Assembly: GCA_010093995.1 (NCBI GenBank)
Contig: ML992506.1
Coordinates: forward strand, 1,105,109-1,169,108
Reading direction: 5' to 3'
Source: Elsinoe ampelina
Lineage: Eukaryota
Length of the DNA stretch: 64,000 nucleotides
Position 1 is the first letter of the stretch. The number at the start of each line of letters is the position of its first letter. Made by a program: the position numbers and the translations under genes. Below are positions 1 through 64,000 of the stretch, piece by piece. The notes under the pieces are model-generated. The model did no database searches, was not told the origin of the DNA, and saw only the letters and a program-made list of their open reading frames with translations.

Positions 1-37
1 ATCTAGTTTAGAATCTAGTTTAGAATCTAGTTTAGTA
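1..37 (+). repeat. 12-bp tandem repeat (atctagtttaga) inside the Copia integrase-RT linker
   Basis: The same array is present at ~55157-55252 in the second copy. Confidence 0.8.
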
Positions 38-318
38 GCTAAACTAGATACTATCTTAGACTCTAAGTTAGAGTAATCTAGATTAAGAGCTAAGCTTATC
101 TTAGTAGCTAGATAAGAGTTACTCTATTATACTAGATTAGTTACTACCTCTATTAGACTAATTAGAAGAGGCTATTCTAGATCTAAACTTAGCTTAGATC
201 TAGGAATCTTTACTAAATAAATAGTTCTTTAATACTCTAGCCTTACTACTATCTATAGTAGTATAGCTATCTCCTTTACTAATAGAAGAAGATAAAGCTA
301 AAGGAGATAAGATAGAAG

Positions 319-752
319 TAGAGTGGTTGAGTGGGTAATTACTATACTCTAAAGAGTATAGTAATTACAATATAACTTTTCGTAAAACTTTCGTGTTTTT
401 TGATATTTTAACGTGCATTAGTAAGCGTATTTTACTAATAAAGATATTTTGTCTATACTATCAAAAATTCTGCATTTTTTAGTACTATTTTTGCTTATGT
501 AATCTTAGATCCTGATTTTTAGTAGTGATTTCAAATTTCTTTCTTCTTCTAAAAATCAGGATCTAGGATTACGTAAGCGAAAGTAGTACCAAAAAATGTA
601 AATCTTTTTATAGTATAGAAAAAATACTTTAGATTATAAAAGAAGCTTACTAATACACGTAAAAACATCAAAAAACACAAAAGTTTTACGAAAAGTTATA
701 TTATAATTACTATACTCTAAAGAGTATAGTAATTACTCACTCGACCACCCTA
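319..752. mobile_element. 434-bp foldback MITE, hAT-like, copy 1
   Basis: Ends TAGAGTGG...CCACCCTA. 8-bp TSD gatagaag at 311-318 and 753-760. The empty site is visible in the paralogous Copia at ~55450-55475. Confidence 0.9.
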
Positions 753-1733
753 GATAGAAGTTTAGACTAAAGGAGTAGTCAAAGCTTAGCCTAAGTAACC
801 CCCTTAAAGAATTACTATAAGGTTAGCTAATCTTCTTCCTAAATATATCTTTATAATAAGAAGAATAAGAAAACTAAGAAGGTAAGTATATATTACTACC
901 CTTATATAAACTAATAAGGCTCCTTAGCTCCTAGATATTACTAAGCCTTTAATACTTATCTATTAATAACACTAACTTAGCCTAAGCTATAATTAAGAGA
1001 TAATCTTCTACTACTACTAGCTAATATTAGAGAACTTAAGGCTTATTCTTATAAGAAGTAATTTTAAGAGGCTATAAAGATTAAATTACTTACTTTATAC
1101 TTAAAACATATATAGACTATTATACTAGTAGCTTAAGCTACTAGTAAGCTTATCCTTTTAATATAGGTATTTACTTATAAAGTTAATAATAAAGGAGAAG
1201 TTATAAAGTATAAAGTAAAAGTCTATATAAGAGATAATCTCTAATTAATAGAATCTAAGACTTATATAGTAACTCTAGCAGCTAAGATCTTTAGAATACT
1301 TATAGCATTACTTACTTATAAAGATATAGAGGCTATTTAGATAAATATTGTTAATGCCTATATTAATAGTCCTATTAATAAGACTATTTACTATACTATT
1401 TCTACTAGATTTAAGCTAGTTATAGAGGATCTTATAAAGGACTATTCTAGTATTACTCTATTAGATGTAATTCTACTACTTAATAAGGCACTATATAGCC
1501 TAAAGTAAGCCCTAGCTCTCTAGTATACTAAATTTACTACTACTCTAAAGGGTATTAGATTTACTTAAGCCCCTAAGGCTTTATATCTCTAAATAATACT
1601 TAAAGTAATAATCTTCTTCTTTATAGATAATATTACTATTATATATCTTAAGAAGTACTAATAAGGAGAAAGCTAATACTATTATTATAGCTCTCTATAC
1701 TAAATATAAGATAAAGGTACTTAGAGATCTAAG

Positions 1734-2167
1734 TAGGGTGGTCGAGTAGGTAATTACTATACTCTAAAGAGTATAGTAATTACAATATAACTTTTCGTAA
1801 AACTTTTGTGTTTTTTGATGTTTTTACGTGTATTAGTAAGCTTCTTTTATAATCTAAAGTATTTTTTCTATACTATAAAAAAATTTACATTTTTTGGTAC
1901 TACTTTTGCTTACGTAATCCTAGATCCTGATTTTTAGAAGAAGAAAGAAATTTGAAATCACTACTAAAAATCAGGATCTAAGATTACATAAGCAAAAATA
2001 GTACTAAAAAATGCAGAATTTTTTATAGTATAGACAAAATATCTTTATTAGTAAAATACGCTTACTAATGCACGTTAAAATATCAAAAAACACGAAAATT
2101 TCACGAAAAGTTATATTGTAATTACTATACTCTTTAGAGTATAGTAATTACCCACTTAACCACCCTA
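1734..2167. mobile_element. 434-bp foldback MITE, copy 2, in opposite orientation to copy 1
   Basis: Ends TAGGGTGG...CCACCCTA. 8-bp TSD gatctaag at 1726-1733 and 2168-2175. The central spacer is reverse-complemented relative to copy 1. Confidence 0.9.
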
Positions 2168-3085
2168 GATCTAAGCTAGTTTTTAGCTATCTAAGTTATA
2201 AGGGATAGACTAACAAAGAGACTCTAGCTTAGCTAAGCCTAGTATATATAATAGATATATAGTAAGTTTATTATAGAACTAATAAGGCTAGTGTTAATAC
2301 TACTACTAATTAAGATACTTTAACCTTATAAAGGCTAAGTATTACTATAAGAGATCTACTTATATTAGTAAAAGGTAGAATCTATTAACTTTATAGTAGT
2401 TATTATAAGGCCTAATATAGCCTTTACTACTTCTAGATTATTAGAGTACTTAACTAATCTATTACTAACTTACTAGAGGCTAGTAAATAGAGTAATCTAG
2501 TATCTCTATAAAACTAAAGATCTAGCTCTTACCTTTAATAGCTTAATACTACCTCTAATCTTCTAAGTCTTATTAGATACTAGCTTTAGTAGTTACCCTT
2601 TAAGGAAGAGCCTTTAAGGCTATCTATTTAAGATGTTCTAAGGCTTAATTAACTAGAAGGCTACTAAGTAGCTAATAGTTATAACCTTAAGTATAGAAGC
2701 TAAATTACTTACTCTTATAGAGACTACTAAGTAAGCTATATAGTAGAGGAGGCTAATAGCCTCTATCTATCCCCTTAAGTATATTAGTATTTAGTGTAAC
2801 AATTAGTAAATAATTAGCCTTATTACTAGTCTAATTAAGAAGCTTAATATATATCTTTATTATATTAATATCTATTATTACTAGCTAAGACAAGAGATTA
2901 ATCTAGCTAGAGATCTATCTAGCTCTATCTTAGTAACATAGACACTATTAGTAGACACCTTAGCTAATAGTTTAACTAAGTTATTACTACCTAGAAGGTA
3001 TAAGGCCTTCTTATAATAGCTATTCCTCGAGTTAGTAGTCTACTAACTAGCTATAATAGTCTTATAGCTATTTAGTAAAGGGGTA

Positions 3086-3345
3086 TATTAACTAAGGTAT
3101 AAGCTAGAGCGCTAAGAAGGACCCTAATTTAGTTTATCCCCTAGTAGAACTAAATACTTATCTACTACTCTACTAGTTTATAATTAAATTAGATAGTTAT
3201 TGTCTTAATCTAGTATTATTTAGGAGTTCTATTAATTTAGTTATCTCTTAGTTTATTAGGTTAAGTATTTATGTAGTTACAATCCACCTTAGTTTAGTAG
3301 ATCAGGCAGTAATCAATCCTTTTTTCTCCCCCACACAAGTCAACA
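3086..3345 (+). repeat. Copia 3' LTR (260 bp)
   Basis: Aligns to 45011-45270 and 56940-57199. T(G>A)...CA termini. Confidence 0.9.
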
Positions 3346-3447
3346 CCCTTCCCTAACTTGCTCCACTTGCCGAACGCGACTCGGTCAACTTTCTCCAGCT
3401 TCATTATTCTTCTGACCAGCCAGCAACCACGCTCAGGCCTGTGCAGC

Positions 3448-3802
3448 ATGGCAGACCGACCAATGTCCAATGGCGATGCGACTGCGTTCCTGACCTCTTT
3501 GCTGAACAAGTCGTTGCGTATTCACGTCACAGATGGGCGCATGTTCGTGGGCCAGATGAAATGTACCGATCAGGTAAGGCCGTGTCCCAGCAGAGTGCTA
3601 GCTACAAATTGATCAGGACTTCCAGGAGCGGAACATCATCCTCGCATGCACTCACGAATACCGGCGACCTTCGAAGCGAGCAATTGAGCAAGCCGCGCAG
3701 AATCCATCGGCCGACGGGAAAGTGCGACTGGACATGGTCAAGCGATTCGTCGGTCTCGTCGTCGTGCCCGGGCAGTATATCACGAAGATCGAATTGGACT
3801 GA
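3448..3802 (+). CDS. Sm-like (LSM) protein, Mak31/NAA38/LSMD1 type (NatC auxiliary subunit); intron 3574-3625
   Basis: Spliced product reads LRIHVTDGRMFVGQMKCTDQ|ERNIILACTHEYR...RFVGLVVVPGQYITKIELD, containing Sm1 and Sm2 motifs. Confidence 0.8.
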
Positions 3803-4001
3803 AAAGATGGACGGGAAGATGTAAGAGTCATGATATATCATATCGGCTGCACTATCCACCGTCTCGTGATCCAGCCGGACACGAGAGGGCAGCACCCGAC
3901 TTTCATGCAGGCCTACACCATGCTAAACACCGCGCTCATGCAACCAGTCGTCGCTCGAATGCAAACATTTCTGCTGGAAAAGTCGAAGCTGCAGGTATTG
4001 G

Positions 4002-6066
4002 CTACAGCTTGACTCCCCATATCCCACGACCACCGCATACGCCCAGCCAGTCGCCGCCTTGGCTTGTCAGGACACTCTGAGGTGCCCAGCTGATGTTGCT
4101 GACCTCGTAACCGCATCGCCAGTTTGCGCTTGGATACTTAATCTGGGGTTCGGTCTGTCCTGGTTGTCCGCTTCCGTTCACGTTCTGGCTACTTGCAGCG
4201 CCAAGCAGGTCCCAGACTAAGACGAGACTGTCATCCGCGCCAGAGGCGAGCATACCTCTTCGACTCGGTGACCATTCAATTGAGTTCAAGGCAGCACCAT
4301 GTCCGTGCAGCTCGATGATAGCGTTGCCTGGCTGGCGCACATCCAGTATGCGGATCAGATTGCTATCTGCTGCAAATGTCGCAAGAAGGTGCGAGTCATG
4401 CGGAGAAGCTGCAAGGCGTAGGAGTGGTGGAGAGGGCGTGAGGGTTTGTTGTTGTTGCTTAGACGGCGACGATGCTACTGGTGAAGCGACTGTTCGGATC
4501 AGTAAGGGACTGCAAATGGACAGTGTGATGGCATACCTTTGTCCTTCTCACCTTTTTCAGAAGGCTCGTAGATGATCGTGCTGTGCTCTAAACTCCGCAA
4601 ATCGAACATACGCACGCTGCCGTCTGCTCCACACGACACAAAGACGTCAACGCTGCCCGCGCAAAATCGCACATCGTACACTTCTTTGTCGTGTGCAATC
4701 AATTGTGTCTTTGCTGTAAGAGTGGGAATATCCCATATCGTGCATGTCGTATCAATGCTCGACGTGATGATAAGCTTCGGTGACAGTGTATTCCAGTCAA
4801 GGGATGTCAGGGGCGCGGTGTGCTCGGGCGTCTTCGAGTTGCTAAGCAAAGCGAGTGGCAAAAGCTTTTGTATCGGCGCATCTCTCGTGTTCGCCGTCGA
4901 AGATCTGTTGATATTGCTTGTCACATTGGATGGCTGAGAGGGGGGTAACGACCACAGTCGCAAGTGGTCGCCCGAAGTGGCGAGCAGATCGGTCGATTGT
5001 TTCTGTGACGATGGAGGCTCCCACGATATCCGCGTGACTGGATATGCGCATGTCGCCTCTGCTGTCCTGGTGAACTCAATGCCATACGAAGGTCCGCCAT
5101 GCATCGATCCCTCTTGCGGCACGACTTGTGTATCTAATATTTGAATCTGAAAGTGTTAGCTTTCAACACCCTCAAATAGGCATGCTAAGCACTAACAAAG
5201 TTGTGCGGATCTTCCAGATAGCTGCCGAGCGCCATCTTGCCGCCGCTACCTCCGCTGCTTACTGGCCACTTACACCAGTCGTATGCGTACGTCGCCCATG
5301 GAGCAAGATAATTACTGTTGGTCTGAACAGGGCTGGCGTCGTAGGTAGCGCTCGGGCCGGCAAAATCGATCCCCAAGTCGTTACCCAGCGAAGGCCGAAT
5401 GTCTGAAAGCCCCAATGGCGAATGCGATACTCCTGTAGGTGTCTGAGGCGGGAACATTTTCGAGCTTCCTCCTGGGGTCACACTAGGCGTCGTGCTTGAG
5501 AAAGGTATGTACTTCTGATCCATCCCGATCGGACTCGACTTCGAGTGACTGTGTGACGACCCTAATATCCCTGCTCTTGGAGGCGGCACGTAGTGCTGTT
5601 GGGCGCCGCTGGATGGCATTGACGGTACTGTGGATGGAGCATTGAAGTTGGACGAGACGCTGCCTCGAGCTGACCCTCCTGGTTGTAGCGCATCTGGCAC
5701 GCCGCTCGAGGGTGTGTTGAATTGTGAACCTTGAGGTGTTGCTTGCTGGAATTGTATATTGGGCGCTTGGCCACCCAGGATATCGGATTGAGAAGAGTAT
5801 CGCGAATGATGCGCGCTTTGCGGAGTGTATGGATTCTGCGGACCTCCTCCGTGGTACATTTGATCGGGCGCACCGCCTATACCTTGACCTCGTTGTGGTG
5901 TTCCGAAGCCCTGCATGTTGGAGGGCAATGCCGTCGACGGAGCTGAAATAGATCCCGCATTTCGGCTATGGTGCGCATTGGACGGAACCTGAGGTGGATT
6001 CTGGTAGGAAGAAGATCCAGATAAAGGTAGGATGCTGTCTCCGCCAGGGCCCTGCCCTGCAGACAT
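4002..6066 (-). CDS. WD40 scaffold of the DCAF7/WDR68/AN11 (yeast Ypl247c) family with a long low-complexity N-terminus; 2 introns
   Basis: Motifs [69 protein letters not shown]. Canonical introns near 5149-5196 and ~4493-4536. Confidence 0.9.
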
Positions 6067-6361
6067 GATGATACGTTGGCGCCCGAATGTGGTTGAATGC
6101 GGATTGACTGGTCCAAGCGGCGCTCTAGTGAGAATAGCAGGAGATCGATTGACGCGACTGTGATAGTCGTGATTCCGATGCGACGGTAAGTGTAGGTTGG
6201 GTGGGTTGTTGTTCTATTAGTCGTGGCCGGCTTGCGATTGAAGGAACGGAGGAAGTCAGAGATGCCAAGAATTTCCCCTTCCAGAGCTGGCCCTTGTGAC
6301 GACAACCTTGCCTCCTCTAGCACAAACATTGGTTCATCTCATTCACAAAGTGTCAACAGAG

Positions 6362-7558
6362 ATGGCGTCAGAGACAGGGACCACTCCTCGATTCCTCTTA
6401 CTGCTACCACCAGCGCCGGCCGAAGGTGATGCAGAGATCATAAATGGCGTGTACGGTGATTCGATTCGGCAAGTTCTTAAAGAGGTAGCTCTCGCATCTC
6501 AATCAAGCACAGATGCTGCAATACTGGAAATAGCTTTGGCATGTCCTCATCTGCTTATGAAACCGTCGCGGAACTTCGATCGTTACCAGAAGACGCAATC
6601 AGTGGTTGCACAAATCTACAGATTAGTATGCACGTTGGCGGCCAAGGATACGATCAATGTAGAAGACAGAGATGGCGTTGACGTACGAGTAATTCTAGTC
6701 GGCTGGGACGGTCAATCATCTTCGAATCCGAGTCCGACACGTTTCGTACCGACCATTCAGGATCTGGCTGCTTCCTCACGGCAGTGGCAATACGCATTTG
6801 GCGTCGAGAATGAGGCTGGAGAGGCTATGGTGAGGGCATTTGTGACAGCGAAGAGTTCTGTGAAGCAGACAAATGCTGCGTCCGGGTGGCGAGAGACTGG
6901 CAGAACCCCTGAAAGTGGCTCAGGCGGTCGACTACCTTGCGTCGCGGTGGGAGGTACTTTTGACCATCTCCATATCGGCCATAAACTGCTCCTCACTTTG
7001 ACGGTGTTTGCTGTCTTGGACGACGAGGCCGATTCCGACGCCGATAGGTCAGTGATAATCGGCATCACGGGTGATGAACTATTGAAGAACAAGAAGTACG
7101 CCGAACACCTGGAAAGCTGGCACGATCGCCAGCGAGCTGTGCTGGACTTTGTGGCAGCTACGTTCAGTTTCGATCGTCCTGATCAGCCACCACCATCAAG
7201 CACCGAAGTTTCTCGAGAAGGTCCTAATGGGCACGCAATCGATACCAAGTTCTCGAACGGATTATACCTGAGATGCGTGGAGATTGGCGATCCGTTCGGT
7301 CCTACTATCACAGAAGCAGAAATTGATGCTCTGATCATCTCAGCAGAGACACGGGCAGGTGGCAAGGCAGTAAACGATAAGCGACTCGAACAGGGTTGGA
7401 AAGCCTTGGAAGTCCTCGAGGTCGACGTGCTGGACACAGAAGAAGCCACCACATCGCAGTCAGGTGGCCCAACGTCAACAGACGATTTTGCCGGCAAGAT
7501 CAGTAGCACAGAAATTCGACGCAAACTGAGCAGCAAAGTTCATCCTTCGGTCTTGTAA
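6362..7558 (+). CDS. CAB4: Phosphopantetheine adenylyltransferase (cytidylyltransferase fold)
   Basis: VAVGGTFDHLHIGHK (HIGH motif), DPFGPT, ISAETRAGG, KISSTEIR. Confidence 0.85.
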   Translation: MASETGTTPRFLLLLPPAPAEGDAEIINGVYGDSIRQVLKEVALASQSSTDAAILEIALACPHLLMKPSRNFDRYQKTQSVVAQIYRLVCTLAAKDTINVEDRDGVDVRVILVGWDGQSSSNPSPTRFVPTIQDLAASSRQWQYAFGVENEAGEAMVRAFVTAKSSVKQTNAASGWRETGRTPESGSGGRLPCVAVGGTFDHLHIGHKLLLTLTVFAVLDDEADSDADRSVIIGITGDELLKNKKYAEHLESWHDRQRAVLDFVAATFSFDRPDQPPPSSTEVSREGPNGHAIDTKFSNGLYLRCVEIGDPFGPTITEAEIDALIISAETRAGGKAVNDKRLEQGWKALEVLEVDVLDTEEATTSQSGGPTSTDDFAGKISSTEIRRKLSSKVHPSVL

Positions 7559-7837
7559 TATACACCGGCAGGAAACTAGTACATGAAGCAATGTTCTCTT
7601 GCCGACTGGTTCAATATGCAACAAGCCGACAGAATGCATAAATCTCACTTCCACGATGTATACACTAAACAAGAGTACCTGACCGGCCCCGCCCGCATCA
7701 GGAACACTGATTGGTGCCCAGGTCAGGCCGCCTACACTGGCCCCCACTAGCTTACATTTCACGACAATCGGTCTGCTTATCCGGAGTGCCTTCTCCTTCT
7801 TCTTCACCCACAGCCTGGAAATTAAGTTGCATGGGCC

Positions 7838-10800
7838 ATGCCTGCTGCACCGCCTCGCAACCGTTCTGGCTTCGATGTTCTAATCATCTGCGCACTGCCC
7901 ATCGAAGCCGATGCTGTGGAAGCGATTTTTGACGTATACTACGAAGGCGTCAATGATTACGGAGCAGCCCCAGATGATCCGAACAGCTATGCAACGGGAG
8001 CGATTGGGGATCACAATGTCGTTCTCCTCCGAATGCCTGGGATGGGCTCAATCTCTTCTGCATCGACCGCCGCAAATGTACGGCTGAGCTTTCCGGCCAT
8101 AAGACTTGCATTGGTCGTCGGCATCTGGGGTGCAGTTCCACATTACCAGTCGAAGGACATCTTCCTGGGAGATATCATTGTCAGTCGATTGATCGTCCAA
8201 TACGATTTTGGTCGTCAGTATCCTACCAAATTTGAGCGCAAAACAGCAATGGAAGACAGTTTTGGTCGGCCTAGTGTGCGGATCCGCAGCCTGCTGGCAA
8301 CATTGGAGGGCAAACGCAAACAGAAGATGATGACTGATCTCATTTCCACCACATTGAAGAAAATGCAGGATGAGGATTCAGACTACACGTGGCCCGGGGC
8401 AGCAACGGATCTGTCATTCGATGCGTCGTACTACCACAAACATCGATCAACTTGTGAGGAGTGTCAGCCGGAAGATTCGGTTGGGTGCTCTGTGTCACGC
8501 TCCGCAACGTGTGACAAGCTGGCATGTGCTGAATACGCCTCGACAAAGGTGCGAAGACGACCAGAGTTTGACGGGCTGCATCGACCCGCAATACATGTCG
8601 GCAGGATGGGTTGCGCGAACACAGTCATGAAGTCAGGTCATGACAGAGACCGTTGGGCATCGGAGGATTCCTTAATCGGATTTGAAATGGAAGGTGCTGG
8701 TGTTTGGGACAGTTATCCTAGTCTGGTTATCAAGGCCGTCTGTGACTATGCCGATAGTCACAAGAACAAAGCATGGCAGGTTTATACAACAGCTGTCGCT
8801 GCGGCGGCCGCAAAAGCATTGTTGAAGGAATGGAGACCCCCCGTTGAGGCACAGGCAGGTCAAGACACCTAGTTACACCAGCAAGGGATCAGTCTGACCG
8901 TCGCTAGATAGACCCAATAGTTGCACCTAAGATGCGAATCGCTGGCTGTGCCCACTGGCTTGTGCAAAGACCTCTCAATCCATTATTTACCGGTCGTGGC
9001 GAGATACTGGAACGTGTTCAGGATTTGCTTGATCTCAGGCTGGAAGGTGAAGGGCGATACGATCCTTGTCGTATTGTGATCACCGGCCTTGGTGGAATGG
9101 GCAAAAGCGAGATATGCCTGAAAGTGGCAAATCAGATGCGGGAAAGGTGTGTTTACTGCGAACTGCACAAGGCAAGAATTGACATGACGAAGATTCTGGG
9201 CAGTCTTCTGGGTCGATGTGAGCTCCGGAGAGCAAGCAAAAGCGGCCTTCCTTGACATCGCACAACGCTTAAAGATCATCGCCCAGACCGTCAGTGAGGT
9301 CAAACGAGCACTTGAGAACTTGCGACAACCTTGGCTACTAGTCCTTGACAATGCGGACGACGTCGATTTCGACTACTTTGAATTTTTGCCTTCTGGTCGG
9401 CAAGGCTACATTCTCATGACATCTCGTATCGCTGAGTGCTCAAAGTATGCCACAAGCACTGGTCTCCATGAAGAATTATTAGACCTTAGCAAGGATGATG
9501 CAAAGCGACTTCTGCTGAAAGCCGCCAATGTCGATCTCGACCATAGTCAAGCTGAGGACGATGAAGCTATACAGATATGCGAGCTCCTCGGTAATCACGT
9601 TCTCGCCATCATCCAGGCTGATCGTATATCGCTCAAGGGTACTGTAGCCTTGGAAAATACCCATCACTGTTTGCAGACCGCAGGAAAACACTGCTGCAAC
9701 ATCATCCTAATCAAGCCAAATCACGATACGGCGACGTTTTCTCCACATTCGAAGTTGTTGCGGAGATGCTAGTTGCTTCGGAAGAGCAGGATCATAAAGA
9801 CGCTCTAGCACTACTCTCCATGATCGCAATGCTGAGCCACAATCCTCTGCCGATTCGGGTCTTTGAAGCAGCCAAACAGGCAGCCGTGGCTGAGTCCGAG
9901 GAATTGAAATATCAGGGCCTGGTCTGGCAGCTGCGCAGCCTACCAGACCTCCTCGACAGGCCAGAGCCTCGGCTCGTCTCATCCGGGGGCATAAAACAGT
10001 CTGCTCGATGGCTGATCGGCATCAAAACCATTCGGAAGGACTCCAAGGCTGAGTTGCCAACATCGCGAGTGATCAGTGCGCTGTCGCTTCTGACCTCACT
10101 CACGCTGGTTACCCGTAGCATGGCAGACAACTCAGTCATGGTCTCAATGCATCCTTTGGTCCATGCATGGGCGAGAGACAGGCAGAGCAGTATAGAGCGT
10201 GAGAAGAGTTGGACTCAAGCTCTGTGTATCATATCCTTCTCGTCATTCGCAACACGATTCTGGACTGTGCAAGGGCTCTACCTCCAGCCACACCTCTTGG
10301 CCATTCTCGACAGGGACATGGGGGAAATGTTCGCCGGGCGGCCGCGATATGCAACGGCAAGGCTGCTGAGTAATCTCACCAGTGCCCTCTTACTGCTAAC
10401 GCTGGACGCAAAATGCTTGGATTTCCTGGACAAGATGTTCGCGTATCTCGGCCTGAAAGTGCGAAAGCCAGATCTCCAGCATTGGGCAGCATACAATAAC
10501 TACAGCATCGCGCTAGGCCACAAAGGAGACGACAACACGGCTGTGTACATCCTTCAAAGGCTGTATGACGGACTTCGTCCAGGAATATTTTCCAAGGGTC
10601 AGACGCAGAATACTTTACAGATCGCGTGCTCGCTTAGCACCGTCTACAATGCGACCGCCCGCCCAGAAAAGACAATTGGCCTTCTTGAACCGCTAATGAG
10701 CAGCTTGCAAAGGCGCCCTTCGCATGACATTGTTAGGATGCACGCGGAGACTTGCCTTGGTGAGGCGTATGGACATATAGGAAAGATCCAGGAAGCGGTC

Positions 10801-11904
10801 ACTATGCTCAAGCGTGCCTCCCAGATCCAGCTCGAGGCACTTGGGGAGGCTGCGGACCTTTATGGCGATACCCAGCGACTTTTGGCCTTCTATATGTCGG
10901 ACTTGGGACAATGCAACGAAGCGATCAGTATGATGGAGCAATTAAGGGTCGTGCAAGAGAAGCACCGACCAGTTCTGCATGCGCGGCGTCTCCTCGTCGA
11001 AGCAGAACTAGGATGTCAGTACCTCAAGGCTGGCCGCACTGCAGAGGGGATCCAAATTCTGGAAGCTGTAGAGCCTCTACAAGCTAAGATACATAGAGCA
11101 GACAATCCGTCTCTCCTCGGAACTAGACTCAACCTAGGGGAGGCTTATCTCCGGGTAGAGAAGTTCTCGAAAACAGTCGACATCCTAGAACCGGTCATGC
11201 TGGCGCTAAGTCAGCCACAGCGTGTAACAACGCCTTCGCACAGGACGGCCTGTACTCTTCGCTTATCGCGTGGGTATCTGTTCACTTCGCAGGCCGACAA
11301 AGCCATCAGCATTCTGCAGAGCGAGATCTCGGCCCTGCCAGAAGACCCAACCTCGAGGACAAGCGCCATAGAATTGTTGATCATGGCTTTCCAACAGACG
11401 AAGCAGCTGGATCAAGAAATAAAGACCCGAGAGATTTACCAAGAGCATCAACTTCGCTTCAGCATTCACCCGTCTCATGCCGTTAGAATGAGACATGATC
11501 TAGGCAAAGCGTACGCACGAGCAGGGCGTCACACTGATGCGATTATATGTCAAGAAGAAGCAGTGGCAATAGCAAAGGCGCAGATGCCAGAAGAAGACTC
11601 GCTACGGCTGACAGCGCAGTACGAGCTTGCCAGGCAGTTGCTGACAGTGGACAGAGCGCAGGAGGCGAGAGACCTGACTGGAAACGTCGTAGGTGTCCTC
11701 CAAAAGTGCAGAGCAAAGACAGATCTATTTAGGTTAGCGTTCGAGCATCAGTTGGCTTATGCCTGCTTCATGGTAGGTGACAAGCCAAAGGCGATTGAGG
11801 CGATGCAGAAGGTGGTGGACATCCAAGCAAAGGCATTACTAGAGGATCATCCGCAGCGGATACTCTCGGAGAAGACGTTGGTCTGGTTCAAGGAAAGCAC
11901 ATAG
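7838..11904 (+). pseudogene. Fungal NLR (PNP_UDP nucleoside phosphorylase effector + NB-ARC + TPR); introns 8859-8911 and ~9147-9191; apparent 1-bp frameshift at ~9620
   Basis: PNP_UDP motifs ICALPIEA, FEMEGAGVW and KAVCDYADSHKNK. NB-ARC motifs FTGR, GLGGMGKS, WLLVLDNAD and MHPLVHAW. TPR-like C-terminus. The reading frame breaks after LAIIQA. Confidence 0.85.
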
Positions 11905-12724
11905 ATATCGAGCGACCAGGGGTGGATCATACACTGTGTCTTCCCATGTATCTTTCCAGTCTACTGCTGCAAGGCCCAAGCTACTGCACCTCGGTCATCG
12001 ACTTTATGCAGGCTGAGGTCATTCCAGCTGAGACATGAATCATATGATGCTTGATGAGCTTGAGAAAGGGGTGCATTACGAGATAGCAGATGTTGCACAA
12101 CTCGTATCTTGCACGATATGGCAGACGAACGTTCATGTCAGCTCGCCAGGTGGGCCTGACAATGGGACATGCAAAAAGACCAAAGACATTGGGCGTGGGT
12201 GTTTCGATTGGCGCCGCGACACCTTCTTGCTTCTTCGACCTCATTTCCGCATGCACATCCTCCCACACCACTCGCATCTTCCATCATGCAGTCTCCACCC
12301 ATCAAAATATGCAGTCGCTATCGCCCCTGATTCGTCTCGTCCGTCACACCGCTCCGGGCCGCTACCGCGCATTTGAAGTCAAGCACGTGACAAGTGGCGG
12401 TCAAGACACACTCCCATTGGCACACGCTCCCTCCGGACGGAACTACTTCATGCACGACCAGGATCCATTTCGACTCGATCAACAGGTCGGGATGCGCCCC
12501 CCGGGACATGCATGCAACGACCTTCCGGCGGCCTTGTGTGACCTCAAAAACCTTGCTGGTTGCTGTTTCACAATCTCTGCGCACACATGTAGGTGTCCTG
12601 TCTGCTTTTGGGTATCCCTGGGCACCGCTGCAGGACGTGGCGCCCTCGAGTGATATGATGAAATTTTTGTCGGAGCTTGCTGAACTTTCTGATTTTTCTC
12701 GACACGCTGGCAGAAACACGATCG

Positions 12725-14324
12725 ATGCCGACTCTGCCAAAGGAAGTTTTACTCGTCATTCTTCGATATGTCAGCCCGGCGAGTGAGGTCCGGCACGATG
12801 AGCGAGCCTTTCTCTCGACAGACTGTCTGGTCGACGATAGATGGTCTCAGCCTGATTCAGAACCAGTCCGAGATCTAAGGAGTTTTCGACTGAGCTGCAA
12901 ATGGCATGCGAGTGTGGGCGCTGAGGAGCTCTTCCGGGCTTTCACTGTCAGATTCACCATTGCTAGTCTCGAACACCTTGCAGCGCTTGCCAAAAGGACA
13001 GATCTCGCAATCCATGTTCGGAAGCTGGTCTACAAAGTACCTTTCTTCTACCAAGCAGGTACGATAGATGGTCGTGACTTGATCGGGCACGATTGATATG
13101 CAAGCAGGCAGACGAGGCATAGCGGCCCTCGAAGAAAATAACAAAATCGATCCTTGCAGAGTGCGGAAGTGGCAAGACCGCTTCATTGAGCAGCATCGGA
13201 TCATTGGCTCCGGTCAGGATCGAGGAGCACTGATTGCGGCGACGAGAGCCTTCAGAAACCTTCAGCAAGTGTACATACTTCAAGTCCTGCTTCAAGAGGA
13301 CAAAGATGCGTTCGGACTGTTACAAAGTCAGCAGGATGCGAACGAGGAATACTTTGATCTCTCTTGGGGATCAGCATGTTCCAGAGCGACAGACACCTTG
13401 ATCTCAGCACTTCAAGCTGCCGAGTCCAATTTCATACATCTCTCGTCATACTACTTCAGCACGCAGGCAGCTTACAACCTCACTCAAAGAGGTCTTGGGC
13501 AGTTGCGATATGATCCAAACACTTTGACCACACTCATCCTCACTTTCTATGAGATGGACGATTTGGACAATCGAATTCGCCAACTAGCACCGCATCTTAA
13601 GCAGATGCTAAGATCTCTGGAATGCCTGGAGAACATGCATTTTGGCTTCTACTACCCACTTGATCTACCATTCTACAACGTTTTCCCACAATATACATGG
13701 AAAAACATGCTCGTATTCGGTGTTGAGGGCTGGAGACTGACCACAAATGAGATCAACTCATTCACCCGCAGACACAGGCGAACACTGAGAGGCCTTCGGT
13801 TACGACATGTGCTACTCAAAAATGACAACTACTGGAAGGACGTCTTGATCCATCTTCGTACGACTATGCTGCGACTCAACTGGATCAGTCTCGGCCGCAT
13901 TATGTACGCTAGTGACTTTGACCACATGGAATCGCAAATGGACGGCGTCGAAATCACCGAGGAGATGCTCGCCGAGGAGGTGCTCACCTACAATTCCGAT
14001 GAGGACGACGATGAGGACGTTGCTTCGTGGCATGACATCGACAACACACCGGCACTATTGAACGAACAAATGACTATTTGGGAAGCGAACAGTGATTTGG
14101 ATCCGAATGAGATCAGACTCAACCCCTTCGAGCACGACCCGGATGAGCATGAGCACGAATTCCCTCCCATACCTTCACCACCCTCGACAATGTCCTCGTC
14201 ATCAAGTTCGGACCAGGATATGGACTCGATTGATGCCCTCCGCGACGAAGGCGACGGTCCAATCAGTGGCGCCAAACGTAAGATGTGGGAGCGCTGGGTT
14301 CTGCGAAGAGGAATGCCTCACTGA
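12725..14324 (+). CDS. F-box-like / LRR-like hypothetical protein with acidic C-terminus; one intron (~13059-13106)
   Basis: N-terminal LPKEVLLVILRYV and LRSFRLSCK F-box-like pattern. Two ORFs are joined by a GT..AG intron. Confidence 0.6.
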
Positions 14325-14361
14325 GCCTTGTCTCCCATTGGTACAATTGAACAGTGGCGAT

Positions 14362-15900
14362 TCATACATGCCCATCCTCTAGCTTCGACACCCACTCCTC
14401 AATTCTCCTCCTCATAATATCCTCCACCCCTTCCTCCCTCCAAAAGTGACCCGCCTCCTCAACGAGCAGGTACTCAAATTCACTCGCTCGTGCTTTGCCT
14501 CCACCATCTTTATTCCTCCTCCCCACCTCATCCTGCATCCGCTTCGACCAGCTAACCAGCCTGTCCCCACCCGTAAACCCATCCTCTGACCCAAAGATTG
14601 CAAGTGTAGGATGCGCAGTGAATGCAGCCTGTCCCGGATCTCCTTCTCCCTTGTCGCCGGACCCATGTAACCACCCCCCGAGTCGACGAGGCAGCATCGA
14701 CGTCAACGACATGCTCAGAAACCCTGATATAGGCGGCAACAGCGGCGAGATGAGCAAATACCTCGGCCTGACCACTAGTCCTCCAACCCCTTGCCCCTGC
14801 CCCTCCCCCTCATCATCCTCCATCCGATCATCCTTCCTCTCCCCCCCTCCTTCCACCCCTCCACCTTCTCTCCCTTGGCCCTCAGTATCACCGACATCCG
14901 ACCTCCCACTCCCCACCCTCCGCACCACCCTCTTCACCCTTCCCGCGACCTGCTCCAAACTCGCCCTCGCATGCTCCAGACTCATCCTCTGCGCACCCTG
15001 ATACTCCCGACTCCTCCTCCTCACTTCCCTCGGCGTTTCCTCGCCCCCAATAACCACGCCTCCCCCCCTCCCGCGCGCAACCCCCAACGCATCACCAGGC
15101 TCGAGCCTCTCCCTCCCTCTCGCGCCCTTCTCCTCGGCAGCGCGTTCCGCCCTCAACGTCTCCTCCGCCAGACGCGAGGCGCGGAGGCGGATTTCCGCCG
15201 CTGCCGTGCCGGGCGCGGGGGAGGTGAAGGGGGCGAGGAGGGAGGGGATGGAGGGGAGGAGGGAGAGGATTAGGGTGCCGTAGCTGTAGCCGCATAGGAC
15301 GAGGTCTGCCTCCTTACAGGTGGGGGTTTCACCCACCACATCCACCGTGGCTGCACCTGATAATACTCCTTCTGCCCTTGCGTCGTGCTCTCTCCCTTTC
15401 GCTAGCGCTGTGAGGTAGTGCGTGAGTAGGCCTACCATGGACGTGTAGTCCCCTACTTCTCCCTTTCCTGACCAGGACGTCTTGCCTTTCGATCCGCCTG
15501 CGCCGCGGAAGTTGAACGTTGCGACGATGTAGCCCTGCCCTAGCAGGGTTTCGGCACAGGCAAGGACGATTGGGTCGTCGTAGGTGCCTCCGAGGGGGGC
15601 GTAGGGGTGGGCGATGATGGCTGCTTTTATGGGGGATGGTAGTGAGCGGGGAGGGCCGGGGAGAGGGGTCGCAGGGGAAACGAGGGAGGATGCGGAGGGG
15701 GAGGGGGAGGGGGCAGCCGAGGGATTTGATGAAAGATGAGAAGCAGATGAAGAAGGGTGGTAGATCCGGCAGGTTAGGACGACGTCGTCGTGGATGCTCG
15801 GGATGGTGAAGTTGATGAGGGGCCGGGGATGATGGTGGTGAGAGCGGTGGCGGATGGAGGAGGTGGTGCGGTGGCGGTGGTGGGGTGGCTGAGCTGGCAT
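14362..15900 (-). CDS. Alpha/beta hydrolase fold protein
   Basis: AHPYAPLGGTYDD, FNFRGAGGS, GYSYG nucleophile elbow, FGSEDGFT, AGHFW. Confidence 0.8.
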   Translation of the reverse strand: MPAQPPHHRHRTTSSIRHRSHHHHPRPLINFTIPSIHDDVVLTCRIYHPSSSASHLSSNPSAAPSPSPSASSLVSPATPLPGPPRSLPSPIKAAIIAHPYAPLGGTYDDPIVLACAETLLGQGYIVATFNFRGAGGSKGKTSWSGKGEVGDYTSMVGLLTHYLTALAKGREHDARAEGVLSGAATVDVVGETPTCKEADLVLCGYSYGTLILSLLPSIPSLLAPFTSPAPGTAAAEIRLRASRLAEETLRAERAAEEKGARGRERLEPGDALGVARGRGGGVVIGGEETPREVRRRSREYQGAQRMSLEHARASLEQVAGRVKRVVRRVGSGRSDVGDTEGQGREGGGVEGGGERKDDRMEDDEGEGQGQGVGGLVVRPRYLLISPLLPPISGFLSMSLTSMLPRRLGGWLHGSGDKGEGDPGQAAFTAHPTLAIFGSEDGFTGGDRLVSWSKRMQDEVGRRNKDGGGKARASEFEYLLVEEAGHFWREEGVEDIMRRRIEEWVSKLEDGHV

Positions 15901-16395
15901 GATCGTGTGGTAAGCACAGTTAGTGTTATTGCGGTCTATCGTGTAGGATAGATGCGGCTATGCTGTTGCGATACGACCCATGGCATGGATTGAGTGGAGA
16001 GAGGTTGGTGGGGATATTGGTTTAAGAATCCAGTATGCTGGTCCTGTGGCAATCAAAGTCGGCATGTCACAGTGGAATTGACTCCTGTGTCGAGTATCAG
16101 CTATCAATCGTCTTTCGAGTGTGATGTCTTTGAATGTCTGCAGGGATGTAAAGAGGATCAGGCAGGGACAGTGGAAACTTGGAAGCGGAGCCTCTCCATC
16201 ACCATCGAGGCAAGATCAACAATTGGCGACGAGCGGAAACAAATATTTCTTGACTTGTGAACGCGAGGACTTTCTTCAGTGGGTAACAGATTTGTGTCAT
16301 GAGCACATGCTTGATGATATACAGCAGACCTGAACAGAATGCAAGTACAAGATGGAGGTGCGGGATGGTTTGCCATTTGCGATAATGTATCCCCT

Positions 16396-19300
16396 TCATT
16401 GACCCTTGCACGATACGTACTGTTCCCTCCCAAACCACAACTTCCTCATAGCCCCTCCCCTCTGAGCCATCAACCAACCCCAGCTCCCCTTCTCCACTAC
16501 TCGCCCTCCCTCAAGCACAACCACCATATCCGCCATCTCCACCATCTTCTTCTCGTGCGTGACCACCACGACCGTTGTTCCTTCTCTCCTAAGCTCCCAC
16601 AAAGTGTCCCTCACCCCGTTCATAGTCTCGGAATCAAGAGCACTCGTCGGCTCATCAAGGACCAGGACATCTGGTCTCCTAGCCAGGGCTCTAGCAATGG
16701 CGATACGCTGCTGCTGACCACCTGAAAGACCTAGACCGCCTTCACCTATGAGTGTCTCGAAACCTTCGGGAAGCGAGTCGATAAAGTCTGCTCCTGCTGC
16801 GGCTGCGGCCCAGCGGATTGTGGCGGGATCGACAGATTCTAGTCCGTAGCTGATGTTGGCAGAGACGGACGCTGATAAGAGCGGTGTCGACTGTTGGACC
16901 AAGGCGATACGTTCTCGTAAGGTAGCCGTGTGGTGAGACGAGATGCTTCGACCTGAAAGGAGAATGTCGCTGGACACTGGCCCAGCTGGAGAGCGTGGAG
17001 GGAATGATTGGGACCAAGGAGACTTGATGCTTGGCGAGAGCATGCCGGATGTTGGAGAGAAGGTGACGTCCCAAGTGTCCTCCTTGGTCTCGGTGAGTGA
17101 GCGAGGCAAGTCGTAAAGCCTCGTGAGTAACGCTGTGATGGTGGACTTGCCCGAACCCGACTCGCCAACGATCGCCACATACTTGCCCTGTGGAATGATG
17201 AATGACACATCGGATAGCGCCGGAGGGACAGGACGAGACGGATAGGCAAAGGTCACATCGCGAAACTCGATGTCTCCAATAGTGCGTGGGCGGGTGCTGC
17301 CGTGACTCTCGTGGGAGGTGGGAGACAAATTGGTCAAGCTGAGCAGTCGAGTCGCCGCGTCACGACTGAGTGATGCTTGCGGGATGACACCCAGAATCAT
17401 AGTCACCTGTGTAAAAGCCATGATCAGCATGAGCAGTACCAGAGTGATATCTGACACCGCGACGCCTTTTGTGACCAAGACTGCACCATAGTAGAAGATC
17501 ACGGCTTGAGCTAGGGTGGCCGATGCCTCGCTGAGCCCGTAGAATCCGCCACTCCACCGTGCTCGTTTGCGACCGATTGCGTATGCTGAATCGTACGCCG
17601 CAGCGGCCTTTGCCTGGAATTGTCGTTCTGCAGTCAGGAGTTTGACGGTCTTTATGCAGCTGAAAGTATCGATGAAGACCAGATTTACCCGCTCAGCAGC
17701 ATCATTACTGCGGCCCTCCCACTTTCGACTGACCGAGCCGAACAGCTTCGTTAAACCAAAGATGAGAGGGAAGAAGGATATCGTGACCAGTGTAATGCGG
17801 TACTCTGTTACCAATGCCCAGATGATTGAGATGGTGCACAGGTAGGCAACAATTGTGTAAAGAGGGACGAACCGGCCGACCACGTTCCGCGACTCATCAG
17901 CATGGCGATCAAGTGTCTCGACCAATCTTCCAGTTGAATTGCCATCATGATTGAACCACTCTTTCGACTGGCTAAAGATGCGACTCGCTGCCGTTTTCCG
18001 GATGTTATTGACCCAGTTCTGACTGACATACTCGAACGCCATCTGCTGCGTGTATTGTGTCGAACCATCCACAATGGCTACGGCAATGATGGCAAGAGCG
18101 TAGATCATTGCCTGCCGCTGTGAACCCGGTCCAAAGCTGTACGTGCCGATTAGCTTCGTCGTAAGGAGAGATGTGACGGGCGAAGATGCTGCGTGTACAG
18201 CGCTGATTGGGAATGCGGCGACTAGCGTTGCGCGCTGCTTCCGTCCTAGAGCTGGCCACACAGTCTTGATGATTTGCTTGAAAGTGAGTATTGGTAGTTG
18301 GCCTGGGGTTTGTGGCGCCTCTCCCTGCTTGGGATATTCTTCATCCAGTCTCAACAAGGTCGTATGCTGCAGGCCAGACTGTCCAGTCACCCGCTTTGTC
18401 GCAAGCTGTGTCACTGCACGTTGTGATTTTGCAATATTTCCAGCTCGGACTGCAGCTTCTGACGAGTTGGTCGATGCTCTTCTACTCGACGCATCTATGG
18501 AATTCGGGCGCTCAGTCGTGCTCATGCTACGAGATCTGGTAGGATGAACCGACAGCCCATTCTGGAAGCGGCTTGGTAGAAAAGCGGATAAGCGTTTCTG
18601 GAATCTAGGAGATTTCTCTGGTGGTGAATGTCTTCCAAGGGACGCTGGCGGTGAAAGATCTGGCTGTATCCACGGATAGTTGTACACCGCAGTGCTGAAA
18701 CGCATGCGAGGCATCTGCAGCATGGACAAGGCTCTCATGCCGGATATTGGAACGTCAAACGTTTCAACATCCAAGTAGCTTTCGATGAGATCTTCTGTGA
18801 CGCCAGGATGTCTGCTGAGGGAGGCAATATCTGACGAATCGTACTCGGGTGGTGGTGTCCGAGTTGCGATGTCCCCGACGTCCTCTCGGTATCCTTCCTT
18901 GATTAATTTACCATTCTCCATCACATAGATATAATCATCCGGTTTGATCAGTTCCATGTTGTGAGTAATGACGATTGTTGTACGTCCCTGTCGCCAGTAT
19001 CTGACGGCCTCTATGATCATGTCTCGATTGACCGAATCAAGAGCACTGGTTGACTCGTCGAGAATCAGTATCGGTGCATCTCGAATTCGAGCTCGCGCAA
19101 TCGCCAGACGTTGACGTTGACCACCGCTGACAGCAGTGCCATGCCGTCCGACCATAGTATGTATATTTTTATCTTGGTTGTTGACAAATGTGCGGAGAAG
19201 GGCAAAATCGATTGCGTCTTCCAGCAGGTCATTGTAGTCGGAGGTCTCAGACCTCTTCTTCGCATCCATGCCCATCATCAGATTCTCGCGGATGCTCTCG

Positions 19301-20827
19301 TTGAACAATGTACTTTGTTGCTCGACTAGCTGGACTAGCTGTCGAATATGCTTCTTGTTGAAGTGTGATATGTCGAGACCGGCAATACTGATGTGACCAT
19401 TCGCAGGGTCATAAAGTCGTGTCAGCAGCTGACCGAGTGTGCTCTTTCCAGAACCGCTACGTCCAACGACGAAGGACATGGATCCGATTGGTAGCATCAG
19501 GTTGAATCCTTTGAGAATGTTGTGTTCGCGTCTCGTAGGATATGCAAAAGCAACATCTCTGAACTCGATCGAGCCCTTAAGGTTGTTGAAGAGTGTCTTT
19601 GGTGTGTAGTCTTCCTCAGCATCGTCCACGTCTGTGGCCGTTTTCTCCACCTCCCAAAGAATCTTCTGCATTCTGCCGCCGGCTATTCGTCCCAATTCGA
19701 GGACAAGCATCTGCGCATTGACGGAATTGAGAGACGTGAAGATGCTGAGCGCTGAAAGGAATGTCGTTATGATATCGCCTGGATTCTTCTCGCCTGATCG
19801 TACCAGGACACCGCCATAATAGAACGCTTGGACGAATAAGGCAGATGCCATGAATTGGACGAATCCTTGTTGTGTCGCATTGATGTTGACCGTCTTGTAG
19901 AACCAGTATGCCACTTCCTTTATCTTCTGTGCGTATCTTTGTGTCTCATAATCCTGAGCATTGGCGCACTTCACAATATCGATCGTGTTGAGCGCATCAG
20001 ACATGACCTTCAGAGCTTCTGTCTTCTTTTGCTGCTGCATATGACCACGAAAAGACACCGGTCGATTTGTGAGCACTGTGAAGACGAGAACGACCGGAAT
20101 CGAAGCGATGATGACCAAGGTCAGCTTCCAAGAGTAGAACATGGCGAGTCCGAAGGAGAAGCATGCATTGGCGATGATCGCTACGACCGCTCCAAGGGGC
20201 TGAGAGGAAGCAAGCTGTAGATCTCGGATCTGACTATACAGTCTTAGCAGTGTTTATCGAAGGTTGAGGCAGATAATCGTACGCATTCAGCCTAGGCAAC
20301 ATCGCACTCGGGCCCTCTTTTCGACGGTCGAACCACGCCACTTCCTGTTTAAGCAGCGCATTGAAGAGCTGATGTCGAGCCTCTTTAGCTTGTCGTTCCC
20401 CGAAGATAACCCATGCCGTGAAGAAGACGAAGTGTACGAAGAAGGATGCCCCAGCAACCACCAGCAGGTAGAGTATGTTCTGCCGTACAGAAGCTATGAG
20501 GCTCTCGGCCGTTGTCACACCCGGTCTGTACCCACTCAATGCTCCAAAGATCTTTCCGGTGAGGAGTGCACCTGCTGGTCCTGCCACGCCTTTGACGATT
20601 GCTGCTGTGATACCAACGACTAGGATCGTGGTGTGCGAGCGATTCGTGAAGGTTAGAATAGCGCTGTAGGGAATTGGTGGTTCAGACAACTTGGTAGGCT
20701 CTTCAGAGGGTGTCCGTTTGCGCTGATGTCGACGGCCTGAGGGCGGTTGTGATTTTGCCAACTCGACGTCCTGCATCGAGCCATCAGTACTTCGTCGCGA
20801 CCTCCAATGGAAAGATGAGCGAGCCAT
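16396..20827 (-). CDS. STE6: Full-length ABCB exporter, Ste6/Mam1-like a-factor pheromone transporter; intron ~20232-20283
   Basis: Two TMD-NBD halves. Walker A GRSGSGKS and GESGSGKS, signature (V/L)SGGQ, long basic linker. Confidence 0.75.
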
Positions 20828-21369
20828 GACTGGCACTAGAAGAAAGGAGAGACGACAGAGGAGAATTCAACAAAACGAGGAAGAGCCAGGACTGCGATCC
20901 TGTGCGCAGAACGGAAGAGGAGTATGGATACACAGATTGTACCGTTCCAGTGACACATCTTGGCACGTGCTGCGTCGCTCAAAGAGAAAGTCCTTAGTAT
21001 TGTTCACGGGTCGAGTCTATGAAAGAACCTCGCCCTGCCTCGGCTGAGCCTATGGAGTGCAGTCGCAATCATATCTCACCATCGCCATTACCATCGCCAG
21101 GATGTGTCCGAGAGTCATAAGAAGCCCCCAAGATCTGTTGGACTTTCTGCTTGGTAGATTCTATTGATCCTCGGTTCATTGTCAGCTTGACGCAAGGTCG
21201 ACATTCCGCCAATCGACGATCCCTTGGACACCGGCCGACCAGACAAGGCCTATCGTAGCCAGAGACACGGCAGGCACTTGATTGCTGCACGTAAAACGTT
21301 GCAGGCCCGGGAACTTGGGGATTCGACCTTGACGAGATCTCGGTATCGACTTCGAAAGCTTTGATAGCC

Positions 21370-22013
21370 TCATGATGGCTTACTGGCCTCGGTGGACTGC
21401 TCGCCGGAATTCTTCTCGTAGATCCAGTCATTCAGACCTGCGCGATTTCTGCATAGTCATGTAAGCAGTCTGGTCAGCAAAACACAGCGCTTCGTGCACC
21501 CACCTCGCAATCTCAATGGCATAGAACTGCATTCTCACGACTACGCCGGAATGTCAGAACAGAAGTCCGAAATTTATACCATCGGCACATACCAAAAATA
21601 GTCTCCTTCTCTCCGTACTCCCACTTCGGGTCTGCTCTGAGCATGGTCCCAAAATTGAAGTCCTCAACCTTCTTGTCATACTGGTTGATAAAGTTCCTCC
21701 ACCTCTCCTTGCCTTCCTTGCTCTTCATTTCATCCTCAACGATCGTGGCCGCAGGATCGAAGTCGGGAAACTCCTTCTTAAAGTGCTCATGGATCTCATC
21801 ATCCATCTTGGTAAGACGGAGTTTCGAGCCGGGGATCTTTTCCAATATTGACCAGTATGTTGTCATGTGCGATACCACTGTTCATGGTCAGATTGAGTGG
21901 CCCCGCATACAACTGTCGACCATACCCTTTACTGCGAATTGCTTCTCGATCTCTTCATAGTTGTCTGCCTCTTCCGGGTTCAGCTGTGCGCCGGGCGGGC
22001 CTAGAGCAGACAT
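21370..22013 (-). CDS. PBDC1/Ypl225w-family protein; 3 introns
   Basis: Spliced product EIEKQFAVK|VVSHMTTYWSILEK...DFNFGTMLR...RMQFYAIEIAR|NRAGLNDWIY. Confidence 0.85.
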
Positions 22014-22454
22014 ATTGTCGGTAGGGACTTGCAATCCAATCAAAAGGTATGCTTAGTGATTCGCTAGCGAAGGCGACGATCCCGGTGCGGATATATTTGT
22101 CGAGGAATGTGAATACTGGAGATCGTGTAGTGCAAGGAATTTCGAGCACCGATGACGCATTTGGATACCGAAATGTGGGATGATCACGTGACCATCGTTT
22201 GTATGAGAGCTCTCTACAGTCAAGACCACTTTCTCTCCTCAACTACAAGGAGCGGTCATATCCATCATACTCCATCAATTTGCACGGAATATGATACATC
22301 ATGCCCGACTGACCACAACATCATCACCCCACGGTATGATATCGACTCCCTCAGCCGAGGTCCACCTCCCACTATAGTCCATTCCCTCATCCTCCTCCCC
22401 TCTCCCTCCCATCTCTCCCTCTCCTCCCACAACCATGACCTAACCCATCCACCA

Positions 22455-23516
22455 ATGCAAGCAATCCACCTCCCCTCCTTCCACCCCCTCTCCCAACCCT
22501 TCACCTCCCTCCCCCCCACCACCGTCCCCCTCCCCACCCCCGGACCCAACGACATCCTCATCCGCACAACCCACATCTCAATCCAACAAGTCGACCTCCT
22601 CTACGCCCGCGGCCTCCACCAAAACAACAACCCCAAAAAAGGCCACATCCAACCCCCCTTCACCCTCGGCCTCGGCTTCGCCGGCGTCGTCGTCTCCACC
22701 CCCGCATCCCGCTCCCACCCACCCACTTCATCCCACGACACCCTCAAACCAGGGACGAGAGTCTTCGGCTCTTCCCCCTCGTCCTTCGCGCAGTTCATCC
22801 GCCTACCCGCTTCCTCCCTCCAGCCCATCCCCTCCTCCCTCACCCCGGCAGACGCGGCCGCGCTCGTGTCCGGCGTGGTCTCCCATACCGCGGTGCGTCG
22901 TGTCGCGGGGGTGCAAGCGGGTCAAACCGTCCTCGTGACCGGCGTCCCTGGCAGCCTGGCTTTGGTAGCGGCTCAGTCGGCGCAAGCGGCAGGGGCGAAG
23001 GTGTTGGTTCTCGCGCGGAATGCGGGCCGGGCGGAGGCTGTGAAGGCGTGCCTGCCTGGGGTGGAAGTGCTGGGTGGCGAGGGGTGGAAGGGTGAGGTGA
23101 AGCGTTTGACGAATGGGAAGGGGGTGGATGTTATCATCGACAATGTCGGGGTTGTCAAGGAGGGACTGTCGCTTCTTGCGTTCGGGGGGACGATAGTATT
23201 GGTTGGTTTCGCGGGCAGGCAGGGGGTGATGGAGGCGGTGGAGATGAACCGGGTTCTGCTCAAGGGGGCGAAGGTGGTGGGGTATCGTTTCGGGGAAGGC
23301 GCGAGGAGGGGACTGTATGATGTGCGGCAATGCTGGGAGGGGTACCTGGCTGCGATCGAGAGAGGGGAGATCAAGGCCGTCGTGGATGCGAAGACGTACA
23401 AAGGGCTAGGAGATGTGGGCAGGGCAATGGACGACCTCGAGCACGGGAGATTGGTGGGCAAAGCAGTCGTGGATATTTCTGATTCGGGATCTACTAGGGC
23501 AGGGGCGCGTTTATGA
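22455..23516 (+). CDS. MDR superfamily quinone oxidoreductase / zeta-crystallin-like protein
   Basis: PFTLGLGFAGVV, GQTVLVTG, GKGVDVIIDNVG, GKAVV. Confidence 0.85.
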   Translation: MQAIHLPSFHPLSQPFTSLPPTTVPLPTPGPNDILIRTTHISIQQVDLLYARGLHQNNNPKKGHIQPPFTLGLGFAGVVVSTPASRSHPPTSSHDTLKPGTRVFGSSPSSFAQFIRLPASSLQPIPSSLTPADAAALVSGVVSHTAVRRVAGVQAGQTVLVTGVPGSLALVAAQSAQAAGAKVLVLARNAGRAEAVKACLPGVEVLGGEGWKGEVKRLTNGKGVDVIIDNVGVVKEGLSLLAFGGTIVLVGFAGRQGVMEAVEMNRVLLKGAKVVGYRFGEGARRGLYDVRQCWEGYLAAIERGEIKAVVDAKTYKGLGDVGRAMDDLEHGRLVGKAVVDISDSGSTRAGARL

Positions 23517-23645
23517 TGTACATATCTCCATTAGATCGTCTCCTCCACATCTCAGGTCACCCGAGGTCCTCGTAGGTCCTCCCATTGCCCTGTCCTCCCA
23601 TCATCCTGTCATCCTTCCTTGCTCTCACCCATACACCCCAGCACC

Positions 23646-26600
23646 TCAAACCGGCGCCCTCCCCAACCCCCCACCTCCCTCTCTAACATCCACCCTAATC
23701 CCCTCAAGCAACTGATCCAACTCCATCCTCTTCTCCTTCCTCTCCCTCGCCGGACCAGCAAAACTAGTCCCCCAACTCCCCTCATACTCGACCAAACTAT
23801 CACTCTCATCATCAACCCCACTCGTAGCCCCACTCTCGTTCCTACCGCTCACACTTCCCCCTGCCCCCGCCCCTCCCAAACCAACAGCACTGGCCCCCCT
23901 CCTCGCCTCCTTACTCAAACTCGCCGCCCGTCTCGCCGCGGCAGCCACAGACGCACTTCTCTTCTCCACCGTCAAGCCACCGTAGCCGCCACCTTCGCCA
24001 CTCCCCGCCCGCGCCCGCGAACTGGCGCTCACGCTCCTCGGCACCACCACTTCCCCGTCAAGGATACGCTTGAGTTCTTCCACGCGGATCTGCTCCCCCG
24101 AGCCGCCCGTGCCGCCGTTCGCGAAGTCGTGGCGATCGAACTTGCCTGCCGCAGCGGCGCCGACTTGGCCTGGCGCAGGGGAGCGGCTGCTCCCTCTTCG
24201 CATGCCGGTGATGCTGTGCGCGATGCTGGACGCGCGAATGGAGTTTCGGCAGCTGCCGGCGGAAGGGGGTTGGGGGGACTCGTCCTCCTCGGGAATGCCA
24301 GAGGAAGAAGAGGAGGGGCCGGGGATGAAGGATGTGCCGTTCTTTGGGGAAGGAGGGTTGGGGACGGAGGGGACGTTGGGGATTTGGAGGGCGCGGAAAT
24401 CGTCGAGGGGGAGAAGGGAAAGTTTGGTGGAAATGTCCTCGAGTTCGGCGTTGAGGGCGGAGAGCTCGAGGTGGATTGTGCGGGAGGGGGTGAATTTGTC
24501 GTCGGCGCTTTCGGTGCTGCCAAGTGTGGGCTGGAGGATGTTGAGGGCGGTGTTGAGGTCGAATTCTTGTGGAGGGGTGGGGCGGTCTTCGGGAGCTTTG
24601 TCGGTGTCTTCCTTGAGGCTCTCGACGACGCCGAGGTGGATGCCTTGGAGTACAGCGGTCTGGTTGCGCTTGCTGGCGGCTTTCTTGGCTGATGCCGTGG
24701 ACGCGGCTCGTCGTGCAAGATCAGTGTTCAGCGACTTGCGCTTGCGCTGTTTGTCTAGCTTCTTTTCCTCTTCGATCGACTTCTCCAGGCCCAGCTTGGG
24801 CATCTCGAATCGGAGCCACGTTCGAAAGGCTTTGACAAACGCAGAGCGAACAGTAACATCCGGGTCTCTCAAAATCCAGGTCATGCCCTCCCATACGTTC
24901 AAAGGCACCGGGTTGCGATGCGTTGAGACATAGTTTTGTCCGACTTCTGTAGCACGATTGGCAGTCGCGAGAATCCGAGCGATGGCGAGAAGAGCCGTCT
25001 CACGGGCTGTGGGCGTAGCGAAGAAGAACCCAGCAGCTATCAGACGAGCAGACGTGCCCCGTGGTGACGAGTTTGATGTGACACCTGCTTCAGAATGTGA
25101 CGCAGATCCGTTGTCATCACCGTTGACTGACAGCATGCCTCCAGAAGTGACAGACGCATTGTGGGGCACCTGTAGACTGTTGTTGTGCATAGGTAAGGAG
25201 GGCTTGAGTCGGAGCAGAATTGCGGTGATCATATCGCTGATCTGATCAGTGTAGTAGACGTGGACCGCCAGATTCGAGACACATTGCTGAAGCTGTCGGA
25301 GTAGTCGCATCCGTACAGGGACCTTGCGAGTGGCCTCGGTTTCGATGACTGGGGCAGCATTTGATGCAGCTGGCTTGTCTGATGAAGGAGACGATCGCGC
25401 AGAATCATTTGCTGATCCGTCGTCCGTTGATGAGTCGGGTGAGGCTGTATTTGCGCCTGTCCGTAGGATCTTTAGAATATGCTGAAGCAGTCCAAGCAGA
25501 ACATCCATGACCGACAATCCGATCAAATTGATGTCTGAAGCCAAAAGCTTTGAGATGATCCTCGTGAGCAGAAGCTGTCGGTACAGATCGTCCTCGACAA
25601 TACTGCTCTGAACGAGCATTTCCACGGCGGCAAAGATGGCCACGAATCTGTCCTGCACCGGTGTCCATACACAGATTGCCTTGAACAATTGTACTGCCCA
25701 TTGGTCTTCCCCATCCTCGCTCTGTCTCTGCTCGAATTTGATCGGGTTTGGTCGGTGCGCCACAACGAATCGAAGAACACTGCTCGTGGCTACTCGCGTG
25801 AGAGCTCTGTTCTCAAAGGTAAAGACGCTCTTGAGACAGCGGAGGGCCAGCAGACTTGCTTCTTGGTCTGCCAACCTGTCCGCCTCATCCACTGTAAATT
25901 GTGCTGCTCTTGCGTCTCCGTTCTCGTCATTGTTCAGCGCTTCATGCATGGTCATCATGCTCGGCCTCGGTTTTGGTCCCTTGTCCTTGTCTTCCGTTTC
26001 CAGCTCGGCGTTCAGCTCCATGATCTGATCAAGATCTCCATCTCCGTCGTACAGATTCTGTAGCACAACCGGTAGGACCGTCCCGAGCTGCCTGCCTGCT
26101 TCTGTCCCAAGCGTCTCCGAGTCTGCCGTACTCTTCAGCGCCTGCAGCCCTGCCATCCTCAATTTGACATTATCCGTGACACCCACTCTCATCTTCCCTC
26201 TTCTCTGCACCGTCTTGTGTTGTACTTGCTCTTTCGTCGCGTATCCCGCCCATAGCGCGACCACCTCGGCGTACAGCTCCCGAAAGTCCACATCTGCATT
26301 CAGGCTGACATGATCCTGATGCCTGCAGAATCCATCCCAGGTTGATACCGCTTGTTCCACCAGAACTGCCTCATGCGCGTTCTGTAGCACCTCCTTCAAT
26401 ATCTTCAGGATATACGGCGCAAACAATCCAAACCCGGAAGGCCCCGCGCCACCAATTGCAGGATCATTCAAGAAGGCTCCCAATATCTGCAACGTGATCT
26501 GCACACTCGTCGTCCGATTCTTGTACAGATCGCTGACTGTCTTCTTCTCCAGAAACGAGCCGACCTTGCTGAGTTTACTCCTGCGACTGCTGGCGTAGTA

Positions 26601-26729
26601 AAGCAGATACGACAACTCGCTGCCATTGGGCTTGATCTCAGCGGCCGATGAGTTCTTGGGCAGTCGCGGATAGCATTTGAGTATCAAGACCTGGTGTTTG
26701 GGTCGCACCGACTGCTTGATGGCCTCCAT
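23646..26729 (-). CDS. EFR3: Efr3, plasma-membrane scaffold of the PI4-kinase complex
   Basis: RPKHQVLILKCYP, ELSYLLYYASSRRSKLSKVG, WTPVQDRF, NLIGLSVMDVL, HVYYTDQISDMI. Confidence 0.9.
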   Translation of the reverse strand: MEAIKQSVRPKHQVLILKCYPRLPKNSSAAEIKPNGSELSYLLYYASSRRSKLSKVGSFLEKKTVSDLYKNRTTSVQITLQILGAFLNDPAIGGAGPSGFGLFAPYILKILKEVLQNAHEAVLVEQAVSTWDGFCRHQDHVSLNADVDFRELYAEVVALWAGYATKEQVQHKTVQRRGKMRVGVTDNVKLRMAGLQALKSTADSETLGTEAGRQLGTVLPVVLQNLYDGDGDLDQIMELNAELETEDKDKGPKPRPSMMTMHEALNNDENGDARAAQFTVDEADRLADQEASLLALRCLKSVFTFENRALTRVATSSVLRFVVAHRPNPIKFEQRQSEDGEDQWAVQLFKAICVWTPVQDRFVAIFAAVEMLVQSSIVEDDLYRQLLLTRIISKLLASDINLIGLSVMDVLLGLLQHILKILRTGANTASPDSSTDDGSANDSARSSPSSDKPAASNAAPVIETEATRKVPVRMRLLRQLQQCVSNLAVHVYYTDQISDMITAILLRLKPSLPMHNNSLQVPHNASVTSGGMLSVNGDDNGSASHSEAGVTSNSSPRGTSARLIAAGFFFATPTARETALLAIARILATANRATEVGQNYVSTHRNPVPLNVWEGMTWILRDPDVTVRSAFVKAFRTWLRFEMPKLGLEKSIEEEKKLDKQRKRKSLNTDLARRAASTASAKKAASKRNQTAVLQGIHLGVVESLKEDTDKAPEDRPTPPQEFDLNTALNILQPTLGSTESADDKFTPSRTIHLELSALNAELEDISTKLSLLPLDDFRALQIPNVPSVPNPPSPKNGTSFIPGPSSSSSGIPEEDESPQPPSAGSCRNSIRASSIAHSITGMRRGSSRSPAPGQVGAAAAGKFDRHDFANGGTGGSGEQIRVEELKRILDGEVVVPRSVSASSRARAGSGEGGGYGGLTVEKRSASVAAAARRAASLSKEARRGASAVGLGGAGAGGSVSGRNESGATSGVDDESDSLVEYEGSWGTSFAGPARERKEKRMELDQLLEGIRVDVREGGGGLGRAPV

Positions 26730-27534
26730 CGTTGGGCGTAAGGGGGGGCCCCGGGATGTCGCGGTGTGGGCGGCGGAGGGGAGCGGGGATCAGGGAGGGC
26801 AGGACATCAGGTACTGTAGTGGTGGGTCAAAGACTACTGGGAGCGGCGTTTGGGTGATCGTGTCAAGCGTGAACGGTCGTGGTAACGTTCCGGGTCGCGG
26901 GCTGGGAATTTTGTCTCGTACGGGCAGTTTGGGAAGCGAGATGGGGCCGGTTTGCGCCACGTAATGGGGGCCGTTGGACTCGCGGCAGACAGGGCTGGGG
27001 TCGTCAAGTGGATGCAATTGCACAAATGAAGCCGTCTAGGCGGCGACGGAGGGATTGGAGAAATTGTCTAGGTGGTGAACAGCGGCCCAGAGGCTGCCGA
27101 GAAGGATCCCAAGGCAACGTGGTCACCTTATCGTGCTGACAGGCAGATTGACCCAAGGGGAATTTCAGGGTTCCATGACGTGAATTTCGCTGGCAATCAC
27201 AACCTGAATTAACATGAGGCGACCTCTCTTGCCGGCAATTCGGGGGATCGGCAGCCTTGCATTAATTGATAGGTTCGCGTAGATGAATTGGACACGTGCA
27301 ACACGCTCTGCATCACTTATTGCCCAAGCTCGACATTCACAAAAAGTATACAAGGTCAGAGGATGAGTATTGATTCCGTGTGTGCATGTTGCAATATCCA
27401 TGCTTGATAATCCCATAGTTGTACAATCGAGGGAGAGTCGTTCGTCACGTGTCCCATGTCGTTCATTCATGCCAGTGATACCAATATAGGTATCCATCGC
27501 GTAGTGATACTCAAGGCTTGGACTGAGGGTCCCA

Positions 27535-30059
27535 CTACCTTCCTACAGCTCCCATGCCGAACCTCGCAGTGTTCATCTTGTGAAAGGATCCGATAGGCTG
27601 GAATCCCCTGATATGGATTAGCGTAGAACACATGGCCTGTGGCAAAATACTCACTTCATAAGATCTATGCCATCATCGTCTTCGTTGTCGAACCGTGGCA
27701 TAGCATTGACACTGGGAGCAGGCGCGTGCTGCGGTCGCATGTTCTGTGGTGGTGCTTGATGCTGCATTCCGTTGGTGCCATTCATGCCATTCGCACCGTT
27801 CTGCTGAGACGGGTGCTGCAAAGGGTGAGCCGCAGGCTGGGCCACAGGCTGATGGCCATTTGGCGCTACAGGCTGTTGCTGTTGCTGCTGTACTTGACCT
27901 TGAGATGCAGATCGACTACGCTCAATAGACTGTGCAGATTGTCGACCATCTTGAGGCAAGTTGTGCTCTCCTTTGGCAAATGTTGGGCTCGGCTCGGGCT
28001 TTGCGAAACGACCAGCACCACGAAGAGGGCTGCCGTCACCCAGCTCGGTCGCACTGTTCGGCTGAGGTGGGCTGCTAGCCTCGAAAGGTTCACCGTTCTT
28101 GCTCTCCGTAGCTGACTTGATGTCCTCGTTTTCCTCGCTGTCCTCCTTGATGCCAGCACTCAAGGGCTTGAAGTGTGAGAATGGCGTCTTCATGGGACTG
28201 ATGTCGGTCAGAGGCTTGAGCGGTGTGGAGCCAAACTTCCAGAAGGGTGCCGGGGACGAAAATTCCATAAATGTGGAGGGACGTTGCAGGGTCGATGGTG
28301 GCATGAGCTTCTGGCTGCTGCGGATAGGAAAGGGAGTGTCCAGTCCAAGTCTGTTCTCGTCATTCATGTAAAGAGGCGGAGGCGACCCTGCCGCATTTGC
28401 AGCAGCAGTAAGATGATTGAGCGTGCTCTTAGCGGATGGCGGATAGTAGGTCAGCTCGGGGTCGTTGTCGTCCATGCTGTTAATTGGACGACGAGAACCA
28501 CGATCCGGAGTATAAGCCTCATTCGCAGTCGGATATGCACGGGCATATCGATCGATCTGGGGGCTTCTGGACTCCTCAATCTTCGGCAATGTGCTTGGTG
28601 CAGGAAGGTTGCCACCAAACACAGCTGGACTGGAAGGGTCCGATCCATCACGCACACCACTGGGCAGCGGATTAGGTCTGACTCTGCAGCCTTTCATACC
28701 CTGGCTAAGGAAGTTCTCTCGTTCCTTTGGCGAAATCATCCATTTCATCCCCTTCCCTGGCTCATCAGTCCGGCGAGCAATCTTTTCAAATGCCTTGTTC
28801 AGACTGAGGTTGTGCCTAATCGAGTTCTGCCAACCTCCGGTGTTGTGGCGGTAGAAAGCATAGTTCGCCATGATGTACTTGTAGATATTGTTGAGAGTCA
28901 TCTGTTGTTCGTGAGTAGACATGATAGCCATACCGATGAGTTGGGCATAAGAATGAGGTGGCTTTAAATCCTTGGCCGAGTCTGCGGAATAGTCGATGCT
29001 TTCGGTCGACTCCATCATGACGCCGCGCGAGTAGCCATTAGACGCTGGTGAGGGTCGAGAGAAGCCGGAGTGGAAGCCAGCCGATTGACGGATTGGCGTA
29101 CCAGGAGGAGCAAAGGCAGCACCTTTGGTTCCAGCCGCAGAATGAGGATGCACCCTCGTGCTGGAAGGCTGATCGTCAGAGAAGCCAGGGAGTTGTCCTC
29201 GACGAGGATTTGTCCCATTCGGGGGCTGCTGAAAGCGCCCGCTAGCATCTCCCTCTGGCTCGGTATCATCAGATGTATAGACTTGACGAATGATGGCGTC
29301 CGCAAAGACAGGTCCTTCATTCTCAGCTGTGGGTGTCGTAATGAAGGCCATCTGTGTACCGCAAATGTCGATAACACTTCCTGACCGTAGATATGCCTTT
29401 TGTCCACGTTTCAGTATATTCGTGTCGATCCTTAGACCATTCCGTCCGCCGACAACGATGAACCACTGCCCGCGATCGCCATCATAGGAGATGGTAGCAT
29501 GAAGCCGAGAGGTCTGACGGTCTGGGCCAAGATCTATGGAGATTTTTGACTTGTGTGAGGGTGTTCCGTTCGCTTCTTGATTGCCTTCGAAACCCTGGAT
29601 TTGTTCTGCCTTCTCGTGCTGTTCCGGTCTCCCAATATTGACCTCTAGCTCTTTGATAATATAGGTCCAGTCTCTCCCAGCAATCTTCCCATATCCTGGA
29701 ACATTTTCACGTCCCTCTAGGAGATCGTTGGCGAAGTCTTGGGTCGCAAAGACAAGCCTATCCGGCACCTTCAATTTTGAGATCACTTCGGCTTCGGTCG
29801 GGATGGCTGGCTCGGTGTCTGCATCACTTTGATCACCTCCTTCTGTGCCTTCAGTATCTTCTCGGTCTGGTTGCCTGGTATCCTTGATTTTCCTGCGGGT
29901 GGCTGCTCTGCCAGTGGAACTAGGTGCGTCTGTGGCCCTGCCCCTCTTCCTTGTCGGTCTCGACGGCGTCGCTATCGATTCAGGTGTCTCTGCATCTGAC
30001 GGCTCTTGTATCTCGACTGGCTTGCGCGCTGCGCGAGCTCTTTTACTTGAGGGTGGCAT
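27535..30059 (-). CDS. FHA + forkhead transcription factor (Fkh1/Fkh2/Sep1 family); short last exon after an intron at ~27608-27654
   Basis: FHA region GYGKIAGRDWTYII...SRLHATI...GRNG. Forkhead region KPPHSYAQLI...WQNSIRHNLSLNKAF. Terminal exon GFQPIGSFH. Confidence 0.9.
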
Positions 30060-31798
30060 CCTGTTGTGCCTTGTAAGACTGTGCGCTCAACCCTCGGTCG
30101 CTCGGGTGTCGGTTGGTTGACTCGTCTAAGTTTATGGCCTACGCATCCCCGTCTCTTGACTGTGGCTACGTGTCAAACTGTACTTAGACGCAAGTGTACT
30201 CGTCTGGCGAAGTCCCCGTGAGTCAAGCGCAGTGAAGGTCGCGTGTGAGATGACGGTCCTGACGTGGGGATTTGTTGACAAAGATCGGAGAAAGAAGTCG
30301 ACGGAAAAGCTTAATCTGGACTGAGACAGATCTCTGACTGAACAGATCGGCGAACCAGGCGAGACTTGATCCTCTGAACTCCTCCGCAAAGATGCTGCGA
30401 AGCTACTTGGATCGTACAGGCCGATAGAGCGCTTGATGAGGTCTCTATCAACAGTGTCGTATCACCAACAATCGTTCCTGCGACGTGTTGTTGATGTTTT
30501 TGCTGCCTGTGACGCGGAAGCGTTCTCTCAAAAGCAAAAACGGACTAAATTGGTGCCGCAGCCTTTATGTCCGATGAAGCACGTAGCTTTTGCAAATATC
30601 GCGCTTCTTTGTCGATAGTTTTGTGAAGATTTGGACTACAATGCTGCGACCAACTACCAAGTGAACTTTGCAATTCAGTCGACCTCAGGGGCTAAACGTT
30701 CAGTATCTCATATCACATGCGAACGACTGGAAGGTTGCCCGTTTGTACGCAAGCGGTTCCCGCCGCCTGCCACGCCTCGCAAATGTCCAAACATGTGACC
30801 TGAAGCAGACACAGCAAAGATCAGACATACGAGAACCAGACTGGACGTCGGTATAAACGAGGATGGACTGTCCGCAGACAGCAGTCTTCACTCAAGGGAA
30901 GGAATCGCGATAGTCATGGCATCGATATATACATCTCCAGTCCTATCCAGAACCTTATGAGGATTCCTGAGCATCGGATTATAGGAGCCACAGCAAGCAT
31001 CAGTCTCAGTATTTCTTCGTGCGTCCAACACCGGAGAGGCTATACCCTACTACTTAGTGTGCACGCCACCAGATCGTTGCAGTACTTTCATGGACAGAAC
31101 GTCTGGCAGATGGTACACATCAGGTGCACCAAACGTGCCATGTCGTATTGTACACCCTGTGTCAAGATAGGGCCATGTGAAATGACAAATGTGGCCGCAC
31201 TGTCCGACTCCGCCGTACGACAAGTCACACGTAGAACACGTCCGACGGCAAAGAGGTCCGATATAAAGCAAATATAATAACACAAGGGAGGGTCCTCTAA
31301 ATGAAGGAGCCGCATGCCCAGCCGAATAGATATCGCCAAGCAAGATGCGACTCCAGGATTTTACAGGGATCTTGCCCCGTTCAGGACTTGCCGTTCTTCC
31401 TTCTTCCAAGTTCCTGGCGTTTGACGCCTCCAGCAGCAAGATCGACCAAACAATCTAGACAACCATCACTTGAGCCGCGATGGACCGAGTGTTTCATGTG
31501 AAGGGCTGGTGTCCAGTCGTACACGCTGCCAATGCATGCGGAGCCAAGGGGCCGGGAATTGCGTGCGTCTCTTCTGTGTGCGGCTTCCAGGTTGGCTGTG
31601 ATGCAGCTTGTGGGGCCTGCAGGTGTACTGCAATTTGGCACGAATCTGACCAACGTAACTCGCCACATGCTCCTCCCATAATAAGTAACATTGTTCTTTG
31701 CGACACACTTCTATACCACTCACTTGCATTCAGTCACTCTTTTGACTTTAGTCGATCTTTCTTTCACAGTCACTCTTTACAGTTCTTCGTTCTTCAAC

Positions 31799-33018
31799 AT
31801 GGTCGCTCTTTCTTCTTTGCTGTTGACTGGTTCCATCCTCGGTGCTGTTTCAGCAGTACCAGCCCTAGGGTCGAGCTCGAAGCTTGACAAGCGCCAGCAG
31901 AGGATCAGGCAGGGTGAGGGCATCGGCCCTGATGGCTTCTTCTACACCGTCTGGGACGATGGCAACATGCAGCAGACTTTCACCAACCAGGCGAATGGAG
32001 CTTTCGACCTCACCTGGTCTGGTAACGGAGATGTTGTCGCCGGGAAGGGCTGGAAGGAAGGCTCTGATCGGTGAGTGATCATCACTGTGCGCTGAACGGT
32101 GACCAATTATTGATGGCATGCAGCAACATCACCTACAGCGGTACCTACACCACAGGTGGCATGAGTTTCCTCATGATCTACGGCTGGTTCGAGAATCCCC
32201 TGGTCGAGTATTATGTCATGGAGAACTGGGACGACACCTCCGATCCATCCAAAGATACTGACATGGAATACATCACCACACTCAACACTGATGGATCTGA
32301 CTACGATGTTTTCAAGAAGACCCAAGTCAACTGGCCTTCCATCATCGGTACAGCCACCTTTGCCCAATACCGCTCCGTCCGCAAGGGAGGCAGGCGTACC
32401 AGCGGCACTGTCCATATGGGTGCTCACTTCGATGCTTGGAGGGGCGCTGGCCTCACTCTCAACGAAGGACACTACCAGGTCGTGGCTGTAGAGGGTATGC
32501 AGGCAGGCAGTGACGGCAGTGCTTCCATCACTGTATCCCAGGAGAACTCGAATTCGCCGGCACCTGTGCTCGCTCCAAGCCCGTCTCCGGCCCCATCCCC
32601 TCAGCCATCCTCGGAACCATCCCCGGAGCCGTCCCCGGAGCCATCACCCGAGCCATCGCCGGAGCCCGCTCCCGCACCACCAAGCTCCTCCGCCCAGCCT
32701 GCGCCACCTGTCTCCGAGACCACCTCCGTCGAAGCTCCTCCTGCACCAACCTCTGAGCCTGTCCCAGCTCCGCCTACACCAACTCAAACTCAGCCTGCAC
32801 CGACTACTCCGGCACAGCCTCCGGTCATTCCCACCACGACTCAGTCCTCGTCCGCAGCACCTACACGTGCCTGGAAATGGTGGGGCCGCAAGCAACGCAA
32901 GACTCGCAAGAGCAGCACTGTAGCCGCTCCTGCCCCTACTCCACCTCCTCAGGAGAGCGACGTCGCCGTGACCACCACTGTCAAATTCGTCACAGTCTAC
33001 GAAACAGTCGCAGCTTGA
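31799..33018 (+). CDS. Secreted GH11 endo-1,4-beta-xylanase with Pro/Thr/Ser-rich C-terminal tail; intron 32071-32123
   Basis: Signal peptide, LDKR Kex2 site, VVAGKGW, YGW...PLVEYYVME (nucleophile Glu), TFAQYRSVR, VAVEG (acid/base Glu). Confidence 0.9.
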
Positions 33019-33534
33019 AGGATATGAGAATCACGAACAGAAAGATACGAAAATGAATTGCACTTGCATATTAGGAGTCATGACAATCAGATGCTGAGCA
33101 TAAACATGGATGGAGTCTCGGGGCCTTTCACTTCAATGCTCACCAGCGAGCTAGACCGACTAGCATACGTAGGCCGGTCCTTCAATGTGCTTTTTGAAGG
33201 CAAAATTAACATCTCTGCTTGAACAGACTATCGCCCCCTTCGTGCAACGTGAAACTTTGTGAAAGAAACGGCGTGAGATAGGTTGTGAAGTGGAATAGCC
33301 ACATGCAAGCCCTGAAAGCCCTGAAAGCCATAGCCGTTAGACTTTCCGCACGAGCCATGTGATCTCCTGACAAGCTCAGCCCTACGGGCCTGGAAGCAGC
33401 TGACTCAACGCTGTGTTCTTGAACCTTCGACATGTATTAGCAACCGCCGCAGACCGAGCAGCCAGGCAACGAGGCCTACGCGTACACGTTACTAATTACC
33501 GCCGGCGGACATATACCCTCCCTCTCCCGCCATC

Positions 33535-34461
33535 ATGTCATCTTCACACTTAGACCCTCCCGACCAACAAAGCTACACCAAAATGTCCGTCGGCGAGGTT
33601 GAAGCCATCGGCACTCACTGCCAGATGTCTTTCTGCCACCAGCTTGACTTTCTTCCTTTCCGATGCGACTCTTGCTCCGGCAAGTTCTGCCTCGATCATC
33701 GCTCAGAGACTGCACATTCATGCCCACAAGCTGGCGAATGGGCGCGACGACGAGCCGCCCAAAACAGCACTTCCTCGGGCTACACACCTTCCCCAAAGCC
33801 TTCCGTCCTGACTCATGAGAAGCAATGCGCCGAGCTCAATTGCAAGACCCTAATCGATACTCCGCGCATCCAAGGTGTGCAATGCGAAAAGTGTAATAGA
33901 CGGTACTGCCTCAAGCACCGCTTCGAAGAGGATCACGACTGCAAGAACCTTAAACCACTCGGGGCGCGACCACAACTTGAAGCACAACGGGAGAAAGGCC
34001 TTGCTGCGCTGAACAAGCTGAAAGCATGGGGCGCCTCAAAGAAAAGCAGCTTCACCGTGCCACAAACCAAGTCCAAAGCTGCAGCTGCAGCGCAAGTAAA
34101 AGCAACCGTCGAGCTGAAGCGTCTGGCCAAGGGGGACGACAAGGTCCCTGCTGAGAATAGGGTGTATCTGTATGTGGAGGCGGAGAAGGAGACCACGACC
34201 GCCAAATTGCAGAATGGAAAGTTCTTCTACAACAAGGAGTGGACGGTAGGGAGAGTGTTAGATCTGGCCGCAAAGAGTCTCCAGGTGCAGAATGAGAACA
34301 ACAGGGGTGCTGGCGAGGAGAGGAAGTTGAGGATCTTCCATGTCGAAGGAGGCAGGTTGTTGGAGTTCTCGGAGAAGCTGGGAGTCGCGGTGCAGACTGG
34401 GAACACGATCGTGTTGCTCCGAGGCGTGGGGCCCGCGGCGCCAGATCTGATTCAGATGTAG
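33535..34461 (+). CDS. CUZ1: AN1-type zinc-finger protein with C-terminal ubiquitin-like region (Cuz1/ZFAND1-like)
   Basis: Two AN1 fingers (IGTHCQ..CHQLDFLPFRC...FCLDH and C..C.RRYCLKHR). C-terminal motifs AKGD and WTVGRVLD. Confidence 0.8.
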   Translation: MSSSHLDPPDQQSYTKMSVGEVEAIGTHCQMSFCHQLDFLPFRCDSCSGKFCLDHRSETAHSCPQAGEWARRRAAQNSTSSGYTPSPKPSVLTHEKQCAELNCKTLIDTPRIQGVQCEKCNRRYCLKHRFEEDHDCKNLKPLGARPQLEAQREKGLAALNKLKAWGASKKSSFTVPQTKSKAAAAAQVKATVELKRLAKGDDKVPAENRVYLYVEAEKETTTAKLQNGKFFYNKEWTVGRVLDLAAKSLQVQNENNRGAGEERKLRIFHVEGGRLLEFSEKLGVAVQTGNTIVLLRGVGPAAPDLIQM

Positions 34462-35423
34462 CTACGGTGGGAAGGACATGCATGACAAAAGAGGATTCAT
34501 TTGGTGGCCAGGAAGCATAGCGAGGCGTTGCAGCGTAAGATACCCACCATAGTCATGGCATAGCCATATTGGACTTTTGTTACCATGATCAAACAGATGT
34601 ACTCCCCCGCTGTGCATGTGACATGTGGAAGAATTTGGCATGTGAAGTTGCACGTGAGAAGTGGCGTTCCGGCCTCATCTCGTAAGCACCTCATCTGCTG
34701 CACTTCCCACCACTATATCGACACCAGGAGATCCGCCCTACGTGGTATGGGCTTCTGGGACTCTTTGAACCCATTCCACTACCCAGTGGTGCCCCTCAGC
34801 TATGCTAACACAGCACATTCATGCAAGACATGCCTTCCATGACCAGATCCATCTGCTACATATCATGGTACGTTGCACCATTGCTCTTGCATACACATCC
34901 TTCCATACACTCTTTTTCTGTCTTTTTGTCCACGTTCCAGACCTACTTCAGGCCAAGAAAGATCTACCTACAGAATGCATATCACCTTCACGTCGTTACC
35001 TCATTTCTCCATTCCCCCCGGACTTCCTTTGCATATTGGACATGTACTGTACTCAAGTCCTATACGTCTCTTGAGCTAGCAATATGATGGCGCTTCACCC
35101 GCTGTCATCTAGATCTGCTCGACGAACCCGCGGAACGAGCGGAGTTCACCTACACACGAGCAAAAGGCACAAGGCGTCCTACACAAGTGATACTTTCACA
35201 ATGCCGATTCGGTACGCAAAGAACATATCTCTCTGATGCACATGTCAGCTCCCTAAATACTGCTGCTGCTCGTCCTCGCCAGTTCCGAAAAGGAAGGCTT
35301 CGGAGCCGCGATTCGAGACCAGTCAACCACCGGCCAGGTCCGACCCTTTTTTGCTATTAGTTATATTGTTTTTACCCCGCTCTGATGATCTGGAAATCAT
35401 CTGAAAACGGTGACTTTCATCAG

Positions 35424-35583
35424 GGCCTAATGGGTAAGCTCTGCCTCTTCCGCTCTCACCGGTCTCGGCCTAACACTTCCTAGTCTAGGCGTATGATTCG
35501 TCCTTCGGGTAACGTCCTTCGGGACATCCCCAGTGCTCTGCATTGATTGGACGAGGTCCCGCGTTCAATTCGCGGTTAGGCCC
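35424..35583 (+). tRNA. tRNA-Pro(CGG), exons 35424-35433, 35484-35509 and 35548-35583 (72 nt), with a spliceosomal-type intron 35434-35483 and a canonical tRNA intron 35510-35547
   Basis: Acceptor stem GGCCTAA/TTAGGCC plus C73. Pro-type D arm TGG|TCTAGGCGTATGAT. Anticodon stem CGTCC/GGACG with loop TT-CGG-G^T. Variable loop AGGTC. T arm CCGCG-TTCAATT-CGCGG. Downstream TTTCTTTT. Confidence 0.88.
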
Positions 35584-35591
35584 TTTCTTTT
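35584..35591 (+). terminator. Pol III-type T-rich terminator of the tRNA-Pro gene
   Basis: TTTCTTTT immediately follows the discriminator base. Confidence 0.6.
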
Positions 35592-37078
35592 GACCCTGAG
35601 ATGGTGTCGATAGCATCATTTTTGAGTCCGCAAGTGGAGGTTGAAGTGGGAGGTGATACGGAGAGATGTATCACGTGTGGCAAGGCCACGGGTTGTTCCA
35701 GCATCACGAGCTCAACGAGATGAGCATCAGCAAAGACGGAAGCACCAACAACAGGCATCGAAAGCCGCAAGTAGCATGTGTCGCCGTCCGCAGTCGTTGT
35801 CGAGGGTAAATTTCGCGTGGCAAATTTTCTCATATTCTTGAACGACGGTGAGCAAATCCGCCCTCCGGTCTCTTGCATGACATCGATCGCGGAGACCATA
35901 ATGATCACGCACACAACATTGCTTGCAGCAATAGTCTCGCCGCCGTTGCAGACATCTGACTCTTCTCGACGATAAGGGCTGTGATGCATATGTCGGGTTT
36001 TGCTCAAGCATCTACCGACCCACGAAGGCAATACAGCAACAAAGAGCATCATTCGAATCCCGGCGACCAGTAATGCCAGAGGAATCTAACGATATCGTTA
36101 CTAGATCCGTACTTTGAGATTGAAGCGGACAGACTTTTACAACGGGACCGTCTACAATGCCCGAAAGGTCCGGTTGTATACGACATCGCTGCCATGCGCA
36201 CGGTCAATCAAGTTGGTCTCACTTGGTCAGAGTTCCGCACGAATCCAATGGAATGTGCGCTCTGCCTCTTGACGGACGCAGAAGAAGCTCACAAAAGCAC
36301 CTCCATTGACTCGTTCTCGCCCAACCGGGGTCAAATCTCTCAAACTGAGGCACACTTTGGGCGCACTTGGGTGACTGAGCGTAAGGCTGATGCAAATATA
36401 CTCTCTCGAAACCAGCAATCACCTGGACTTGCGGGTCCAATATCTGCAACCTTTCCAAGGCTGCCCAGCCAAGCTCGAACTCAGTAGCAGAGGCTTACGT
36501 GGAAATTCATAGTCTGGGTCCCTAGCTTCATCCAACAGACTATCAAGTGATCTCTGATGATTGGCTTCGATACCAGAGTCTTGTCCACCAGCAGCTAGTA
36601 TCAAGGCCGGGAAATTGCAAGTGAAGATCTTATGACACTGGTATTTCAAATCAACCCGGAATGTCCTCGCCGAGTTTGATTATGCAGCATCCCGGGTCAT
36701 TCAAGCTCGAAGCATATACCGACTAGGATAGCTACTCATCCATTGATGTGAGAGGCTCCATCAGACAGAGTACGACCGAGTTCTAGAATGCTAACCATGG
36801 CCCGGCTTATCAGTGGCGACCTCTTGGTGGTCATCCACTTCGCAATTCAGCTTCTCCTATATCTTGAAGCGTAACATAGAGTTGCACCCGATATACTATC
36901 GTCCCACTCGGATCCGACGCGGCAGCATATTTCACACAAGAGATGCATTTGATAGCTACTCTGACTATTGAATTCACTTGAGGTGTGCTTCCGTGATCGA
37001 AGTCATAAGTCCAGCGCCTCGGAACAACTATTCTCAAATTTGTATCCATGACTTCCTTCTGGCCACCATACTGCGACA

Positions 37079-40000
37079 ATGAGGTGGCAAGCAATTGTTC
37101 TACTATTTCAGTCTTCATATTTACTCCGGGCCTCTTGCGACTCCGGCAAATCGGACAACGATTATGAAGTACAGACCCATGTCAGTGAATTACCACCGGC
37201 TCTGTATCCAAGGCATGCGCTCGACCCATCATACGGCATTCCGAACTATCGAGTTATTAATGGCTATATTGTGGACTGGTCTCCCTTCGAACTACCCCTC
37301 GGCTTTGAAGATGCTTTAGACAGGCTCATCGGCCGCTTCTGGAGAGGTGAATTGAGTTTCATAAAGGCGTTCGGGTTCCTCCAGAAGTACAGCCACTGGG
37401 CACAGCATCAGATCATCGAGTATTTGTACCGAAGAGATGTTAAACGAGCGGTACGTCGCTGGCCCCACCTGGACCTAGAAACCGTTCATTGGTTTGAAAG
37501 GGTGGCTAAACATCACGATCCGGAGAGACTACTGGATCCTGAAAAACGTTGGAGCCGCCTTTCCCCTAACACAGATCTTTGGGCACCGGCGAAGGAAAAG
37601 CTGAGGAAACTCGAGAAGTACGAGAGATTCCCAGCTCGGACCCGAGCCAGATTAGCCCAGCTGGAGGAGGAGTATCGTGAGGCGTTTCTAGATGCACTAG
37701 GACAGGATTGGACGCATATCACCGACGCCAAGTTCAAGAACAGATTCTTCAACCCGCATGATCCGCTACTTAAACCAAATCCCCCAGATAGGCTTTGGGA
37801 CGTGCGAGATTACTTCAAAGCTGATCCGGAGATTCCAAGGCCACCAGACCCGAGTTGGCCGGATCCGCCGACTCATCCTGAGCCCCCTGAACCTCTTGAG
37901 CCGCCTGAAACGCCATGGGGCGACCTCGATGATCCTTTCAAGCCTTCAGCTGAAACGTCGATGGATGATGAACCACCGCAAAATTCCGACGGTTACCGCG
38001 AGGAGTTCGATGAATGGGACTATCCGGGCGCCGAAGAAGATATACCTACCTTCGACGATCCCTCAGTTGACCCCGAACAGCCTATCGATCCAGATTCTCT
38101 AGTGGGCGATCCCCCAGTCGATGTCGAGCCTCCTATCGACTCCGAATCTCCTATCGACTCCGAGCCTCCTGTCGACTCCGAATCTCCTGTCGACTCCGAA
38201 CCTCCTTTCGACCCTGAACCTCCTTTCGACTCCGAATCTCCTGTCGACTCCGAACCTCCTTTCGACCCTGAATCTCCTATTGACCCTGAACCTCCTGTCG
38301 ACCCTGAATCTCCTGTCGACCCTGAAACTCCTGTCGACCCTGAATCTCCTGTCGACCCTGAACCTCCTATCGACCCTGAACCTCCTGTCGACCCTGAACC
38401 TCCTGTCGACCCCGAACCACCCGTTGATGTCGACCCCCCTATTGAGCCCAATCCTCCAGTCGAACCGAAGCCTCCAGTTGAACCCAAACCCCCTCGGCCT
38501 GGGAAACCTCCGCCACCTTCGCCAGAAGCAAAACCAGGGTTTTTCAGACGGTGGTTCGAGAAGTTCAAGAGCTTTCTTCGGAAGTTTCGTAAGGGAGCTG
38601 CTCCACCAACATCGATGCCCAAACCAGTGCCTGATCGTCCGGTACGCCCACCTCTCAAGCCTCCTGGACCCGTTCCTACGATCAAACCACCTGCCGACCC
38701 GAAACCAAAACCAAAACCAAAACCGCGCCCGGGCGAAAGGTTTCCTTACGATATCAAGCCGAAACTACCACCTATCATGGAAGAGGAGCTTGCCGAAAAG
38801 TTTGGACAGATCGGTGCAGGTACTGATGTGATCGAGGCCTTCCCACAACTCGCCGGATTAGGAGAGGAGCTCCAAGCGAAGATTTTGTACTCTCTGGGAG
38901 CATCAGACAACCTGGTGATCAAGGTTGCCGGACGACTCGGGAAGAAAATAGCGATCAAAATCATCAAGACCGTCGCCCGGATCATCGGTCAGAATGTGCT
39001 GATGGCAATCTGGGACTACTATACCGTCAACTTCATGGCCGAGCTCGACGCGATCCTTACGACAATCGACATTGTCACGACTGCAATGATGATCATCGAT
39101 TTGATTCCATATGACATGGGCATATGTGACGCCGCAGCACAAACGTGCAGAATCGAACGCAAGCATCATCCAGGGCATTTCCATGTCCACGACTGTGGAC
39201 CACACCACCAATGTCACTACACTGGTGATCGGTGCGGTCATCGCTTCATGCCGCCGCATCGGACCATGTGCAACTGGCATAGACACGAGATCTATCATAT
39301 GGTCACTGGTCATGGTCCTTGGAAGGAAATCTGGGATGACATTTTTGGCAAAGGATCAGATGATGACCCCGACAAATGGCATGACAAGACATGCAAAAAG
39401 ATGGCAAAGAAGAAAAAGGCAATGTGCGAGTTACAGCATACACCATGGTATTATTACTGCCGTGAGCAGCAAGCGCAAATCGACAAGAATGGAATGGGAA
39501 TCGAAGGGCCAGCACCAGTCATGGCCGCCCTTGCAGCTCGCAATGATGGACACGGGAAAGACCGACATGAGAGAGCCTGCCACGCTTACGCTCAAGCCAA
39601 CATTGATCGATGCAAGTATCAGGTAGATCAATGGCTGCCCATCTGCAAGAAGACTCGCAAGATCCTCGTCAAGATGGAGGCCGAGGCTCCTGATCCATCC
39701 AATACCCTCATCACGAGGAAGAAGCCATCTTCCACTTCGAGGCTTGAACCCAACACTACGATCCTAGAGCTAGGTACAACGGTTACCAACACCTTCACCA
39801 TCTCATACCCAGTGCTCAACCACGGCAACATGACCATGATGGCCAACACCACGATCATGACCTTCGCCACTGTGACAGATTGGACCATCAGCAATGGCAC
39901 CACCGTGGCACCCAAAACTACATCCTCCTCCTTCGACTCTCTCATCCACGTCAAACTCCCAGGCTGGCCCGACTGGCCTCCAAACGACCACTGCAAGCAT

Positions 40001-40909
40001 CGAGCAGAAGATCTTGAGCACGACCTCTGCCGGCCCATCGAACCTCACCTCCTCCACTCAGCCTGCAAAGCCGACGTCTGCTACTGGCGAGAAATGTGCG
40101 AGATCCGCCGCAAACGCGCCGTCGAGATGGCCGAGTTCGAAAAGACCCTGTGTAAGACGGAGAAGAAAGAACAGAAGCCCAAATGCAAACACTTACCCGG
40201 CAAGCACAACCACGAGAACAAACTTTGCAAAGCATACAACGAAGCTCAGGAACACAAGTGCAAAGCCCTCGTCATGGACAGATTCAGTACCACATTACCA
40301 GGGGAGCCCATGCCCCCGTCGCCCGGACGGAGGATCAGGTTTCCCGACTGGCCGAAGCATGATTCGCGTCACAGGTGTTCTCATATGAAAAGGCACCTGG
40401 AAAAGCACGTTTGTGACGAGCAGGACTTGCCGGAAGATTGGCATGACTATTGTGAGAAGTTGGCCAAGGCATGGTTTGAGGGTTGCAGGGCGGCGAGGTA
40501 TGGGAAGAATGATACGTGGTCGGTGTGGATGGGAGGTGATGGGATGGCGCCGACGGCGATCGGGACGGAGACGGAGCCGGGGACGAACACAGCGTTAGAA
40601 ACGGGGTTGGCGCTTGCGGGCATGGCATTTCCAGGGTCGTTGGCAGTCGAGGGGCTGATCACTGGGACGGACTCGGTGTCGTATCTGACACAGGAGACAG
40701 GGATGGTGGCTGAGGTCACGGCAGCGGCAACGGAGGGCGCCCTGCGGACTGCAGAGCTGACTCCGACGGGTTCAGAGCTGCAATCTGGACCTTCGGAGAC
40801 TGGCGCGACATATGGAGTGTTGGCAGCGAGTGAAATGCTGCAGGATGGAGAATCAGCATTGACGAGTGGAGGGGCGTCATCTTTGGCACGAGAGACCGGA
40901 GATGCGTGA
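37079..40909 (+). CDS. Orphan 1276-aa putatively secreted protein: acidic Pro-rich repeats, hydrophobic helices, His/Cys-rich helical repeats, N-glycosylation-rich Thr segment
   Basis: Single 3.8-kb ORF from ATG with a hydrophobic N-terminal signal-like peptide. No family recognised. Confidence 0.75.
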   Translation: MRWQAIVLLFQSSYLLRASCDSGKSDNDYEVQTHVSELPPALYPRHALDPSYGIPNYRVINGYIVDWSPFELPLGFEDALDRLIGRFWRGELSFIKAFGFLQKYSHWAQHQIIEYLYRRDVKRAVRRWPHLDLETVHWFERVAKHHDPERLLDPEKRWSRLSPNTDLWAPAKEKLRKLEKYERFPARTRARLAQLEEEYREAFLDALGQDWTHITDAKFKNRFFNPHDPLLKPNPPDRLWDVRDYFKADPEIPRPPDPSWPDPPTHPEPPEPLEPPETPWGDLDDPFKPSAETSMDDEPPQNSDGYREEFDEWDYPGAEEDIPTFDDPSVDPEQPIDPDSLVGDPPVDVEPPIDSESPIDSEPPVDSESPVDSEPPFDPEPPFDSESPVDSEPPFDPESPIDPEPPVDPESPVDPETPVDPESPVDPEPPIDPEPPVDPEPPVDPEPPVDVDPPIEPNPPVEPKPPVEPKPPRPGKPPPPSPEAKPGFFRRWFEKFKSFLRKFRKGAAPPTSMPKPVPDRPVRPPLKPPGPVPTIKPPADPKPKPKPKPRPGERFPYDIKPKLPPIMEEELAEKFGQIGAGTDVIEAFPQLAGLGEELQAKILYSLGASDNLVIKVAGRLGKKIAIKIIKTVARIIGQNVLMAIWDYYTVNFMAELDAILTTIDIVTTAMMIIDLIPYDMGICDAAAQTCRIERKHHPGHFHVHDCGPHHQCHYTGDRCGHRFMPPHRTMCNWHRHEIYHMVTGHGPWKEIWDDIFGKGSDDDPDKWHDKTCKKMAKKKKAMCELQHTPWYYYCREQQAQIDKNGMGIEGPAPVMAALAARNDGHGKDRHERACHAYAQANIDRCKYQVDQWLPICKKTRKILVKMEAEAPDPSNTLITRKKPSSTSRLEPNTTILELGTTVTNTFTISYPVLNHGNMTMMANTTIMTFATVTDWTISNGTTVAPKTTSSSFDSLIHVKLPGWPDWPPNDHCKHRAEDLEHDLCRPIEPHLLHSACKADVCYWREMCEIRRKRAVEMAEFEKTLCKTEKKEQKPKCKHLPGKHNHENKLCKAYNEAQEHKCKALVMDRFSTTLPGEPMPPSPGRRIRFPDWPKHDSRHRCSHMKRHLEKHVCDEQDLPEDWHDYCEKLAKAWFEGCRAARYGKNDTWSVWMGGDGMAPTAIGTETEPGTNTALETGLALAGMAFPGSLAVEGLITGTDSVSYLTQETGMVAEVTAAATEGALRTAELTPTGSELQSGPSETGATYGVLAASEMLQDGESALTSGGASSLARETGDA
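38126..38430 (+). repeat. Coding 18-bp minisatellite (gaacctcctgtcgaccct-type unit, encoding E(P/S)P(V/I/F)D(P/S)), about 16 copies
   Basis: Directly visible tandem array inside the orphan ORF. Confidence 0.9.
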
Positions 40910-41301
40910 GTGGCCGACGATGACGAATGGCGGATCTTCATCCGCGGCGCAGATGATGGCTGTGGCATTGCAGGTATTGACGACCAAATGATGCGACGAT
41001 GTAATGTGTTTATGTTCAAAACGAAGTCCATTGTTGGGGAATGACCGATCTATATAGGTCAATCTGTACTTAGACCTGTGGATGGAGAGGTCGCTATTCT
41101 GCGAGAGACACCCAAGTCACAATGCTACATCTCTCATCTCAAACAGATTCACAATCACAAGACAGTAGTACTCCCGCTAGACTCGAATTGATAGATAGCG
41201 TTCATTACTCATTACGACACCCATCCCATTCCCCCGTCCTGCTCCTGACATTCCCCCTTCAATTCTACCCAAGGTACATACTCATCCATTATCCATCCAA
41301 G

Positions 41302-43434
41302 CTACCCCTCCCACCCTCCCCACCCAGCACACAACCCCCCACCTCCCCCCCTCGCCACCCATCCCAACCACCCCGCATGCCCCACCAACAACACCACACT
41401 CACCACCCACCCCGCCTCCACCACCAGATCCACCGCCCCCAGCCCCAAAAGCGGGTACCCCACCCGCCCCCGCACCGCGTAGGGCGAACAAGGGTACATC
41501 ACGCTCCCGACCTTCAGGAGGAACAGTATCACCTTGACCGCTTTGCCCAGCGGCGGTTCGGATTGCGCCCACCTCCACGTCCGTCGGAGCAACGTCGGGG
41601 GCGGAGCAGAGGGTGGCGGGAGGAGGAGCAGCTCGTACTTTTTCCTGCGAGGGGTGGTTTGCTCCGAAGGAGGCTGCCAGGTTGAGGTCGGACGACTGGT
41701 GCTGCGCGGAGTGGGGCGGCGGATGATGGTGTGTTGGGAGTGGGATTGGGAGCTCGGGCGGGAGAGGTCGGTGGGGTCGAAGGAGGTGGAGCGGGAGCGG
41801 GAGGGGTGGGGATTGGGGAGGTGAGAGGTGGCGTCCGGGGTGCTTTCGGAGAGGGAGGGGGAGCGAGCGGGACGGCGGCCGCGCGGGGGAGGGAGGTTGG
41901 GGGAGTCGGAGAAGGAGAGGCGTTTGCGGGCTTGGAGGGCGGAGTGGTGGGGGTGGTCGAGGGAGGATACGCGGGTGTGGAGGTCTGGGCGGGAGAGGGT
42001 TGGGGTGGTGGGCAGCTCGTCGAGGTCGGTGCCGGACTGGATGCTTTGGAGGATGTCGGAGGTGGAGGGTCGTTCGGTGTGATTGATGCTCAGGAGGCGT
42101 TTGAGGAAGCGGTAGAGCTGTTCGGGTAAGTCGGAGCGCTTCTTGCCTTGGTCGGTGAAGCCGGTCCAGGCGCTGATTTCGGCGCGAAGGAGGTCCATGT
42201 CTTCGTTTTCTTCTTTGACGTCGGCATTGGTGTAAGGGAGGTCGCCGAAGCACATGTAATACAGGATCATGCCGAGGGAGAAGACATCGGATTTGGTGGT
42301 GAAGTTACCAAAGGATCCCCCTGGTGTTTCCTGCTGGAGGACTTCTGGAGCACAGTATGATAGAGTGCCGGTAGCTCCAGTGGAGGCACGCTGTGCTGTG
42401 GCTGCTTGTACTTCTCCAAAGTCGGAGACGTGTACGGTGACGATGCCGCCGTCACTGTGCAGCAAGCAATTAGAAGGCTTCAGGTCGCGGTGAATATAGC
42501 CATTAGAATGCAGATGATTCAAGCCTGATGCGATGTCCCGAAAGAATGAAAATATCTGGTCCAGAGCCATCTGGCCAGGTCCACGACTAAGGAGGCCTGC
42601 TAGGGATCCCTTTCGCTGCTTGCTTCTGCCAGATGTTATGACAGCCTGTACGTAATCGTGAAGGTCTCCTGCGTTGCAATACTGCTGAAGGATGAAGACG
42701 CAGGGGACCGATGGACCAAATTTGGTTGTCTGGGCATCTTCCAACCAGACGTGTCTGTAAGAGACAAGATTAGGATGATTCAGTCGTTGCAAGAGCTGCA
42801 CTTCGACCAGGACCTTCGCCAGCCAGTCGTGGTCGTTTCCAACAGGAATACGTTTGCATGCGAACTCGCCCAAGCTGACATCGTCAAGCACGTGCTCGAC
42901 CAGCAGAACCACGCCTCGACCGCCTCGACCGAGCATTCGCCTTTCGACGAAGAAGCGCTGAAAGTATCCAGGTAGGAAACTCGATCCCTTGATGCCGTGA
43001 TCCGGGCCTGTTGGAGCAGGTGTGCTACCCACAAACTCTGCGCCAGAAGGTGGTCCTGATCCGCTCACGTTTCTAGAGTCGCCAGATCTGAGTGCTCTCA
43101 AGGGTCTGCCAGGCGAAGGAGGACCAGTCGAATGTGCAGATACTGGTGTCCGCTCGGCCAGCAGGCGAAAGTAGTCGGGGTTGACGAAGCCATGATCTTG
43201 TCTCACAGGACTGGGCTCTCTTCGTGATTGAAACGTCTCCTCTTCTTCGTGGAATGGCCGATGACAATATGGGCACTGACCATACTCGACGGCTCCAGTC
43301 CGAGTATCGCGAAGGGTGAGTTGTTGTGAATGTGGGTCGAGAGTCACCACCGCATTGCCGTGGCGCAGGACGACTTCCTGATTGGACTGATATGGTATCA
43401 GTGACATCTGCCGGTGGCGGTCATTGTTCGCCAT
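41302..43434 (-). CDS. IKS1: IKS1-family Ser/Thr protein kinase with hydrophobic C-terminus
   Basis: LGRGGRGVVLLVEHVLD, FACKRIPVGNDHDWL, HRDLKPSNCLL, SDFGE, GATGTLSYCAPE. Confidence 0.88.
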   Translation of the reverse strand: MANNDRHRQMSLIPYQSNQEVVLRHGNAVVTLDPHSQQLTLRDTRTGAVEYGQCPYCHRPFHEEEETFQSRREPSPVRQDHGFVNPDYFRLLAERTPVSAHSTGPPSPGRPLRALRSGDSRNVSGSGPPSGAEFVGSTPAPTGPDHGIKGSSFLPGYFQRFFVERRMLGRGGRGVVLLVEHVLDDVSLGEFACKRIPVGNDHDWLAKVLVEVQLLQRLNHPNLVSYRHVWLEDAQTTKFGPSVPCVFILQQYCNAGDLHDYVQAVITSGRSKQRKGSLAGLLSRGPGQMALDQIFSFFRDIASGLNHLHSNGYIHRDLKPSNCLLHSDGGIVTVHVSDFGEVQAATAQRASTGATGTLSYCAPEVLQQETPGGSFGNFTTKSDVFSLGMILYYMCFGDLPYTNADVKEENEDMDLLRAEISAWTGFTDQGKKRSDLPEQLYRFLKRLLSINHTERPSTSDILQSIQSGTDLDELPTTPTLSRPDLHTRVSSLDHPHHSALQARKRLSFSDSPNLPPPRGRRPARSPSLSESTPDATSHLPNPHPSRSRSTSFDPTDLSRPSSQSHSQHTIIRRPTPRSTSRPTSTWQPPSEQTTPRRKKYELLLLPPPSAPPPTLLRRTWRWAQSEPPLGKAVKVILFLLKVGSVMYPCSPYAVRGRVGYPLLGLGAVDLVVEAGWVVSVVLLVGHAGWLGWVARGGGGGLCAGWGGWEG

Positions 43435-43808
43435 GGCTCCGTCTCATAACGCGGGAGTATTGCTCGTCATGTCGTCCAATCACTTGTCTGTCGCATTATG
43501 TATCGTGTGGAGGCAAAGCGCGCAAAACTCCGGCCAGAAAGAGCGGAGATAGTTAGATTACGGGAATGATAATTCGTAGAAGGTCTGACGACGTCTTGGA
43601 CGGGACGAGTGTTGGGGAGCGAGGCATGTTGGTCTTTCTGGAACGAGGCTGCGAATTTATACCATGTCAAGTTGGCACGTGACATCAAACCAGTGAAGAG
43701 CATATCTTGACTGATCCTGATCATAAGTGTATGGCGCCCACAACACCGTCGCTATGCTATATAGTACAAATGTGCAATCTCCATCAGGATCATCCCGGGT
43801 ATCTCAGA

Positions 43809-44936
43809 TCAAAATGGGTCGTCCATTTTCATATCCTTTGCGCCAACCTCAGCAGCTCCTGCTGTACCAACTGCCTTTGGTCCCAGTGTATCCGAAGTCA
43901 TGCTCGCATTATTCTTCTCTGTTCCGATGAACACCCCCAAGCCTGCAAATGCTTCAACCAAAGCTCTTGTGTGAAATTCCTGTATGTCATATCCTCCTGC
44001 GTTGATCACCGGGTCTTCTCGTACATTGTTGAGCCATGGCCACTCATAACGCTCTTGTACTGCATAGTACTGAGGGTTGAGACTGAAGCCACCGAATGCA
44101 TCGAACGGCTTCTCCGGTTCTGGCGCCTTCTTCTGCTTAAGACCCTTGACCACGAAACCATTCCCATTCGCTTTGAGGCGCTCAACCTGGTCTCTCTTCA
44201 GTGTAGCAATCCTGTTCTCCTCCTCCAGCTCCTTCGCATCAGCTCCAGACGCCAGTCGATTGATAGCCCGTGTCCGCCCTTCTCGCTTGTCTCTCCGCTC
44301 TTGCTCCTCCTCGCGCCGGAGGGCTTCTCGACGCAGCCGTGCTTGTTCTCGTTCTGCAGCTTGAAGGGCTGACAGGTCCTGACTCAGTTGTGACTCCGCC
44401 GCAGCGTTCGAAGCGATAGCCTCTTTATTTTGTGCAGAATATGCTTGTAGCTTCTTTTCCGTTTCCTCAACATCAATCTTGTTGATCAGGTTGTATGTAA
44501 TGTCCTCCACATCGTTCAAGTAGTTGTTGTAGTCCAGAAGCGTGTCAAACTCTTCTTCTCTTCGATTGAAGACGGCAGCTATTCGCTTTCGAATGTCGAC
44601 TTCGCGCTCCACTTGTATGTCTTCAAAAGTCTGCTCCCTGAATCTGTGCTTACGAAGTGTCCTGGTGCAGCCAGCGATCGGGCACTTGTTCGGTCCATGG
44701 GAGAAGATGCGGTCCACACAGGACTCGCACATTTTGTGATAGCACTCTGGATTGACCAGGAACCGCATCGACTTGTTGAGGTACCGGGAAGACTTGCATA
44801 CTGGGCAGATTTCTGTCGCCGGGTCAGAACTGGAAATGCCCAAGTTTGAGAAGTGATGATCAAGGTGATGCTCACCATCTTGTTCGCCCGGTCGTCCTGC
44901 TCCAGCGCCAGAGCGACCCTGCGCCAGACGAGACAT
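43809..44936 (-). CDS. TFB3: TFIIH/CAK assembly factor MAT1/Tfb3 (RING finger)
   Basis: CPVCKSSRYLNKSMRFLVNPECYHKMCESCVDRIFS, EREVDIRKRI, YNNYL. Confidence 0.93.
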   Translation of the reverse strand: MSRLAQGRSGAGAGRPGEQDGEHHLDHHFSNLGISSSDPATEICPVCKSSRYLNKSMRFLVNPECYHKMCESCVDRIFSHGPNKCPIAGCTRTLRKHRFREQTFEDIQVEREVDIRKRIAAVFNRREEEFDTLLDYNNYLNDVEDITYNLINKIDVEETEKKLQAYSAQNKEAIASNAAAESQLSQDLSALQAAEREQARLRREALRREEEQERRDKREGRTRAINRLASGADAKELEEENRIATLKRDQVERLKANGNGFVVKGLKQKKAPEPEKPFDAFGGFSLNPQYYAVQERYEWPWLNNVREDPVINAGGYDIQEFHTRALVEAFAGLGVFIGTEKNNASMTSDTLGPKAVGTAGAAEVGAKDMKMDDPF

Positions 44937-46339
44937 GATGGCGGTCTGAGGCGGAGAGTGTGAGAGTGGAAGATGGAGACGTCTTGACATTGATTTCGAG
45001 TCAGGTGACTTGTCAACCGAGGTATAAGCTGGAGCGCCAAGAAGGACCCTGATTCAGTTCATCCCCTGGTAGAACTGAACACTTATCCACTACTCTACCA
45101 ATTCATGATTAAATTAGATAGTTGTTGTCTTAATCTGTTGTTACTTAGGAGTTCTATTGATTTATCTATCTCTTAGTTTATTAGGTTAAGTATTTATATA
45201 GTTATAATCTACCTTAGTTTAGTAGATTAGGTAGTAATTAATCCTTTTTCCTCCCCTACACAAGTCAATAGTTATAAGCCTAGTATAACTACCCCTATAT
45301 AAGTATATTACTTAGTTGCTTTCCTACTCTATTTATTAGTTAATTCTCTACTATTTTGCTTTTTAAGTATTAGAATCTATTAAGAACTACCTTAACTACA
45401 ACTATAGGATTTAGGTGTTAATAAAGGGATAAACAACTATAGATACTAACACCTTAATAGCTAGAACACCTATTATTCTTACTACATTAGCTAAATAGGC
45501 TAGCTAGCTATATATTATTAAGATAAGAGCATTAAATACTAAGATATAAGACCTTATTAATCCCTAGAAGACTATTAAACTAGAAGGGCTCCCTAAGCCT
45601 TAGAGACTAGAAGTAGCAAATATTAACTTCTTAACACTCTTCTAGATATATAAGAAGGAATAAGCATAATATAACAAATAGTATAAGGCCTTAGCTAATT
45701 TAGCTAGCCTTATTTAGTTATTAATTGCACTATAAGTTCTTACTATTATCTAACTAGAAGGAGATCCTTATCTATAGGCTATTCTTAGAGNNNNNNNNNN
45801 NNNNNNNNNNNNNNNNNNNNNNNNNNNNNNNNNNNNNNNNNNNNNNNNNNNNNNNNNNNNNNNNNNNNNNNNNNNNNNNNNNNNNNNNNNNNNNNNNNNN
45901 NNNNNNNNNNNNNNNNNNNNNNNNNNNNNNNNNNNNNNNNNNNNNNNNNNNNNNNNNNNNNNNNNNNNNNNNNNNNNNNNNNNNNNNNNNNNNNNNNNNN
46001 NNNNNNNNNNNNNNNNNNNNNNNNNNNNNNNNNNNNNNNNNNNNNNNNNNNNNNNNNNNNNNNNNNNNNNNNNNNNNNNNNNNNNNNNNNNNNNNNNNNN
46101 NNNNNNNNNNNNNNNNNNNNNNNNNNNNNNNNNNNNNNNGAGCCTAAATATATATACTAAGGCTAGTATAAGTAGATTAAGTACTATTACTTAAATAAGT
46201 ATCTAAGGCTAGAAGAATAGATACTAAACTAGTAGACTATAAAGGAGGTTAAACAAAGGCTAAATAATAAGACTCTTAAAGAGAGAATTAAGACTTCTAT
46301 TACTAAGGAAGTATAACATTAGAAGGAGTTAACTCTACT

Positions 46340-49300
46340 TATAAGGACCGACGTAGTAAGTACGCTACGCTAGCTTACCCTAGAGATACTATTCTCCGTA
46401 GGAGAATAAAACACTTCTTGCCTATAGAATAGATAGAGTAGAGATTAGTCTTACAATAATTAAGAGTATACTAGTATAACACCTATTCTACTCCTATGTA
46501 CTTATCTTTCTAGCTCTAATATTCTACCTTTATTATAATTCTAATCTCTCTTATATTCTATTAGATAGAGCTATATAGATAAGATAGCACTCTATACTTA
46601 GCACTAGCGAAACAACTAACTACTGCTAGAGTAGCACTAGTATAGACAACTCTCTAATAGCTTAGCTATTAGTAAGACATTTACCGAATTAGCTATAACT
46701 CTAGAGACAACTTCTATTAAAGATCGCTAGGCGGGGGAAGAGCTAGTGCTAAGACTACACCGCGCTAATATAGCTCCTATAGGAAGTATAGCCGACATAG
46801 GAAATAATACTATATATAAAGCGCTCCTTACTTGTATTGCTTAGCTTAAGAATATACTTAGTAGTCGCTCCCTAGTTATAGCGCTAGTACTATATAGTTG
46901 TTTTAATAATATATAACCTAATAACATCTATCTAATAAACCTATAAATCGTAAGAAAGTATATACTAAACTTATACTACCTCGAGGCCTTAGAGTCTACT
47001 ATTATAGTAAGAGTTAAGGAATTTATATATATATATAATAACATCTTTAAGATAGTGCCGAATATCTACTTTAAAGAAGTTACTTAGTGCTATATAGCTA
47101 CTAGCTACTTAAAAGGTTAGCTTAGCTACAATTAGGACTTGTATACTAAGAGCGCTAGCGTTATACTCTTATAGAGCCTAATATAGTTCTAGCTTTAGGA
47201 CTAAGCCTAGAGTCTCGAAAACTATAGTAATAGCTATATAGTAAAGTTCTTTACGTCGCGCTAGCGTAGAGAATAGTCGATTACTAATTTCTATATATTC
47301 CTCGATAGTTATAAGTTCTATATTAAGATAGCGCTACTCCTAGACAATATCTACTATATATAGCTTATTACCTATACTACGCTAGAGCTACGCTTAAAAG
47401 CACTCTATTAGGGGAACCTACCCCTAATTAAGGCAGAACTTCTAGTATATCTATCCCGTTTAGAGTAGAACCTACTAGGCTACTTTAACTCTATACGGGG
47501 GTAGTATAAGTATAACGCTAGAGAGAAGACTAATACTTTCGCTAAAAGGCCTCGCTATAACGAAGACTATAAGGGCTAAAAGGACTAGTAGAGTAGCACT
47601 AACGCTACTCCTATAGCTCCCTAACCTAGCGCTACTTACTCTTATAACATCTATAAGAGCCTAGACTATTAGGCGCTAAACTGTCCCTAGAAGAACTCTT
47701 TAAAACGGATAGTGTCCTTGTGTTTACTAATTCTAAGCGGCCCTAGTGTAACGTAGAATGTGCGCTAAATTCGCGCCGATATTATAGTTAACTTACCTAA
47801 AGAGCCTATCGAAGGGGTAGCTCTAATAGATAGTAGCGCCGATAGTAACTTTATTAGCTAGTATTTTACTATACGCTATTATATCGCTATCGACCCCCTA
47901 GTAGTATACTAAGTACATAGCTTAGACAAATACGAATTAACTACCTATAGATATACTAAGTTAGCCTTTGCTATTAAGGACAGTAAAGGAATAATATAGG
48001 CGTTGCGCTAGTAGTTTAAAAGCGTTAATATAACTAGTTATAATCTTATATTAGGTCTACTATAGCTATTGTCCTATAACTCCGAGATTTAGTAGAGCGC
48101 TAGTATATAGAGGCGTTGTACTAGCGCTATATAGGTGTCGATCCTAGATATACTCTCCTTCTTCTAGAAGCTAAATTAGCCTAACGCCTAGCTCTATCTA
48201 GTATATATACGCCGGGATAAACCTAGCGCCCTAACTCTACTATACTAGCTTAATAACTATATAGACGTTTTTAATAAGAGTATAGCGACAGCGCTACTAG
48301 GTAATAATTTTACTTACTCTATTAATATTAAAGAGAGGAAATAGCTACCCTAGGGACCTATCTACTCCCTCGGTAAAAAGGAGCTTTAGGTACTTCGAGA
48401 GTATATAGATAATAGCTTAGTAATAGGTTAAGTCTAGTATAGTACTAGCTCTACGGAGTCTCCTATCCTATTTGTTCCTAAGAAGAATAGTTCGCTACGC
48501 CTATATATTAACTATTATAGGCTAAATAATGTTACTATTAAGAACTATTACCCCTTACCCCTAATTACCGAGATACTCGATTGTATTAAGGGCGTATACT
48601 TATTTAGTAAGCTAGACCTTATAGATGTCTACTATAAAGTATATATCTAGCGTAGTAATAAATAAAAGATAGTATTCCGCTATTGCTATAGCTACTTTAA
48701 ATATACTATTATACCTTTTAGCCTTACTAACGCCCTAGCTATGTTCTAGGCTTATATATATTAGTACTTAAGTAGCTTAGTAGACTACTACTATATTATG
48801 TACCTAGACGATATTCTAATCTACGCTAGCGACGAGTAAGAGCATTACTAGGCTATTAGAAGCATACTAGACTACCTACGTAAGAATAGCCTCTATATAA
48901 AACTAAAGAAGTATATCTTTAAGGTAATATAGGTAGCATTCCTAGGCTACGTCGTTAGTAGCGATAGTATTATAATAGAGTAGCCCCGAGTATAAGCCGT
49001 TACTAACTAGCCTACCCCTACTAGCCTTAAGGAGTTATAAACCTTTCTTGGATTTACTAATTTCTATTATTAATTTATTAAGAGCTTCTCCTATATAGCG
49101 CTACTACTAACTATACTTATATAAGAGTTAGTCTAAGGGAAGTAAGTAGGCCTATTTCTATAGAGTAATAATGTAGTATAGGCCTTTAATAGGCTTAAAG
49201 CTACCTTTACATAAGCGCCTATACTACGCTACTTTTTATTAGGTAAGCCCCTCCAGCTCGAGACTAACGCTTTAGATTTTATACTCTCTAGAGTAATCTC

Positions 49301-52300
49301 CTAGTAAAACAAAAACGATACTCCTACACAACACTAGCACTCTATAGCGTTCTAGTTCTAGAAGCTATAAGGTATAGAACTAAACTATACTACCTACAAT
49401 AAAGAGCTTCTCACTATCATAGAAGTAGCGCAGCACTAGCGCTAATACCTACTTAGCGCTACTACTCTAATTAAAGTCCTCTCTAACTATAATAACCTTA
49501 GGTATTTCCTAACTACTAAGAAGCTTTTATAGCGCTAGGCCCGCTACGCTAAGGTACTAGCGTAGTTCGATATTATTATTTAGTACTATAGTAGAAAGAC
49601 TAACCCGGCTAATAGTCTATTACGTAGGCCTAACTACTATAAGTATAAAGAAGATATATAGGAAGAGTACTATATATTAGTTCCTCTCTTAGAGTAAGTA
49701 TTATAAATACAAAGCGAAGGAGTTATACCTATATCTATTATAGATAAGAAACCTAAGGCTAGTAGAGCCTAGAAAGACAGTAATAAAGCTAGTATAGCTT
49801 ATATGCCTTAAACTACTCCCTAATATAACGCGCTTATATAATTCTAGCGTGCCTCTAGAATAGCGCCTATAAGTCCACCTATTACCTTAGGAGCGCTATA
49901 GCTATACTAAGAAGAGTTAGAGCCTCTAGAGTAAGAAGGGTAGTATCTAGAGAGCACTTATATAAACCTCTCTCTAAGCTTAACTAGTAATATTAAATTA
50001 GAACAATATACGCCTACCCTAGTATCCTAGGACGTACTACTACTCGCCTAGGAAATAATAGAGAGCTAAGGGCATAAAGACGGTATAACGCCTATATAAC
50101 TCTAGGACACCTCTAGTAGGAAGCCTACTATAATTTTAGACTAGAGTTAGTAGATTACGCACCTTTACGCTACGTAAGTACTAGTAGACGAGACTATATA
50201 TACCTCTTCTACTTCTACGTCGCTCTAGGACCTTATCTATATAGTATAGTAAAGGGACGCCTTTACTTATAGTAAGAAATAGAAACTTCTAAAAGAGAGA
50301 ACCTTAACTAGTAATAGTACTACCCCTAAGTAGAGCCTATCTAGTAATAGCTTACTCCAGAATAGAGATAGAGTATATATCCTAGAAGAAACTACCTTAA
50401 GAGTAGAGCTTATATAGCACAATTATAATAACCCCTTAGGGGGTCACTTTAGCTATATAAAGACCTACCTTAATATAAGGAGGAAGTACTAGTAGCTAGG
50501 TATATCTATCGCTACGAAAGTGTATATCGAGCGCTACGATAGCTACTAAAGATATAAGGTAACGTAGTATAAGCCTTATAGCCTCCTATAACCCTTACTA
50601 ATTCCGCCTATACTCGAGGCCTTATAACACTAGTTACTTAATTTTGTTACTAGCTTACTCTCGGTAGAGCTCCGGCCTAGTGTTATTATAGACACAATTG
50701 TCGTATATGTCTATTACTTGTCTAAGTTTAGCATCTATATACTAACGTTAACTAAGCTTAACGCTAGAGACTTTACTAATCTATTTAAAATAGACATTAT
50801 AACGTTATTCGGAATGCTAAAGACACTAGTCTTAGATAGAGAGTCTATCTTTATAAGTAAATTCTAGAGTGCGCTATACTAGCGCTAGAAGGCGTAATAT
50901 AAGCTTAGTACTAGTTTCTATCTATAGATAGACAGCTAAACTAAAAGGCAAAACTAGACGCTAGAGTAGTACCTATACTGCTTTATTAACTATCACTAGA
51001 TAAACTAGCTATACTAGGTTAAGTAGGCGTAATTTGTGTATAATAATATGTATTAAGCGTTACTATATACTACGCTAGTATAGTTCTTATTTATATAGAA
51101 GATATGCCTACCTAATAATATTAAGGCGCTAGCGTTACCTAGCTATACGCTAGCGTATAACCCGTCGGTCGATAACTAAGTATAATCTATTACTAAAACG
51201 TGTATAGAGCTTACCCGACACCTATATAAAGCATAGAAAGACTAAGCGCTAGTCTATAATAGAGGTCAATAAGTAAAAGTCTTCTATAATAGTAACGAGG
51301 TTATACTTAGCACTAAGAACCTTCGTAGCGCTAGACCTAGCTATAAGCTATTAGCTAAGTATATTAGCCCGTTTATAATTGTATAACAAATTAGTACGTA
51401 GGTATATAAGCTATACTTACTAGACAAAATAAAGCTAATCTATAACGTCTTTAACATTGTACTACTAGAGCTATATAGGCGTAGTAAGAGTATACACCTA
51501 CCGCCCCTAGAGGTAGAAGAGCAGGAAGAATACATTATTAAACATATCCTTAGTAAGAGCTATACTAGCACCCCGAAGGTACTATACTACCTAGTAAAGT
51601 AGCAGGGTTACTCTATAGAAGAAAGTATATAGGAGCTAGTAAAAAACCTTATAAATACTAAGGAATTACTATATAAATACGAGGTAGCTTAGTATAAGTA
51701 TAGTACTAGCTAAATACTCTAGATATACTTAGGATTAATAAGTTAAAGGTACAAATTTTAAAGTAAAGAGTACCTAGGCGTAGTACTAGATTAGCTCGGA
51801 GTATTATTAGCTTATATAGAGAGAATACTAGCGTAGCGAAAACTATAGAATTATACTAAAGTAAAGAGAGTATAGTATAGACGTAGCGCTCTAGCCTTCC
51901 CTACCTTAACTATCTATATTATCTACCTTAGTCTTATCCTTATTATCCTCCTTAACACTATTAATATACCTAGTTAGCGCCCTCGTAGCGTCGTTAATCA
52001 CCTATATAGTAGTAGCTTACTTATTCTTAGTAACTACCTATAAGAAAGTTAGCGTAGCTTAGGCGTTATAGGGGCGCGCTTCTAGACTTATATAATAGGC
52101 TAAAGCCTTAAGTATAAAGCTAGTATTACTAATTATACCTAGGCGTAGCGCCTTCGCTAGCTACTTAGTGTCGACTTTAGAGGCGAAGAGCGTAGTAATA
52201 GCGCTATTATAGCATAAAGAAGTTATACTATTACTATTACTCTTATTAACTACCTTACTCTTACTCTTAGTATTAGACTTACTTTACGCACGCTTAGCGC

Positions 52301-53632
52301 TAGCCTTCTTATATATATAGTTAGTATAGGTAGTAATCCGGCGCTTTAGAAGAATAATATTCTTCTTAGAAGTAGTAGCGTTATTACGGAGTAGTATATA
52401 TATAGTAAAGTATTCGTCCTAGAGCTCCTTAGTAGTAGCTTAATCCTTAGAGTCGAGCTTAGTAGGCTACTAAGGTTAGTATAAAGTAGGCGTAGCGTAG
52501 GCGTAGAGTATATCTAGTAGTAGTGTTTATTACTATAACTATAATAATTATAGCAGGTAGCCTTAGCCTTAGTAATCTAGTAGAGAAGATTCTTAATAGA
52601 GAGTATACCGTCTTTAAGCTAGAGGTACTTATTAATAGCAATAGCGTAGTATAAGTATAGTATAGAGTACTAGTTCTAGTTAGTAAAATCGCTCTTATAA
52701 GGTCTATAAAAGGTTAGCGCTAGCGTAGCGTAAGTACTATATATAATACTTACTCCTTAGGAACTTTAGGGGCTATAGTTATTAAAGTATATAAGTGTAT
52801 AGAAGGTAAGCTAGTATAGGGCTAGAATAATAAAGGAAAAAAAAAATTACTACGTAGGTGCTATACTAGGTCAGTAAATAAATAACTAAATAGACAAGCT
52901 CGATAGCTAGATCTATAGTAGCGTAGGCTTAGTATATACGCTAAGCCTCCCCTACTAGCCCTTAGGCTAGTAAGACCTAGTCTATACTATATAGTCTCTA
53001 AAATAGGTTACTAGTATAGTGTTAGACCTACGTAAGTATAGAGCTAGCGTTAAGTAGAATACTTACGTAAAGGAAGTATTATAAAGGAGAAAAGAAAGAA
53101 AGAAGAAAAAGAGAAGAATATATATCTAGCTCTAAGCTAAGACTAATCTAGAGAATAATAGGTAGTAGTATATAATAATAGGTAGATTCTTATATATAAA
53201 GATAATAACATAAGAGCGCTATATTCTATATATAAAGAATTATACTATTGTTACTATATCTAGTATATAAAGAATAGTATAGGCTACTATAGGCACGCTA
53301 TACGCGTAAAGAGTATACTACGCCTAAGAGGCGCTAGCGAGACACTCTTTTCTAGTTTTCTTCTATACTAGGTTTTCTAGGTTTTATTAAGGCTTATAGG
53401 CGTAAGGGCGCGCCCCTTAAAGAGGAAGAATAATTATAAGAACTAATGTAGTAAGTATACTATACTAGCTTACCCTAGAGATACTATTCTCCGTAGAAGA
53501 ATAAAACACTCCTTGTCTATAGAATAGATAGAGTAGAGATTAGTCTTACAATAATCGAGGGTATACTAGTATAACACCTGTTCTACTTCTATATACTTGT
53601 CTTTCTAGCTCTAATATCCTACCTTCGTTACA
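46340..53632 (+). mobile_element. RIP-inactivated Ty3/Gypsy chromovirus nested in the Copia; 198-bp LTRs at 46340-46537 and 53435-53632; TSD CTACT
   Basis: Gag CCHC remnant ~47640-47690, ALIDSGA ~47820, YLDDILIY 48801-48824, ETDAS ~49260, chromodomain YLVKWQGY..ESTWE ~51587-51635, PPT aaagaggaaga. Confidence 0.92.
51891..52776 (-). pseudogene. RIPed antisense accessory gene of the Ty3 element; 3 introns; about 245 aa with a Zn-cluster-like Cys pattern and acidic tail
   Basis: Introns 52704-52753, 52470(or 52467)-52513 and 52038-52091 have (g)taagt/(g)tatgc donors, ctaac branch sites and tag acceptors. The spliced frame is continuous apart from RIP-type stops. Confidence 0.65.
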
Positions 53633-55156
53633 CTACTAGTGTTAATTAATATAGCTATTACTATTAGATTACACTTAGTATTTATTTTAGCTACTAGTAA
53701 CATCTCTAACTTATAGATACTAGATTCTAGAGTAACTAATTATATCTATAATTATACTATAAAGGACAGATATAAGGTTACTAGAATTATAGAACCTTAT
53801 AAGAAGCTATTCTATAGTAATACCTCCCTTAGTATTAAGAGTTAAGGAACTATTAATATTATAGCTCTTTATAAAGGAAAGCCTATAACTATCTATCTTA
53901 TAAAGGTGACCTATATACTATTAATTATAACTAATCTAGTTAGCCTTAGGAGGTTTATTAATAGTAGAGTCTACTAGAACACTTAAACTATAGAGATTAG
54001 CTATAAAGGAAAAGTGCTCTTCTTAGTTATACTAAAGTATAACTAATATATACTAGAGAATAACTCTAAAGCTCTCTATATTACTATTATATTAAGGGAA
54101 GATAATTCTTAACTATTAGCCTTTACTATAGTTACTATAAAGACTAATTAATCTTAATATAAAGTTATAGGCTATCTAAGCCTAGAACCTGTTAATTACC
54201 TTCTAACTACTATAGTTAGTAGTGAACTAACTTTAACTAAGCCTAGTTTAGTAGCTTAACTAACTTATCTTAGGTCTCTATATTAGACTTATAAGCTATT
54301 AAATACTTAGCAGATTATATTAAGGAGCTCTAACACTAAACTTGCTATATTAAAGCTATTTAAGAGAACTACCTTTAATATTATTATTAATAGATTTACT
54401 AGCTATAATAAGGCAAGATATATAAGCTACTTTACTTATAGAACTACTAACTATTAACTAGTTACCACCTATACTTATAGATATAAGATTAATAAAATCT
54501 ATATTAAGATAATTACTTATATTAAAAGTAATCTTAGCTTTAAAATTAGATTCCTTAGAAGTAACAATAAGAGGGCCTTTAGCCTTAAATTTACTATCTT
54601 CCTAGATAGTAAAGGAATCTATTATAAGCTATCTACTCCCTATACTTAAGCTTAGAATAGTTATAATAAAAGGATAAGAGCCTTACTATTAAGGAGAGTA
54701 AGGGCAATTACTATCTTTGCTAATCTACTAAGGGAATTACACTCTAAACTATATAGATTAGTAGCCTATCTAATTAATAGAACACCTCTTAAGAAGCTAG
54801 ACTAGAAGACTCCTTTTAAGCTAGTTTATAGATGTTCTCTATTAGTTACTTATCTTAGGCTACTTAGATGTAAAGCTTATACTTTAGATAAGCTTATTAT
54901 AAGTAGTAATAAGCTTACACTAAGAGCTTATATTAGCTATTTAGTTAGCTATAACTTAACTAACATCTTTAGAATCTTTATACTAGCCTCTAAGAAGGTT
55001 ATTAGAACAAGAGATGTTAGATTTAACAAAACTTAGTTCTATAAGCTAGAGGAACAACCTTAGCTAAAACTAATTAGATTACTTAATCTACTAAGGCTCC
55101 TATAGAAGGTTAATAAATCTAAAGGGGTATATAAAGCAGAGGGAACAACTAAACTA

Positions 55157-55252
55157 AATCTAGTTTAGTATCTAGTTTAGTATCTAGTTTAGTATCTAGT
55201 TTAGTATCTAGTTTAGTATCTAGTTTAGAATCTAGTTTAGAATCTAGTTTAG
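55157..55252 (+). repeat. 12-bp tandem repeat (atctagtttagt/a), about 8 copies, in the Copia linker
   Basis: Directly visible, next to an assembly gap. Confidence 0.85.
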
Positions 55253-56062
55253 TAGCCGAACTAGATACTANNNNNNNNNNNNNNNNNNNNNNNNNNNNNN
55301 NNNNNNNNNNNNNNNNNNNNNNNNNNNNNNNNNNNNNNNNNNNNNNNNNNNNNNNNNNNNNNNNNNNNNNNNNNNNNNNNNNNNNNNNNNNNNNNNNNNN
55401 NNNNNNNNNNATAGCTATCTCCTCTACTACTAGGAGGAGATAAAGCTAAAGGAGATAAGATAGAAGTTTAGACTAAAGGGGTAGTTAAAGCTTAGCCTAA
55501 GTAACTCCCTTAAAGAATTACTATAAGGTTAGCTAATCTTCTTCCTAAATATATTCTTATAATAAGAAGAACAAGAAAACTAAGAAGGTAAGTATATATT
55601 ACTACTCTTATATAAACTAATAAGGCTCCTAGATATTACTAAGCCTTTAATGCTTATCTATTAATAACACTAACTTAGCCTAAGCTAGAACTAAGGGACA
55701 ATCTCCTACTACTACTAGCTAATTATATAATATTAGAGAACTTAAGGCTTATTCTTATAAGAAGTAATTTTAAGAGGCTATAAAGGTTAAATTACTTACT
55801 TTATACTTAAAACATATATAGACTATTATACTAGTAGCTTAAGCTACTAGTAAGCCTATCTCTTTAATATAGGTATTTACCTATAAAGTTAATAACAAAG
55901 GAGAGATTATAAAGCATAAAGTAAAAGTCTATATAAGGAGTAATTTCTAATTAATAGAATCTAAGACTTATATAGTAACTCTAGCAGCTAAGATCTTTAG
56001 AATGCTTATAGTATTACTTGCTTATAAAGACATAGAGGCTATCTAGATAGATGTTATTAATG

Positions 56063-56496
56063 TAGGGTGGTTAAGTGGGTAATTACTATACTCTAAAGAG
56101 TATAGTAATTACAATATAACTTTTCGTAAAACTTTCGTGTTTTTTGATATTTTAACGTGCATTAGTAAGCGTATTTTACTAATAAAGATATTTGGTCTAT
56201 ACTATCAAAAATTCTACATTTTCAAGTACTATTTTTGCTTATGTAATCTTAGATCCTGATTTTTAGTAGTGATTTCAAATTTCTTTCTTCTTCTAAAAAT
56301 CAGGATCTAGGATTACGTAAGCGAAAGTAGTACCAAAAAATGTAGATTTTTTTATAGTATAGAAAAAATACTTTAGATTATAAAAGAAGCTTACTAATAC
56401 ACGTAAAAACATCAAAAAACACGAAAATTTCACGAAAAGTCACGTTGTAATTACTATACTCTAAAGAGTATAGTAATTACCCACTCGACCACCCTA
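56063..56496. mobile_element. 434-bp foldback MITE, copy 3, without a matching TSD
   Basis: Ends TAGGGTGG...CCACCCTA. Flanks tattaatg and gattaatt map to ~1356 and ~2643 of the first Copia copy. Confidence 0.88.
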
Positions 56497-57326
56497 GATT
56501 AATTAACTAGAAGGCTATAAAGTAACTAACAGTTATAATATTAATTATAGAGGCTAAGCTACTTACTCTTATAGAGACTACTAAGTAAGCTATATAGTAG
56601 AGAAGGCTAATAGCCTCTATCTATCCCCTTAAACATGTTAGTATTTAGTATAACAATTAGTAAACTATTAGTCTTATTACTACTCTAATTAAGAAGCTAA
56701 ATATATGTCTTTACTATGTTAATATTTATTATTATTAGCTAAAACAAGAGATTAATTAAGCTAGAGATCTATCTAGCCCTATCTTAGTAATATAGACACT
56801 ATTAGTAGATACCTTAGCTAATAGATTAACTAAGTTATTACTACCTAGAAGGTATAAGGCCTTCTTATAATAGCTATCCCTCAAGTTAGTAGTCTACTAA
56901 CTAGCTATAATAGACTTATAGCTACTTAGTAAAGGAGTATATTAACCGAGGTATAAGCTAGAGCGCTAAGAAGGACCCTAATCTAGTTTATCCCCTAGTA
57001 GAACTAAACACTTATCTACTACTCTACTAATTTATAATTAAATTAGATAGTTGTTATTTTAATCTGTTATTACTTAGGAGTTCTATTGATTTATCTATCT
57101 CTTAGTTTATTAGGTTAAGTATTTATATAGTTACAATCTACCTCAGTTTAGTGGATCAGGCAGTAATTAATCCTTTTTCCTCCCCTACACAAGTCAACAT
57201 GACTTGCTCCGGCTTTTAGCGGAGTTGACAGTCGGCACCTTCACATGCTTGAGGAATTCTTTGCATAATAAATTTGAGCTCGACTCTAGACAATCAGTTC
57301 TGCTGACTTATCGGCATACGTGATAC

Positions 57327-59268
57327 ATGATGGAGGTCTTACACGACGTCGACCGCCGGCGGGCTGAGTTGGAAACAAACATGGAAAAACTTGAGAAAGC
57401 ACTGAAGCACTGGCAAATGTGGGATGCTGAATATGAAGGGCTGAAGGAAGAGCTGATCGAGATCGAGGATGATATCAGACCTGAGACAATAGTGAGTGTA
57501 GAGCGAAGTGCAATGGATGTGCAATGTAGACTGACATGCTTCAGGAGCGGCTTGCCGATGACTTTGGTGGCGAGCTTCTTACAGTAAAGGGTCAGTAAGC
57601 CGGCGAACGCAGGCTGTTATCTAGCATACTCATGCTCCCTGTAGAAATCCGTGAGCTCGCTGGGCTCGACAAAGGACCAGTCCGAGATCCCAAGTACATT
57701 GTGAATCTCGTGGAGAGACGGCAGGATTGTATCAGCGCCCACAACCCTACATTTGCTTGTGCTGAACTCATCAGATGTTGCTCAGAATATAGGAACCATA
57801 TCGAAGCAAATCGACACTGCTAGGATAGCACTGGTCGAGCTTGAGGATCCGTCCGAATCTTCCACTCGACCAGACACAGGGCTCTCTGTGTCCGAGATTA
57901 TCGAAGAGTTGGACGATGACGATAACGTCATATGTATGCAGCAATCTTGTATGTGGCTGGTTGGTTCTGACAGAAGCAGCAAGCAAAGTTACCAAGCCAG
58001 AAGAAGTCACGGCGAACATTCTCGATACCTTACAAAAAGCAGGTGTCAAAGATCTTCCTGTGGCGAATGCTCCAGAGCCTGTCAAGACCGTTATGGGCCA
58101 CCAAACGGAGGTGGCCAACCCGCAATCATCAGCCAAAGCAGACTCGACTCCACTCAACGGGGCCCGAGACGATGCGGTCAATCGAAACGTTCCCTCGCAA
58201 CCGAGCGTACTGCCAGAAACCGGCAGCGCAGCAACATCTACGAAACCAGTTTCCAACTCGCTTATAGAGGGGTCCTTTAGTCAACACGAACGTGTCATCG
58301 AAATCGATGACGATGACGAATTCATCGGCTCGACGGCGATCATACCAAAGGATGAATCTCCAGAAGACGCTCAGCTCCGCCGAGAGATGCTCAACTATCA
58401 CTTGAACGAAGTCGGCAATGTGGTGGCAGAGATGGACATATTGGAAGGTGACTCGGATGAGGAGTACTACGATGAGCTGCAGGATCTGCAAGATTCTGAT
58501 GGTGTTTCTGAGACGAGCGACATATCGGAAGAGGAAGACGAGCATGGCCGCAGTCTTAGGACAGCAATCACGGCAGACTACAGGAAGCAGATGCAAGATC
58601 TGGAGCGCAAGCTGAACGGTCCAGTCATGGGCAATCTCGGACCTGCTCCAGCTGACGTAGACTTGCCGACTGCCTCTCAGGACCTTGTATCTGCTATGAC
58701 AGACACAAAGCCGGCGCTCAAGTCGTCGACCAAAGCAAAAGAGGGCGGTGCGAAATCGGTACGTTTCGCAGAGAGTCTTGATGTCCAACCCGCCCCTGCA
58801 AAACCAGCTACACAGCTACCGGCCGTTCAATCGAAACCCGCAAACACTCTCGCCGACAATGTCATGGAAAGGTCGTCTACTAGTAAGACTGCCCCCGTCT
58901 CGACCTCAAAGCCAGCAAAGGTATCTCGCTTCAAGCAGACACGGACCGAGGCACCAAGAGAGTCGACACAGCCAGCACAGCCTCCATGCTCGGATACAAT
59001 ATCAAGCACAAAGACCCTATCAGATGCCGTCATTGAACGCCCAGCGACAACATCGAGTCTCCCACCATCAGAACCCGACGACCTCGATCCAGAAATCCAG
59101 CGGCGTCAACTGACGACCGAATACTACCGCCTCCGCAACAACATGATCCAGCAGCAAGGCGGTTTCAAGATGACGGACGAAGACAAAGAAGACCCGTTAA
59201 TGGAAGAAGGGGAAGATGGGCAGGTGAAGAAAGTCAGCCGCTTCAAAGCTGCTAGGTTACAGCGGTAG
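57327..59268 (+). CDS. Bud27/URI-like unconventional prefoldin; about 4 short introns in the 5' part
   Basis: LEKALKHWQMWDAEYEGLKEE prefoldin-like N-terminus, ESPEDAQLRREML, KSVRFA, repeated KVSRFK, YYRLRNNMIQQQGGF. Confidence 0.75.
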
Positions 59269-59904
59269 ATTTGCAAAGGTATAAGACAGTCCTTCAACTC
59301 AGTCTTTCCGGTGTCAGATGTCACGTGGGATGGCGTGAAATTCTAGGACCAAGCACCACTACTTGCCACTGGCAAGGAGCGTGGAGTGATTCGCGGCTAG
59401 CCATCCGCAAAATCATCCTGCTCTGGTCCGAGATCAACCGCGGGCTCTCTGATGCGCTGTGCTTTGTGTCGTAGTCAGTGCTACTAGTTTCACCCGCTAC
59501 ATCTCCTTCTGTCCACCATACTCCATGGTTCCAGCCATGGTACTACTGGCTTTGATCAACGCCCTTAATGATGACGTCTTGACCGAATGCAATTGCGAAA
59601 TGGGGAGTGGTAGACAGCTGGACGACATAGGGTGTAGGCTGCCTTGCGAGCGAAAGAGGCGGATCTGCTCATCCTCGGTGTACCATCCAGTGTTTTGAAT
59701 GTACATTTGATCCATATTCTCCAGTCAAGATAGCCTGATCATCCGGTTGCCAGGCCACTCAAGCCAACCTCTTGCGATGATCATGATGCAGCCTACATGG
59801 CTCTCCTCGTCCACACCTCCAACAGTCCTCGCAAGGCGTACTGTAGCTAATCATTCCACGACGAAGCCCAGTCCTACTTCCGAGACGATGTACTTCCAGA
59901 TGCC

Positions 59905-60844
59905 TCAGCCCCATACCGTAACCCCCCCACCATCCCGCGTTTCCCTTTCCTCCTTACTCTTCCCACCACCCCTCGCCCTCTCCTCCCTACCTTTCCCCAA
60001 CCCCCTCCCACTCCCGCCCCTCATCCCCCCCCTCCTCCCCCTCCTCCCCACACTCCCACCATCCAAATCCCCCCTCACCACAGCAACAGCGACGCAATAA
60101 TCCCCATCGTGACTAACACTCAACTCCACAAACCTGCCCTCCACCTGCACCTCCCCCGGTTCCGCGACCAAGGACCATTCCTCCCCCACAAAACGGGGTT
60201 TCCTGGCCGTAAGGCCCTCGCTCTCCCGATCTCCAGGGGCGAGGGAGTCGTGGACGCTGTGGCGAGCGCGAGGGGAGGCTTCCGAGGCGTCGTCCGTGGG
60301 CGGGGGACCAGAAGAGGGGACAGGGGGGTCAGAGGAGATGGGGTCGGGAGGAAGGGCGCGGGAGTCGAGGATCACGCCGAAAGGGGCGCCGGAGGGTCGG
60401 GTGTAGATCTCGATGTCGCGCATGAAGATCTTGCGCGGGGAGGTTTTGATGGTGGCTTCTTTGGCGGCCCAGCTGGGGGGGTGGTCAGTGGGTTTGTTGG
60501 GATGGGAGGAGGGGGGAGAGGGGATGGTGAGGTAGTGGACATGGTGCGAGTGGGACGAGATGAAGAGTGGTTTATGACGGGGGGTCATAGGGCGAATGAA
60601 GCATGTAGTGGAGATGCAGGATGGAGAGATGGAAGAGGGGACCATACCGTGAGGCTAGGAACTGGTACTTTGTTGGCCCTTCGAGACGGCCGCCGCCTTG
60701 TATCGCGGCTAGCTCTCGAGATGTGAAAATCTTGTTGAGGAAACGGTGGTAGGCTTCGGTGCTGCTGGAGCATATTTGCTTGAGCCTATAGATCTTGATG
60801 ACATCTATGCCAGTCCGGAACGGGAGGAGGCCGCGGAGTGGCAT
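59905..60844 (-). CDS. PPT2: AcpS-type 4'-phosphopantetheinyl transferase (mitochondrial Ppt2-like); intron ~60473-60648
   Basis: GIDVIKI, FLASR|WAAKEATIK, SVSHDGDYCVAVAV. Confidence 0.8.
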
Positions 60845-61129
60845 GATGGTTCGAACGCAAGTCCGAGTGTCAGTGCTATGGAACGAGACAAGAGAATGCC
60901 ATGATGTTCAAGCACTGAGCAGATTTGCCAATTGGGTCTTGATAAGACCGGGCCTTTTTGGGAGATGCTCGAGATGCAGACCCTCGAAGTGTTACGGGTC
61001 AAAAGTGAGTAGAGATCACAACTTCCAGGCGACAGAGTCAGGGAGAAATATCTTAAAGAGTCATGATTACTTTCTGATTTTTGGTGCCCTATCTAACCAA
61101 AATGCACATCCCTTTCCGCCATGGGTATA

Positions 61130-64000
61130 TCACCTCCTCGCCACCCTTCCCAACAACCTCTCCACGAGCCGCTTCACCTCCGTCTCCGTCTCGCCTGCCC
61201 TCGCAATAGATCCCAGTAGCTCCTCCACCGCAGCCACGCCCTCGTCGCCTCCGAAAAGCCTTCTCTCCCCTCTCTTCTCGCTTTCTCGTGCCCAAGCATC
61301 ACACAGTACCGCAATCTCCCCAGCCAGTACTCCCCTCTGCTTGCCTTGGAATGGCACTTCTCCTGCGTGCCACATTCCTTCTAGAGCGCTGAACAAAGCC
61401 TCATATGGCACCTCGGCCTCCACAAATAAATCGACAATCCATCCCCTTGGACCAATGCCTCGTTGATACTCCACTGCGTATCCCTCCAGCATTGGAAGAA
61501 GGATCTGTACTGGAAATACTGCCTCGCTTCCTCTCAAGCGGACGGCCAACGTCCGCACCTTGCTTGCGACAGACTCCCACGGAAGTACCTCTTGACTGTC
61601 CTCGGCTTCTGCGTGTGTCTGCTCGATCAATGCTTGCCATGTAGCTGCAATGTCTGCTGTGTTCCTGTGGTCCGCCACGGCGTAGATGCAAAGGCAGATG
61701 TCGTGGTACCCAGCCTGATCTGCATATTGGTTGAAGAGCTCGCCAATGTCCTTGATCTGACCGTCAAGCTGGCCGAGGACTTGCGGCCGACGTGTTTCTG
61801 AGAGACGTCCATCTGACTTGAAGCGTTGGAGGCAATCGTCTTGGATTTGTGCTACGTTCAAGAGGTCGGAGATTTCCCGGAGTAAAGAGTGTCGGGATTG
61901 CACAGATGAGGAGATCAGGTGATTCGTCGAGCGGATCGAGGCGGATGTCCGGGCACGAGAGAGGTATGAGATGCGGTGTGAAAGAGTCAGAGGGAATCCA
62001 GATTTGGCGAGCTCCAGTTGGACGGAAGCTGCTTCGAGATATGCGGATTGTGCTTGGAAGTACTTCCAGAGAAGGTCGGCAGCATCGAGGGAGTCGTTCA
62101 TCCGCCGACGGAGATAAGCAACAACAAAGGGAGACGAAAGCTCCAGCAGTCGGTCGGCCTGATCATTCGCCAAATACTGATCGAAGAGGACGGTCTGGAA
62201 CACCTCATCTGTTGACTCGTTGATAACGCTGTATGCTTCTTCCCGCCGAGTCATTAGTAACTGTGACGGTCCGTCTTGAGGATGAGCATTCTCGTATGTG
62301 GCGGTATCAACAGCATTGATGACATGGAAGATGAAATCGTAGACTGCTCGTCGCCTATCGAAAGCCTCTTTCCGAGCATCATCTGGAGGCGAGTTCTCCC
62401 GCAACCAATTCAGAGCTCGATTAGCTCGATCCGACTCTTGTGCGACATTTAGACAAAGATGAATGGCGCCTGCATAGAATTGTGAACCAGTGTATTGTTG
62501 CACGGCCCATTGTAGATGCTCCATGGACAGAGCCCCTGCCACTTTCTGGAATAGCCGAAGAGACTCGTTCAGCCAGGCTCGACCTTGCTCCGAATTCGCG
62601 CCAGCCTCGGAAGCACGCTTGACCAGTTCCTGAGCTTTGAAGATGATGACATCGTCAGCGCTACAGAAGCTGCCGCATCGCCTTCGCAGAGCATCAGCAA
62701 CCGTATCGACATTGGCGCCACTTGCTATGTTGCGATTGACAATAGCTTTTACGAGTTCCTTGGCCAGATCCCGAGCTTCAATAGATGAGAAGAGCTGCTC
62801 AAATGTGAGTTGCTTGAGCTTGCCTCTCGATTGCTCGGGCAATGACATGACAATCTCGTCGACCCTTTCGTCGAAGAGGACAAGCACAAAAGCAATACCC
62901 TCGATGATGCTGGAGACGAGTTGCACCATGGAATTCATTGCCCGGTGCTCAGCCTGCAGGGTGACCTCTTCCTGCTTGGTCGAGACTCGGCCTAGAGCTT
63001 CAGGTCCAGCGAGACCTTCGATCGACGTCCGATTCTTCTCCAGGAACTCTTGCAACGCATTCAATGACCTCTGAATGCTCTGTAGCTTCGTCAATGGGAA
63101 TGTTGGGATAACTTGCAAACCTCCAGTGGGTGATGCAGTCTCCATACAGACCGGAGCCTTCCAGATTGAGCGTACGATTCGAGACAAGTATAGCGCAATA
63201 CCCTCATGGCGCGGCGATGTCCGGACATTATCGATAGCCGGTACAGTATTGTCCAGCACAGAGTTCTCGTTGAAAGTCGGCCGACCGCCATGTTGGATGA
63301 ACATCTCTCGTGCAAAATCAATGACTTCTGGCTCCGTGATTTGTGCAATCCGTTCGTCATTGGTCACGTCCGAACCCTGCCCGCAAGCTACAGCAAGAGC
63401 AGATGCGGCGGACTCCGATCGTCCATAGAGTCGAATGAACTTCTTCATTTCACCTTCGCGGCCGTCATTGTCGCCACCGTACCGTACTGCTGCGGCCAGA
63501 ATGTCTACAAGCCTCCTCCGCCGAATAGTGTGCACTCCACTGCTGCTTAATATGGCGATCTCTGTGGCTGAAGCATCGAACTGCACGGCAAGCTCATTGG
63601 CAAATCCTAGTGGTGCTTTCGCGGCCCCAAAGGGAGGTGTCGCTCTGCCAAAGTCCTGCACTGGCATGCCGAGCTGAATGTACTGCGCGGTCTCCGGGTA
63701 TTTGGTCGGTTGTGACGGGTCCTTGGGCATTTTGATTTGTCCGGAATCTGGCGCACACAAGAAAAGTCGTTGCTGCTGCGTGTCTGGTGGATATCTCGCT
63801 ACCAGAAGGGAGAAACCAGGTGGGTACCTAGTTCCCATAGTCGTTGGCGTCAGCACGCGCGTGTTCAGATCGACTGCAGCGTTGTTCGCTTGATAGCCTC
63901 CGAGAGAGCCTTGTTGCTGCGCTTGGCCTTCTGAAGAACCAGCTGGATCCTTTGGTGGAAATTTGACATGGTGGACCTGCATGCTCGACGGCGCGCTGGA
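61130..64000 (-). CDS. NUP170: Nucleoporin Nup170/Nup155, 3' part; the gene continues beyond the window
   Basis: SPRHEGIALY, LRRRCGSFCSADD, FYAGAIHLCL, RISYLSRA, ELFNQYAD. Confidence 0.88.
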   Translation of the reverse strand, partial: SSAPSSMQVHHVKFPPKDPAGSSEGQAQQQGSLGGYQANNAAVDLNTRVLTPTTMGTRYPPGFSLLVARYPPDTQQQRLFLCAPDSGQIKMPKDPSQPTKYPETAQYIQLGMPVQDFGRATPPFGAAKAPLGFANELAVQFDASATEIAILSSSGVHTIRRRRLVDILAAAVRYGGDNDGREGEMKKFIRLYGRSESAASALAVACGQGSDVTNDERIAQITEPEVIDFAREMFIQHGGRPTFNENSVLDNTVPAIDNVRTSPRHEGIALYLSRIVRSIWKAPVCMETASPTGGLQVIPTFPLTKLQSIQRSLNALQEFLEKNRTSIEGLAGPEALGRVSTKQEEVTLQAEHRAMNSMVQLVSSIIEGIAFVLVLFDERVDEIVMSLPEQSRGKLKQLTFEQLFSSIEARDLAKELVKAIVNRNIASGANVDTVADALRRRCGSFCSADDVIIFKAQELVKRASEAGANSEQGRAWLNESLRLFQKVAGALSMEHLQWAVQQYTGSQFYAGAIHLCLNVAQESDRANRALNWLRENSPPDDARKEAFDRRRAVYDFIFHVINAVDTATYENAHPQDGPSQLLMTRREEAYSVINESTDEVFQTVLFDQYLANDQADRLLELSSPFVVAYLRRRMNDSLDAADLLWKYFQAQSAYLEAASVQLELAKSGFPLTLSHRISYLSRARTSASIRSTNHLISSSVQSRHSLLREISDLLNVAQIQDDCLQRFKSDGRLSETRRPQVLGQLDGQIKDIGELFNQYADQAGYHDICLCIYAVADHRNTADIAATWQALIEQTHAEAEDSQEVLPWESVASKVRTLAVRLRGSEAVFPVQILLPMLEGYAVEYQRGIGPRGWIVDLFVEAEVPYEALFSALEGMWHAGEVPFQGKQRGVLAGEIAVLCDAWARESEKRGERRLFGGDEGVAAVEELLGSIARAGETETEVKRLVERLLGRVARR

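Follow-up and report, generated by a model that had tools for sequence, protein, structure and literature searches.

The introns of nuclear genes are divided, in the relevant passages of a 2025 paper, into three unrelated types, among which the spliceosomal introns are assigned to transcripts of Pol II (PMC12530127). As described in the corresponding sections of the reviews, nuclear tRNA introns are located at position 37/38 only and are removed by a protein endonuclease, with no involvement of the spliceosome (PMC10275265; PMC12530127). The non-canonical eukaryotic tRNA introns that are recorded in the pertinent part of a 2014 review come from nucleomorphs and Cyanidioschyzon only (PMC4090602). 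For genes of non-coding RNAs, the passages concerned of a 2018 review on U6 list spliceosomal introns in the genes of U1, U2, U5, U6 and rRNA only: introns of the mRNA type were described there in the U6 genes of numerous fungi, among them Schizosaccharomyces pombe, and in the U1, U2 and U5 genes of Rhodotorula hasegawae, with up to four introns per gene and a lineage-specific presence (PMC5855946). Spliceosomal introns in the nuclear rDNA of ascomycetes were also reported (Bhattacharya et al., 2000, as cited in PMC5855946 and PMC11782384).

Spliceosomal introns in tRNA genes do not appear in the relevant portions of three further papers (PMC3978253; PMC11146597; PMC11782384). A preliminary description of the locus treated here was aware of no such case, and the literature search agrees with it: the full-text literature yielded no account of a tRNA gene with a spliceosomal intron, an older report in subscription journals being possible. 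Here, a tRNA-Pro gene with an insert of the spliceosomal type in its D arm is analyzed together with its relatives from metagenomes. These interrupted tRNA-Pro genes are a recurring class, described in no publication found. For the locus itself, the reading preferred on the basis of its sequence, which we hold with moderate confidence, is that of an ascomycete's nuclear gene for tRNA-Pro(CGG), which carries a U2-type intron at 10/11 besides the canonical intron at 37/38 and which is a working copy.

Structure of the interrupted locus and its predicted product

The window, i.e., the whole 64-kb stretch of Elsinoe ampelina DNA that was analyzed, contains the locus on its plus strand, and the string and coordinates reported earlier for the locus match the sequence base for base. 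Exon 1 (35424..35433) comprises the 5' strand of the acceptor stem (nt 1-7), nt 8-9 and G10, and its acceptor strand forms 7 of 7 pairs with 35576-35582. It is followed by a 50-nt candidate intron of the spliceosomal type (U2-type GT-AG, 35434..35483), which interrupts the D-stem within the A-box region, separating nt 10 from nt 11, and was recognized by its splice signals and by excision in silico. The donor GTAAGC (35434-35439), the branch motif CTAAC (35470-35474) with a putative branch A at 35473, 10 nt from the 3' end, and the acceptor TAG (35481-35483) were all found by inspection where the preliminary description had placed them. The splice boundary is ambiguous by 1 nt, a shift of -1 leading to an identical product. 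Exon 2 (35484..35509) contains the rest of the D arm, the 5' strand of the anticodon stem and the anticodon loop with the CGG anticodon up to G37, and exon 3 (35548..35583) contains nt 38, the 3' strand of the anticodon stem, the variable loop, the T arm, the 3' strand of the acceptor stem and the discriminator C73. Between them lies a 38-nt insert (35510..35547), earlier taken for a canonical tRNA intron of the TSEN type at 37/38 and called as such by ARAGORN once 35434-35483 was removed.

The upstream neighbours encoded in the window are a GH11 xylanase and a ZFAND1-like protein, and the Atlas cluster closest to the latter is from ascomycetes. With an introner-like or repeated mobile intron in mind, a second copy of the 50-nt insert was looked for in the 64-kb window; none is present, and the best match covers 13 nt with an E value of 0.03. 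The strict pattern GTAAGY..CTAAC..YAG occurs four times in the window, compared with 0.78 occurrences expected.

When 35434-35483 was removed in silico, as had been proposed for a tRNA scan of the spliced sequence, ARAGORN returned tRNA-Pro(cgg) and placed an intron of 38 nt at 37/38. After full processing, the product is predicted to be 72 nt in length with a C discriminator. The cloverleaf, according to ARAGORN and the count of pairs, is complete, with an NGG anticodon, C73, and anticodon and T loops of 7 nt each; its 21 stem pairs are all standard except for T.T at 13:22, which is common to all related tRNA-Pro genes. The earlier assertion that the exons form a 72-nt tRNA-Pro(CGG) cloverleaf with C73 is thus upheld by both ARAGORN and the stem-pair count.

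G18 is nearly invariant in tRNAs. The D-loop of the window copy reads AGGCGTA, compared with AGTGGTA in six related lineages, so that position 18 (35491) is C and not G. This oddity had been pointed out before, and the comparison with the relatives indicates that it is real; the conserved G18 G19 of functional tRNAs is accordingly not found in the window copy.

Standard scanners had been predicted to miss the gene, and both of those that were applied were blank on the native locus: in the native 64-kb window, ARAGORN detected no tRNA whether its intron option was on or off, and Rfam detected no tRNA in the native sequence at either the gathering score or E<=10. In a deletion screen, every GT..AG segment that measures 35-110 nt, on either strand of the window (n = 39,497), was deleted in turn and a tRNA call was made after each deletion. 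A single deletion among the 39,497 yielded a tRNA that spans the joint, namely 35434-35483, and the four control end-pairs gave calls at this one locus only. A chance origin of the tRNA restoration is excluded. Further hidden interrupted tRNAs were found neither in the window nor in the flanks of 600 nt on either side of the related loci.

Related tRNA-Pro genes, selection on their exons and the agent of insert removal

A search for tRNA halves that are split by a GT..AG insert had been recommended, and it was carried out on metagenome contigs with a pattern composed of TGG, GTRNG, 33-63 free bases, YAG, and the D-arm and anticodon-loop motifs of tRNA-Pro. Ten loci with the insert at the same 10/11 site were obtained, which represent about six lineages of uncultured organisms (L001; L002; L005; L003, L006 and L009; L004 and L007; L008 and L010), the inserts of L001, L002 and L005 being homologous and hence not mutually independent. 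The same pattern gave 0 matches in 596 Gb of prokaryotic genomes, which indicates that the metagenome matches are not due to chance. All ten loci are tRNA-Pro(AGG) genes with a GT..AG insert of 51-57 nt at 10/11 and an intron of 18-38 nt at 37/38. Of three open reading frames in the flanks of the loci, two matched the Pfam families DUF924 and S1/P1 nuclease, and the Atlas clusters of the L001 flank were of DUF924 only.

None of the 11 native forms was called by ARAGORN, and 7 of the 11 were called after removal of the D-arm insert. A second insert, located in the T-loop, is present in the remaining four. That of L004 is 57 nt long (GTGAGT..GCTAAC..CAG) and follows position 58; that of L008, with a length of 60 nt (GTAAGT..TTAAT..CAG), is located between positions 55 and 56; the sequence of L007 is identical to that of L004, and L010 is truncated. 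GT..AG inserts in the T-loop are therefore known from two lineages. When 7,085 deletions were made blindly in each locus, tRNA-Pro was called around the T-loop insert sites and nowhere else, and in L004 and L008 it is the GT..AG deletion that brings back a T-loop of 7 nt with TTCGA.

Apart from the splice signals, no similarity is evident between the window insert and the inserts of these loci. The use of the same 10/11 site in different isoacceptors (CGG in the window, AGG in the ten loci) suggests either that an insert was passed from one paralogous tRNA-Pro gene to another or that this site is preferred for insertion.

Conservation was measured in nine cross-lineage pairs among L001, L002, L005, L003 and L006. 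Exon 3, which was left unconstrained by the search pattern, is identical at 35-36 of 36 positions, and exon 1, of which 7 positions were unconstrained, at 10 of 10. The D-arm insert is 57-81% identical in the same pairs, the canonical intron 43-79%, and the 100-nt flanks, which are essentially unalignable, 47-59%. Within a single lineage (L003 and L006, the tenth pair), differences were found at 2 of 51 positions of the insert and 2 of 100 of the trailer, and at none of the exon positions. Among five distinct mature sequences, compensatory changes occur at eight pairs. Four acceptor pairs have compensatory double changes, with each 5' partner in the 10-nt exon upstream of the insert, and one T-stem pair that spans the T-loop insert also has a compensatory double change. 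The covariation of the acceptor stem across the insert means that exon 1 evolves as part of a tRNA, and therefore that the insert must leave the RNA. Exon identity could in principle also arise by gene conversion from intact paralogues. Taken as a class, and judged from these sequence patterns, the interrupted tRNA-Pro genes are very likely to be functional.

This result of purifying selection applies to the class, and for the window copy there is a single comparison, namely with a metagenome contig from X5 (199 nt, depth 2.8, 80% threshold), a run that is regarded as DNA because its longest contig reaches 272 kb. The contig aligns with 35389-35432 and 35483-35571, skipping exactly 50 nt, and the skipped segment corresponds to GT..AG with the cut at +1; its canonical intron has six extra letters and two substitutions. 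The skip implies that the locus of a close relative, or a paralogous one, is without the intron, which would be dispensable there. The 50-nt intron was thus probably gained or lost recently.

The contig without the insert, together with C18, is what could be expected if a random 50-bp insertion or an assembly artefact had arisen by chance in a dead tRNA gene. Two DNA runs of the organism, both of which are possibly the source of this DNA, nevertheless contained every word sampled from the stretch, and the restoration of a tRNA by one of 39,497 GT..AG deletions, the rarity of the strict intron pattern, and the recurrence of the same architecture in the ten metagenome loci against none in the prokaryotic DNA speak against it, so that such an origin is extremely improbable.

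Regarding the splice signals, nine inserts of 50-60 nt (seven from the D arm and two from the T-loop) were compared. All nine start with GTRNGN, the GTRNG and YAG of the D-arm inserts in the ten loci having been imposed by the search pattern and thus not being independent evidence. The CTRAY branch motif was not imposed by the pattern. Eight of the nine inserts have it, the distance of its A to the 3' end being 10-12 nt, and in the ninth TTAAT is found at 12 nt; when the interiors were shuffled, a mean of 0.88 inserts carried CTRAY, and none of 5000 shuffles reached eight. Both T-loop inserts, whose ends were unconstrained by the search, start with GTRAGT and end with CAG.

The BHB motif was absent from the seven D-arm inserts at the product-compatible registers, where 0-3 of 4 pairs of the central helix and 0-2 of 3 outer pairs can form (at register 0, no outer pair and 0-1 central pairs, in 7 distinct genes), and from the two T-loop inserts at register 0 (2/4 central and 1/3 outer pairs); the control for this comparison is weak, since the canonical introns of the same loci are also without a strict BHB, as expected for eukaryotes. 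A BHB-type intron of the archaeal or Cyanidioschyzon-like kind was ruled out by the absence of the motif. A self-splicing intron was ruled out by the length of 50-60 nt and by the lack of an Rfam match, also at E<=10. The 50-nt insert was likewise rejected as an intron of the TSEN type, its site being 10/11 and not 37/38. The ruler mechanism of the eukaryotic tRNA endonuclease would miss positions 10/11 or 55/56. Selection against internal T-runs was not significant among the inserts, a run of at least four T being found in 1 of 9 compared with 1.98 expected (P = 0.31).

The inserts of the D arm and T-loop might alternatively be cut by a protein enzyme, either a relaxed tRNA splicing endonuclease acting with a ligase, as on the ectopic introns of nucleomorphs and of the red alga Cyanidioschyzon, or an unknown nuclease. 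Ectopic introns in the D and T arms of tRNAs that are independent of the spliceosome were described for a few eukaryotes in the relevant parts of two papers (PMC4090602; PMC3728597). The genes also resemble Pol III units in the T-runs past their 3' ends, and Pol III transcripts are unusual substrates for the spliceosome. Such an enzyme is nonetheless very unlikely: the BHB motif is absent at the product-compatible registers, with the weak control mentioned above; the signals GTRNGN, CTRAY at 10-12 nt and YAG are kept while the interiors diverge, and an endonuclease would have no reason to keep them; and lengths of 50-60 nt fit the spliceosomal introns of fungi and not the nucleomorph inserts, which are 3-24 nt long in the passage concerned (PMC4090602). 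From the sequence signals, the spliceosome is likely to be the agent that removes the inserts in this class.

Transcription of the locus and the status of the window copy

The window locus is preceded by a TATA-like element, TATATT (35362..35367, plus strand), which is situated 62 nt ahead of the mature 5' end and may serve in transcription. A TATAWW element was found at -32 to -62 in six of seven distinct genes (five of the six from metagenomes, and the window). Downstream, a T5-T10 run lies 3-13 nt past the 3' end of each of the six distinct metagenome genes, compared with only a weak Pol III terminator-like run in the window (TTTCTTTT, T3CT4, 35584..35591, plus strand), which was recognized from the sequence and by comparison with the T-runs of the related loci; a T5 run is found at 35619-35623, 36 nt downstream of the tRNA. 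The T-runs behind the related genes suggest transcription by Pol III. The D-arm insert interrupts the A-box region, and L004 and L008 have an interrupted B box as well, which is hard to reconcile with Pol III transcription that depends on TFIIIC.

Contigs from other runs provided evidence on the transcripts. A mismatch-free contig of 365 nt from X3, with a depth of 42.8, covers 35483..35847 in the plus orientation, as deduced from the GT..AG polarity, and contains exon 2, the unspliced canonical intron, exon 3 and a 264-nt trailer. It is referred to as RNA-type, none of the runs being registered as RNA. The assembly of X3 forks at 35847, where one contig continues with the genomic sequence and the other with letters that match 36105-36133. 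Both the unspliced and the spliced forms of a 257-nt GT..AG intron (GTGAGC...CTAAC...TAG, 35848..36104, plus strand) are thus present. The joint from 35847 to 36105 over GT..AG implies that a plus-strand transcript runs across the tRNA and undergoes splicing nearby, which points to transcription that is, at least in part, of the Pol II kind. The contigs of X3, X4 and X6 have a coverage gap at 35105-35482, which includes exon 1 and the insert, and none of the contigs joins exon 1 to exon 2 of this gene. The end of the X3 contig at 35483, the last base of the insert, was considered as a branch of the graph between spliced and unspliced forms, comparable to the fork at 35847, and was discounted, as it concerns one contig of one study and may result from graph clean-up. 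An uninterrupted tRNA-Pro gene is present in the same organism according to the X3 and X6 contigs; it differs in the anticodon stem.

These transcripts bear on another reading of the window, in which the 50-nt insert is a genuine spliceosomal intron and the locus now represents the first exons of a Pol II transcript leading toward a 1285-codon ORF, which begins at the ATG at 37079; the intron would have been gained there, no functional tRNA would be made, and the stems would be intact only because the change is recent. The plus-strand RNA-type contigs, which run from 35483 through the weak terminator past 36100 and are spliced at 35848-36104, agree with this reading, as does the stretch from 35484 to 37078, in which no long ORF is found and which would fit a long leader or a non-coding RNA. 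C18 in the window copy, a terminator of merely T3CT4, the contig of the relative without the insert and the uninterrupted tRNA-Pro paralogue are also in its favor. It has difficulty with the 21 stem pairs, which are intact save for the family-typical T.T at 13:22, with the intact canonical intron and discriminator, and with the site of the insert, which is exactly that of the selected class of interrupted tRNA-Pro genes and would be unexpected for a random gain in a leader. RNase P and RNase Z can, moreover, free tRNA-like units from Pol II transcripts. We regard this reading as unlikely. The window copy may still be a gene with a recently acquired intron that is perhaps being lost, or that now serves as a Pol II leader, which would fit its C18, its weak terminator, the insert-free relative and the paralogue.

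If the window copy is a working tRNA-Pro(CGG) gene, as preferred here, its maturation can be outlined as follows. The plus strand would be transcribed from just 5' of exon 1, with part of the transcription running into a longer transcript that contains the second GT-AG intron. The spliceosome would excise the 50-nt intron, with U1 and U6 recognizing GTAAGC, U2 recognizing CTAAC (branch A35473), and the second step taking place at TAG|T. The 38-nt intron would be excised by the tRNA splicing endonuclease and tRNA ligase, the ends would be trimmed by RNase P and RNase Z, and CCA would be added. We infer from the sequence the cutting by the spliceosome, the order of the steps, the polymerase of the productive precursor and the working state of the window copy. 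A broader proposal can be put forward tentatively, and is less probable than the points on which it draws: that spliceosome-dependent maturation of tRNA is conserved and selected in a group of fungi. As both promoter boxes would be split by one or two U2-type introns, the precursors in this proposal would come from TATA-driven, TFIIIC-independent Pol III transcription or from Pol II, and would be processed by the spliceosome and the endonuclease thereafter.

Significance and comparison with known systems

The sequence patterns summarized above suggest that some tRNAs may need the spliceosome to mature. [quoted passage not shown] How a tRNA gene with split A and B boxes is transcribed would become a question in its own right. 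The tRNA gene sets of some fungi would be under-counted, because ARAGORN and the Rfam model both miss the interrupted genes. The presence of the intron in the window, compared with its absence in a close relative, would be a dated example of an intron precisely gained or lost by a non-coding gene. If maturation does depend on the spliceosome, the supply of tRNA would be coupled to the machinery of mRNA splicing.

Several known systems share features with these genes. The canonical intron at 37/38, which is processed by TSEN and ligase, is represented at 35510-35547 and by one intron in every related locus, and the 50-nt insert differs from it in being located at 10/11. Bacterial and organellar tRNA genes are also interrupted by introns of a non-endonuclease type, namely group I and group II, some of them located in the D or T arm. 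These are self-splicing ribozymes of several hundred nt with conserved folds, for which inserts of 50-60 nt are far too short.

In the passages concerned, the tRNA genes of Cyanidioschyzon merolae and of nucleomorphs also have introns in the D and T arms besides those at 37/38, up to three in their case, and were also missed by scanners (Soma et al., 2013, PMC3728597; PMC4090602). Those introns, as far as they are described there, are dependent on the BHB or 3-24 nt long and are cut by an endonuclease, whereas the inserts here are 50-60 nt long, are without the BHB, and carry GT, CTRAY and YAG.

The spliceosomal introns of ascomycete rDNA, to judge from the passages that cite them, resemble the inserts in being of the spliceosomal type, in residing in the gene of a stable RNA transcribed by a polymerase other than Pol II, and in their patchy presence; the host RNA and the polymerase are different, the rDNA being transcribed by Pol I. 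The introns of snRNA genes, as presented in the relevant part of the 2018 review, are likewise short GT-AG introns with canonical sites and otherwise unconserved sequences in the genes of small structured non-coding RNAs, of which U6 is transcribed by Pol III (PMC5855946). Unlike the snRNA genes, the genes described here have a tRNA, which is outside the spliceosome, as the host, their internal A and B boxes are split, and a separate tRNA splicing event is also needed. As a tRNA is not a component of the spliceosome, the usual account of such introns, namely reverse splicing into the RNA of the catalytic center, is not applicable to them.

Genes and transcript around the tRNA locus

Two genes on the plus strand lie upstream of the interrupted tRNA-Pro(CGG) gene (35424-35583, plus strand), one for a GH11 xylanase (32068-33018) and one for a ZFAND1-like AN1 zinc-finger/UBL protein (33496-34461), and both are ordinary fungal genes. 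Closely 3' of the tRNA locus, a 257-nt GT..AG intron (GTGAGC..CTAAC..TAG) was found at 35848-36104 on the plus strand, and both joined and unjoined forms of it are present in sequencing run X3. The plus-strand transcript that carries this intron contains no long ORF ahead of the ATG at 37079, where an open frame of 1285 codons begins (37079-40909, plus strand; 37052-40909 from stop to stop). No Pfam domain was detected in this frame at E<=0.01, and the tRNA locus may lie within a long leader of the same gene.

Three of the four matches to the strict intron pattern GTAAGY..CTAAC..YAG in the window are grouped on the minus strand at 51958-53066, and TATA and CGCTA motifs are abundant inside them. 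These clustered matches may be several short introns of one gene or, alternatively, a repeat.

An uninterrupted tRNA-Pro paralogue

A second, uninterrupted tRNA-Pro gene of the same organism was recovered in contigs of runs X3 and X6 that aligned to 35483-35596. Its acceptor and anticodon stems are unlike those of the window copy. It has only 12 letters at a stretch where the window has 43, a difference that points to a canonical intron roughly 7 nt long in this gene. Its flanks appear distantly similar to those in the window, which suggests an old duplication of the locus.

Inserts and flanks of metagenome tRNA-Pro genes

In three metagenome loci (L004, L007, and L008; the L007 sequence is identical to that of L004), the tRNA-Pro(AGG) gene is interrupted three times. 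One GT..AG insert lies at 10/11, the canonical intron occupies 37/38, and a second GT..AG insert, 57 nt long in L004/L007 and 60 nt in L008, sits within the T-loop, where it interrupts the B-box sequence. The sequence of locus L010 stops short of the T-loop insert site. In the metagenome loci L001 and L002, which represent two lineages, the upstream flanks are unalignable apart from a common motif, CCATCAACAACAAC, about 20-35 nt 5' of the tRNA 5' end, and this motif is possibly a conserved element of the promoter or leader.
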